Shown here one piece after another: positions 1 to 64,000 of a stretch of 64,000 nt of DNA. The stretch is taken from contig OX597831.1 in NCBI GenBank assembly GCA_951406725.2, forward strand, positions 42,904,001 to 42,968,000, given 5' to 3'. Position 1 is the stretch's first letter. Every line of letters starts with the position of its first letter. The position numbers and the translations under genes were made by a program. Source of the DNA: Octopus vulgaris. Its lineage: Eukaryota. The notes under the pieces are model-generated. The model saw nothing but the letters and a program-made list of their open reading frames with translations. It was not told the DNA's origin and made no database searches.

Positions 1-330
1 AAATCGTTTCATGGTGTACAGTGTCAAATGCTTTTCCTAGATACACGAACTCTTGGTAAGGGTTATGTTGTTCAACACACTTTTCTTGAATTTGTCTAGT
101 GAATATCATATCTATTGGACTTTCGTTTAGTCTGAAGCTACACTGAGATTCTGGTAAGGTCCTATGTGATGTGGGCATTTAGCCTTGTTGCTGCTGCCAA
201 TAGATCAATGTCACACTATTTTGACAGTTCTTATGCGATCCTTTACCTTTGTACAAAGGAATGATGATAATATCTTGCCAGTCTTTAGTGAGTATTGAGG
301 CCCACACCCAACTTCACTGTATACACTGGG
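1..330 (-). pseudogene. RTE-clade LINE reverse transcriptase remnant (runs off window start)
   Basis: Manual minus-strand translation across frameshifts gives DWQDIIIIPLYKGKG...LPESQCSFR...IDMIFT.RQIQEKCVEQ...FVYLGKAFDTV, the RTE/BovB-type RT N-terminal motifs. Confidence 0.8.
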
Positions 331-750
331 TTGATCATTTGCGCACCTCGACAGAGGATTTCCAGGCAAATGTATGGCAAACTGTCACAAAGCACTCAAC
401 TCAGAAAGTTATGAGGAAACAAAGATGAAGATAGGGGAATGCATACAATTTGTAGTTATGTTTTTTAAATAGAAAATCCATCAAACAATTTTTCCCAGTT
501 AAAAGCAAAAAATTTGGGGTGGATCAAAGCTAAATTTTTGAGAAAACGAAATTGTCTAGCAACTTGAATTTCATGCACCTGCAATTTTTATGTGACAGAT
601 TGCCTGCAGGTTGCAATGATGTGAAACTCAAGTCAGGAGACAATTCTTAGGTACAGTTTTAATTAACATGCACACACACACACACACACATGTATCGATG
701 CATGTAGATGTATGTGCGTTTGGATGTATACATATGTATAGTTGCATATA

Positions 751-2255
751 CACCCAGAACCTCGTTAATAGCTTCGGAGTGACATTTAGGATTTCTTAGT
801 TTTCTGTGAATTGATTTTGATAAAATTTTTCCCACCTGGTTTGCACACTAAGACAACACCATTGTTACGTTTTCATTATTCTGCGTGTTGTTCTTTCTTT
901 TTAATTTCAGATTCTTCAGTTTTTGGGTGAACCATGCTAATATCTTTTGAATGAAAATAGCCCATCTAGATATTTCTTTTTTTCAGAAAATGAAGGGTAA
1001 TGATACATATTAAGCATACATTGAGTAATATATTTAACAGAAAACCATAACAATAATATAACATTTATTGACATAATGAATTATTTAGCCACATGAATGC
1101 CATTTCAACAGATAACTTCAAAAACTATTAGTTATGGAATCTGTCAATTTCTTAATAGTAGCAGGTCGGGCTGCCTCTGTTACAGCTTTGATGGTTGCCC
1201 ATAAGTCATCTTTTAATATAAATTGACATCCATCAGCATAAACATCTTGTTTAATGATGGACCAAAGATTTTTGATAGGGTTGAGATTCAGAGATGCTGG
1301 CGGCCACACCATCATCCTTTCCCCTTGTATGCTGTAAGACCCTAGGAATGTTTGGGTGGTCCTGGCAAAGTGGGAGGAAGCACTGTCATTCATGAATATG
1401 AGATTCCTTAGAAGTGTCAGCAGTATGTCATCTAGCCAGGGATCCAAGACCTCATTCAGGAGATTGCAATCACTGTAACCTCTTCAGGCACCCTGACTGG
1501 GCCAACAAGTCTGTCCCCAATGATACCAGCCTACAACATGACACCTCCACCCTGTTGTTGATGTCGTAAACGTTGGTGGAGCTCATCTCCAAAACAGACC
1601 CAACCATTTACCCAGCTGTCAGGTTCATCAAGGGTTGTCCTGATTTCGTCAGTGAACAGAACACAACTCCTGTCGAACGTCATGTAATTTTGGGCCCATT
1701 GAAGCCTCAAACTCCAGTGAGGAGGCAGTTTCAGGGGTTCTCACACGGAAGCCATGATCCCAAGGATGCGATTTCTGGTGGTTTTTGGTACTTGAGGAAG
1801 TCCAGAGGTGGTGAAAATGGCTTTGCTTCTTTGTCCAAGTTTCCCACGTAACTTGCTGCCAATATTCCTTAAATCTCTATCTACCACAGTCTTGGAGGTC
1901 CCACAATTGTATCATTTCTTCCTTGACACTCAAATAGCTAAATATTCATTATGTCAATAAATGTTATAATATTATAGTTTTCTTTTAAATATATACTCAA
2001 TATATCGTTACTTTTCATTTTCTGAAAAAAAAAGAAATGCCTAGATGGGCTATTTTCATTCAAAAGTTTTTAGCATGGTTCACCCCAAAAACAAGAATCT
2101 GAAATAAAAAAAAGAAATAATGGAATAATGAAAACGTAACAATAGTGTTGCCATAGTGTGAAAACTAGTTAGGAAAAGTTTTAGCAAAATCAATTCACAG
2201 AAAACCTGAGAAATCCTAAATTTCACTCCTAATCTATTAGCGTAGTTCTGGATGT
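751..2255 (-). mobile_element. Tc1-like DNA transposon, degenerate, with ~340-bp terminal inverted repeats
   Basis: 751-1090 is the diverged reverse complement of ~1935-2255. Internal ORF 1118-1447 has FMNDSASSH and WPPASLNLNPIKNLWSIIK (Tc1 DD34E region, consensus WPxxSPDLNPIENLW). Confidence 0.9.
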
Positions 2256-2289
2256 GCGTGTGTGTATGTATATATATATATATATATAT

Positions 2290-2673
2290 CTGAGAGTATT
2301 GTAGTTCACTTGAAGCACTGTGTATTGTTTGTAAAGAATAAAATGTTTCGAATAGTAAAACAATGCACTATAATACAAACAATGGCTATATACCTGTTGT
2401 AATTTAACCATCCATAGTCTAATAATATTTCAGACTAAATTCCTTCCTCAGATATCCCTAGGAATCGATGGAGTCAAGGCTATAATCAGTTTTCTAAGAA
2501 AAGTCATTAGAAAATCGATTATAGCAGCGACTCCATCAATTCCTAGGGATATCTGAGGAAGGAATTTTATTCTGAAATATTATTAGACTATGGATGGTTA
2601 AATTACAACAGGTATATAGCCATTGTTTGTATTATAGTGCATTGTTGTACCATTTGAAACATTTTATTCTTTA
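2290..2673. mobile_element. Fold-back (palindromic) insert between (TA)n tracts with hammerhead-like motif; putative Penelope-like terminus
   Basis: Arms 2332-~2497 and ~2507-2673 are reverse complements; CTGAGGA(2553)-A-GGAAT..ATTCT-GAAA(2574)-TATT. Confidence 0.65.
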
Positions 2674-3235
2674 TATATATATTTGCCAAACCACTAAGTT
2701 ACAGGGACATAAACAAATCAAAACAAAAACACACACATAGGTATATATATGATGGGATTCTTTCAGTTTCTGTCTACCAAATCTGCTCACAAAACTTTGA
2801 TCAGCCTGGGAGTACAGTAGTAGACACATACCCTAGGTCCCATGTTGTTGGACTGGACCTGGAACCATGCAGCCGTACCTGTGTGTATGTATATGTATGT
2901 ATATATATATATATATGTATGTATGTGTATATATATATGTATGTATGTGCATATATATGTATGTATATATATATATATGTATGTATGTGTATATATATGT
3001 ATGTATGTGTATATATATGTATGTATGTATATATATATGTATATATATATATAGATGATGATGATGATGTATGTGTATATATGTGTGTGTGTGTGTGTTG
3101 AATAAGCCTGTTTTCATGTTAAATATAATTGAATTTATGACCTTGACTAACAGGTACACAGGTGTTATGTTTAAAAAAAATATTGCAAAATATTAATTAT
3201 GTCAATGTAATCAACCTGTCACCACATGTAAACAA

Positions 3236-3277
<42 letters not shown>

Positions 3278-3652
3278 GTTAAGTATTGGTTGGTCACTCA
3301 CTTCCACTCTTGCCTTCCATTTCATACCCCTATATACATCATTATCATCATTTTAACACCTACTTTTCCATGCTCGCATGAGTCGTACAGAGAGTATTGA
3401 GACAGATTTTCTATGGCTAGATGTCCTTCTCCTTGTCAGCTCTCACCTGTTCTCAAGCAAACAAAGTCATATTTCCCCATGTCTTTGTAGAATATTGGAA
3501 ATGAATGACAACACTTGTATGAGAGTGACCCTCATACACAACTATCAAGCAATGTTAAGAGAAGGAAATACAAAGGGACACTCAAATCATAAATACATTA
3601 AGATAGGTATGGCAACAGTGAGTCAGCTTATATATATATGTATATATATATA

Positions 3653-3904
3653 TATTTGGTTGGTGCATAATTATTGTGGCTTTTTTTCAAAAAATTTTAT
3701 TCAACAAAAAAAAAATAACAATATTTAAGAAAAGCATTTTTAAATGATGGTCTGACTGTCTGCCAAGCAAATGGGAAGCAGTAATTGAAGTAGATGGTGA
3801 ATATGCTCTGGAATAATCATTTAAAGATGTTTTTGTTACATACTGTTATTGGTTTTGTTGAATAAAATTTGTTGAAAAGAAAGCCACGATAATTATGCAC
3901 CAAC

Positions 3905-3910
<6 letters not shown>
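3653..3910. mobile_element. Mariner-derived MITE
   Basis: TIRs tattTggttggtgcataattatTgtggcttt / aaagccacgataattatgcaccaacccaata (Hsmar1/Made1-like), TA ends, no ORF. Confidence 0.85.
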
Positions 3911-3952
<42 letters not shown>

Positions 3953-3953
<1 letters not shown>

Positions 3954-4215
3954 TTAATAAGGTTCAGCAAAGATTTGCTTTACCCAAATACTTCAAGTAT
4001 TTGGGTTTCTCTAGGAGTCCCTTTTTAAAGTAGAAGAAATAGCTAAGATTTTTTGGCTGCTATTTCTAAACTTCGGTATGTGGTAAAGCAAATCTTTGCT
4101 GAACCTTTATTAATAAGTATTACTTAAGTTTACCGTGAAACGGTCCTTTTTTCATACCGAATTCTACTTGGTGAAATTATTGGTTACTTCTTAATTAACT
4201 AATTTTACCCTTTGT

Positions 4216-4220
<5 letters not shown>
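3953..4220. repeat. Fold-back insert between (TA)n tracts
   Basis: aataaggttcagcaaagatttgctttacc (3956-3984) is inverted at ~4082-4111; a one-sided extension runs to 4220. Confidence 0.55.
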
Positions 4221-4254
<34 letters not shown>

Positions 4255-4544
4255 TAGATAGATAATAAGGGTTTAGAAAATTTTTCTAGCGTATATGCAG
4301 AGAAATAGATGCTAAATTGTCTTACCACTCAAACATTTCCTTTAGCTTGTTGTATCGCATTCAACACATGTGTTTGTGACTTCTATGAGTGGTAAGATGA
4401 TTTAACATCTGTTTCTCAGCATATAGACTTGAAAATTATAGACTTGAAAATTATACATAATTTTCATCTTAATTAGTTTCGTTTTATATGCTGGCCACTG
4501 ATGAAATTCCTTTCAAAAAAAGTTTTATCCTCTATTATTGTATC

Positions 4545-4727
4545 AGGGGAGGGAATAAGCTGATTAAATTGACCCCAGTGCTTGGCTGGTACTTATTTTA
4601 TCGACCCCATATGGATGAAAAGCAAACTTAGCCTCAGTGGAATTTGAACTCAGAGTGTAAAGTTGTATGAAATATCACTAAGCATTTTGCCCAGCATGCT
4701 AATGATTCTGCCAGCTGACTGCCTTCT

Positions 4728-4791
<64 letters not shown>

Positions 4792-4996
4792 TTTGCTACA
4801 AGGACAGCAATTTTGGTGGAGGGGATGAGTCGATTACATCAATGCCAGTGTTCAACTGGTACTTACTTTATTAACCCTGAAAGGATGAAAGGCAAAGTCA
4901 ACCTTGGTGGAATTTGAACTGAGAATTTAAAGACGGACGAAATACCACTAAGAATTTCACTTGGCATGCTAACAATTCTGCCAGCTCACTGCCTTA
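4545..4996 (-). mobile_element. Two tRNA-derived SINEs, family A (central domain resembling the MetaSINE domain), separated by (AAT)n
   Basis: Head ggcagtgagctggcagaattgttagc, B-box gagttcaaattcc, core gactttgcctttcatcctttc.gggtcgataaaataagtaccag. Many further copies in the window (about 24630, 29320, 33895, 42570, 44390, 45030, 45640, 46450, 50345, 56650, 59115-59730). Confidence 0.85.
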
Positions 4997-5439
4997 AATA
5001 ATAATAATAATATATATGTATGTGTGTGGCAGGCTTCTTTCAGTTTCCATCTACCAAATCGACTCTCATAGCTGTGGTCAGGCTGGCACTGTAATAGAAG
5101 ACACTTGCTGAAGGTGCCTAAAAGAGTGGCATTGAACCTGAAATCGTTTGGTTGTAAGTAAACTACTTCTTAACTGTATATCCATGTTTGCAGTTTCAAT
5201 CATACTATGTGTATATATGTCCCTATGAGATGAGAAAGCATGCACTCAGTTTTCCATAGTCTTCTGGTTATCATCTGTCATGAATGAGCATATTGAATGC
5301 TTAATCATATTGAATGATTAATGAATATCCTTTACAAACACCACTGTAACTAGCTCGTCCCTTCTTTTTTGAGACAGAAAATCATGTCTAAATAGGTAGC
5401 ACTGATAGAGCCAATTAATGATGAAATTCTTCTGTAGAA

Positions 5440-5765
5440 GGCGTATGGCTTTATGTTTAGAGTATTTGACTCATGATTGTAAGGTCGTTAGTTTGAGTCC
5501 TAGTGGCACATTGTGTCTTTGAGTAAGACACTGTATTTCATGTTGCTCCAGTCCACTCAGCCGACAAAAATGAGTTTGTACTGGCATTTCAAAGGGCCAG
5601 ACTTGTCATATTTTGTGTGTTGCACTAAATCTCCGGGAGAAAGAAACTATGTTAAGGGTATACATGTCTGTAGAGTGCTCAGTTACTTGCACGTTAATTT
5701 CACGAGCAGCCCGTTCCGTTGATTGGATCAACTAAACCCTATGTTGTCATAACCGACATAGTGTC
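5440..5765 (+). mobile_element. tRNA-derived SINE, family C
   Basis: Head ggcgtatggctttatgtttagag...tttgagtcc followed by gtgtctttgagtaagacact..ttcatgttgctccagtccactcagc; a homologous copy starts at ~47250. Confidence 0.75.
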
Positions 5766-5844
5766 AGTTACATATATATAATCAGAAAATTATTGCTAAA
5801 TTATTGAAGTAGATTTGACGATAATTTACTCCCTTACAAAAGAA

Positions 5845-6228
5845 ATGGCTGTGTGGTAAGTAGCTTGCTTACCAACCACATGCTTCCGGGTTCAATCCCA
5901 CTGTGTGGCACCCAGGCAAGTGCCTTCTACTATAGCCTTGGGCTGACCAAAGCCTTGTGAGTGGATTTGGTAGACAGAAACAGAAAGAAACCCGTCGTAT
6001 GTGTATATATATGTATGTATATGTTTGTGTCTGTGTTTGTCCTCCCACTCTCCATCACTTGACAACTGATGTTGGTATGTTTGCGTACCCGTAACTTAGC
6101 AGTTCAGCAAAAGAAACCAATAAAATAAATACTAAGCTTACAAAGAATAAGTCCTGAAGTTGATTTGTTTGACTAAAGGCGGTGCTCCAGCATAGCCACA
6201 GTCAAATGACTGAAACAGGTAAAAGAGT
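5845..6228 (+). mobile_element. tRNA-derived SINE, family B (CORE-like central segment, internal microsatellite)
   Basis: tggctgtgtggtaag (A-box), ggttcaatccc (B-box), ggcaagtgccttctactatagcc, tail gcatagccacagtcaaatgactgaaacaggtaaaaga. Other copies at about 8480, 19677, 28130, 29525, 31455, 37700, 40597, 41022 and 43889. Confidence 0.85.
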
Positions 6229-8909
6229 TGATCAATCACAGAAATCCGTGTAAAGTGTCCCCCACCCCACTCTCTTTCCTGACCCTCTTATTCTGTTCTC
6301 TCACACTCATTACTCTATCTTTTATTCATCCTCTTTTTGTTGTGTTGCTTGAACAAAACAAGCAATGTGGAGTAGGGAGAACACTCTAATATTGCAGAGC
6401 CTGTAAACTGCACCCCATAAAATATTTAAACTGGCGAGCATTAGTAAAAGCATTCAAGCATTGAAGAAACCATGTTGAAAAGATGTGGTCCCCAACCTGC
6501 TTGAAAGGGAAGTAACTCCACATAGGAACTGACTTGGACTATTTGTTGTGATTGCATGTACACATACAGAATCAGTGTTCATTTCTAATCTTTTGTGAAA
6601 ACATGTCCAGTTGTGGAGAATATTACGTTGCCTGGCATCATGCTATAGGAAATATATACCACAGCAAATTCCATCTGACTCATAACAATGATGACAATGC
6701 ACACAAAGCTGAATGTTTAGTCAATATTTTCTTAAACATAAGTGTTTTTCTAAACACTTCCTAAAAAAAATTTTGCCCTGACCCAAGTGCAGCATGGAAA
6801 AGTAGATGCCATAATGATGACGATGATATATGTATCAAACACTCAGAAAAAAACAACATTATATCCATGTGTGTATATAAAAGATTATGCGAATTCATAA
6901 AAACGTTTTTAAAAATAAGCAATACAAAAAGCCAGTTTGTACCATACTGGCAATGAGTCAAAATTCTCTCTCTCTCACTCACACACACGTATACAAAGGT
7001 TATATAATTTATATAGGAACAACATTGTCACTAGAAATGAAAAATGAGATCTCCCAAAATTGGTCTGGTTACCAACCAACTGGTTTTTTGGATTTGTTGC
7101 AGTTCTGGTTCTCCGTCTTAAGATTTATTTATTATCATCATCATCATCATCATCATAAACTTCATGACCTGACCAGAATATGTAAATACGACTAACATTT
7201 ACACTATGGAAATAAATAAACGGATATAGGTTATATCAATGCGTCATAAGATAGACCGAGTTACATATTAAGTCAGTTTAAACAAACAAATAGGTAAATA
7301 AACTAATGGAACCTACTAAATTATTTTGTTTTTGTCCTTGAATAAACAACAGTGGCTTTGGTTTTGTTTTGTTGTTGTATTATTGCATTCTTGTTTGTTA
7401 ACTGGTTGGATGGATTTACTGAAGAGTAAATGTTTGTGACTGAAGACATTCCAGATCTCTTAACCCATCTAAAGACCTTCTCAATTAAGTTGTTTTTGGT
7501 TTTTAATTTTATACAAGTCAGAGAAGGAAGGGTAGCAGTACCCATGAGTTTAGTTGGTTTCTGCCTTGAATAACAAGATTGATCTGACTGATGCCCACCA
7601 AAGTAGATTTAAAGGTAAGAACAATTAAGAGCAAAACCTACAGGTAAAATAAGGAATATCAAAATTTGTAGGCAAAACAAGGAAAACCAAATTTTCTTGG
7701 AACAACAAGGAAGATCAAACTGTCAGCACAACAAGGTGGGTCCCACTGTGGATAAATCAAGAAGCTCAAACTCTGCAGGCTGAATATGATCCAAGGTTCA
7801 GATGCTTCCTCATAAGGGCTATTGACGTCTTCCATTTGCAAGATTTGGGGCTAACATTCAGTAAAATGCCACTCTGTAGTAAATGCAACCTGTTTTTAGT
7901 TGAGTGAACTGGAGCAACATGAAATGAAGTGCTTTGCCTAAAGACATACCTGTGGTGCCAGGTCCAGAAATTAAACCCACAACTTTGCAATTGTGAGTCC
8001 AACAGCCAAACCACTAGGCCAAGCCCCTTCACATCCAAATGGATGTAATAGGGTAAACTTGGCTACAGGCATTGCAGAACTGGGGCAACACAGTAAACCT
8101 ATCACCCAAATTCTGAAACAGCCAGAGTTTTCCATTGAAGTCGGAGTAACATCTAATCTGCCGTTTCCTCCATTCTGCTAAGGTGTGAGTAAATGGCAAC
8201 GAGTGTCTACTGCTGGAAACAACAGTAAAAAAACCCCCTAAAAACTTAAGTAATACAAATAAAAGTATTATTTTAAGAATATATATGAGTTTTGGATCTC
8301 AAGGTTATTTCATGACATTTAATTTATAAAAATTACTTTTTGAGTACTCCTTAATGAAGTTGGCAACAAAGACAGTCAGAGAAAAGATGCGATGTGACCA
8401 GTTGAAGTGAACTTGGGTGATGAAGAACCACATAACAGTATTGTTTTAAGAAGAAAAAAAACTCCTAATCAAGATACAAGAATGGCTGTGAGACTACCAT
8501 GTGGTTTTGGATTCAATCCCATTGTATAGCACATTGGATAAGTGTTTTCTACTATTGCCCCAGGCTGACCAAAGCCTTGTGAGTGAATGTGTAAAATGGA
8601 AATTGAAAGAAGCCTGTCATGTGTGTAAGTGAAGATATGCATTATCTCCTTGATTTGATAGAGTGTGATAATTGTAAATGATCACCTTTAAGAGGTGTTG
8701 TTTGTTTCTAACCATCTGTTAAAACATATCTGGCTGCTGAGAGACATCATGTTACTCAGAAGCAAGTAAGATTTTGGTAATAGGAAGAGCATCCAGTAGA
8801 AGGTATTTCGCCTCAATGAATTTTGTTTGATTCTTGCAAGCATGGAAAAAAGAACATTAAAACAATGATGATGATTGAATGATATAATCCAAAATACATT
8901 GTCTCCACC

Positions 8910-9295
8910 ACAAGGTCCAGCCTTTGTAGCAGTGTTGTCACTTGTGCGCCTCAATGACCCTAAGATCTATGCAAGCAGAGTGCAAGCTCCTGGTAGAGCC
9001 TCCCATACTGGGCAGGTCAAAAGACAGAAGCCAGATTTAATATGGACCACCATTTCCTTGAGGTGAAAATGGGTTTGTGTTGGGCCAACAGCCCTACCTA
9101 GTAAAAACAAAGTTACATAAGCATTGACAAGTGTTCAAAATGAACAAAATATGGCCTTCCCTTAGAGGAGAATATGATGTGGCAGAGCTGAAAAAGCAGG
9201 GATACAAATAGAGAGAAGTAGAAAAGACAGCTCAGAGTTGATAATAGTGGAGAAAGGTCATTGATGGCCATGCTCTATAGGGAGCAAAATGGTTG
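8910..9295 (+). mobile_element. Non-autonomous RTE-derived repeat (5' UTR-like part joined to 3' tail)
   Basis: Homologous to 62250-62630. caatgaccct..ga.ctatg...cctggta..gcctcc.cata.tg.gcaggtc resembles RTE 5' UTRs; tggagaaaggtcattgatggccatgctc resembles RTE 3' ends. Confidence 0.55.
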
Positions 9296-9553
9296 TGCAA
9301 CAAAGACACACTGAAAAAAATAGTGTTACGAAGGAGAAATATTCTGATAAATAAAATTTTAAATTCTGTGCCGTGGGACTGAACTGAATACCAAAGGGTT
9401 AGGAAGCAAGCTTCTTACCACACAGACATACCTGCACCTCCATGCATATACATAAACACACATACACATACATACATTGTTTTCTAAGAATCCATATGTC
9501 AGAAAAATGCAGCACTCATATATTTATCAATAGAGTGATATATATATATATAA

Positions 9554-9637
9554 GTCAACGTTTGCAGTATTATAGATCCATTACAGCCAATCTTATCAGC
9601 TTCATACCACCTATCTGATAACATGCTCTTCAGAGAC
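9554..9637 (-). ncRNA. Degenerate type I hammerhead ribozyme-like motif with long stem II
   Basis: Minus strand: gtct-CTGAAGA-gca-tgttatcag...ctgataag...tgc-AAA-CGTT-gac, between (TA)n tracts; the G of GAAA is missing. Confidence 0.45.
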
Positions 9638-9716
9638 AACAGATTGGTAAGAGGAGCTGCAATAGATATATAACTCTGTATACTTTGCTATAACTATCTA
9701 TCTATCTATCTATCTA

Positions 9717-9754
<38 letters not shown>

Positions 9755-9755
9755 T

Positions 9756-11807
9756 TAGGGCTGCGGAATTTAAAGATTAATTAATTGTCGATTTATGTTA
9801 ACGATTAAATTTTTCTTAATCGGCTTCAAATTTAATTTCTACCCATCATTAATAAATGTACCGGAAGTCAGGAAGCAATAGTAATGATAGTAAAATGGCA
9901 GCAAGACGAATCAAGTTATGAAATATAAACCTTTATCAGGTCGATTGCATGAACATTTTGGATTTAAATTGTTTACTGACGATAGTATCAAAATTCCTGA
10001 TAACATTTATTGCATCCATTGCGACAAATCGTAGTCAGTCTACAGCGGCAGTGTCATCTACTTCCAAGCAGACTACTTTGAATCAGTTTTATCATTGGTC
10101 TGATCATCCAGTGAGTGTTATTGTACAACGTGATGTTAAAATCACTTGCAAACTGGATAGCTAATAATGGTAGACCAATATCGATAGTAGAAGATGGTCT
10201 TTAACAAGTATTGCATACAGCATTTCAAAATACCGAATATAAACTACCTTGCCGGCGCACTATTGATAAAATGTTGGCTGATAATTATAACAGCAAAAGA
10301 GAAAGTGTTTTAGAAGCAGTGAAAAATTCAAAGGCAATTGCGCTAACATCTGATTTTTGTACATCCTTAGGTAATGAAAGTTATTGCGGAATCACCGGCC
10401 ATTGGTTTGCTGATGACTGGAATTTAATAAGTGTTATTCTTGAATGTGTGCATGTTGTTGAATGTGACTATTCTAACAATAATGTTGAGTTATATAAACA
10501 ATTTGTAAAAGACTGGGATATAACAAAGAAGATTCAGGTTCTAGTAACAGACAATGCACGAAATTTAGTTCCAGCTGTTAATCAAACTGGTTTTGCTCAT
10601 ATTCCGTGTAAGGCTCACAGCCTGCATCTGAGCATATTGCATAGATTTAAAGCCGCAGATACAGAAACATTGTTTGTTAAATGTCGCAAAATCATAGGAC
10701 ATTTTAAACATAGCCCTATCCACACAACTGAATTGCAGAACTGTAGTAATCCAACATTGTGTAAGCTACAGTAAGATGTTCCAACAAGATGAAACAGTAC
10801 ATTTCTAATGCTGCAGAGTCTATTACAGGCCAGAGAAGCAATAACCATCTACATGTCAGACAAAGAGAAGCAATATAAAGGTCTAAAACTGTTCGATTCT
10901 GATTGGGAGAAGATTTCAAAATGCATCATTGTTTTAGACTTATTCTGTCAGGCTACGGTCCTGCTTGGCGGTGAAAAATATACGTTGTGTAGCTGTGTAT
11001 TGACACTGTTATTGTCTTTGACAAAGCACATGACTGTAAATGATGATGATCCAGATTATATAGCCAGATTCAAGGCAGCATCTATTAATGGTTTCAGCAA
11101 ACGTGAAGCTGACATGAACAGTATTGAAATATTACAGATTGCAACAGCACTTAATTCACGATACAAAAACTTGAAGTGTTTATCAAAAGAACAAACTTGG
11201 TTACTTATTGGACAACAAATAGCAATTGATGTTAATGATGATCAGTTGAAGACTAAGGCACAAGATGATACTGACAATATTCCAAAAAACTATATACAAA
11301 CCTAATGAAAGGGGCATTAAGCTAATGAAGTCTGACTCAGACTTGGAAAAGGATGTCGACAAATGCTTCTGATGAAGTAGAGCAATATAAAATGGAGAAA
11401 ACAGTTGCTGAATCAGTTGATCCACTACAATGGTGGAAACTTAATGAACATCAATATATGAAATTGGCATTTTTTGCCAAGACTGTTCTATGCATACTAG
11501 CTACCTCAATTCTGTGTGAATGATTATTTAGCTTAGCTGGTTACAGTGTTAACAAGACACACTCATTAGTTGAACCAAATACTGTTAACATGCTTGTGTG
11601 TTTGAGTAACTGGTTATGCAACAACATTTGAGTGATAAAACGCCTATGCTATCTCTTCTTTTTAACTAAATTTCAATTGAAATATCATAAACTTGTCAAG
11701 AAAAGTAACTGCAGACATTTTCATGTTTTAATCGAAATTAACTATTAATTAATCATTAATTTCTCAAAAGTTAATTATTAAAATTAAATTAATCATTACC
11801 AGCCCTT
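9756..11807 (+). mobile_element. hAT (Ac/ZBED1-like) DNA transposon with pseudogenised transposase
   Basis: TIR TAGGGCTG/CAGCCCT. BED-finger remnant (NIYCIHCDK), ALTSDFCTS, VTDNARN, CKAHSLHL, DVPTR*NST and hATC dimerisation remnant DPLQWWKLN..CE*LFSLAG; multiple stops and frameshifts. Confidence 0.92.
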
Positions 11808-11860
11808 ATATATATATTTATATATATATATACACACACACACATATATATATATATATA

Positions 11861-12497
11861 CATATATGGGTACAGGCAAACGAGAGACAGAAGATGGAAG
11901 ATACGAGAATTTTCATTAATCACTACAATTGTTTCAAATTACTACACAACATGCACACAAACAACTTATATCTGCATAAACACATACAGGCACACAAAGC
12001 TGAACGACATGCAGACCGGATACACTGGCTTGGGAAGAATTGCAATTCCTGAGTCACAGGTGTAGTACAATAGACTTGCATCAGCCAGAAGGCTTGTGAG
12101 TTAGCCATGCGGAAAAGTAGTTAATAATTGGATGCAATCTGAAAAAGGGATTGACATAATGTCGCCATAACTTATAAATATAATGAAAAAAATATACTCT
12201 ACATGGTAATAGCATTTGCAATCGTATCCTTTATCTTCCTTCTTTCAAATATTACGTATTGTATAACACCAATACTATGACATACATACAGAGTATAATT
12301 GAAGAATAACGAGTTCTCCGCATTATATATACTCAAACACATACAAATGTCTATGTTTTAGTGAATGTATTTATGCATTTCTACAGATATAAGTTGCTTG
12401 TGTGCATGTTGTGTAGTAATTTGAAACAATTGTAGTGATTAATGAAAATTCTCCTATCTTCCATCTTCTGTCTCTCATTTGCCTGTACCCATATATG
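11861..12497. mobile_element. Element with ~113-bp inverted arms inserted in (TA)n; putative Penelope-like inverted termini
   Basis: 11861-11974 is the reverse complement of 12383-12497; both arms carry GAAACAATTGTA; ~410-bp non-coding spacer. Confidence 0.6.
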
Positions 12498-12561
12498 TAC
12501 GTATATATACATATATATGTTAGTATGTACATATATGTATGTATATATGCATATATTTTTA

Positions 12562-12593
<32 letters not shown>

Positions 12594-12594
<1 letters not shown>

Positions 12595-13440
12595 AAATCC
12601 TTAAATCTTTAAAAATGTTTCAGCCTGAAAGCTGCACCCATGCTGGGGCACCACCGTTGAATGTTTGAATGTGCTACACTAGTATGTGAAACCACCTCTG
12701 ATACGTGGTACTTGGTCAACATGGGAGTTCGATGCCGCTGCCCGCATCTATGTTTCCTGCTGAGAGGTAGGTTCATCTGGAACCCCTGACAAGAAGAGAT
12801 CCTGTTTAGTTTTAAAGAAACTCACATCCACACCATGCAGGTCTCTCAGGCAATTAGGAAGGATATTGAAGAGCTGTAGTCCCCTAAAACCCAAGCTGTT
12901 GCAGTATCTGGTCCTGTATTTTGATGGTGATGCTGGGATCTTTGGCACCATGCAGTGGCGCCCCGTTCTGCTGTTGGGGTAACTTTCAATGCCAAAATTC
13001 GGGACAAGACCCTCCAAGATTTTCCAGATGTATATCACTGCATATCTGTCCCACCTTCGCTCCAGGAAGAAGTGTTTATATACTTTCAGTCTTTCCCAGT
13101 AGCTGATATGCTGCATTGAGATGATCTTCTTAGTGTAGCTTCGTTGGGTTACTTCGAGTTCTGCTGTTAACTTTATATTATGTGGTGACCATAGTTGGGA
13201 GGAGTAGTCCAAGCAGCTGAGGACGAATGTCTTCCAAAGGACCATCAGTGTCTCCTTCTCTCTTGTTCTGAAAGTTTGGAGGATCCATCCAGCTAGCCGT
13301 CTGCATTCTATTACCAAATTGGCAATATGCACTTGGAAAGATGCATCATTGCTCATGTCAATGCCCAGGTCACACACTGATTTTGACTCAGGAATTTCAA
13401 TTCTTCCCGGGCCAGTGTATCTGGTCTGCATGTCGTTCAT
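12594..13440 (-). mobile_element. 5'-truncated CR1/L2-group LINE (RT C-terminal region and 3' tail)
   Basis: ORF 12748-13440: [36 protein letters not shown]; (TAAGGATTT)-like tandem tail at 12594-12612. Confidence 0.9.
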
Positions 13441-13486
13441 CTTTGTGTGTATATATATATATATTTACATATTTGCATACATTTTG

Positions 13487-13530
<44 letters not shown>

Positions 13531-13549
13531 CATATATACATATTTGCAT

Positions 13550-13588
<39 letters not shown>

Positions 13589-13900
13589 CATATATATTTA
13601 CATATATACATATTTGCATACATTTTATATATATAAATATATATATATATATATAATACATATATATATTTACATATATACATATTTGTATACATTTTAT
13701 AGATATAAAGATATATATATATATATACATATTTACATATTTGCATACATTATATATATTTCTTTCTTTCCTTTCCTGAGCGTCCAAAACACTATACTTG
13801 TTCCACGTCCTCGCGTTGTGTTTTCTCTTTGTTCATGTTTGGAGTAACTATATATACATATTTACATACATTATATATCTATATATTTACATCTCCCCCC

Positions 13901-13941
<41 letters not shown>

Positions 13942-14115
13942 CATATTTACATACATTATTTATATATATATATATATATTTACATACATTATATATATAA
14001 TAATAATGAGGCAGAATGCTAAACTGAAAGCAAATTTTAATATAAATGGGTGCAAAAAAGATTAAAAAAGGAAATCAAAAATATGGAACGCTTCACAAAT
14101 TTGCATGTCATCCTT

Positions 14116-14222
14116 GTACTCGCTACTGCGGTACATATTCTAAAATTGGAACAATACAGAGAAAATTAGCATGGCTCCTGCGTAAGGATGACATGCAAAT
14201 TCGTGAAGCATTCCATATTTTT
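14116..14222 (+). pseudogene. U6: Full-length (107 nt) diverged U6 snRNA copy inside a fold-back insert (13997-14303)
   Basis: gtactcgct..gcggtacatattctaaaattggaacaatACAGAGAaaattagcatggctcctgcgtaaggatgacatgcaaattcgtgaagcattccatattttt is colinear with metazoan U6. The upstream flank is an inverted copy of its own 3' end rather than a PSE/TATA promoter. Confidence 0.93.
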
Positions 14223-14369
14223 GATTTTTCTTTTTTAATCTTTCTTACACCCATTTACATTAAAATTTGCCTTCAGTTTAGCATTATGCCTTATTATTAT
14301 TATGTTTTCCTTTCCTATCATTTCTCCACATGCTCTTAACACAACCCCACCATTTACTGATCTATATAT

Positions 14370-14859
14370 ATATCCTTAAAATCCTTAAAAATGTTTTAGC
14401 CCGAAGGCCGCGGCCAAGCTGGGGCACCACCGCTGAATGAGCTACACTAATTTGTGAATCAACCTCTGATACGTGGCACTTGATCAACAAGGGAGTTCGT
14501 GCCCGCATCCGCGTCTCCTGTCGTGAGGTAGGTTCATCTGGGACTCCCGACAAGAAGAGATCCAGTTTAGTTTTAAGGAAACCCACATCCACACCATGTA
14601 AGTATCTCAGGCATTTAGGGAGGATGTTAAAGAGCTGTGGTCCTCTGAAACCCAAGCTGTTGCAATATCTGGACCTGTATTTTGATGGTGATGTTGGAAT
14701 CCTTGGCACCATGCAGTGGCACCCTGTTCTGCGGTTGGGGTAACTTTGAATGCCAAAGTTTGGGACAAGACCCTCCAGGATTTTCCAGATGTATATCACC
14801 GCATATCTCTCCCGCCTCCACTCTAGGGAGAAGAGGTTTAATACCTTCAGTCTTTCCCA

Positions 14860-14861
<2 letters not shown>
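14370..14861 (-). mobile_element. Second 5'-truncated CR1/L2-group LINE 3' end, same family as 12594-13440
   Basis: ORF 14362-14799 [33 protein letters not shown]; same tandem tail. Confidence 0.9.
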
Positions 14862-14890
<29 letters not shown>

Positions 14891-15074
14891 CATATTTACA
14901 TACATTATATATATACATATGTACATACGTTATATATATACATATGTACATATATATATATATACATATGTACATACATATATATATATACTTATGTACA
15001 TACATATATATATATACTTATGTACATACATATATATATATACATATGTACATACATATATATATATACATATG

Positions 15075-15106
<32 letters not shown>

Positions 15107-15322
15107 AATATGTACATACATATATATATATACATATGTACATACATATATACATATTTGCATACATTATATATATTTCTTTCTTTCCTTTCCTGAGCGT
15201 CCAAAACACTATACTTGTTCCACGTCCTTGTGTTGTGTTTTCTCTTTGTTCATGTTTGGAGTAACTATATATACATATTTACATACATTATATATCTATA
15301 TATTTACATCTCCCTCTCTCTA

Positions 15323-19464
<4,142 letters not shown>

Positions 19465-19843
19465 TAAAATTAATAATAATGAGGCAGAATGAGGCATATG
19501 TATATATATATATATAATGAGGCATATGTATATATATATACATATGTACATATATATACATATATTCATATTTACATACATATACATCTATATATATATA
19601 TTCATATTTACATACATATACATCTTTATGTATATATATATATATATATATACATACACATAAGAGGTGCTTCTTTCAGTTTCCGTCTACCAAATCCACT
19701 CACAAGGCTTTGGTTGGCCCAAGTCTATAGTAGAAGGCACTTGTCCAAGGTGCCACACAATGTGAATGAACCTGGAAGCATGTGGTTGGTAAGCAAGCTA
19801 CTTACCACACAGCCACTCCTGCATCTATCTATCTATCTATCTA

Positions 19844-19893
<50 letters not shown>

Positions 19894-19895
<2 letters not shown>

Positions 19896-21035
19896 AGGGT
19901 TGGACAAAATAATAGAAACACCTTAAAATTTCAAACAAATAAATTTTAATATGGGGTAGGACCACTTTTGGTAGTAATTACAGCTTGAATTCTACAAGGT
20001 ATGGACTCATACAAAGTTTGAATTGTTTCCAAAGGAATTTTTGTCCATTCTTCAGTTAAAACAGTCTCCGGTTCTTGTGGTGATGATGCTGAAGGATATC
20101 TACTCCTTACTCGTTTTTCTTAAATGCACCATAAATGTTCAATAATATTAAGATCTGGGGACTGTGGTGGCCAGATAAGATGTTCAATTTTACTAGAATG
20201 TTCCTTGTACCATTCAGTAACAACTTTAGCTGTGTGAATTGGTGCATTATCATTCTGAAAGATTGCGTTTCCCTCCAGAAACAGTTCCGAAAACATAGGA
20301 TGAATTTGCTTAAATAGTCTTGACTATTAATTCTGCTATGAAGGGAAACCATTGGGCCTGTGGGTTTCCAAGATATAGCTCCACCAAATCATCACAGATT
20401 CTCCTCCATGTTTAACAGTTGGAAGAAGGCAGTCTGAGTCAAATGCTTCTTTTGGTTGCCTCTACATGTATACTCGGCTGGTGGCCAGAAATAAGGTAAA
20501 GGACGACTCGTCCAGGAAGGTAACATTTTTCCACTACTCTAGGGACCAATTTTGTAGGTTTTTACTCCACTTTAAATGCTTTGCAAAGTTTGTTTTTGAA
20601 AGTAGTGGCTTTTTTCTGATTTTGTGATCCTTTCTAATAATTTGTGTGGACCCTATCTGAAAGTTTTGGTTTTCTTCTAGAGTTTTGTTTCAATGAGGAG
20701 GTTTTCCCCTCTTTCTCAAAGGCTGTCATTACTTTCGAGAAAGTACTTCTTGATATACCAAACATTTCAGCTGTTTCTGTTATGCTAGCGCCTGCTATTC
20801 GAGCACCAACAATTTGACCTTTTTGAAAGTCCGATAGATCTCTCATTTTAATGAATTTTAATTAACTTTTTCAGATGATATCTGAAAAGAAACAGCAATT
20901 TTTGCAAAACATATTAAACAACACCAATAATAAATAAAAAAACATAAAAATAAACAAGCTTTTGACGGTTTTATAAATATTTCAAAATTATGATGCTATG
21001 ATGTTAGATGTTCCCATTATTTTGTCCAACACCTG
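19894..21035 (-). mobile_element. Tc1-like DNA transposon, degenerate
   Basis: TIRs caagggttggacaaaataatagaaaca / tgttcccattattttgtccaacacctg. N-terminal MRDLSDFQKGQIVGARIAGAS..AEMFGISRSTFSKV; catalytic remnants FQNDNAPIH and [15 protein letters not shown] across frameshifts. Confidence 0.92.
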
Positions 21036-21039
21036 TATA

Positions 21040-21455
21040 TACATATATACATACATATATACATATTTACATATACATACATATATATACATATATACAC
21101 ATACATATACATACATATATACATATATACGCATACATATACATACATATATATACATATATATACACATACATATACATATATATACACATACATATAC
21201 ATACATATATATATATACATATATCTACATACTTATACATACATATATATATACATACATATATCTACATACATATACATACATATATATACATATATCT
21301 ACATACATATATATACATATATCTACATACATATATATACATATATCTACATACATATATATACATATATCTACATACATATATATACATATATCTACAT
21401 ACATATATATACATATATCTACATACATATATATACATATATCTACATACATATA
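21040..21455. repeat. TA/CA-derived minisatellite (22-bp unit catatatctacatacatatata)
   Basis: Regular tandem units at 21290-21450. Confidence 0.85.
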
Positions 21456-21669
21456 TGTATTTGACCCTCACTTGCCACACACACGCACACACATCCTTTC
21501 CTACTGTATATAGGAGAGAAAAAAAATAGGATGTGAAGTGCTAAATTGTATGAGCACAAAAGGAGTACAAATGAGCTGAGAGAGAAAGATGGGTATAAAA
21601 AGACTTGGGTGTAGTGAGAAAAGAGAGAAGACTGCACCGGTATGTGATGCATATAGAGGATGCATGAGA

Positions 21670-21860
21670 TGTACAAGGAAATGTAAGCAGATTGTATGAT
21701 GCCTGTGTGTGAACAGCCATGCTTACACAGCAGTGAAACATGGGCTGTGGCTGCTGAGGACATGTGTAGGTTCGAAAGAAATTAAGCTAGCATGCTTTGC
21801 TAGATGTGCAATATAAGTGTACAACAGAGTGTAAATGTACGTTTGGGTGAAAGTCTTCTG
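21670..21860 (+). pseudogene. RTE-clade LINE RT C-terminal remnant
   Basis: Manual translation RLYDACV*TAML(H)SSETWAVAAEDMCRFERN*ASMLC*MCNISV matches the KGRLYxACVRxxMLxGSETW motif. Confidence 0.7.
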
Positions 21861-22329
21861 TCAAGTATACATCTACTGCTTCTTCTGCACCCTTGATTTC
21901 TATTCATGTCCCCATTTTCTTAGCACTCCACACTCGTCTCTTCATCAGTCATCTCACCACCACTCCTTATCCATCACTTTTGCCACCTGTTTCATGAGGA
22001 ATTACCTGCAATCAGATGTCTTCAAACATTTTCTCATCACTCTGCCTTTCTTGCACTGGGCCTGTTTGTACTCAAAATACTTTATCTTTAGTCACTTTTA
22101 TATATTGCCAGTCAGCACTCACCCTCCCCAGAGCCACTCCTTATTGTCATCCATCACTTACTCTTAGCATTGTTCACTTCTATCATCTATTACCATTTCT
22201 TCATCTCTTTACCCTGATCACACTATTTCTACAAATATAATTCTGTCTCTACCATATTATGGAATACTAGGCAACTCCTATTGCACTACATGTCACAATA
22301 AATAGTCCTCAGTCCAATTATAAGATGGT

Positions 22330-23420
22330 TGGCAATAGATGCAGAAAGCATAGGGTCAAGAGGTTTCTCTAATCCTGTCTTGTTGAGGACATGAACTTCT
22401 CTAGTGTTGGTGGAACAATGAAAAATATACCTAGTACATTTTGTAAAATGGTTGGTGATAGAAACCAAACCAAAAATGAAATGAGCAAGGCATGGTTTTC
22501 CAACCCATTTCTTTCCAACCCAACAAGAACTGATTTCAACCACATTGATCCAGCCAGCCGATGCAAGCCTGGAAAGCACATATATCACTGCATTGCCCCT
22601 GGGGTTTTCTATAGCTTTCAATCCTGTAAACAGCCTTAGATGGTTGTGCTTTGTTGGCCATGCTCTGCAAAGCTTCTGCCTGCCTGCATCACCATAGTTG
22701 TTCTTCATTAATTTCACCATTCCTGATGCAGAGGTTCTTATTTCTTTATTGCCCACAAGGGGTGAGACAGATAAGGATAGACAAACGGATTAAGTTGATT
22801 ATATCGATCCCAATGCGTAACTGGTACTTATTTAATTGACCCCGAAAGGACGAAAGGCAAAGTTGACCTCGGCAGAATTTGAACTCAGAACGTAGCAGCA
22901 GACAAAATACCTATTTCTTTATTACCCACAAGGGGCTAAACATAGAGGGGACAAACAAGGACAGAACGTAGTAGCAGACGAAATACCGCTGAGCATTCCG
23001 CCTGGCATGCTAACGTTTCTGCCAGCTCGCCTGATGCAGAGGTTCTATGCCATGCTGATGCAGTTAGTGTGTAGGTGCACATTATCTCATAGCAGCTGCA
23101 CTGGACAGGACATGCTTGCAGGATGGAGGATGACAGGCTCCCAAAGGCAGTTTTTTTATTTCCTAAGCTGCATCAAGGAAGGTAGAAGGATGTGTTGAAG
23201 AGACATATGAAAATCTTCAGCATCTCCCCAGACACCAGGGAGGAGAAGGCCCTGCAGTGTGATGAATGGCACCAATTGCTGAAACTGGTAATTCCAGCCA
23301 TAGAGGAGAAATAACAGAGAGAATACAAAAGAGCACGTGAGAAGCATCACTTCTCAGTTGCATTTGGTAGCTTCATCTGCAGCAGATCAAGAGCTGACCA
23401 TTTGCCCATATGCAAGCTTG
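22330..23420 (+). pseudogene. RTE/BovB-like LINE C-terminal remnant interrupted by a SINE
   Basis: AEVLCHAD..QLHWTGHACRMEDDRLPKAVF..LHQGR..LKRHMK at 23035-23210; 5' boundary is approximate. Confidence 0.65.
22739..23030 (-). mobile_element. Family A SINE with TSD, containing a nested SINE 3' fragment
   Basis: TSD cctgatgcagaggttct at 22722-22738 and 23030-23046; internal duplication cagaacgtag(c/t)agcagac(a/g)aaatacc flanks a second tail fragment. Confidence 0.85.
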
Positions 23421-23703
23421 CCAAGGACGATTAATATCAACATATGATGGACATTTAAAGAAGAAGCTGTGTATATAATTCAGTATATAATGCATGCAGT
23501 GTATACAATTCACAAAGTAGCATGTTTAATTTGTTAAGTCAGGTACATGATTTAGTAAGAAAGTTAATATTATTTGGTCACTGAATGCAATTTATTGAGA
23601 AAGAAGACAGAAAATACAAAAGCAAAAAAAAAAAAAATTGAAGTAAAGAAAAGAAACAAGTTACACATGAATGAATATTGGGGTATTGAATCATACAGGA
23701 ATA

Positions 23704-23737
<34 letters not shown>

Positions 23738-23755
23738 CTTTCAATAATAATGATG

Positions 23756-23797
<42 letters not shown>

Positions 23798-24507
23798 GTA
23801 ATAATAATAATAATCATCGTCTTACCCCTTGAATGTCACTAGAAACAGTAGAAGACCTACAATGGCTTATGCCTTCAAATTTCTTCCTATGATTATTAGA
23901 CTGCCAGTTATTATCTACGTTGTTGTTGGTGTCAACCTTGTTTTTTTAAAATCAAGATCAGCTCTGATCAGACAAACAGACAGAGAGACTGACAGACAGA
24001 TAAACAGAGGGACAGACAGACCTATGATTGCAAAAGTGTTTCAGCTGGTAACAAATCTGTTCTTTATTTTCCTGGAAACAGCCAATGCCATCATTACCTA
24101 GCATATCATGTCCCTTGGAGTATGATTGTGATATGAGAAGCAGGTGGGAAGTAAATTTGGCTTCTATTTCTAGCAGGTCAGGAACAACTTGTCATTAAAT
24201 CAAGTGGCTCTAAAATCAATCTTCAGAAGTTGTGCTTTTTCCAAGATATAGTGAAATTTAAATAATAATAATAATCTAACATCAGTGACTAGTTCTGGGA
24301 AAATTATGCTCACTCATTCTATGAAATCAGTTTACAATTTACATAACATATTTACGAACTATTGCTTAGTGAACCAAGAAGGCCTTGATAGCGGCTTGCT
24401 TAGTGATTGGGTCTTAACTTGGTCTTAGTACAACATGTGATTCCCAAAAATACCCCCACCACACACACACACACACACAACATGAGTCAGTGGAGAAGCT
24501 TCTATAT

Positions 24508-25231
24508 CAGTGTTTTTCAACTATTTTTTAAACCTATGGACCCTTTTGATTTCTATTTTACTCAGAGGGACCCTTGTAGACATTCAAGGTTTAAAAACTT
24601 ATACATTTTTATAATTAAATATTATTAGTTCACATGCTGCTGGGGTCAACTTTGCCTTTCATCCTTTTGGGGTCGATGAAATAAGTACCAGTTGAGTACT
24701 GGGGTCGATGTAATCAACTTATCCCCTCCCCAAAATTTCAGGCCTTGTGCCTATAGTAGAGAGGATTATTTATTTATTTTATTTATGCGCCCTTTTCAAG
24801 CCTAGCTAGGCTCATGGGCCTGGTTTCTGTGGCGTATGTGTTCCCCCCAGCTGGACAGGATGTCAGTCCATCACAGCATTACCCAAGAAACAGGAAGAAA
24901 GAGTGAGAGAAAGTTGGGGCAAAAGTGTACAACAGGGGTCGCCACCACCCCCTGCCGGAGCCTCGTGGAGCTTTGGGTGTTTTCGTTCAATAAACACACA
25001 CAATGCCCAGTCTGGGGATCAAAACCATGATCCTCCAACTGCAAGTCCACTGCCATAACCACTGGGACATTGCGCCTCCACTGAAAGGATTATTAGGAAT
25101 TGTTAAAAAAAAAAAATTAGAACTATTCTGTGTATCATAGAAGTATAACCAATTTACTGCAGATAAATTTTTAACAACAAAACCTTATATGAACCCTTAA
25201 GGGCCATACAGACTCTGTTTGAGAACCACTG
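24508..25231. mobile_element. hAT/Charlie-like MITE with nested SINEs
   Basis: TIR cagtgtttttcaa / ttgagaaccactg; 8-bp TSD-like ttctatat/atctacat; SINEs at ~24630-24772 and ~24790-25082 inside. Confidence 0.7.
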
Positions 25232-25581
25232 ATCTACATAGTCTCTCAACCTGCCAAAACCAGCTGCTATATTCTGATTTAAGAATGGGTACCATGTCTC
25301 CTATGTGTCATAACAGGCAACTAAGAAAGGGTTGGTGATAGGAATGGCATCCAACAGTAAAGCATTACTTCAAAAAATCCATTCAAACAAATGCCAGCAT
25401 GGTGATGACACCCTTCAAATAACGTATACAAAATTTATTAGAAAAGGAAGGACACATTGAATAATGTAGTAATTCAAAGGCTATGCTGTTGGGCCCTACT
25501 GCTGATATTGGGGGTTGTGTTCTCGGTCTTGACCCGAGCATAGGACGGGGCTTGCCTCTTTGACAACAAAGCATAATGGTC

Positions 25582-27056
25582 TAACCCTTTAGCATTTAAA
25601 CTGGCCAGCCAAATGGAGATGTATGGCTTAGTAGTTAAGGTGCTGTACTCATGATCATACAGGAATAAATAAAAATAATAATAACAATAATGCTTTCAAT
25701 AATAATAATCATCTTACCCCTCGAATGTCACTAGAAACAGTAGAAGACCTACAACCTTCAAATTTCTTCCTATGATTATTAGACTGCCAGTTATTACTTA
25801 TGTTGTTGTTGTTGTTGTCAACCTTGTTTTTTTTAATCCAGATCAGCTCTGATCAGACAAACAGACAGAGAGACTGACAGTCAGATAAACAGAGAGACAG
25901 ACAGACCTATGATTACAAAAGTGTTTCAGCTGGTAACAAATCTGTTCTATATTTTCCTGGAAATAGTCAATGCCATTATTACCTAACATGTCCCTTGGAG
26001 ATTGATTGTGGTTTCGATTCCTGGACTGGGTGATGTGTTGTGTTCTTGAGCAAAACACTTCATTTCACAATGCTCCAATCTATTCAGCAAGTAAAAATTA
26101 GTAATCCTGTGATGGAGTGGTGTCTCATCCGGGGAGAAATATGTATGCTAAAAAAAGGTTACCTTCTCGAGTCATGCTAACCGACAATGGTTGGCTTCTT
26201 AGTTTCAAAGGTATATAAGTTCCCTACCTGCATGGGATGCCGGTCCATTGCAGGATTACTCATTTTTGTCAGTTGAGTGGACTGGAGCAACATAAGATGA
26301 AGTACATTATTTATATTCGACAGATATTTGTCCTCATCTTGTTTGTTGTTAACACATTTCGGCTGATGTACCTTCCAGCTTCTTCAGGTGTCTTGGGGAA
26401 ATTTCAAACCTGGGTTCTCATTCCTAAGGTATTTTTCGATGTTATTATTATTACTATTGTTCAGATCACTGCTTGGAATCGAACTTGGAATCTTGGAGTT
26501 AGTAGCCTGTGCTCTTAACCACTACACCATACGCCCGTGGGCAAATGAAGAAGGCTGAAGAAGGCTGGAGGGTATATCAGCTGAAACATTGTGTTAACAA
26601 CAAACAAGATGAGGACAAATATCCGTCAAATGTAAATAATGTAAATAATGTACATAATTCCTCATCTCTTAAATATAGAATTGTATTATAAAATGAAGTG
26701 TTTTGCTCAAGAACACAACATGTCACCCGAATTGAAACCCCTATCTTATGATCATGAGTCCAACACCCTAACCACTAAGTCATGCAACTCCGCTATATAT
26801 GTTAGAGAAACCGGTAAACTGGTCCTATGCTTCTTATGGAGTAATGTGGACTAACCATATCTAGCTAAAATATTCTCCCTTTTTGTCATATTCAAAGTGG
26901 CCAGTTCTGGTCTCTTACACCAACCCTATAATAACATTTTTAAAATAGTTGCCCCATCAAAATCTCAAAGCTATATGATGCATAATTAATTTCAAAACAA
27001 TGTGAATAAATAAGCATTACTTTTGACAGAGTAAGGAGAATGATAATGGGCTTGAT
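25582..27056. mobile_element. piggyBac-type MITE split by nested insertions
   Basis: Left end taacccttttagcatt, degenerate right end aatgataatgggcttga; body resumes at ~26855 after nested SINEs. Confidence 0.45.
26303..26687 (-). mobile_element. tRNA-headed SINE ending in a minimal type I hammerhead, with an inverted partial 3' copy
   Basis: Minus strand 26537 to 26303: A-box TGGTGTAGTGG, B-box GTTCGATTCC, (AAT)n linker, gacac-CTGAAGA-agctg..cagcc-GAAA..gtgtt. Plus strand 26555-26640 is a second hammerhead and tail copy. TSD-like ataa(g/a)atgaagt on both sides. Confidence 0.8.
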
Positions 27057-27329
27057 AATGTCTATATGAAAGGGAATTGCCAAAATGAAATGAGAATCCA
27101 GTGGGAATTGAACCATTGTCTCTGCATAAATATTACTGTTATCATCATCATTTAACCTTCATGTTCCATGCTGGGATGGGTTTGGACGATTTGACAGGAT
27201 CCAATGGGCCTAAGGGCTACATCATGTTCCAATGTCTTCTTTGGCATAATTTCTACAACTAGATACCTTTCCTTGATAAGTTCTAGGGCGACAATCTCTT
27301 TCTGCCACCCAAAAACTTATCAAGTGTGG

Positions 27330-27695
27330 CATTATTTGAACTGTGACTTATTTGATCAAGAACAATGGTCATTGACCCACCTGCCTTTGGCACAAAGTTG
27401 ATGCTGTACTGTTCTGGCCATGACAAGTGTGAAGCTGGGGTTGGCTTCATGCTTGATGAAGGGGCTTTGCACAGTATCCTCACATTTCAACCAGCGTCTG
27501 ATAGCCTAGCAGTCCTCACTATCAACATAATGATCAAAATGCACATCATCTCTGCCTACATGCTGAGTGAGGCCAGCTCAGTCCTCACTAAGGATGATTT
27601 CTACAATTAGCTGCAACATGTACTGGGCTTGATCCCCAAAATGGAAATGACCATCCTCACTGGTAACCTCAATGCCCATGCTAGCTCAGACAGAT
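27330..27695 (+). pseudogene. RTE-clade apurinic endonuclease remnant
   Basis: LYCSG..EAGVGFML..IISAY..KDDFYN*LQHVL..IPK..ILTGNLNAH. Confidence 0.8.
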
Positions 27696-28930
27696 AAAGA
27701 AGATGCCCTTCCTAATGCTAACCGCTTTACAGCATGTACTGGATTCATTTCTGGTGTAACCAGAACTAGTGAGGTTTCCATGCAGTTTGCAAGATCACAT
27801 GACCCAAGAGGAGTGTCTTTATGCAAGCAGGTGAGAGCTAAGGTATGAGAAAAGGGAATAGGGAGAAAGGAGGAGCATGGAGGATTACTAATTTTCTAAA
27901 ATGAATCAAGGAAGTAAAAGTTTGAGAAGTGTGGATGTATAGGTTCTCTCATTTGCTTGTATGAAAGATTGTTCAACTGAAATCCACAGAAAACTTCAAT
28001 CAACATATAGACTACCATGTGAACACCCAATCTTGCAAATAACAACCAAATCACCTTCCACCGTCTTAGAAAAGAAAAAGCCTACATTTCACATACAAAA
28101 AAAAAAATCAAACCCCAAAATAGAGAATATAGGTACAGGTGTGGCGATGTGGTGAGAAGTTTTACATCCTTACCACATGGTTCCAGGTTCAATCTCACTG
28201 CGTGGTAACTTGTGCAAGTATCTTCTACTATAGCTTGTTGTGTGTGTGTGTGTATCTTTGTTTTTGGCGCCCCCCCCCCACAACCACTTAACTATTGTTG
28301 GTATATTTACATCCCCGTAACTTAGAGGTTCTGCAAAAAGAGACCAATAGAATATGTACCAGGCTTAGAAAATCGATAAGTTCTAGGCTGGGTCTGTTTG
28401 GCTATAAACCCTTCAAGGCAGTGCTCTGGCATGGCTGCAGTCTAATGACTGAAACAAGAAACAGTTAAATATGGGCAAGCTTGGAATTCCTTTACTTATT
28501 GATCTGCTCAATTAGCATTGATTTGGGAGTAAACAACAACAAGCGAAACCATACTTTTCTTATAACATGTATTCTTCATTCTATCATAGATTAGTCACTA
28601 CAACTAAATTTAAATTTAGAACTTAAATACATTTTATTGTTTATTCCCTTTGTATGACTAAATCTCTTTAACCTGTCATTGAACCATAAAATCAATTTCA
28701 CACCCTATTTCTCAAACCAAACTAAGCAAGTGTAAACAAAAACAATTTCTACAGGGTCACTATATCACACGCAACTGTTTTAAAAGAAAGAACACATTAG
28801 ATGATGTAATAGAGGATACACTGCCTGCAAAAACAAAAATGTATTTTGCTGACTGGCAGCCTTCTACTTTCTCTATCCAAAAGGAATTTTCAACCCAATA
28901 TTTACATGTTATTTATGACCCTATGTCTGT

Positions 28931-29268
28931 GAAGGCACATGGCTCAGTGGTTAGAGTGTCGAGCTTATGATCGTAAGGTTGTGAGCTCGAATCCAGGACT
29001 GGGCTGCGTGTTGTGTTCTTGAGCAAGACACTTTATTTCACGTTGCTCCAGTTCACTCAGCTGTAGAAATGAGTTGCGACGTCACAGGTGCCAAGCTGTA
29101 TCGGCCCTTGCCTTTCCCCTGGATAACACTGGTGGCGTGGAGAGGGGAGGCCGGCATGCATGGGCGACTGCTGGTCTTCCATAAACAACCTTGCCCAGAC
29201 TTGTGCTTGGGAGGGTAACTTTCTAGGTCCAATCCCATGGTCAGTGTCATGACCGAAGAGGGTCTCAG
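28931..29268 (+). mobile_element. tRNA-derived SINE, family C variant (near-intact)
   Basis: ggcacatggctcagtggttagag (A-box), gctcgaatcc (B-box), gtgttcttgagcaagacact; an inverted-orientation homologue lies at 62757-63073. Confidence 0.88.
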
Positions 29269-29676
29269 ATGTCTGTGCTACAAGATATTAAAAAAGGGAA
29301 AAAAATCTCCAATCTTGATGCAAGGTCAGCAATTTTGAGGGTAAGGGTGAGTTGATTACATTGACCACATTGCTCAGCTGGTACTTATTTTATCAACATT
29401 GAATAAATGACAAGCAAAATTAACATTGGTGACATTTGAACTCAGAATGTAAACAACCAAAAGAAACACAGCTGAGCATTTTGTCTGGGATGTTAATGAT
29501 TCCACTAGCTTGTTGCCTTAAAGCAGGCACGGATGTGTGGTAAGAAGCTTGTTTCCCGAGCACATGGTTCTGAGTTCAGCCCCACTATGTGGCACCCTGG
29601 GCAACTGTCTTCTACTATAGCTTCGGGCCAACCAAAGCCTTGTGAGTGGATTTTGTAGACAGAAAATGAAAGAAGC

Positions 29677-29720
<44 letters not shown>

Positions 29721-29726
<6 letters not shown>

Positions 29727-29910
29727 AAATTCACAAAAAAAAAAAAGATGAAGACAGTAGTGTGGACAAGAAACAGACGTATTAGTATAATGCTTGGGAA
29801 GTGAAAACGTCTTTAACATTTTGAGCCGATGCTCTTCCACGGAAAGGAACACAAAAAGAAACAAGGAGAGAAAATAAAGAATGTGTAGTGGCTAGTGATC
29901 TATCATGGCA
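29721..29910 (-). mobile_element. (TA)n-inserted repeat terminus with variant hammerhead-like motif
   Basis: Homologous to 39625-39802. Minus strand: cttt-CCGTGGA-A-GAGC-atcg-GCTC-AAAA-TGTT-aaag. Confidence 0.55.
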
Positions 29911-30033
29911 AATGCTGGACAGAGGAGTCACACAGGAGAGCTAGAAAGAAGGGGAGATAATAAAGAAGAGGTAATCCCAAAATGAAGGTGCGCATGCATA
30001 TGTATAAGAGAGCATGTATATGTGTATGTAGAG

Positions 30034-30324
30034 GTAAAAGGGCAACAAAAACCAAGGCATGATTGGTATCTCAAGTCATTTAGAATATTTAATTAGGGTA
30101 AAGTGAATTTGAAGCCTTACAGCTGTTTCTGGGATAACCCAAGTGATAAGCTAACACCAGGACTTAGTCTACTATTGTAAAAAAGATTTTGGCTAACTTC
30201 CCATGTCATCATAAATACCACTCAATCTCAAACAGATCTACTCTGAAATTATCCTACCCCTCTCTGCTCAATATAGAATCTATTGTTACCTCATCTAATA
30301 AGCATAAACTTAATTCCTATTACC

Positions 30325-30328
<4 letters not shown>
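30034..30328 (-). mobile_element. Putative Penelope-like terminus with degenerate long-stem-II hammerhead
   Basis: Minus strand: aTGATGA-ca-tggga..tagcc-(~50 nt)-ggtta-tccca-GAAA-CAGCTG-TA (30211 to 30118); abuts (TA)n. Confidence 0.5.
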
Positions 30329-30380
<52 letters not shown>

Positions 30381-32697
30381 AGGTCAATGCAACAGCAACT
30401 AATACCAACCATGATAGCATATACCAGACCTGTAACCCTAGCACTATAACAAGCATACAGGATACAAATATTCATGATTCCAAGGAAGGTCAGAGCACGG
30501 CTAAAATGAATGTTAATACTAATAGTACTATTACTACTTATGCTAATAACACTAATGCAACCATTAATACCACCACCACCACTACTACTACTACAACTAC
30601 TACTACTACTAATAATAATAATAATAACAATAATAGCAACAACAATAATAATAATAATAATAACAATAATAGCAACAACAACAACAATAATAATAATGAG
30701 CCTATCCCTTAATACCACCCATAAATAGTACAGCTCAAGAACACAACAGATTGCTCAGCACAGAAAATGAAACCACAATTTTATGGTCATGAATCCAACA
30801 CCCCAACCACTGAGCAATGTGCCTCCATAGGTGGTACACATTTCTACAGCTGAGTGGACTGGAGCAACATGAAATGAAGTGATATGCTCAAAAATACAAC
30901 ACATCACCCGATCCAGGAACTGAAACCACAATCTTACGATTGGGAACCCAGCACCCTGACCATTAAGCCATATGCCTCCACAAGAACATATTAATTAATA
31001 TAATCTTAGATAATCTATTCGGAAAGGAAATAAAAAAGACAAGATGGTTATGACTAAAATGGTTTGCTCAATTTTAGCCAACCTAGGGTTAAACAGCAAC
31101 GCTGCTACAGAGCTGTTTTCTTTCTTCAAACTTTCACAAGCAGGCTGACAGTATTGGTACCGGAAAGGACATTCATTTTTTTTTTTTTTTCTTCTACAGA
31201 AAATAATAGGAATCCTGCAATTAACTGAGATCTATATTCAAGGAAACTAATTACAAATTTGGTTATTAGGCCAAACAGAAAAGAATAACTGAAAGTATTA
31301 AAAAAATTCCAAAAAAAAAAAAAAGCTTCCTTTCATTAATAAAAAATAGTTGCTTCCTTTATTGAATATTCTACTTGTTTGATTTATTAAACGATCTACT
31401 AATTGAATTATAGGTAAATGGATGAATTATTTCACAAACATATGAATCTTTAGTGTAGGCATGATCCCTTAGTGTCATTATTAGGCAAAGAAGCCCACTT
31501 GCAACCAAACAGCTTTGAGTTCAGTCCCACTGCATAGCACTTTGGACAAGTGCCTTCTACTATAACCCTGGGCTGACCAATTTTTTGTGATTTAATTTGG
31601 TAGACGAAAACTGAGTGGAAACCCATCATTTATGTATGTATGTATGTATGTATGTATGTATGTATGTATGTATGTATGTATGTATGTATGTATGCATGCA
31701 TGCATGCATGTATGCATGCATGTATGCATGCATGTGTGTGTGTATGTATGTGTGTGTGTATGTATGTATGTATGCATGCATGTATGTATGTGTGTATGTA
31801 TGTATGTATGTATGTATGTGTGTGTGTAAGTATGATATATATATGTATGTAGACAGACAGACAGACATATATATCTTTGTATTTGTTTCTTCTTCACTGT
31901 TTGACAGTTGGTGTTGGTTTGTTTACATCTCCATAACTTAGCAGTTTGGCAACAGAGACTGATAGAAAAGCTCCCAGACTTAAAAAGTAAGCACTGAGCT
32001 TGATTTGGTCAGCTAATGACTCTTCAAGGCAGTATTCCAGCATGACCACAGTCCAATGACTGAGACAAGTGAAAGACAAATGATACCACAGTGTGTACGT
32101 GTGTAAAACCAAGTGTAGGACTTTGAAATTGCAGGTATAATCTCTCAGACAGGCTTCCACATAGTATCCATCTATCCGGCTACATAATGTCACTCACAAA
32201 GCCAGGACTGACCTGAAGTTATGGCTTGAACCCAAGACTCAATCATGCTTTTGACTGTTTTTGTCCCTTCGTTAATATTCAAGAAAGATAAAAACACACT
32301 TTATTACTGCATACAGTTTCTTTCCCTACATACAATACTCTTTCATTTTTAAACACACACACAGATGCATGTTAGGCAATGCAGTCCTGGAAACCCTAAA
32401 AGAAATATAGATCAGTCACTGCTGGAATGCTTTTGACCAAAGGACAGACTGCTGATAGACTTATGATCAAGGCTGACAAAATCAGATGCACACAATGAGG
32501 AAGCCTGTTCATGGTTGCTCAACATGCAAGAAATAGCAACTAAATCTACCTCAAAATCACATTTGACCAGCTTATAAAAAGGAAAGGATATATGAGATAA
32601 TGTAGAAACAATTGTAATTGCTTTTTCAGCAATGTGACATGACTACTACTACTACTACTACCACCGCTGCTGCTGCTGCTAGTAGTAGTAGTAGTAA

Positions 32698-34310
32698 TGG
32701 AGGACTCAAAAATATGACATCTACAAATGGCAAGTATACCTGTGGTCATTGGAGCTTTGGGAATAATACCAAGTGGCACTCTTAAACATATTGGTCATAT
32801 ACCAGAAAACCCCAGAATATCAAAACATTGAAAAACCATTCTCATGGGTACTGCCCACATTCTAAGAAAAATACTGTCAACCTGAGAATATCTTATTCTC
32901 TTAAAACTCTTTCAAAATCAAAAATGTTACGAATTTAATAAAATCTTAATTCTCAGAATCTGTTCTCTTTTTCCCCTACAATATATTATTACTAATCATA
33001 AACAGCACGTACAGTAAAATGTCCAACTTGCTGTTAGTTGGGGGTCCCTGGGTGAGACTTGGAAGAGCTCATATAAAACAGCAACAACAACAACTGAAGT
33101 AATAATAATACTGTAGGACATAACAATCCAATGTGATCATGAAACTGAACATTGAAAGCCAGATATAGTGGTTGTGAATAAAGAGGGAAAATACCTATTT
33201 AATCATAGGTAGTGGATGCTATGGCGATGACCGAGGATTGAAAAGAGAAGGAAAGAAGCAGATTAGATATAATTTGAACTGGGAGACTGTAGTCATTGGA
33301 GAAGGCAAGTGTTGTACCCTGTTGTTGCTGGAGCCTTGGTTACTATAAGTACAATGTTCACAAACTGGTTTGAAAAGATAGGGTAAATGTGAAGACAGAG
33401 AATACAGTATTGCTTGGAACTGCATGAATCCTTTGCAGATTTTTTGAAATCTGAATGAAGAGTGTTGCTTTAGCCCACTGGTTTTGGGACAGCTGACACT
33501 TTTGTAACACTCTTCAGTGAAGCTGCTGTCTTGAACAAGATGATGATGATAATGATAATAATAATAATAATAATAATAATAGGATTGATAAGAAAAGGTA
33601 CTGAAACCTATTTGAAAATGATACCAGGCTTACCATCCCTACAGGAAGTGCAAAAAATCGTGTTAACTGGATTTACTCATGTACTGAGAAGAGCATTATC
33701 ATGAATCCATTCATGAATATATTTATTTGTTAATTTGTTAAAATACATATTTTACCTATGAATTTGCGTGTGTAATCTGGGAATGCATACAATGAGCTTC
33801 TCTGTCCTAGGTGTATGGAAAACACTCGGCAAGAAACGGAAGAAAATTTGAGGAAAGAAGAAAAAAACATAATAATAGTAATAATAAATCAGTTTCATTT
33901 TTGGCACAGGTCCAGCAATTTTGAGATGGGGAAGTCAATTACATCAATCCCAGCACTCAACAGGTTTGATCAATCCCGAAAGGGTGAAAGGCAAAGTTAA
34001 CCTCAGCAGAATTTGAACTCAGAACGCAAAGCCAGAAGAAATGTCTTAAGCAGTTTGTCCAACCTGACTTGGAGTGTGACATCTTCAGTTGTTGGAACAG
34101 AGAAATTAACAAAATCATGGCACTGCTGATTATTACTGGGGCCTTGGGAACAGTGATAAAAAAAAAAAGTCTTGATAACATTCTCATAAAACTTGATCTT
34201 AACCTAGGAGTTGATGCTAAGCAGAAAACATGTTTACTAGGTTCAGCAAGATCACAGGCCGATTTGCTGGGTCAGGACTGGCCTCGGGCTAAACAACAAC
34301 AACAACACAC
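32698..34310 (+). mobile_element. Cluster of four 3' fragments of restriction-like-endonuclease non-LTR retrotransposons (R4/Dong-like)
   Basis: IPVVIGALG..KTILMGTAHILRKILS (32730-32885); IQCDHETEH*KPDIVVVNK (33120-33185); EVQKIVLTGFTHVLRRALS (33583-33703); IITGALGTV..QKTCLLGSAR (34120-34255). Separated by (TAA)n/(CAA)n. The 33450 3' UTR recurs at ~58960-59070 (-). Confidence 0.78.
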
Positions 34311-35820
34311 ATTTACCAAATGGTGAAGGAGAGACAAATAATGCTTACCATTGATGGATAGGAGTGATCTGTACTAGAGAACTCAAGGACTGTGATTGAG
34401 GCATACAACTTCATTGAGGACAGGAGACCGGAACTAGCTCTAATGGCAAGTGTACAGAGAAGATATGATCGAGCAATAGAGAGGGAGGAGAGATAGAGAT
34501 AGAGACAGAGGAGAGAGAGAGAAGGGTACAGGTGGATAGTAGAGAAGCAAGACGAGATAGAGAGTGAAAGAGAGATGCAGAGATAGACAGATAGTTAGAA
34601 GAAAAGCTCTCTGTATGTATGTACACACACACACACAGAGGAAATGAGGGACAGACAGCTAGATAAACAGAAGAAAAAGGAGAAAGATAAGAGAGAGGGG
34701 GGGAAATGGGTAGATGGGTTAACAGGGAGAGAGAGTACAGTTCAGTGTGGTGATTATTAAATCATAGATTTTTTTCCCTCCACATTTTCCTAACCCCCTC
34801 CCCTCATCTCTCTCTACTCCCCTATTCTTTTTTTGGATAGCAATTAAGGACACCTGCTTTCTGTTCAGAAAAGACAGTGGTGCAAGTAGTGGTGGCAATG
34901 ATGATGATGGGGACTAAGGCGGTAGTGGTGGTGGCAGTCTTTGTGATTGGATGTGGTGATGATAGTGGCAGTAGCTGTAGTGGTGGTGCTCCTGTTGTTG
35001 TTTAACCCAAGGTCAAATTGGACTGAACAGACTTATGAACACCCTGTCTTTATCCTACATGCAGAGAAATCACAACTTAAATTATCCAACACGTCCATTG
35101 TAGGATCTGACTAGAGGGAGATTTGGTTACTATTTCTAGTAGTTGAGAAATCACAGAGAGACTCCTTCATTGGGTTGCTTGCAATGTTTTTGGTTCTTAA
35201 CTGTATTGGTGATGGTGCTGGTGGTGGCAGTTGAGATGTTTATAATATGGTGATAGGAGCGTCTAAGGTTGGAAGAATTACAAGAATGAAGGCTTGTTTA
35301 CCAGAGACCAGTTGACTCATTACACAGACACTAAAGACAATGCGACATCATTCCAGTTACTCTCATGAAAGTTCCCCAACCCTATCATCACCATCACTAC
35401 CAAAACCTGTGACAACATCAAATGGTGCCACAGGGGTGGTGGTGAAGAAAAGTTAACCTTTCCCATCAACATTCTCAATTGGAAGTTTGCATGTTTGTCC
35501 GACATTACATCAACACTGACAGCACCGTTAAACTGCTGCTACCTTCCACTTTCCTTCATGACAACACCTCACCACCTCCGCTGCATGCCTCACCAGTCTT
35601 GTTCTGCATCCGGTCCTCACGCATTTTTTCCTATGTAACAAAATCATCTGACTTTGTTCCACTCAAGCACCTTCCTATTTCTGAGTCTATTTACATGTAC
35701 ATGCTGAGAATTCATGCACACACAGAGACACATATAACATTCTAAGTATACATACATACAGTCATGCATGTATGCTCTTTTATCTGTCTACATCTGCTTA
35801 GCTCCATCTCCCAACATATA

Positions 35821-37111
35821 TATTGGGTCATCCTATAAATAATGTAGTTTTTTTTATACTTCTTTTATTTTTCAAAATTAAGATAAGCAAAGTTCTTTTT
35901 TAATATAATACATACTCTCCTTCATTTTCTACAATGCTCTTCCATCTATCTGTTAGACTTGCAAGGCTCCACTTCCAAAATTCACTTGTCTGTGATGAGA
36001 AATACTCCTCCATTACTGTTCTGACCTCATCTACAGAATTCATATTTTTTCCATCCAAATGATTCTGAAGATGTAGAATGATAATCAGATGGGGCAATGT
36101 TCAGCGAATATGGTGGGTGGCGCATTATTTCCCTTTCAAATTGCTCCAGCCTCAGGAATGCCATCCTCACTGTATGTGTTCAAGCATTATCCTGATAGAA
36201 GAACACCTTTCATCTTGAAACCAAAGATGGTTGTTTTTCTTCTAGCGCTGACTTGAGCTGCTCAAGCTGCTTGCAGTAGATCTCCTTTGTTATCGTTTGG
36301 TTTGGGTTTAAAAGTTCAAAGTGGACTAAACCTTTCATATCCCACCACACAGATAACAGCACCTTACGTGTGTGAAGACCTTCATTAACCTGGGGTGCCA
36401 GTGTTTCTCCTTTCTCTACCCACTGTCTTCGGTCCTTGACATTTTTATAGAGAACCAGTTTCTCTTTATCAGTCACTATTTGGTCCAAAAAATGGTCCAT
36501 TTGTGAGGCATGACAGCAAAGAAGAGCACACATTCACTCTCTGCATACAATTAAACTCAGAAAGTTTGTGAGGAACCCATTGACTCAATTTGCTGACTTT
36601 TCCGATGGCATACAGGCATTGATGAATGGTTGAATGACCAAATCCAAGCTTCTCTGCTGGTTCCTCAACAGTTATGATGGGATTTTGTTCCACCACAGTT
36701 TGCAGGATATCTTCATCAAGCTCTACAGGTCTTCCAGGACAAGACTTGTCTTCTAGGCTGTAGTTTCTAGCTCGGAATTTCTGGAACCACTGTTGACACT
36801 GGCTTACGCTTATTGTCCAATCCCCATATACTGCATTAATATTCCTTGCATTTTCCATTGCATTGTTGCCTTCATTGAACTCATAAAGAAAAAAAAATGC
36901 TGAATATTTTCCTTCATCACTTCCATTATAGCTTTGGAAAAATAACTGTTAAAATCGAACTACACTCTTCAAAACTTGCACTAAGAATAAGTACAAGGTA
37001 AAATTACTAATTGCTTTTATAGCAAGTTGATACAGGTAGCTTATCCTGTTCCCCTGCGACTTTTAGTTCATGCAATTGAAAAAAATGCATTATTTATGGG
37101 ATGACCCAATA
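35821..37111 (-). mobile_element. Full-length mariner (DD34D) transposon, pseudogenised
   Basis: TIRs tattgggtcatcctataaataatg / cattatttatgggatgacccaata with TA ends; WFQKFR, WVPHKLS, IVTDKEK, KVLLSVWWD, HPPYSLNIAPSDYH. Confidence 0.95.
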
Positions 37112-38601
37112 CATACATACATACATAAATACATACATACATATATACATATATTTCATCTATCTATTACTTCACTCCACTTGAGTAATAAAGGTAGAAT
37201 GAGGTATTTTTACCTCTTGGCTGAAACAGCTGTAAGTTATTTTCCCAATTTATATTCATGTTTGTTATTTTATAATAATTACTGGTATCCTTATATATTA
37301 ATATATTTTATATCTTATATGTAAAGCATAATATGTTATATGTATGTATATTATTGTAATTATCAGTTTAGTAGATAAATGAATAAATAAGTTAACATAA
37401 TATAATGTCTAAAAGTTGATCTCCTCCATTTTCTTTTTATTATATATATATATCTGTCTACATAGTCCTCTGTCTGTCTGTCTATTTCTCTATACAAGTA
37501 TAGCTCTCTCTCTCTCACTCGTGTGTATGTGTAAACTATTCTTTGTGCCCTTTTCCTTGACCTTTGTAGAAGGCAAAAGGAATATTGTCAGGAATAATGA
37601 CCAGAATCTCTACAGCTAACAACATCACCCCGACCTTAGTAATACTGATACAAACCACTGCTGACTTAAACCAAATCTCTCTCTCTCAACAACATAGTTC
37701 CAAGTTCAGTCCCACTGCATGGCACCTTGGGCAAGTATCTTCTACTACAGTCTCCAGCCAACCAAAGCTCTGTGAGAAGATTTGTTAGACAGAAACTGAA
37801 AGAAGCTTATCATATGATCGCAAGATGGCAGCGCGGCTGAAGATCAATGGACAATGTCAAAGGGAGATAATCACTTACGGTTTTACCCTTAAAAATGAGG
37901 CTTTTCCCCCCTCCATATTTTAAAGAGGTCTCAGGTCAGCAGTGTTTGGGGTCTAAAGATAACCTTATGAGTGAGAAACCCATGGTAACCCCATAAACCA
38001 GTCTACCCCACTATAATATATATTTGAGAGAGTGAGAGAAATAGGGGGGTGTCTTTGTGTTTGTCCCTACTACTGATTGATGCCTGTGTAACTTAGAAAT
38101 TCAGCAAAAGGGTGAGATAGAATAAGCACCAAATTTAGAAAAAAATACACACTGGGATTGATTTGTTTGACTAAACCCCTCAAGTCAGTACCCCAAACCC
38201 AGCATGGCTACTGTCCAATGACTGAAACAAATCAAAAGAAATACTCTTTAATAAAAAACAGAAACCAGTAGGTCACACAAGCGCAGTCAAGTTATGGACA
38301 ACCTGCAGACCACAGGACCTTCTGAATGGCACCTTAATGAAAACTTACATCAAAGTTTTTTTTAATAGTATAGGTCACCTGATGATGGGCCAGGTCTCAT
38401 GAGGCCCACTTCTTGAAAACGTCGTCCACGCCAAAACTAGAAAATGTAGACCTGACTATACATTATGCCTTGAAAGAAAATAAATGGGATGGTCCAGGCT
38501 GGAATGCATTTGATTGTAGGCGAGTCTGTCTATCTGCCTGGCTGTCTGTTCATTCTGGGTTGGACTGTGGTACAACAGCATCAGCAGTTATCATGAATAC
38601 C

Positions 38602-38831
38602 TATTTCTTTATTACCCACAAGGGGCTAAACATAGAGGGGACAAACAAGGACAGACATAAGTGTTAAGTCGATTACATCGACCCCAGTGCATAACTGGTA
38701 CTTAATTTATCGACCCCGAAAGGATGAAAGGCAAAGTCGACATCGGCGGAATTTGAACTCACAACGTAACGACAGACGAAATACGGCTACGCATTTCACC
38801 CGGCGTGCTAATGTTTCTGCCAGCTTGCCGC
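38602..38831 (-). mobile_element. Family A SINE with 17-bp TSD
   Basis: TSD cagttatcat(g/c)aatacc at 38585-38601 and 38832-38848. Confidence 0.9.
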
Positions 38832-39624
38832 CAGTTATCATCAATACCGTGATCAGCAGTCCACCACCACCACCAGCAGTAGTACTACTGTCAACCTCAT
38901 TATCATCACTGCCACCACCACCACCACCACAACTAAAGTCATTAATAACGCTACCACCACTGTCCAACTGAAACACCATATCAGAACAGCTTCTATTCAC
39001 CACACACATACACATATATACTGAGGCACACATGCACCCTCAATCACATGAATACAGACAAGCAAACCCATAAACACACACACACACACACACACATTCA
39101 TAGGTAATTATTTCAATCTGATCCTGGAGGGTTGGGTATGTATTTAAGGGGAGAGCAATGTATGAAGGGGGTGGAGAAAGAGAGGTATATTTGGGTAGGT
39201 ATGTAATCAGGTATGTACTGGGGGCGGGGGCAGGTATATTTTTTGTAGGGGTGGAGAATAATGTATTTGGGTATGTTTTCTTTTTCTTTCTTTCAGGTAA
39301 GCGAGTTGGAAGGTGTGTATGTGCTTGGGTATGGGTATATATATGTATATTTCCAAAGTAAACTTAGCCTGATATTAAGGAGACAAGAGAAATGGATAAC
39401 AATTAGACCCAAAGGCTATCATTATGGAGCATGCTACATACTTTATTTAAGCTACCACTGACCAAGTAGAAGTGTGTGTGAGTGTGTCTGTATGTGTGTG
39501 TGTGTGTGCCAAATACAAAACTATTTGTATAAAAGTGTATAGAAAACATTTATGCATTCACACATGCATGGGCTTATATCATCACCATTACCATATGTAT
39601 GTGTGTATATATATATAAATATAG

Positions 39625-39802
39625 TGAGATTTACAAAAAACTCAAAAGATGAAGACAGGTGTGTAAACAACAAACAGATGTATTAGTTTAACGCTCGGGA
39701 AGTGAGAGAGTCTTTTACATTTCAAGCGTATGCTCTTCAACAGAAAGAAACACAGAAATAATCAAGGAGAGAAAATAAAAAAAAGGTTTAGTGGCTAGCG
39801 AT
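39625..39802 (-). mobile_element. (TA)n-inserted repeat terminus with variant hammerhead-like motif
   Basis: Minus strand 39748 to 39710: tcttt-CTGTTGA-A-GAGC-atac-GCTT-GAAA-TGTA-aaaga; stem I tcttt/aaaga. Confidence 0.6.
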
Positions 39803-41564
39803 GTGTATATATATCAATATATATACACACACACATATGTATACACATACACACACATATATATACATGTATGTATTATAGCTTATTAAGGTTTTCTGTT
39901 TCTTCATACTTTAGTTTACTTGTTACAGTCAACCTCAGTACTTATCTTTTTAAGTGTGGTACTTATTCTATCAATACCTTTTGCAAGAACTCCAAGTTAC
40001 AAGGATGTAAACAAACCAATGCTGTGTCTGAAGCAGAAACCACACAGTTGCAAAATTAGCTTCTTAACCACACAACCATGCCTACACCTATATATATATA
40101 TATATATATATATATTCATGCAGTGTGCATGTGTGGTTGAAGATGTGTATATATACATGCATACAATTGCATGTGCACAGACACGGTGAAGAGAGCACAA
40201 TGAAATAGAAAGAGAAAGATGTATGTGTCTATGTGTGCAATTACACACACCCAGATAGATGCAGGCATGACCAAGTAGTTAAGAAGTTCACCTTGCATTC
40301 GTGAGGTTCCAGTTTCAACTCCATTGTGTGGTATCTAATGTAATTGTCATTCATCATAACCTCAAGACAATCCAAGTACTGTGAGAAAAACTGCAAAGCT
40401 GCAACCTTTGTGAAACTTCATCAGATAGACTGTTGAATTGTCAATGGCTACTCATATCAAACACACTGTGTGACATTATATGACGCTATTATACACGTGT
40501 CTGCGGAATACTCAACTGCCTTAAAGCTAATCCAGTGAGTGCAGTGTTCAGTTGATCACACAACTGGAACATATCATTGAAACCAAAAGAGATCTCTTTT
40601 ACTTGTTTCAGTCATTTGACTGCAGCCATGCTGAAGAACCACCTAAAAAGATTTTAGTCGAAGAAATCGACCCCAGGACTTATTCTTTGTAAGCCTAGTA
40701 TCAGTCTCTTTTGCTGAACTGCTAAGTTGTGGGGACATAAACACACCAGCTTCAGTTGTTAAGCGATGACAAGGGGACAAACACAGACAGACACACAAAT
40801 ATATATGGGCACATAAATATACAACAGGCTTCTTCCAGTTTCTATCTACCAAATTCACTCACAAGTCTTTGGTCAGCCTGAGGTGATCACAGAAGACACT
40901 CGCCCAAGGTGTCACACAGTGGGACCAAACTTGGAACCATGAGGTTGTGAAGCAAGCTTCTTACTACACAGCTACATCTGTATGTATAAATATTTTTGTG
41001 TACATGTATTGTGCTGTAATCTTTTATCTTTTATTTGTTTCAGTCATTTGATTGTGGCCATGCTGGAGCACCGCCTTTAGTTGAGAAAATCGACCCCAGG
41101 ACTTATTCTTTGTAAGCCTAGTACTTATTTTATCGGTCTCACTTGCCGAACTGCTAAATGATGTGGACGTAAACACCCCAGCATCGGTTGTCAAGCATTT
41201 TTGGGGAGACAAACACAGACACACAAACATATATATACATACATACATACATGCATATATATATATATATGACGGGCTTCTTTCAGTTTTCGTCTACCAA
41301 ATCCACTCACATGGCTTTGGTTGGCCCAAGGCTATAATAGAAGACACTTGCCCAAGGTGTCATGCAGTGGGACTGAACTGGAACCACGTGGTTTGTAAGC
41401 AAGCTACTTACCACACAGCCACTCCTGCGCCTATGGATATATACAAACACATACTTACACAAATACTAGCCCCAGCTTATCAATCATATAACATTACAGA
41501 AATACTGCATGTACACATACACCGTCTGGCTGATCTAATCTGGAAGGCATAATAGCAGTACATA

Positions 41565-41601
<37 letters not shown>

Positions 41602-42416
41602 ACACACACACATATATATATAAAAATACAGATAGATAGAAAGGTGTGTGTAAGGATAAACTGGTCTGTTCTGCTTCAGTGGTCATTTCTGCATGTACTG
41701 TTTATGATTTAAAAGGTTCTACTGTATTGGTAAGTGTTCCACATGCATCTCTGTTGATTCATGTCTCTTATATTTGCAACAGAATGCCATGCCAACAACT
41801 GTAGAATCTCTTCAATGATAAGTGGTACTTGCACAATCATGGCCATTCAAGCAGAGCAGTATGTCTATATACACAAGCACACAATGTGTGTATATCTATC
41901 TATCTATCTATCTATATATCTATATATATATATATATAGTGTGTGTGTGTGCATAGAGACATGCATGCATGCATGCCAATTTTCAGGTGCAGTGAACACT
42001 AACAACACCAATTTAGGAAATAGCAATGGAGTATATTTTGGTGTATGTGTATTTATAATTAAAAATGTATATGTGTATGCTTGCATGTATGGTAATTAAT
42101 TGATAATAAAAGCAGAATGAAATACAGTCAGTCATGTGTCTAACTGGTAGAATGTAAGTTGCACCTTCAAAAAAAATGTCCAATAATGTTTATTTCAACA
42201 CATGATTATCCAACAAGAATCTGCCAAAAAAAAAAAATACAAACTTTCTGTATGTGTGAAGGTATAGCTCATGTGTGCGGGTATGACTGTGATTAAGAAG
42301 TTTGTTTTGAACCCTGCTGTTTCAGGTTCAATCTGTGTGTAGGTACATTCTACTATAGCCTGAGGCTAACCAATGCTTTGTAGGCATATTTGCTAGATGG
42401 AAACTGAAAGAGGTCT

Positions 42417-42469
<53 letters not shown>

Positions 42470-42789
42470 TATATATAAACATCATCATCATCTAAAAGCT
42501 TGTAAGTCAGAAAAAAAACAGAGATTTGTATATTTGTCAACAGAATGGGTATATTAATATTGGCTTCAGTTTTTGGCATAAGGCCAGTAATTTTGGGGAT
42601 TGGGGCAAATCAGTTACATTAACTCCAGTGCTCAACGGGTCTTAAATTATCAACCCCAAAAGTATAAAAGGCAAAGTCGACTTTGGTGGGCTTTGAATTC
42701 AGAGCATAAAAACGGATGAAATGCCGTTAAGTATTTTGCCTGGCATGCTAACAGTTTTGCTGGCTAGCTGCCTTAATGAGTGTATATTA

Positions 42790-43367
42790 TATTGGGTTGT
42801 CTGGAAAGTTCGTGCCGATTTTTAAAGGATCATGCCGATTTTAAAGGTCAATAAATACTTGCCATTACATTTTTAATCAGCCAAATATGAACCATTTTGT
42901 TGCATAATGCATCTCCATCTTTCCTTTAACTTGAAAATATCCTCTTCCCAGAATTGAGGTGGTTTCATGGCAAAGAATTCATCAAGGTATCTTTTTACGT
43001 CATCCAAGGAATTGAGAGTTTTACCATTAAGACTATTCTGCAGAGACCTGAGTAAGTGGATATCTGAAGGAGCAATATCTGGTGACTATGGGGGGTGGGG
43101 TAACACATCCCAGCCGAGCTGCAGCAATTTTTGTCTGGTTCCCAAAGCATCAAGTGCCGAAAATGAACTTTCTTATCTTCCATTTCAAAGGGTTACAGAA
43201 TTAACACAGGTTATAGGAACATAAACTTTCTTCCACGAAAAGATAGCTTAAACTGTCCTTTAAATGGATGAGTAGTCAAATCCTATTTTATGGACTCAAC
43301 CAGGTTCTAAAATAAGTCGAAAGGTAAACTACTATAAATCGGCACAAACTTTCCGGACAACCCAATA
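42790..43367 (-). mobile_element. Internally deleted mariner element
   Basis: TIRs tattgggttgtctggaaagttcgtgccgattt / aaatcggcacaaactttccggacaacccaata; MEDKKVHFRHLMLWE is fused directly to LGWDVLPHPP.SPDIAPSD. Confidence 0.92.
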
Positions 43368-43369
43368 TA

Positions 43370-43700
43370 TTAAGAAAGGGTGTGTGAACCACATGATTTT
43401 CCAGTGGCATTTTTCTCTTGATAGGGTTAAGATTGGGTGTGAAACTGATTCTAACCTTAAATCTACTGGCAGCCAGGGCCATGTTGCAGTACAGGGTCAC
43501 AGCATCAGAAACCTTTTTACTTGAAAACAGGTTAGAGATTCTTCCGCTGACCCTCTTAATCAGGTTTCTGAACACTATAGCTGTATTAATGTTTGGCTTT
43601 CTAAAGGGCTGATAAGCATGAGATTCTAAGTTGAAGGTCATATCATAAAAATCAATTGCCTTCAAGCTTGTTCTTACTGGGTTCTGGTCTTAATAGAAAC
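43370..43700 (-). pseudogene. Penelope-like element reverse transcriptase C-terminal/thumb remnant
   Basis: ORF 43288-43665: IDFYDMTFNLESHAYQPFRKPN...IKRVSGRISNLFSS...YCNMALAASRF...KRK..HVVHTPF resembles the PLE pattern DFLDVTFNL..Y.PYRKPN..RIS.LSS..Y..AL..SG..IIWFNPPF; cut by the adjacent mariner. Confidence 0.72.
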
Positions 43701-44689
43701 CAAAGTCACAACAGCAAAACTAAGGTCATAATAAAAAACCAACCTAACCAGGAGGTGATAGATTTTTTTAAGGGCCCAGGAAGGTAGTCATTTACATCAA
43801 CTCAAGTATTTGGCTGTTTCTTCATTTCATCAACTGCAAAAAGATGAAAGGTGTAGTTGATCTTGAGATTTGAACTCAAAATCTACAGAGGCGTAGGAGT
43901 GGCTGTGTGGTAAGTAGCTTGCTTACGAACCACATGGTTCTGGGTTCAGTCCCACTGCATGGCACCTTGGGCAAGTGTCTTCTACTATAGCCTCAGGCCG
44001 ACCAAAGCCTTGTGAGTGGATTTGGTAAATGGAAACTGAAAGAAGCCCGTCGTGTGTGTGTGTGTGTTTGTGTTTGTGTGTGTATGTTTGTGTGTCTGAG
44101 TTTGTTCCTTCCATCATCGCTTGAAAACTGATGCTGGTGTGTTTACGTCCCCATAATTTAGCGGTTCAGCAAAGAGACCGATAGAATAAGTACTGGGCTT
44201 ACAAAAAATAAGTCCCGGGGTCGATTTGCTTGACTAAAGGCAGTGCTCCAGCATGACCACAGTCAAACGACTGAAACAAGTACAAGAGTAAAAGAGTAAA
44301 AAGTAAAGATAGCTGGAAGAAACATCACTAAGTGTTTGGTGTGAAACACTAACAATTTTGCCAGTTCACAGCTCTCCAATAATAATGTTTTCAAATTTTG
44401 GCACAAAGCAAGCAATTCTGGGGGTAGTGGGGGGGGGTAGTATGTGTGTAGACAATAGGCAATACCTTCAGCCCCCAGTACTTGACTGGTACCTATTTTA
44501 TTAACCACAAAATGATGAATTGCAAAGTTAACCTCAGCAGAAGTTAAAATGAGAACATTAAGAGCCAGAAGAACTGATGTTAGGCATTTTGTCTCCTGCA
44601 CTAACCATTCTGCCAGCTTGCCAACTTGATAATAATAATAATCCTTTCTACTATAGGCATAAGGCCTGAAATTTTTTGGGAGGAGGTGA

Positions 44690-45030
44690 CTTGAGGAGAC
44701 TTGCTGTGCTTGAGGAGACCTGTTAGTCAAGTACATCAACATCAAAATAAAAATCAAATGGAAATGTAGTTGTGATACCTGTGCTGGTGGCACGTAAAAA
44801 GCACCATCTGAACGTGGCCATTGCCAGCCTCCCCTGGCACCTGTGCCAGTGGCACGTAAAAAGCACCCACTGCACTCACAGAGTGGTTTACATTAGGAAG
44901 GGCATCCAGCTGTAGAAACACTGCCAGATCAGACTGGAACCTGGTGCAGCCTCCTGGCTTCCCAGAACCTGGTTGAACCGTCCAACCCATGCTAGCATGG
45001 AAAACGGATGTTGAAAGATGATGATGATGG
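44690..45030 (+). mobile_element. Repeat with LINE-type 3' tail ending in (GAT)n (family D)
   Basis: ..aggaagggcatccagctgtagaaac..gtccaacccatgctagcatggaaaacggatgttgaaagatgatgatg; inverted homologue at ~57410-57960 and fragments at about 3340, 8690, 27140 and 63110. Confidence 0.75.
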
Positions 45031-45199
45031 TGTGAGTCAACTACATTGACCCCAGCGCTCAGTTAGTACTTATTGAAAGGATGAAAGACAAAGTCAACCC
45101 TGGTGGTCTTTGAACTCAGAATGTAATGACAGACAGAACACTGCTAAGCATTTTGCCTGGTGTGCTAATGATTCTGTTAGTTTGCCACCTTAATAATAA

Positions 45200-45573
45200 T
45201 AACAGGAGAACTTAGAGAGCACAGACCTCCACCAAGGCAACATCAACGCCCTCTCAATGATTAGATGGAGATGATTTTTAAATTGAGAATATCTGAAATA
45301 AACTTGACTGCTCTCACAAATGAGAATACTGAAAATGAACCCAACCGCTCTCAAAAATTAAGTGAGAAAAAAAAAAAATCGGAAAAATAATCCAGAATCT
45401 TTGTCCAGAACCAGATCGATCTCAAAATCTAATCAGTTCATGCCAGTCATGAGACCAAACATCTCTGAAAGTTTCATCTGAATCCATTCAGCAGTTCTTG
45501 AGATATCTTGTCCACAGACAAACAAATAAATAAGCACAACTGAAAACAATGCTTCTGCCTTTGCTAAGGCAGA

Positions 45574-45579
<6 letters not shown>
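45200..45579 (-). mobile_element. Helentron-associated non-autonomous element (HINE/DINE-1-like)
   Basis: One end has the palindromic subterminal repeat ctgccttt.ctaaggcagaggtaa; internal (GTTT)n; the other end has matching acctccaccaagg plus a short hairpin. Copies at 47703-48062 and 49713-50041. Confidence 0.65.
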
Positions 45580-45637
<58 letters not shown>

Positions 45638-45843
45638 GCTTCAAATTTTGGCAAGTTTGGAGGAGGGATCAAGTCGATTAGATCAACCCTAGTGTTCAAC
45701 TGGTACTTATTTTACTGACCCTGAAGGGATGAAAGTTACAGTTGACCTAGGCAGAATTTGAATTCAAAACATTAAGACAGACAGAATGCTGATAAGCATT
45801 TTGCCTGGCATGCTAACAACTCTTCCAGCTAGCCACCTTAATA

Positions 45844-45892
<49 letters not shown>

Positions 45893-47500
45893 TAATAATG
45901 CCCTGATGCAGTACCAGGCAGTGGCTCTCATGGCTTCTGATCTTAACTGATTGGAAGTGTTATCACGACATGTTTTGTCTTGGTATAAAAGATGGGCTAC
46001 AGCAAATATTCTGCTCAATACCACAGATTTGCTTGTTAGTTTCTTGCCCTTAACAAGTTGAGCATGTCCCTTATTGGCTGATGTGTACATTTCTGATCAT
46101 AAGGAGAAGCAGTGGGGGAGCATCATAGCCATGTGTTGAAAGAAATTCTTTGGGGTTTAAATAATTCACCTCTGGAAACATGAGTGTTTCGTTCAATATA
46201 TTTAAACAACCCTTATTCAGGAACCTTTTGAGCAGGATGGGCTTAACCTGAAGAAAATTCTAACTGGATCCCACCTGCAAGGTCATGCACTGTTTATCTT
46301 GATATGAGATCACATATGGTTGTGATGCATGTGCCTGGCATACCCTTATCAGACGGGTAGTCATGATGGGTATATTGAGCTTCATATATTTATACCCCAG
46401 TGTTACTTTGATGGCATGTGCTGCTCTCTCACTCAATAATAATAATAATGGAAGTCAATTATATTTATCCCAGTACTTCACTGGTGCTTATTTTATCAAT
46501 CCCCAAAAAATGAAAGACAAAGTCAACATTGTCAGAATTTGAACTCAGATTGTAGAAACCTGGAAGAAATGTACTAACAATCCTGCTAGCTTGCTGCCTA
46601 AATAATAAATGTTTCTAATTCAGGCACAAGATCAACACTTTTGAGATGGTTAGTCCCTAGACTACATTATCCAACGTGTCAATGTTGCCTTCTTTTTTGG
46701 GTAATGATTTACATGATATTTAGCTGCTGTTTCTAGCAGATCTAGTAATCATAAAGGGGTTTCAGACTGCAGAAGCTACTGCCTTGATTTGAAATTTAGA
46801 TAATAAATTCCAATAGTGCCTTATAGTCTGCAGAAGAGTAGTGAACGTGAGGTTAAGGTGGTGGAAAATTTAAAACCACATAGTTATGAGTTAATACTTT
46901 AATGCCTCCCTGGGGCTGGGTACATATCTCTAATTGCATTACTTCATCTGACCCATCTTTACATTCCAGTCATATGTTATGAACGAAAGGTTAATAAGGT
47001 TAATGTGGAAAGGTCATACAGCAGTGAGACTGTCTGCTCTTAACAGAAACCACCCCCAAACCATATTTACTATGGGAAACTGGATTTAAAACCAAAGAAA
47101 AAATTTACATCAAATTACATACACAAACATACATACAGACAGACAAGCACATGTGTTTTTGCAAGTAGGCTGTGTAGATGCTTAAACATGTATATATGCA
47201 CTGAGTTATGCACATCTCCACACAGATAATTACAGCATTTGGATGGTGAGGTTGTGGCTTTGTGGTTAATGTATTTTGGCTCACAATTGTAAGGTCATGA
47301 GCTCAAATCCTGATAGTGCATTATGTCCTTGAGCAAGACTCTTTATTTCACATTTTTCCAGTCCACTCAGCTGGCAAAAATGAGTAGTACCAGAATTTCA
47401 AAGGGTCGACTTTGTCACACATTGTGCCATGCTGAATCTCTTTGAAGAACTATGGAAAGGGTATGCATGTCCATGAGCTGCTCAGCCACCTGTACATTAA

Positions 47501-48081
47501 CCCATTAGTGACCATGGTCCTTTTTTAGGACCAGAAGGATAATCCATCATATTTCTGCAACAGCTGTATTTTTCTGAGATATCTTTAGTTAGTCATCAAG
47601 ACTGGAGTGTCTTTCAAATATTGTAATAAAAATTGTTTTTTATATATTTAGTATCAGATAAATTTGTATAAAAAAAAGATTTTTGGTAATAAATCAAATA
47701 AAACAAGAGTACTCAGAGAGTGCAAACCTCTGCCAAGGCAACACCAACATCCTCTTAATGATTAGTCAGAGATGATTTTTAAAATGAGAATATCTGAAAT
47801 AAACTCAACTGCTCTCACAAACGAGAATACTAAAAATGAACACAACTACACTAAAAAATTAAGTAAAAAAAAAACAGGAAAAATAAGAATCCTTGTCCAG
47901 TACTGGATAAATCCCCAAATCTAATCAGTATGTGCCAGTCATAAGGCCAAACAATCCTGAAAGTTTCATCTGAATCCATCCAGCTGTTCTTGAGATATCT
48001 TGTCCACAGACAAACAAACACGACTGAAAACAATACCTCTGCCCTCGCTAAGGTGGAGGTAAAAATTTGGGCACTAATGGG
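47501..48081. mobile_element. piggyBac-type MITE with TTAA TSD, containing a HINE-like element
   Basis: ttaa|cccattagtgacc ... gggcactaatggg|ttaa; interrupts a family C SINE. Confidence 0.85.
47703..48062 (-). mobile_element. HINE/DINE-1-like element, copy 2
   Basis: Colinear with 45200-45579. Confidence 0.65.
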
Positions 48082-48514
48082 TTAAGTTCAAAAGTAGGCT
48101 GTTCCATTGACTAGATCAATTGGAACCATTTACCATTTCTGTAGCACTCCCAACTTCCCTTAATGCCCTAAGCATGTACTTATTTTGCTTAATGGTTAAT
48201 CTAGCACTGGTTGGTTCTCTTTTGCTCAGACCTACTAAAAAGCCAAATTTTAGAACCTTGGCAAGGGTTGGGTACCTTAGTTAGAGCATACATGCATATA
48301 CACACATACATGCTTGCATGTGAATATATATATTAACATATATTTGATATATAATTTGGTTACACATCCATAAATACATGGAAGTATGTATATGTGCATG
48401 AATAAAGAGTATATCTAATAAAATGTTTGGCACAGAAAACTTTTAATAAGTTTTGACATACATCTGTTTTAACAAACAATCTGAGATCTGAATGATTAGA
48501 TGGTTCTTGTATTC

Positions 48515-48557
<43 letters not shown>

Positions 48558-48589
48558 ATGTGTGCACACATATATGTGTATGTGGGCAT

Positions 48590-48815
48590 GTTTATATGTG
48601 TGTGTGTGAGCATATATAAATGTGTGTGTGAGCATGTATAAATGTGTGTGTGTGAGCATGTATAAATGTGTGTGAGTGTGTGAGCATGTATAAATGTGTA
48701 TGTGTGAGCATATATAAATGTGTATGTGTGTGAGCATGTATAAATGTGTGTGTGTGAGCATGTATAAATGTGTGTGTGAGCATGTATAAATGTGTGAGCA
48801 TGTATAAATGTGTGT
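48590..48815. repeat. Minisatellite with unit gagcatgtataaat(gt)n
   Basis: About nine tandem units of variable (GT)n length. Confidence 0.9.
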
Positions 48816-49682
48816 ACGTGTTTTATGTAACATATGACTCATAAAATAAGTAGGTAGAAATACTAGTTCTATTAAACATCCACAGGATTAATATCTACAA
48901 ACACACACACAAACTCACATGTACATATTCACTCACTCACACGCACACACGCACACATATAAACTCACATACACATATGTGTGTGTATATATATGTAACT
49001 ATGTATAATGCTTATGCACACCTAAATAAATACTCGGTCATTTATATATGCATCCATGTATATACTTTAGCATATTAACACACAATGACAAATGTATCTA
49101 TATACATGCAAGCACACCCACAAATATAATACACATTCAAATATACTGTATGTATGCATGACTGTATGTGTGTTATAGCATACACACATCCATTAATGCA
49201 ATCCATAAGCACAAACACACTAGCACGTACACACACACACACGCACATATATACATAAATACATACATACATGCACACATACAGAAAATCCGATAGATAT
49301 GTGCATGGAAGCCAAATTACACAATATCATTGAATCACAAGGGCTTCTATTCAACACCCTCCACGTTACTCGGCATAACTACATTCATCACAACCACTAC
49401 CACTACCACATCCAATCGTGAGAAATTATTTCTTCATTTCTCTCATACAATTTGTGTGTGTACCTTTAGTAAAGATTTTACTATGATTCACATAAATGTC
49501 AGGTCTTTTAGTGAATTTTTTTTTATTGTTTTTTTTTTGTTTAGTTTAGTTTATTTTTGCTCTGGATAAGCTGATACATAACCTTTTTTAAAATCTCATT
49601 TTAGATATATTTTTTATTAAGCATTTTTTTTTGCTATTATGTGATGTAAAAAAAAAAGATATAAATATCTCCAAGCCCAGAA

Positions 49683-49712
<30 letters not shown>

Positions 49713-49718
<6 letters not shown>

Positions 49719-50041
49719 TCTACCTTAGTGAAGGCGGAGGTATTGTTTTCAGTCATATTTGTTTGTCAGTGGACAAAATATCTCAAGAACTGCTGGATGG
49801 CTTCTGATGAAACTTTCAGGAATGTTTGGCCTTGTGACAGGCACAAACTGATTAGATTTTGGGATCATACCAAACAGGGATTCCTGTTTTTTTTACTTAA
49901 TTTTGAGAGAGGTTGGGTTCAGTTTTAGTATTCTTGTTTGTGAGAGCAGTTGAGTTTATTTCAGATATTCTCATTTCAAAAATCACCTCTGACTGATGCT
50001 GGTGTTGCATTGACAGAGGTTTGGACTTTCTGACTGCTCTT
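49713..50041 (+). mobile_element. HINE/DINE-1-like element, copy 3 (opposite orientation)
   Basis: ttacctctaccttagtgaaggcggaggtattgttttc..; colinear with copies 1 and 2. Confidence 0.65.
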
Positions 50042-50045
50042 ATTA

Positions 50046-50081
<36 letters not shown>

Positions 50082-50731
50082 CTGCTGAAGTCAACTTTGC
50101 TTTTTATCCTTATGAGATCAATAAAATAAAGAACCAGTCAAGCACTGGGTCCAGTTTAATTGACTCATCATCTCCCTTAAAACCTGCTAGTCTCATGTCA
50201 AGAATTATTAGAAAAAATTCTTCTTCTTATTATTATTGTTTGAGGTCAACGTTACCTTTTATCCTTTCGGGGTCAATAAAATAAGTACCAGTTGAACACT
50301 GAGGTTGATGTAATTGACTCACCCATTCTCCACAAAAAAAAAAAAGTGGCAGAATCATTAGCATGCCAGGTGAAGTGCTTAGCGGTATTTCGTCTGCCAC
50401 TACATTCTGAGTTCAAATTCTGCCATGGTTGACTCTGCCTGTCGTCCTTCCTGGGTTGATGAATTAAATACCAGTTGAACACAGGGGTTGATGTAATCAA
50501 CTTACCCCACTCACCCCAAAATTGTTGGCTTTGTGCCAAAATGTGAAATTATTATCATTATTATTATTATTCCTGCTGAAGTCAACTTTGTCTTTTGTCC
50601 TTTTGAGGTTGATAAAATTAAGTACCGGTCAAGTACAAGGACCAGTTTAATTGACTCATCCTCTCCCTTCAAAACTGCTAATCTCATGTCAAGAATTAAT
50701 CGAAAGAAGTATTTAAAAAAGTGTTTAATTA

Positions 50732-51134
50732 ATTATTCATACTATGTGGGATGTAAATTATGGTTGTATTATGATATATTCATATTTGTTTATTTATATA
50801 TATATATATATATATATAGTAAGATAGGGGTTATGGATGTAACCCACTATGGGATATTAATTATTCAATATACTGTTGGTAAAGTACCCAAATTCTTAAT
50901 ACACAAATGTTTTTAATTGCAATGCAATTAATTCATTTATTGTTTTAAATGGGTGAAGGTAAAGAAATATTTTTACTGTAAATTTATAATACAAATAAGA
51001 AAATGGAGAAATAAATTCAGTTTGTTCATCAACTTACAGATATTATTATGGGTATATCTTTCAGAAAGATATACCCATAATAATATCTGTAAGTTGATGA
51101 ACAAACTGAATTTGTTTCTCCATTTTCTTATTTG

Positions 51135-51170
<36 letters not shown>

Positions 51171-51420
51171 TAGTCGTGGTTCATATTATGGTTTTTATAT
51201 ATATGTATATACTAGAAATGTTGGGGTATTATTATATGTTTTAGTAATATTAACTGGATTTGTAGAGTACGTTTTGCTACAGTAATTACTAATTTAGTTT
51301 CGGTGGTTCCTTATATTGGTGAGGTTTTGGGTTATTGAATTTGGGGAGGGTTTTCTCTTGATATTACCACTTACAGCTGATTTTTTTTGTTTTCATTTTT
51401 TATTTCCTTTAGTAATTTTA
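50732..51420 (+). pseudogene. cytb: Nuclear mitochondrial DNA segment (NUMT) of cytochrome b, split by later insertions
   Basis: Invertebrate mitochondrial code: IIHTMWDVNYG..YIH (50732-50800), then HISRGSYYG..NVGVLLYVLVMLTGFV.YVL / [36 protein letters not shown] (51166-51420). TGA=Trp is used; the PWGQMSFWG segment is deleted. Confidence 0.9.
50985..51141. repeat. Near-perfect 157-bp palindrome
   Basis: 78-bp arms centred on 51063 (..tatatctttc-a-gaaagatata..), one mismatch seen by eye; adjoins (TA)n. Confidence 0.9.
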
Positions 51421-51654
51421 CGTTTTTAAAAATTTTTGTTAAGAAAGATGTGTTTAATAATTGATGATTAAACTCATATTTGGAGTTTATATTTTATTAA
51501 ATATTATATTACATATGCTTAAGTAGTATGATTATTGGTCAATACCAGATGTCTTATTCTTGGATATTACATAGTTCTAAATCTGCATTTGAACCAATAA
51601 CCTCTATCTTTGAATTAAGAGTAATAATAGAGGACCTAAAATTACACACACCAT

Positions 51655-54576
51655 ATAATAATAATAATAATAATAATTGTGTACAGTGCTCAGGTGCACT
51701 ACAACTCATCTAAAGTGTATATATAATCAGGTGAAGTTTCGGCGGATTTCGGAAAGCATGAGGGCCTTAAAAGATGCAGTGTCATGGCAGTCAACAACTG
51801 ACGCAGGCAGTTTATTCCATGCTTCAGCAACTCTGAGCGTGAAAAAATGTTTCCGAAAGTCATGGGAGCTGTATTGTTTTCTGACTTTGTAGGCATGTCC
51901 ACGTGTGTTAGACACATGGAGATCAAAAAGGTGTTCAGTGTTGTTGTTGGTGAGGTGGTTGATAACTTTGTGGGTGTTTACCAAGTCCGTCGCCAAACGC
52001 CGGAGCTTCAGTGAATCCATGCCCAGGGAAACAAGGCGCTCAGAATATGGTAGGTGTCTGATGGAGGGTATGCGTTTGGTTGCACGTCTCTGGACAGATT
52101 CCAGGAGGTCAATGTTCTGTGCAAGATAGGGGTTCCAAACTGATGATGCGAATTCCAAGTGTGGTCGTACCATAGCTGTATACAGTTTTAAATAGATGGC
52201 TGGAGAGCGGCTAACAAAAGACCTGCTGAGTGATGCCAAGACACCCTCGGCCTTCCTGACAATCTTAGAGATATGCTTTGACCAACGCAAATCACTGCTG
52301 ACAGTGATGCCTAGGTCACGCTCGCAAGAGGATTTCTTGATATCAGTGTTGTGGAGGGAGTATGTGAACGCAGGGTTTTTTCTCCCAAAATGCATGGTGG
52401 TACACTTGTCCACAGCCAGTTTCAGTTGCCAGTCTGTGATCCATTGCTGCATTGTGTCTAGGTCTGATTGCAGGAAAGAGTTGTAGACATCAGGATCTGT
52501 CCTCTTGATTTCAAGGTACAGCTTGATGTCGTCTGCATATTTCAATACTGTGGCATTCTTTAAATTGGCATCTATGTCGTTAATGTATGCCACAAACAAG
52601 AGGGGGCCAAGGACAGATCCCTGTGGTACACCCGATGACATCTCATATGGTGTAGAGTGCTGTCCTAGAACTGTGACTACCTCCTTTCGGCTGAGGATGA
52701 AGGATTTCAACCAGTTAAAAAGGTCATCCCCCACACCCATTGCAGAGAGTTTCACCATAAGCCTTTTGTGTGGCACAGAGTTGAAAGCCTTAGCAAAGTC
52801 AAGGTAGACAACATCCACCCATGAGCCACTGTCAGTAATCTGAGTAATGTCCTCAAGGAACTCGACAAGCTGGTCACCGCAGCTGGAGTTAGGGACAAAT
52901 CCATATTGTGAGGGTCGGATGAGACTGTGAGAGCTCCAGAAGTTCCAGAGTGTTTCTCTGACACACGATTCCATCAGTTTTGCAATACAGCTAGTGAGAC
53001 TGACTGGGCGATAGTTGACAGGTGATGTGCGGTCGCCCTTTTTGAACAGAGGAATGACACTGGCAGTTTTCCACTGCTCCGGAGTAGCACCATTGTTGAG
53101 ACAGTACTGGAAGAAAATAGAAAGCTGGTGTAAAAGGAAGTGCCTGCCACGTTTGAGAAGCAGGTATGTAACTCCATCGAGACCAGGGGAGGCATAGTTG
53201 CGCTTATTTTGAAGGTGACGTCGCAGCATTGCAGGTGTAAATTCCATAGTTGTTATGGAGTTTGCTGTTAGTGATGGTGAAGATGGTACATTTTGACTTT
53301 CAACAGTGAATATGTTTGCATAGCACTCGGCAATGAGTTCTGCGCATTCCTTGGGGTCGTCAGTGATCTGGTTTGTGTGAGGGTTGCGAAGAGGGCCCAC
53401 TGGAGAGTGAGGTCTCTGCTTTGAGTGCACATATTTCCAGAAAACCTTGCTGTCAGGATTGGCTGCTATGCACTGTTCAAATTCAAGCACTGCTTTTTTT
53501 GTCACTTGCTTGAGATGGTTGGAGGATTTATTCCGCTTCTTCCTGTTGGTGTCTGATTTATGCAACCTGTATTCCCGTTCAGCAGTCCGACGTTCCCTCC
53601 TGGCAAGTCGGACCGCTGAAGTTTCCCAAATTGCCCTTTTGGGGCGGTTCTTCTTTTTTTGTTTACGTGGCACTGATGCTGCACATGCTGCCCATATTGA
53701 GTCCAGGATACTCTGGAGTATAGTATTCACATCTCCAGAGTTGTAGAATTCACGCCAGTTTGGGTGCTGTAGTTCAGTGTGGTACAGGTTCCAATCTGCT
53801 CTCTTCCAATCGAAGGAAGCAGATTGGAGATGGTTCAGGTTTTTGTTGCCCGCAAGAGCCAGATTGGCGATGATCATAGCATGATCAGAGTCACCTAGAG
53901 GTTCCTCCGTAGTGCAATTGATAACCGCTTCAGGAGTTGTGGTGAAGAGCAGGTCCAAGGTGTTGTCGCCTCTTGTTGGAGAGGTGACTACTTGTGACCA
54001 GTTTGAGTCCAGCACAAGCTCAACAAAATCGTTTGCACTCTGTGGCCAATGGAAGGTCTCCCAATCGATCTCAGGATGATTGAAATCGCCTGCAATAAAC
54101 ACATAAGTGGCTGTTTTCCTGGCAGCAGCTCGGAGGACATTGCAAAGCTGTGTGTCCCGATGGTAACTTGGGGGACGATAAACAACGCCAAGCAGGAGTG
54201 TTGACATGGTCATACGCACGTCACAGAAAAAAACTTCTTCTTGTGATTCGTTCAAATCGGCACAAGGAATTACCAAAAAATTTGAACGAACGTAGACCAT
54301 CACACCACCACCACGGCGGTTAGTGCGGTCCTTACGGAAGAGGTTGTACCCCGTAATGTTGAAAACCCCATCACAGAGTAAGGAATGCGCCCATGTTTCC
54401 GTGACAGTGATGAAGTCAGGGTCAACACTTCTGACGTAGGCGTTGAACAAATGTATTTTGTTGCATAAACTGCGAGCATTTAAGGACAACAATTTGTACC
54501 CTGCTCGCAGTTTATGATGGTGTGTAGAGGATGGCAGGTTGTTCTGGCTTAGTTTCCCTGAGTTGCTGTAGTTTTT
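51655..54576 (-). mobile_element. CR1-like LINE, 5'-truncated just upstream of ORF2, with (ATT)n tail
   Basis: Uninterrupted ORF2, ~50-nt 3' UTR, (ATT)n tail at 51655-51677; sharp GC rise relative to flanks. Confidence 0.93.
51727..54492 (-). CDS. LINE ORF2: apurinic endonuclease plus reverse transcriptase (CR1-like), 921 aa, no AUG start
   Basis: APE motifs NARSL, VTETW, GGGV, YRPP, GDFN, LDL, SDH; RT motifs PGLDG, YRPVSL, QYGF, LDFAKAF, GVPQGSVLGPLLF, YADD, DLG. Confidence 0.93.
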   Translation of the reverse strand: MLSLNARSLCNKIHLFNAYVRSVDPDFITVTETWAHSLLCDGVFNITGYNLFRKDRTNRRGGGVMVYVRSNFLVIPCADLNESQEEVFFCDVRMTMSTLLLGVVYRPPSYHRDTQLCNVLRAAARKTATYVFIAGDFNHPEIDWETFHWPQSANDFVELVLDSNWSQVVTSPTRGDNTLDLLFTTTPEAVINCTTEEPLGDSDHAMIIANLALAGNKNLNHLQSASFDWKRADWNLYHTELQHPNWREFYNSGDVNTILQSILDSIWAACAASVPRKQKKKNRPKRAIWETSAVRLARRERRTAEREYRLHKSDTNRKKRNKSSNHLKQVTKKAVLEFEQCIAANPDSKVFWKYVHSKQRPHSPVGPLRNPHTNQITDDPKECAELIAECYANIFTVESQNVPSSPSLTANSITTMEFTPAMLRRHLQNKRNYASPGLDGVTYLLLKRGRHFLLHQLSIFFQYCLNNGATPEQWKTASVIPLFKKGDRTSPVNYRPVSLTSCIAKLMESCVRETLWNFWSSHSLIRPSQYGFVPNSSCGDQLVEFLEDITQITDSGSWVDVVYLDFAKAFNSVPHKRLMVKLSAMGVGDDLFNWLKSFILSRKEVVTVLGQHSTPYEMSSGVPQGSVLGPLLFVAYINDIDANLKNATVLKYADDIKLYLEIKRTDPDVYNSFLQSDLDTMQQWITDWQLKLAVDKCTTMHFGRKNPAFTYSLHNTDIKKSSCERDLGITVSSDLRWSKHISKIVRKAEGVLASLSRSFVSRSPAIYLKLYTAMVRPHLEFASSVWNPYLAQNIDLLESVQRRATKRIPSIRHLPYSERLVSLGMDSLKLRRLATDLVNTHKVINHLTNNNTEHLFDLHVSNTRGHAYKVRKQYSSHDFRKHFFTLRVAEAWNKLPASVVDCHDTASFKALMLSEIRRNFT

Positions 54577-55473
54577 TTAGTTATTGTGGGTAGAGAGCAT
54601 ATTTTTTTGTTTGTTTTATTTCAAAGACAAATTAGACAGTTGCAGTTTTCACTATATAAGAAGAGCTTGGCTACAGCCAGAATTCCTTTTGATCATGGGT
54701 CTGCTTGATCGTGACTGACCTGGGGCTAAACAGCCACCACAACTATTGCCACTACCACCAAGGCCACCACCACCAACTGATCATTTGTCTTAATAATTCA
54801 ATACAAATTTTAAATATCTCTATATAGGTTTTGATTGCTCAACTCAGAAATAATGGACAGTAGAAACCTTTCTACAGGTTTCTGTCATTCTCTCTCTCTC
54901 TCTCTCCTTCCCTCCCCTACCTCACTCTCCTGCTTTCTTTGAATACACAGTTGTTTAACTACTTGTTTACAAACGAAACAAACAAAGAAAAAAATAGAAA
55001 AGAAAAAGACAAAGTGCAAGAGAAATCAATCACCCAGAAAATTTAGTTCACATAAAACAGGACCACACCTAGTAAGAACAAAAACAAAATGAGAAAGAAA
55101 AGAAGGAAGCAACAGAGAAAAAAAAGAGGAAAATAGAAAAGAAAAAGTAAGCAAAAGGAAAGAAAAGAAACAAAAAAAAAAAAGGAAAGAAAATTTTTTT
55201 TTTGCTCTTCATACATCTACATGGCTGTAAACTTATTTCTATATTCTGGTGTGGTTGATTAGTCAGCAGTTCAAACGTGTTTCAGACTTTGGGATTTCAG
55301 ACTATTGGAATTTCACATGCTTTCATCTCTCCCTATTTTTAAAGGTATCAAAAAGTTGCCCTGCACATAATGCAGTTCTATTATGAATAAGAGACTGAGT
55401 GTTGTAAGTTAGGGAACTGGATAAGCGCAAGACCAACAGGCACAATAGTTGCTAGTAATAATAATAATATATT

Positions 55474-55791
55474 CATTATTTACATTTGATGGACATTTGT
55501 CCTCATCTTGTTTGTTGTTAACACAAGGTTTCAGCTGATGTACTCTCCAGCTTTCATCAGGTATCCTGGGGGAATTTCAAACCTGGGTTTTCATTCCTAA
55601 GGTTTTTTCCAATGTTATTATTATTATTATTCAGGTTACTGCTTGGAATCGAACTCATGTGGTGTAGTGATTAAGAGCACGGGCTACTAACCCCAAGATT
55701 CTGTGTTCGATTCCAAGTAGTAACCTGAATAATAATAATAATAATAATAACATTGGAAAAATACCTTTGGAATTAGAACTCAGGTTCGAAA
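55474..55791. mobile_element. Second locus of the tRNA-head/hammerhead SINE, again as a head-to-head inverted pair
   Basis: Minus strand 55656 to 55474: B-box to tail with gatac-CTGATGA-aagctg..cagct-GAAA-cctt-gtgtt. Plus strand 55657-55791: tRNA head and linker. Confidence 0.8.
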
Positions 55792-55860
55792 ACGATGATG
55801 AGGATGATATATATATATCATTCTCATCATCGTTTAACATCTGCTTTCCGTGTGTGTGTG

Positions 55861-55904
<44 letters not shown>

Positions 55905-58663
55905 CACACACACACACACAATGGTCTTCTTTCAGTTTCCGTCTATCAAATCCACTCACAAGGCTTTGGACAGCCTGAGGCTATAGTAGAAGATACTTGT
56001 CCAAGGTGCCATGGAATCTGAACTCAGAATGTAAAGTCAGAAGAAATGCTGCTATGCACTTTGGCTGGAACAGTAAGGCTTCTACCAGCTCACAGCCATA
56101 TACTATAATAAGATATTGAAAACCAGCTAAATTATGGGAGCCTGTTAGCACAAACTTATGAAAATTTGCTTACATACATCAACAACTATGTAGAGAGGTC
56201 ACATCATCCCATTGTATCTCCATCCCCAGTAGACAAAAGCTATACTTCATATCTCTCTTTAATGACTGTATTACCTTTAAGAAACATTTTTTGGTTAGCT
56301 AAAGGAAAATTTTCTGGGAAAAGACGGAAGTTAAGTTAAACTTTAATTCACCCATTTACATTTTGTAATGCATGAATGACAACAAAACCACAATGAGGGG
56401 GCATCACTCATTGGCCAAGTGCAATAAAAGCCAGAAATTTGAGTCTTACATCCTGTATGAGTTCTCTATACAGTTTATCTGAAGTATAAAATCAAAATAC
56501 GGTACTTGCATAATGTAGTTTATTTATGATAAATTTAAGGCTTCATACTTTATTCCACCATACTGTTACAGTATTATATTTACATGCACAGAATCATGCA
56601 TTTTCCTCAACAAGACCTCTTCAAAATATCTCTCAATACGTGTATGAAGAAAAGGGCAGTGAGCTGGCAGAATTGTTAGCACACCAGGCAAGATGCTTAG
56701 CAGCATTTCGTCTGTCTATGTTCTGAGTTCATATTCCACCGAGGTTGACTTTTCCTTTCATCTTCTCGGGGTCAATAAAATACGTCCCAGTTGAACACTT
56801 GAAGTTCATTTAATCGATTTAGTCTCTCCCCCAAAATTGCTGGCCATGTACCAAAATCTGAAACCAACATGCGAATGTAGAAATATACTAAGTTTGTTTT
56901 TCCTTTTCTCTATGAAATGCACTTGTAAAAATAGCAATATGTTTTATGTAAGAGCCCATCTTACATGTCAGCAAATACAAATTTAATTCTAACAACAGGT
57001 AAACCACAAATAAAGATTCATATGAAGGTAGATACAATAATCCTTCACCATATCACAGTTCGCTTATCGCAGTTTATTACTTAAGCTTATGCCGATTCCT
57101 CTGTGGTGTTGTTTTGCATTTATAATGAAAAGCTACATGCCACCACATTTCTTCAAAACATGGTCCACAAAATTCATGAGGAAAACTTCAAGGAAAAGAA
57201 AGGACCAAAAGGGCATAAAAACAAGAAATATGTACTGTGTGGATTTCATTCGGTGGTATTTTCATTTCTGTTGTCTTTAAGCATTAGACAATGTTAGTGT
57301 TGGGTCTGCATTGTATGTGTTGTATTATTTTGTTAAGTGGAAGGTGGCGAGCTGGCACAATTGTTAGTATGCCGGGCTAAATGCTTAGCAGAATTTTGTT
57401 CATCTTTCCATTCATCATCATCATTATCATCATTGCTTAACATCCGTTTTCCATGCTAGCATGGGTTGGACGGTTTGACTGGGGTCTAAGAAGCCAGGAG
57501 GCTGCACTAGGTTCCAGTCTGATCTGGCAGTGCTTCTACAGCTGGATGCCCTTTCTAATGCCAACAACTCCATGAGTGTAGTGGGTGCTTTTTACGTGCC
57601 ACCGGCACAGGGGCCAGGGGAGGCTGGCAGCAGTCACAATTGGTTGGTGCTTTTTACAAGCCACCAGCACGGAAGCCAGTCAAGGCGGTGCTGGCATCGC
57701 CATGTTCAGATGGTGCTTTCTATGTCTCACCCGCACGGGTATCACAACTACAATTTCCATTTGATTTCTATTTTGATGTTGATGTACTTGACTCAATAGG
57801 TCTCCTCAAGCACAGAAGGTCACCCTACGATCCAAAGTAAGCACAACAGGCCATCCTGCGATCCAAGGTACTTTGGATTGGCTGGGGCTGCTATGTGAAG
57901 CTGGAGCAGGAAACAGCCATGAACTCATGTTATTTGTCGGGTCTTCACAGTCACAGCTTATCCCCAGAAGTCTCGGTCTTTCTCAAGTTCAAATTACACT
58001 GAGATCAAATTTACCTTTTAGGGTTGATAAATTAAGTATCTGTTGGTCACTGGGATTGATGTGATTGAGCTTATCCCCTACCCTGAAATTGCTGGCCTTG
58101 TGCCAAGATTTGAAAGCATTATTTTGTTAGGTGGTGTTTTCATTTCATTTGCGTAATGTTTTAGAGTCAGACAGCATTGTGTAGAGTATGCGCTGTGTAG
58201 GAGGTATTATGTTGTTAGGTGGTGTTTCAATTTTACTAATGCGATGTTTTAGTGTCAGACAGTGATTGTAGAGAGGAATTGTTGTGTAGGATGTGTCATA
58301 TAATTGGGTGGTAACCGTGTAAAATATGAGTTGTGGATTTGTTATATGTCTTAGAGGGTCAAATGGTGATTAGGATCGATCTCAGAAATAATTTACTATT
58401 TGCCATGCTAGTCATATTATATTACTGTATGGTAATCCTGTGGAATAGGAGTTGTGTGAGAGAAGTGCTATAGCAATGGATGGCAGAATACAAAGGTGAC
58501 TTCCTACTGCATGCTTTTAGATATTTTCCCTTCTTGTTTCTTTTTTTTCCCTTGTAACAAGACACTAGTCTTTTTGGAAGCATGGGTTCATATCCCTCCT
58601 CTGCTGCTAAGACAATATTTTGGGACACAGTTTTTATGTAAACCTTCACACAAATTATTACCT

Positions 58664-58896
58664 TCTTTCTTTACTACCCACAAGGGGCTAAACACAGAGA
58701 AGACAAGCAAGGACAGACAAATGGATTAAGTCGATTATATCGACCCCAGTGCGTAACTGGTACTTAATTTAACAACCCCGAAAGGATGAAAGGCAAAGTC
58801 GACCTTGGCGGAATTTGAACTCAGAATATAACGGCAGACGAAATACGGCTACGCATTTCGCCCAGCGTGCTAATGATTCTGCCAGCACGCTGCCTT
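58664..58896 (-). mobile_element. Family A SINE with 13-bp TSD
   Basis: TSD caaattat(t/c)acct at 58651-58663 and 58897-58909. Confidence 0.9.
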
Positions 58897-59690
58897 CAAA
58901 TTATCACCTGTCCTTGTAATGCCCTTTCACTGGACACTCATGTGACAAAAGAAATCATTATAATTTATCATGTTTAACACAGCAGCTTCACTTTAAAATG
59001 TAACAAAATGTCAGCTGTCAACAATCAGAGGACGAAGGTAACACTCTTCATTCAGGCTTCAAGAACTCTACCAAAATTTCAGGCTTTGTACTGAGAATGT
59101 AAAGAATTATTACTATGGCAGCAAGATAGCAGAATAGTAATGCTTAGTGACATTTCTTCAAGCTCTTTATTTTCTGAGTTGAAATACCACTGAGGCCAAC
59201 TTTGCTATTCATCCTTTCAGGGTCAATAAAACTAAAGCACCCATCAAACTATTGGGGCTGATGTAAACGACTATCCCCCACCAAAATGCAAAATGAGCTG
59301 GCAGAATCATTAGCATGCTGGACAAAATGCTTTGAAGCATTTGAGTTCAAATTCTGCTGAGATTGACTTTCGGGGCTGACACAATAAGTACTAGTTGAAC
59401 GCTGGGATCAATGTGATTGACTAGTCCCCGTCCTGAAATTTCTGGCCTTGTGCCAAAATTTGAAATCATGCTTCTTATTATTATCATTGGCAGAATCGTT
59501 AGCAGACAGGGTGAAATGCTTAGCAGTATTTCATCTGCCGCTATGTTCTGGGTTCAAATTCTGCCAGGGTTGACTTTGCTTTTCATCCTTTCAGGGTTGG
59601 TAAATAAAGTACCAGTTGAGTACTGGGGGTCAATATGATCGACTGTCCCCCTCCCCACAAAATCCAGGCCTTGCGCCTATAGTAGAAACG

Positions 59691-59727
<37 letters not shown>

Positions 59728-61043
59728 GCTGGTTTTCAGAACATTACTTACATAAAATTATGGTGGAAAATTTTAATGTAGAGCATAAATATATTAAAAT
59801 ATCAAAGTTTTGTGTCATATATCCAGACACAGTTTGTGAGTAGATTGATATTAAAAGGGTTAAAGATATTTTGCACATTTCAAATAAAAATTTGAGAATT
59901 CATAAGATGAAATGTTTCTCAATTTAAAAGATGCAGAATGAATAAACTTTCTATTTTCCAAAATCTAATAATGAAGGAGCTTCTATGCAATCAGGAAGCC
60001 TAATCCTGCTAGAAATAGCAACCATATATCTCTCTTGAATTAGTGTTATTATTGTAGAGATGAATTGGATATATGAGAGCTCTGAGTACTCTATACCTGG
60101 GGAAAAATACAGAATGGTCATATGAAGAAATGCTTTGAGATTGGGCTTGGATTAATCAGAGGTGACCAATACAAGCAATAACAGTCACATTGATGATCAC
60201 TCTAAAAGTTTACTTGGGGAGAGAAACAAAAATCATTGCACAAACTTTCTGTTTAGAAAAAGAATTACATTAAAAAAAACTTTCAGTTAAAAGTTGAATA
60301 TAATGAATCATGACAAGCGAATTTATCATGAATAAAATGACAAAATAAAAAGCAAAGAAAGAAATACAATCACAGACCTAGTACTTTGTTAGTATATAGA
60401 AAAGAACAAAACACATAAAACTGCGCTGAGTGAAAATAAAGAAATAAAAGGCGTAAAGTAGAATCTTAGTACATATGGAGTACACCCATGATGTGACATA
60501 AAAAGAAAGAAAGTAAGAACAATCGAAAGATAAAACATCACAAATAGCATGACAAAAAGCGACTACTTCAGTGAATGGAAAATACAGACAGGTTACTATA
60601 TAGCTGGATATATATAAACTAACAAACAATGAATGTTCATGAATCAGTAATTCACAATTACATAAGCAAAAACATTGCTAGATTTATGAAAAAAAAAAAA
60701 AAAGAAGTTTTTTTTAATAGTTTATTATATATTGAATTACTTTTGGGATCATTACACCAATTCACAAATAACAACCCTGAGTCATATAACAATGCTTTAT
60801 GATAACATTGACATAAAATTTACATCATCATCATCTGGACAGGCTGGGAGAGTCAATCGCAGTAGGGTTTGAACCATGGTTCTGATAATGCTTTCTACCA
60901 TCGACATGGGGCCTCAAATTTAGGGGAAGGGTCCTAATTGATTACATTAATTCCAGTGCTTGACCACTTCTTATTTTACTACGCACAAAAGGATGAAAGG
61001 CAAAGTAAAGCTTAGCAGAATTTGAACACAGAATTTGAACATT

Positions 61044-61277
61044 AAGGTGGCGAGCTGGTAGAAACGTTAGCACACCGGGCTAAATGTTTAGTGATATTTT
61101 GTCTGTCGTTACGTTCTGAGTTCAAATTCCACCGAGGTCGACTTTACCTTTCATCTTTTCAGGGTCGATAAATTAAGTACCAGTTACGCACTGGGATCGA
61201 TGTAATCGGCTTAATACCTTTGTCTGTCTTTGTTTGTCCCCTCTATGTTTAGCTCCTTGTGGGCAATAAAGAAATAA
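61044..61277 (+). mobile_element. Family A SINE nested in an older family A SINE
   Basis: Full head to tail; gaatttgaaca is duplicated on both sides. Confidence 0.85.
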
Positions 61278-61480
61278 GAATTTGAACACAGAACATAAAA
61301 TTGAGAGAAATGCCACTTAGCATTTTCTTGGAAGTTCTAATGATTCCGCAGGCTTGCTGCCCTAAGTATGGCTCAGATAATAAAAATATATAACATACGC
61401 ACGAGGCCACATATTTTGAGAAAGAGATAGTCAATTAAATGAATCTCAGTATTTGAATGGTAATATATATTATAGATATT

Positions 61481-61715
61481 CTTATTTCTTTACTGCCCAC
61501 AAGGGACTACACACAGAGGGGACAATCAAGGACAGACAAATGGATTAAGTCAATTAGATCGACCCCAGTATGCAACTGGTACTTAATTTATCGACCCCGA
61601 AAGGATGAAAGGCAAAGTCAACCTCGGTGGAATTTGAACGCAGAACATAAAGACAGATGAAATACCGCTAAGCATTTCGACTGGTGTGCTAACGTTTCTG
61701 CCAGCTCGCCACCTT
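61481..61715 (-). mobile_element. Family A SINE with TSD
   Basis: tatatattatagatatt is repeated on both flanks. Confidence 0.88.
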
Positions 61716-62249
61716 ATATATTATAGATATTATGGAAGGAAGAAAGACAACCTAAACTCTAGCACCTTCTACGTAACATCATGATGATTCAACATGTTGA
61801 TTACCATTATGATAGTATTAATCCACTCAGTGGAGCACTATCAGGACTTTCTCAAGTAGGAAATACTCGAGTGATTAGGATTTCCTTTTGCCCAGCAATG
61901 CAAGTTAATGGAATACTCAGTAATAACCCTTTCCCTTGCACTACAACCAGTAAGTGCTGTCGCACAAGCCTGTAAATGTGGTGGTTTAAGGCTAACTATT
62001 CATATTCTCTGTTATACTGCTCTGAATAACCTGATTCATTGTAGATTTGAGGGGACTCTTTATCCTTTTGGGGAAACCCTGTACACTCAGTAAAGCAGAA
62101 GGCAAATGATTTGCGACTATGTAAGGATGAGAGGACACTTTGGTTTGGCTGAGAACATGACAACCTCTCTAGTGCTGGTGCTATAATAATATACTCAGTA
62201 TGTCCTGTATGATTCACTACAAGGTTCAGTTCTTCATGTAGTGTGGTAT

Positions 62250-62630
62250 CTTGTGTGTGTCAATGACCCTGAGAGCTATGGAAGCAAAATGCAAGGTCCT
62301 GGTAAGGGCCTCATATGCTGGACAGGTCAAAGGATAGAGGGCACACTAATACGAACCGTCTGTTCCCAGAGGTAAAAACAGGTTTGTGTAGAGCTTACAC
62401 TCAACCTTGAAAAAACAGGGTTATAGAAGCATTGATGACAGTTCAAAACCAGCAAAACCTGAGAGAGGAAGGCCTTCTCTCAGGCAAAAATATGCAGCAA
62501 AATCTGAAAGGCAGAGCTGAAAATGCAGGCATTCAAGTGGAGTGAAGCAGAAAAGGCATCTCAGAGGCAAGAATATTAGAGAAAAGTTATCAAAAGCCTA
62601 TGCTCTATAGAGAACAAAGTGCTTAAATAA
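62250..62630 (+). mobile_element. Non-autonomous RTE-derived repeat, copy 2
   Basis: Colinear with 8910-9295. Confidence 0.55.
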
Positions 62631-62756
62631 ATAATTATACTCTGTACAATAGTTGCTGTTAAGAAGAGCATCAAGTAGTAGAAACCATTCCAAAAAATAG
62701 AATGTATGAGTAAAACATGGTCCCCTGACTCAACTAAGATGGCACTAAGTTCTGAG

Positions 62757-63073
62757 ATCCCCTTCGGTCACAACACAGACCATGGGATTGCACCAGGGGA
62801 TTGCACCAGGCAAGGTTGTTTATGGAAGACCAGCAGTCACCCATGCATACTGGCCTCCCTTCTCCATGCTACAAGTGTTATCCAAAGGAAAGGCAAAGGC
62901 CAATACATCTTGGCACTTGTGATGTCGCAACTCATTGCTACAGCTGAGTGAACTGGAGCAACGTGAAATAAAGTGTCTTGCTCAAGAACACACCATGCAG
63001 CCCAGTCCGGGATTCGAGCTCACAACCTCATGATCGTAAGCTCAACGCTCTAACCACTGAGCCATGCACCTTC
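62757..63073 (-). mobile_element. tRNA-derived SINE, family C variant
   Basis: Reverse complement of 28931-29268. Confidence 0.88.
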
Positions 63074-63739
63074 ACTAAGTCCAAATAAGAAGAAACGAAC
63101 TCAACTATAATAACCCATCCAACCCATTCAAGCATGGAAAGCAGATATGAAAACAGTGATGAAGATGATAATGGTGATCTCATCAACTTAGTCATCAGCA
63201 TCGTCATCATTTAGCATCTGTTTCCATGCTGGCATGGGTTAGATGGTTTGACTGGAACCAGCATGTCTATATAACAAAGAAGCTTCTAGCCATAAATATG
63301 TATTACGAGGTGACCATTATTATTATTATGTATCCTGTTATATTACTCTGCTAACCTTAAATCTTCCCGGGGATGATATTGATTGAAATAGGATAAACTC
63401 TGCAAGGCTTCATTATACCCTGACCATATTATATGAAGAATGAAGTCTTCAATAGATTCACAATGGTACAATGCTAATAGGCAGAGTCAATAATTGACCT
63501 GGCAGAAGTAGAAACCAAATCACTCTCGAGTCACACAGTACCATCTCAAAAGAAAAAAGAAAAAGAAATATTGGATAATGTATTCTTAGGCATACTATGT
63601 CAATAAAGAAAAAGTGGGAGAGGCAAGAGAGGAAACAGATGAAATGTCTTTGACTCAAGATTTGATAAACATTAATCTGGTACTAAACAACAATGACAAC
63701 AACAACAATAACAGGCCACATTTTGTGTGTGTGTGCGTA

Positions 63740-63777
<38 letters not shown>

Positions 63778-64000
63778 TTTGTGTGTGTGTTTGTGTGTAT
63801 GTGTGCATACACAAAAGTTACTCAGTGTAGCTATGTTTACTCACCTTTTCCTGGGACATGCCCAGATTAATTCGTTTTAGTTTTACTTTTGCCTATAAAA
63901 TAGAAGAAAAAAACAGACAAAAATAAAATAAAGGAAGCTAAGATTGATTACTGAACATCTCCAAGACACCTTTTTTTCTTATACAGAAAAAAAAAAATCA

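Follow-up and report, generated by a model that had tools for sequence, protein, structure and literature searches.

U6 snRNA copies joined to the 3' ends of Penelope-like elements at predicted hammerhead cleavage sites in the Octopus vulgaris genome

The feature described here, located in a 64,000-nucleotide stretch of Octopus vulgaris DNA (assembly GCA_951406725.2, contig OX597831.1, positions 42,904,001 to 42,968,000 of the forward strand; hereafter the window), is a fusion of a U6 snRNA copy with the final 140 nt of a Penelope-like element (PLE), inserted in the way that PLEs insert. The tail is of PLE origin, and the U6/PLE junction coincides with the cut predicted for a hammerhead ribozyme in U6-free relatives. 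We regard it as probable that the insert is a one-off chimeric retrocopy for which the hammerhead cleaved the PLE RNA, an RtcB-type ligase joined mature U6 to the product, and PLE enzymes inserted the result into a (TA)n tract. The window copy itself, which has no promoter, is most likely a dead pseudogene, and the interest likely lies in the record of ribozyme activity in vivo held by the set of comparable loci, not in this single dead copy. The parts of the insert and its flanks, with the basis for each assignment in brackets, are as follows.

13920-13996, no strand: degenerate (TA)n tract at the left end, the target microsatellite (tandem repeat 13920-13999 of period 2; sequence).
13997-14076, minus strand: inverted arm, PLE part, the opening ~80 nt of the PLE 3' fragment in reverse complement (alignment; U6-free copies with a similar arm).
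14077-14115, minus strand: inverted arm, U6 part, the reverse complement of U6 nt 69-107 (BLAST).
14116-14222, plus strand: full-length U6 snRNA retrocopy (Rfam RF00026; comparison with the array gene copy L035).
14222-14223, plus strand: U6/PLE junction at the parent's predicted hammerhead cut, with zero added bases (parent alignment; motif anatomy).
14223-14317, plus strand: 3' terminal region of a Neptune-type PLE (part of the pseudo-LTR), starting with the 3' strand of hammerhead helix I (genome search; upstream ORF remnants; Pfam).
14318-14362, plus strand: ~45-nt extension on one arm only, the true element end (sequence; a PLE hallmark described in PMC8557442).
14363-14373, no strand: (TA)n at the right end, the target microsatellite (sequence).

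An earlier sequence-only reading of this DNA had proposed a complete 107-nt U6 preceded by its own inverted 3' end and tail, joined at U6 nt 1, and these proposals are confirmed. The U6 copy, the sole gathering-level Rfam match within the window, aligns to RF00026 over model positions 1-105 of 105 (102.3 bits), ends in five T, and is identical to L035 at 99 of 107 positions. The inverted arm (13997-14115, 119 nt) pairs with 14184-14303, with 110 of 119 aligned bases identical and one gap; the arm spans U6 nt 69-107 together with the opening ~80 nt of the tail and meets U6 at nt 1. When U6 is compared with the locus by BLAST, 39 nt of this arm match at 95% identity, and the PLE part of the arm ends ~14 nt short of the usual end of the short arm in this tail family. 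The long hairpin that had been foreseen has a predicted stability of -157 kcal/mol (z -24.8), matched by none of 100 shuffles. Because the arms differ by 8%, a fold-back artefact of reads or assembly appears disfavoured, and because the inverted arm includes U6 sequence, U6 would have been attached before or during insertion. The sequence also agrees with the reported TA-rich left end and absence of promoter and poly-A: neither a promoter-like flank nor poly-A is found in the sequence flanking the window U6, and the upstream flank of the array genes is absent from this copy. Likely U6 genes form a tandem array at C1:139.42-139.43 Mb, in which a TATA-like box lies within a common upstream region, and L362 is probably a U6 gene standing alone, of a second sequence variant.

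The tail (14223-14362) corresponds to the last 140 nt of a PLE. It had been called unique and said to end in (TTA)n. Neither description survives: a genome search yields 687 first-look candidates, with 40 scored at 84-100%, and the tail runs to about 14362 before giving way to (TA)n at 14363-14373. The 30 tail loci that were fetched represent 28 distinct places, two of which carry U6. Many of the U6-free copies have an inverted short arm on the left, a longer arm with the extra ~45 nt on the right, and TA at both ends. Broken frames upstream in the longer copies (ORF remnants in L006, L019, L025 and L002) contain reverse transcriptase (RT), thumb-like, zinc-linker and GIY-YIG sequence. Pfam GIY-YIG scores 23.3 bits in L019 (cut-off 22.6) and 23.0 bits in L147, with no match in the L002 and L152 pieces; three short RT pieces from L006 gave no match to the Pfam RT family, and the PLE RT was assigned by eye. 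Moreover, a C-x4-C-x2-C linker lies upstream of GIY-YIG in L019 and L152 and fits the CX2-5CxxC linker that, according to PMC8557442, is shared by Neptune and Nematis. That paper names truncated copies in inverted orientation, an extension on one side, a bias towards TA and this linker as traits of Neptune/Nematis-type PLEs. Judged from sequence, the parent of the tail is therefore a PLE with a Neptune-type linker, the clade label being drawn from the linker and the traits. The same four features point to a PLE-type insertion of U6 together with the PLE 3' end, and the earlier suggestion of Penelope-like machinery is thus upheld. A U6/LINE chimera was considered and rejected, given that the partner is a PLE and the ends lie in TA tracts, in place of a LINE site with target-site duplication.

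U6-free copies of the tail carry a variant minimal hammerhead directly upstream of it, and the predicted cut falls at the U6 junction. We read the motif with the NUH rule and hammerhead position numbering; the family labels T1-T7 and the SINE labels used below were coined here. In T1A/B, which includes the window's own subfamily, the motif consists of a short helix I strand, a U3-A8 core, helix II, GAAA and a palindromic helix III, with the cut after TTT. Helix I has 3-5 bp (3 bp in the window's subfamily), and the G10.1-C11.1 pair is U-U in T1A/B and present in the sister subfamily T1C. Tested for a core 3-9 with 3-8 paired, GAAA, the NUH triplet, a palindromic helix III and a helix I that closes at the cut, T1A/B fits a minimal type I hammerhead. 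A scan of 13 T1 3' regions for the canonical CTGANGA found no intact canonical hammerhead, the variant being read by eye, and no Rfam hammerhead family is among the matches listed (150 of 236 Rfam rows). The earlier statement that no hammerhead is visible in the tail is literally true, yet it misses that the tail starts with the 3' strand of helix I, the 5' part having been replaced by U6. Minimal type I hammerheads, including the U3-A8 variant, are described from PLE pseudo-LTRs in PMC4209133, which reports low in vitro activity and notes that in vivo support is lacking; PMC8557442 likewise calls their function still unclear. The window copy alone proves nothing about cleavage, as the motif is atypical and up to three T of microhomology are present at the junction in this family. 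Because the TTT at the junction could represent T-microhomology with the U tail, a genome-wide test of U6 fold-backs was made.

The prediction that junction and cut coincide was fixed from the window's family before other parents were read, and the exact U6 fold-back pattern used in the search is blind to the sequence following U6. The whole-genome search returned 10 loci (control, 0). Each of them lies between TA flanks and has both an inverted arm and a tail rich in AT, and they fall into eight tail families or subfamilies. U6-free parents (11-13 per family, and 29 loci for T1A/B) have a hammerhead directly upstream of the junction point in eight of eight families, and the junction lies exactly at the predicted cut in nine of the 10 fold-backs. 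The tenth, L103, is either in register with one mismatch at +2 or else 2 nt downstream with seven U. Moreover, T2, T3, T4 and T6 cut after GTA or GTC, so that six loci (L098, L099, L100, L107, L104 and L106) have no T microhomology. The T4 hammerhead is canonical, with a helix I of 6 bp, C3-G8 and a cut after GTA (L100, L107). The remaining cores are U3-A8 in T2, T3, T6 and T1C, A3-U8 in T5, and G3-C8 in T7, and the GAAA box is altered in T5, T6 and T7. Pair 3-8 of the core is Watson-Crick in 59 of the 64 parents that keep the core, 83 having been examined. A descriptor scan landed on the junction itself in 36 of the 83 parent loci and within 1 nt of it in two, with four off-junction matches on the sense strand and 20 on the other strand in 145 kb; the descriptor was composed after the motifs had been seen, and it missed T7 entirely. 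U6 in the chimeras ends mostly in five T, compared with six to nine T in the array genes.

Further chimeras came from searches built on known junctions and stand outside the 10-locus count. L063, L072, L306 and L307 join at the cut, L066 does so with one extra T, and L064 (C25) joins ~14 nt downstream of the cut, as read. Longer T runs lie a few bases downstream in the tail and are unused in five of six T1-type chimeras. An unbiased sample of U6 3' ends was taken from the first 100 of 293 exact matches; leaving out seven array genes, four clustered copies and five already-known fold-back entries, it comprised 84 ends in 83 loci. About 76 of these 84 ends, read by eye, are joined to SINE or LINE modules through spacers that vary; the same holds for most of the 30 U6atac loci and for 15 of the 16 dispersed 7SL copies. 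The sample added L394, the tail of which starts with the helix I complement of a 72%-identical relative in L026, and L405, a U6 fold-back with a short arm, no TA flanks and a partner left without assignment. L405 and the off-site L064 count against the fixed-cut reading. PLE-type chimeras thus make up ~5-6 of some 87 non-array U6 loci. BLAST labels of 'PLE' within the sample were rejected, being SINEs in the flanks of the reference loci. Exact 3'-end matches number at least 293 for U6 versus 28 for 7SL (14 of them dispersed), and the 28 include no 7SL fold-back, with ~0.5 expected from the 10 per 293 of U6, so that this control is without power.

Dispersed U6, U6atac and 7SL copies are in general mostly fused at their 3' ends to SINE starts or to short SINE/LINE end modules with few spacer bases (L032-L090, L276-L305, L321-L420). 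Single loci of other kinds include L357, a head-to-tail U6-U6 retrocopy, and L347, in which a tRNA-like sequence, a truncated U6 and the start of a second U6 form one chain. In addition, a tandem array of 7SL genes lies at C5:143.07-143.12 Mb.

The partners found at a given cut bear on how the joining took place. For T6, 40 matches have a changed base before the cut. Sixteen are point or small-indel variants of the element, and in 10 the element is joined, at the cut or close to it, to an inverted stretch of itself, a class that we excluded from the evidence because it lacks a neighbouring-position control. U6 accounts for three matches (two loci), U6atac for one (Rfam 80.6 bits, ending at the cut), a tRNA-SINE 5' fragment with an inverted arm for one (L241), and another hammerhead's 5' half, which stops at the cut predicted for that hammerhead, for three (two apparently independent loci, one of them duplicated); six matches have no assignment. 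The tRNA-SINE fragment is not among the RNAs known to carry a cyclic phosphate. The foreign hammerhead is part of a tandem repeat of ~358 nt (259 exact genome matches), the native 3' partner of which pairs with its helix I; the T6 tail fails to do so. Of the six foreign partners that were identified, five are thus U6, U6atac or a hammerhead 5' product ending at its own cut, and none is U1, U2, 5S, 7SL or a mature tRNA. The ends of U6, U6atac and the retrozyme 5' half are all known or predicted to be cyclic phosphates. Of the eight changed-base matches at T4, four are U6 (two loci), one is a partial duplicate nearby, one is a point variant, and two are direct truncations.

The cut-to-cut joining of this retrozyme-like repeat to a PLE tail (L218, L219 and L239; family in L258-L275) is a direct link between retrozymes and PLEs. 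In two other T6 loci, L244 and L253, a ~50-nt insert sits directly at the cut; its branch-point-like sequence, pyrimidine tract and AG make it possibly an intron remnant. Seven T6 copies (L223, L225-L229 and L252) have G at the cleavage position, normally cleavage-dead, which suggests a small subfamily that spread without cutting.

Hammerhead cleavage leaves a 5'-OH. In the mechanism that we propose, PLE RNA would cleave itself at the hammerhead, probably as a dimer, to give a 3' fragment with such an end, and mature U6 bearing a 2',3'-cyclic phosphate would be ligated to it by an RtcB-type ligase. The fragment would retain the 3' end recognised by the PLE RT and endonuclease and could be copied into a TA tract, with the inversion point falling inside U6. 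The position of the junctions makes hammerhead cleavage in vivo, in the germ line, very probable; given cleavage, ligation of U6 to the cut fragment appears likely. The architecture of the insertion is visible at the loci, and we infer that PLE enzymes carried it out. Biochemical precedent exists for the joining step, since RtcB is described as joining U6 with its cyclic phosphate to 5'-OH RNA, and U6atac as ending in the same group (PMC6789731), and RtcB circularises hammerhead-cut retrozyme RNA in vitro (PMC7229834). More generally, we lean slightly towards the reading that PLE hammerheads, among them those with A3-U8 or G3-C8 cores and a changed GAAA box, cut RNA in germ cells, that RtcB joins any cyclic-phosphate RNA (U6, U6atac, other ribozyme products) to the cut end, and that PLE enzymes fix the product.

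Cleavage might also have taken place with no ligase involved, the PLE RT running off the 5' end of the cut fragment and jumping to the 3' terminus of an unattached U6. PMC4476161 explains U6/LINE-1 chimeras by template switching. End-jumping would give identical junctions and, like ligation, requires that the hammerhead cut; the LINE/SINE route, moreover, has often attached sequence to the 3' ends of U6, U6atac and 7SL in this genome. 7SL, which has no cyclic phosphate, is similarly fused, so that a U6 partner alone does not prove ligation. The U6 cap should block RtcB from making U6-U6 joins, and such joins exist. These observations, together with the SINE fragment at the T6 cut in L241, keep end-jumping a live rival, albeit one that we consider doubtful. 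What tells against it is that hammerhead junctions have no spacer, whereas SINE-route chimeras have variable ones, and that the T6 partners are so largely confined to U6, U6atac and hammerhead 5' products. We favour ligation over end-jumping because the joints have no spacer, U6 mostly ends in five T, and cyclic-phosphate RNAs account for five of the six identified T6 partners.

A template switch at microhomology, from the U tail of U6 to TTT, with the hairpin acting only as a pause site, would account for the window copy without any cleavage. The T runs shared at the junction in T1 (up to three) and in T5 (two), the atypical motif of the window's subfamily and the off-site L064 are in keeping with this idea, but six loci in four families are exact without T microhomology and the longer downstream T runs are mostly passed over, which makes it very improbable. 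Smaller still is the probability that we assign to a U6-headed SINE, to transcription reading through a U6 gene, or to a genuine U6 gene changed at the DNA level by insertion or fold-back. The full-length U6 at the 5' end would suit them, two loci each share the T4 and the T6 junction, and real read-through copies do exist, as in L059, a U6 retrocopy with about 30 nt of true gene 3' flank. The window tail, by contrast, differs from the 3' flank of the likely U6 genes in the C1 array and has hundreds of U6-free copies, no upstream gene flank is present, and the loci with a common T4 or T6 junction differ in fold-back point and, for T6, in tail subtype as well. The U6-headed SINE and the read-through transcript, both raised by the earlier reading, are largely refuted, as are the DNA-level options; U6 at two of 28 tail places and the differing tails and fold-back points of the chimeras speak against the SINE. 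An snRNA-headed SINE was rejected because the 10 fold-backs have eight tail families and differing inversion points, and the junction search yielded few like copies. Since the chimeras carry different tails and fold-back points, they are independent one-off events, not an amplified family.

The closest known systems are the U6/LINE-1 chimeras of PMC6789731 and PMC4476161, which, as described there, also join a U6 3' end of about five T to the 3' part of a retroelement, also use U6atac, and are also inserted by the partner's machinery. They differ in having an L1 site and target duplications, in place of the PLE partner, (TA)n target and inverted arm seen here. Moreover, the L1 study (PMC6789731) detected no specific junction sequence and leaves the nuclease undefined, whereas the junction here is fixed to the nucleotide at a predicted ribozyme cut. 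The PLE pseudo-LTR hammerheads of PMC4209133 resemble ours in the type I motif near the 3' end, the short helix I and the palindromic helix III, and the U3-A8 core variant of Cercyon elements occurs here too; what is added here to that description are A3-U8 and G3-C8 cores, changes in the GAAA box, and genomic products by which the cut is marked. Neptune/Nematis-type PLEs (PMC8557442) share the zinc-finger-like linker, GIY-YIG, TA bias, inverted arm and one-end extension, but here the inverted insertion carries a captured snRNA. Animal retrozymes (PMC7229834; bioRxiv 10.64898/2026.07.22.740005) are described as hammerhead-cut RNAs with RtcB-compatible ends and proposed PLE mobilisation; the window copy, unlike them, is a single non-tandem chimera without an intact hammerhead of its own. 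The literature searched, which did not extend to subscription journals or Repbase/Dfam notes, yielded no account of U6-PLE chimeras or of U6 junctions defined by a ribozyme.

In eight tail families the bond predicted to be cut is marked by U6 with single-nucleotide precision. This is difficult to account for if no cleavage took place, and the set therefore bears on whether minimal animal PLE hammerheads cut in vivo. Each junction also supplies an exact and cheap prediction of a cut site, unusual catalytic cores included. The proposed mechanism would provide a defined origin for the 5'-OH end, which the ligation model for U6/L1 lacks, and would extend small-RNA capture from LINEs to PLEs. If true, the broader reading would give PLEs a general route to capture host RNAs and to swap ends with retrozymes and with each other, and genomes could be used as a fossil ligation assay, in which ribozyme activity and cut sites are readable from sequence alone.

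Elsewhere in the window, very long microsatellites at 16553-16611 and 16912-19153 include an AC tract of over 2 kb and T runs of 28-59, and may include assembly error. Two 3' ends of a LINE-like family lie on the minus strand at 12595-13420 and 14374-14862, the second being that of the unrelated element that, by translation, lies beyond 14373. Another short repeat is present in two copies (13750-13999 and 15167-15428), and together with the LINE-like ends it mimics a local duplication. A flanking target duplication, which had seemed a candidate from the similarity of 12585-13099 to 14360-14860 (84%) and of 13750-13999 to 15167-15428 (92%), was accordingly rejected, these being two copies each of the LINE-like end and the short repeat.

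What the first reader, a model, noticed from the sequence alone, without database searches (positions are those of the whole stretch)
55474..55791. Independent second locus of the tRNA-hammerhead SINE, again head-to-head, with canonical CUGAUGA
Seen: same family as 26303-26687 but with a different junction. The minus-strand copy is truncated at the B-box and retains gatac-CTGATGA(55560-55554)-aagctg-gagagtacat-cagct-GAAA(55532-55529)-cctt-gtgtt. The plus-strand copy starts at the tRNA head (55657) and breaks off at ~55791. Position 7 of the core varies (A or T) between loci, as allowed in hammerheads. Inference: two of two loci being inverted pairs with different breakpoints points to a mechanistic property of insertion rather than chance.
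Basis: partly seen in the sequence, partly recalled or inferred. Interest (0 to 1): 0.72.

Follow-up and report, generated by a model that had tools for sequence, protein, structure and literature searches.

The report
tRNA-headed parasite of Penelope retrotransposons
A very common short repeat of octopuses, with a tRNA-like start and a hammerhead-ribozyme motif, sits here as a head-to-head inverted pair, the known footprint of Penelope-type retrotransposons, which likely copy it in place of the LINE elements that usually move such repeats.

Summary
A 5'-truncated minus copy (55657-55474) abuts a plus copy that starts in the tRNA-like head and breaks at 55791. The hammerhead at 55560 is the window's only strict match (0 in 200 shuffles). 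Both family loci are self-inverted; none of 64 control SINE pieces is.

The inversion is mechanistic but not new. An inverted 5'-truncated copy at the 5' end, an optional 30-40-bp tail and a minimal hammerhead (extra base after CUGANGA, palindromic helix III) are the published signature of Penelope-like elements (PLEs). Locus 26304-26687 shows the full pattern with a 12-bp TSD. Reads and contigs from four organisms show roughly 10^5 copies, the optional tail and a third head-to-head junction.

The unusual part is a tRNA-like A/B-box head on a PLE-type body, i.e. a SINE likely moved by a PLE rather than a LINE. Nine paper searches found no such octopus element described; Repbase and Dfam were not checked.

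Not shown: the autonomous partner, Pol III transcription, cleavage, covariation, or a genome-wide inversion rate. This copy's helix III is decayed, and the plus arm lacks its 3' half and any TSD.

The parts
55474..55657 (-). 5'-truncated copy: B box, (AAT)n, body, hammerhead motif, short 3' end without the optional tail
55520..55565 (-). Minimal type-I hammerhead motif of PLE type: helix I 5 bp, CUGAUGA plus extra A, helix II 6 bp, GAAA, decayed helix III (CC), UU; predicted cleavage between 55525 and 55524
   Evidence: only strict descriptor hit in the window, 0 in 200 shuffles; helix III not self-complementary; matches the PLE min-HHR consensus of PMC4209133
55646..55654 (-). B box at the truncated 5' end of the minus copy
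   Evidence: sequence
55656..55657 (.). Head-to-head junction, 2-nt overlap (CA)
55656..55791 (+). Inverted partner copy: tRNA-like head with A box 55660-55670 and B box 55705-55713, (AAT)n, breaks off before the hammerhead
   Evidence: best 5 of 12 weak blastn hits of the 26455-26546 head lie on annotated tRNA genes, E 0.2-10
55790..55835 (.). 46-nt near-perfect hairpin around (TA)n at the break of the plus arm; likely linked to the loss of its 3' half
   Evidence: z -9.9; the link is inference
26304..26543 (-). Sister locus: near full-length copy, head to short 3' end, no tail
26544..26687 (+). Sister locus: short duplicated junction piece, then an inverted 5'-truncated copy from the hammerhead core (26555) with the ~34-nt optional tail (about 26651-26684)
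   Evidence: the tail matches the loose-end consensus of all four runs
26292..26303 (+). Left copy of the 12-bp target-site duplication (11 of 12 identical), inside a family-B SINE
26688..26699 (+). Right copy of the 12-bp target-site duplication

Best explanation
This is a head-to-head pair of a roughly 280-nt non-coding repeat that joins a tRNA-like A/B-box head to a body carrying a Penelope-type minimal hammerhead motif and an optional 3' tail, and it is likely a non-autonomous element copied by the enzyme of a Penelope-like retrotransposon (PLE). Shown: the anatomy, the inversion at both window loci, the optional tail and the high copy number. Inferred steps: (1) RNA polymerase III transcribes a master copy from the head (no run of 4 T on the sense strand of any of the 4 pieces); (2) a PLE RT-GIY-YIG protein binds the pLTR-derived 3' part, cuts AT-rich DNA on both strands about 12 nt apart, and primes reverse transcription at one of two internal sites, giving ends with or without the tail; (3) cDNAs made from the two DNA ends meet and are joined at the element's 5' side, one usually truncated, which leaves a head-to-head pair with a variable breakpoint (self-priming on an antisense template, proposed in PMC3846280, would give the same product); (4) at this locus a later deletion likely removed the 3' half of the plus arm and the right-hand TSD. 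The hammerhead is probably an inherited pLTR feature that would cleave only as a dimer or with protein help, and this copy is predicted inactive.
For: Hammerhead: the family majority (loose ends) has the extra base after CUGAUGA, G10.1-C11.1, a CG helix III followed by UU, and a 5-bp helix I. These are the features listed for PLE min-HHRs (PMC4209133), which also notes pairs of min-HHRs 100-700 bp apart on opposite strands. Architecture: an inverted 5'-truncated copy adjacent to the 5' end and a 30-40-bp tail at one end only are described for PLEs (PMC8557442). Head-to-head is the usual form, with 8-10-bp TSDs and junction palindromes (PMC3846280). Locus 26304-26687 shows the inverted truncated copy, the one-sided tail and a 12-bp TSD. 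Tail in the family: 931 RNA reads continue into the tail against 1022 that leave at the short end into mixed flanks; both end classes occur in all three contig runs. Two RT start sites bounding the tail, cleavage of both strands and an AT-rich target were shown in vitro for a lizard PLE (PMC11167929). A third head-to-head joint, 26414/26533, is in 2 contigs of X2. Records passing the head's 5' end align about 3.3 further letters in all four runs, which fits a 20-nt terminal palindrome (inference from depth arithmetic). Both arms of this locus share two states absent from the 26304 copy, which fits a single event. The body reads as one open frame from an ATG through hammerhead and tail (P0004), as PLE pLTRs overlap the ORF start. 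A related family occurs as head-to-tail tandems (61 of 152 hit proteins carry 2-3 units) and in 4 copies runs on in frame into a shared coding stretch, about 95 aa in three of them.
Against: No autonomous partner was found: none of the 120 listed hits (of 372) of the profile search among longer proteins exceeds 371 aa or is a PLE ORF. Calling the shared stretch a PLE ORF N-terminus is recall; a longer-protein search, Pfam, the ESM Atlas, PDB and viral contigs gave nothing. This locus lacks a TSD and the plus arm lacks the 3' end where reverse transcription should start. The RNA run shows equal strands, 88% of reads running on into other sequence and no discrete starts or ends, so no free transcript or cleavage product was seen. 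Rfam and ARAGORN do not recognise the head as tRNA. 62 contigs of X2 share one 30-mer upstream of the head, so a longer parent element may exist. Only 1 of the 15 joints shown is opposite-strand (94 hidden). A U6 copy in this window is also head-to-head, so inversion is not confined to this family.
Confidence: 0.7

Rival explanations
1. Not a stand-alone SINE: the copies are solo pseudo-LTRs or 5'-truncated ends of a longer PLE (autonomous or not) whose repeat contains a tRNA-like piece, transcribed by Pol II from upstream. The inversion mechanism is the same.
For: 62 contigs of X2 share a 30-mer upstream of the head, agreement 0.85. RNA depth falls from the 3' end (about 2300 per strand) to the head (about 850). 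The body holds an open frame from an ATG (P0004). Rfam and ARAGORN do not call the head.
Against: An A box and B box 34 nt apart occur only at the two heads of this family in the window under my pattern (2 hits; shuffled mean 0.54). The head's best blastn hits lie on tRNA genes. At both window loci and in the X2 joint the longer arm starts within about 14 nt of the same head start. The sense strand has no T4.
Confidence: 0.15
2. An ordinary LINE-dependent SINE whose inversions arise by twin priming: the second target strand primes internally on the same RNA.
For: At this locus the inverted arm covers the 5' part and lacks a 3' end, as twin priming gives. An intact APE-RT LINE ORF lies 900 bp away (51727-54576).
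Against: The arms overlap by about 85 nt here, more than the abutting arms that twin priming usually leaves (recalled). At 26304-26687 both arms keep their own 3' ends, which one RNA primed twice cannot give. The element has no poly(A) or simple-repeat tail but two defined ends. Families A-E show no self-inversion (0 of 64).
Confidence: 0.07
3. Chance or DNA-level events: independent insertions next to each other, or fold-back repair at AT-rich hairpins, which this genome has in number.
For: Family A copies touch on opposite strands at 3 sites. Perfect or long hairpins lie at 55790-55835, 50989-51137 and 2332-2673, and a U6 copy is inverted. n is only 2 loci.
Against: One TSD encloses both arms at 26292-26699. 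The family-A contacts are mixed subfamilies or a nested copy with its own 17-bp TSD. Fold-back of one copy could not add a tail that the other arm lacks. Random pairing has P about 0.0003.
Confidence: 0.08

Closest known systems
EN+ Penelope-like elements (Penelope/Poseidon, Neptune) and their pLTR minimal hammerheads (PMC4209133, PMC8557442, PMC3846280, PMC11167929)
   Same: Minimal type-I hammerhead with an extra base between 9 and 10.1 and palindromic helix III; inverted 5'-truncated copy head-to-head; optional 30-40-bp tail; TSD of about 10 bp; AT-rich target; repeat overlapping an open frame.
   Different: No RT or GIY-YIG coding; about 280 nt; carries a tRNA-like A/B-box head; no head-to-tail tandem seen in the window or among the 15 joints shown.
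Animal non-LTR retrozymes, proposed non-autonomous PLE derivatives (10.64898/2026.07.22.740005; PMC7229834)
   Same: Short, non-coding, type-I hammerhead, likely moved by PLE proteins.
   Different: Those are defined as head-to-tail tandems with a hammerhead in each unit and circular RNA; no tRNA head is mentioned in the parts read. Here: dispersed inverted pairs with a tRNA-like head.
Schistosome SM-alpha / Sj-alpha SINE-like hammerhead repeats (as reviewed in PMC6765202)
   Same: Pol III-type promoter plus hammerhead in a SINE-like repeat.
   Different: Tandem repeats with an active ribozyme that frees monomers; the passages seen name no PLE partner, inverted insertion or tail. Here the ribozyme is of the minimal PLE type.
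tRNA-derived SINEs (octopus OK/OR1/OR2 of Ohshima and Okada 1994, seen only as a citation; names OK and OR1 recalled)
   Same: tRNA-like head, short, about 10^5 copies, frequent 5' truncation.
   Different: The 3' part looks PLE-derived rather than LINE-derived. Whether this family is one of those three, or is catalogued in Repbase/Dfam, could not be checked.

Membership tests
PLE minimal hammerhead (min-HHR) | CUGANGA and GAAA boxes with one extra nucleotide between 9 and 10.1 | tested here: met
PLE minimal hammerhead (min-HHR) | G10.1-C11.1 and palindromic 15.2-16.2 | tested here: inconclusive
   met by the family majority; not met by this copy (A-U pair; ACCU) nor, for helix III, by the other two window copies
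PLE minimal hammerhead (min-HHR) | Covariation of helices I and II across copies | tested here: inconclusive
   0 compensatory pairs in 3 copies; 90% of cells paired against 20-53% when slid
PLE minimal hammerhead (min-HHR) | Self-cleavage as a dimer or with protein | not testable with these tools
   no pile-up of RNA ends in one run
Penelope-like element insertions | Inverted 5'-truncated copy adjacent to the 5' end (head-to-head) | tested here: met
   2 of 2 window loci and one joint in X2
Penelope-like element insertions | Optional 30-40-bp tail at one end | tested here: met
   26651-26684 on one arm only; two end classes in all four runs; neither arm at 55474-55791 has it
Penelope-like element insertions | TSD enclosing the whole unit (often 8-12 bp, sometimes absent) | tested here: inconclusive
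   12 bp at 26292/26688; none convincing at this locus
Penelope-like element insertions | Partial head-to-tail tandems (pLTR) | tested here: inconclusive
   not seen for this family; seen for a related family in translated hits
Autonomous PLE | ORF with RT and GIY-YIG endonuclease | tested here: not met
   none in the element; no such ORF among 9 window ORFs scanned of 111 listed; no partner
tRNA-derived SINE | tRNA-derived head with A and B boxes | tested here: inconclusive
   boxes present and correctly spaced; weak hits on tRNA genes; no ARAGORN or Rfam call; parent tRNA not established
tRNA-derived SINE | Short, non-coding, high copy | tested here: met
   24,026, 10,820 and 23,240 contigs laid in three runs; summed depth over single-contig depth gives roughly 1.4-1.8 x 10^5, a rough figure
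tRNA-derived SINE | Pol III transcript | not testable with these tools
   no T4 on the sense strand; no discrete RNA in X23
tRNA-derived SINE | 3' end shared with a partner LINE | not tested
   no LINE library available; blastn finds no match of the element elsewhere in the window, including the LINE at 51727-54576
Non-LTR retrozyme | At least two tandem units each with a complete hammerhead | tested here: not met
   window copies are inverted, not tandem

The most novel reading that the evidence does not exclude
An undescribed class of SINE: a tRNA-promoter element that parasitises a Penelope-like retrotransposon instead of a LINE and reached about 10^5 copies in octopuses. The same enzyme may also retropose other Pol III RNAs (the head-to-head U6 copy at 14000-14310), making this family the largest natural record of how PLE inverted insertions form.
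Probability: 0.5. Interest if true: 0.68.

Novelty: new variant of a known kind. Interest (0 to 1): 0.5.

Why it matters
The inverted pair itself is explained by known Penelope biology and is not a discovery. What would matter is the partnership: SINEs are defined as LINE-dependent, and a tRNA-headed family moved by a PLE would widen that rule and may be hidden among the many unclassified octopus SINE families (893 of 900 recently active ones, PMC13282606). How PLEs make head-to-head insertions and optional tails is still open; about 10^5 short, easily aligned copies would let breakpoints, TSDs, tails and junction palindromes be tabulated at a scale autonomous PLEs do not offer. Each pair is also a ready-made double-stranded RNA when read through (z -14.5).

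Tried and rejected
No genome is held for the window. Exact motif scans found nothing in viral contigs, metagenomes or prokaryote genomes. Rfam gave no tRNA or hammerhead hit at any threshold tried. A first hammerhead descriptor without the extra base missed the motif. Single-strand folding of hammerhead and head pieces gave no significant z (-1.9 to +1.2). No RNA holder was listed among indexed runs; this is no evidence on expression. A-to-I editing: the RNA run lists more A>G and T>C places (43 and 71) than the contig runs (14-20 and 15-24), but most transversion classes rise as well and no DNA run of that organism was laid, so I draw nothing from it. The apparent G-C to A-U change at 10.1-11.1 in this copy is not taken as covariation, because U11.1 is a CpG decay common in the family (26360/26361 rows). 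The neighbouring APE-RT LINE was considered as partner and dropped for lack of shared sequence. Partner searches were blank. Earlier-findings look-ups by sequence, by place and by one word set were empty. Lunse et al. (PMC5785218) and the octopus genome paper (PMC4795812) were not held; supplementary file 1 of PMC4209133 was not searchable.

Full report
Observation. The sequence is as described. The family has four pieces in the window, at two loci: 26304-26543 (-) with 26555-26687 (+), and 55657-55474 (-) with 55656-55791 (+). At the locus in question the minus arm starts just before the B box and runs through the hammerhead to a short 3' end. The plus arm starts near the A box and stops after 136 nt, at a 46-nt hairpin around (TA)n. 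Both 5' ends face a junction with a 2-nt overlap. The arms overlap by about 85 nt with 7 mismatches, and share two states not found in the 26304 copy, which fits one event followed by decay.

Hammerhead. A type-I descriptor allowing one extra base after CUGANGA finds one strict site in 64 kb, at 55560 on the minus strand; 200 shuffles gave none. Rfam does not find it. Laying three contig runs and one raw RNA run on 26285-26555 shows the family majority: U at position 7, an extra A, G10.1-C11.1, a CG helix III followed by UU, and a 5-bp helix I. That is the minimal hammerhead described for PLE pseudo-LTRs (PMC4209133: main text parts 1-2 of 4; alignment passages in supplement file 2, where several listed motifs also end in C-G-U-U). 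That paper found low activity, only in dimers or with an engineered helix III. All three window copies have lost the helix III palindrome, so this copy is predicted inactive. Three copies show no compensatory pair, which is too few to test.

Is the inversion more than chance? Yes. I counted 64 pieces of five other repeat families in the window. None is an inverted copy of itself. Family A has opposite-strand contacts at three sites: two where one subfamily sits at or in another and one nested copy with its own 17-bp TSD. Fisher p is 0.0005 for 2 of 2 against 0 of 64, and 0.005 against 3 of 64; the family was chosen after the fact. Of 15 joints shown (of 109), one is opposite-strand: 26414/26533 in 2 contigs of X2, which can only be head-to-head given 31 letters on the shorter side. 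A genome-wide rate could not be measured.

What it is. Passages in PMC8557442 describe PLE insertions as often having an inverted 5'-truncated copy immediately adjacent to the 5' end and a 30-40-bp tail at one end only. Passages in PMC3846280 add that head-to-head is the usual form, with junction palindromes and 8-10-bp TSDs, and that pLTRs suffice for mobilisation in trans. PMC11167929 (parts 1-2 of 4) showed a lizard PLE protein cutting both strands at AT-rich sites and starting reverse transcription at two internal sites that bound the tail, with the hammerhead dispensable in vitro. The 26304-26687 locus is this structure in full: long arm without tail, inverted truncated arm with a 34-nt tail, one 12-bp TSD (11 of 12) inside a family-B SINE. 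The tail is optional across the family: 931 RNA reads enter it, 1022 leave at the short end into mixed flanks (531 more, at 26304, share one flank); contig counts are 98 v 324, 61 v 322 and 111 v 437. Records that pass the head's 5' end carry T at 26544 (336 of 342 RNA reads) and align about 3.3 more letters in all four runs, which fits a 20-nt terminal palindrome (inference).

Link to a PLE protein. The body reads as an open frame from an ATG through hammerhead and tail (P0002; P0004, a UniRef entry of Octopus bimaculoides), as expected where a pLTR overlaps the ORF start. Gene models of O. bimaculoides and O. sinensis begin in the same sequence, so the family is an octopus one. The searches also returned a related family (about 40-50% identical in translation) in head-to-tail tandems; four of its copies continue in frame into a shared stretch, about 95 aa in three. 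From memory that stretch resembles the N-terminus of Penelope/Poseidon ORFs, but six checks did not confirm it. No protein with RT and GIY-YIG domains was found carrying this N-terminus. The partner is therefore inferred, not shown.

The head. An A box and B box 34 nt apart match at the two heads and nowhere else in the window (shuffled mean 0.54). The best 5 of 12 weak blastn hits in the phage collection fall on annotated tRNA genes (E 0.2-10). No sense strand has four T in a row. ARAGORN and Rfam do not call it, and 62 contigs of X2 share an upstream 30-mer, so a longer parent remains possible. The RNA run laid 7,674 reads, equally on both strands, 88% running on into other sequence, with no pile-up of ends: read-through from host transcripts explains this, and it neither shows nor excludes a short Pol III RNA or cleavage. 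Summed depth over single-contig depth gives 1.4-1.8 x 10^5 copies in three organisms; the tool warns this is no copy number, but four pieces per 64 kb is of the same order for a genome of a few gigabases.

What does not fit. This locus is the weaker of the two: no TSD, and the plus arm lacks the 3' end where reverse transcription should begin. A later deletion at the adjacent hairpin is the simplest account and is untested. Twin priming would explain this locus alone but not the two 3' ends at 26304-26687. A U6 copy with about 90 nt of 3' flank is also head-to-head with a 5'-truncated copy of itself (107 of 116 identical), which fits either a PLE enzyme working in trans or a more general process.

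Comparison with what is known. It works like a non-autonomous PLE; it is not an autonomous PLE (no RT or endonuclease) nor a retrozyme as defined by tandem units (10.64898/2026.07.22.740005, parts 1-3 of 5; PMC7229834, passages). The nearest precedent for a Pol III promoter with a hammerhead is the schistosome SINE-like repeat (review passages, PMC6765202). Nine full-text searches and passages of octopus and mollusc repeat papers showed no tRNA-headed PLE derivative in octopus; the library lacks most subscription papers, and Repbase, Dfam and Ohshima and Okada 1994 could not be read. One earlier unchecked note of this scan (e1-7881736) reports a tRNA-like tandem unit with PLE-type ends in another animal genome; I did not test it.

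Verdict. Real feature, correctly observed. The inversion is the known PLE footprint; the tRNA-headed, likely PLE-driven SINE is a new variant of a known kind. Interest 0.5.

Noticed in passing
window 14000-14310: U6 snRNA copy (14116-14222, Rfam 102 bits) with about 90 nt of 3' flank, head-to-head with a 5'-truncated inverted copy of itself; both arms end at the same point in (TTA)n; no TSD of 7 bp or more found.
   Followed up: partly
window 55790-55835: 46-nt near-perfect hairpin around (TA)n exactly where the plus arm breaks off.
   Followed up: partly
window 50989-51137, 2332-2673, 11869-12489: Long near-perfect palindromes or terminal inverted repeats next to (TA)n tracts, MITE-like or fold-back.
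   Followed up: no
window 51727-54576 (-): Intact 949-codon frame with APE endonuclease and RT domains, a young LINE (CR1-type by recall).
   Followed up: partly
window 36472-36948 (-): Mariner transposase fragment (HTH_48, E 7e-13).
   Followed up: no
window 29312-29681, 43814-44051, 60938-61325: Family A SINEs inserted at or into each other on opposite strands; the 61042 copy has a 17-bp TSD.
   Followed up: yes
proteins P0003, P0104: Octopus gene models (one named dystrobrevin beta isoform X1) begin in this element's frame and leave it at the same position, hinting at a shared cryptic splice donor or a gene-prediction artefact.
   Followed up: no
proteins P0036, P0053, P0081, P0095: Related family in head-to-tail tandems of a 42-codon unit, running in frame into a shared coding stretch that may be the start of an autonomous PLE ORF.
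   Followed up: partly
window 26544: Beyond the head, records show either a palindrome-extending continuation or, in 62 contigs of X2, one shared upstream 30-mer.
   Followed up: partly
window 26285-26555, run X23: More A>G and T>C places in RNA than in contig runs, but other classes rise too; editing not established.
   Followed up: partly
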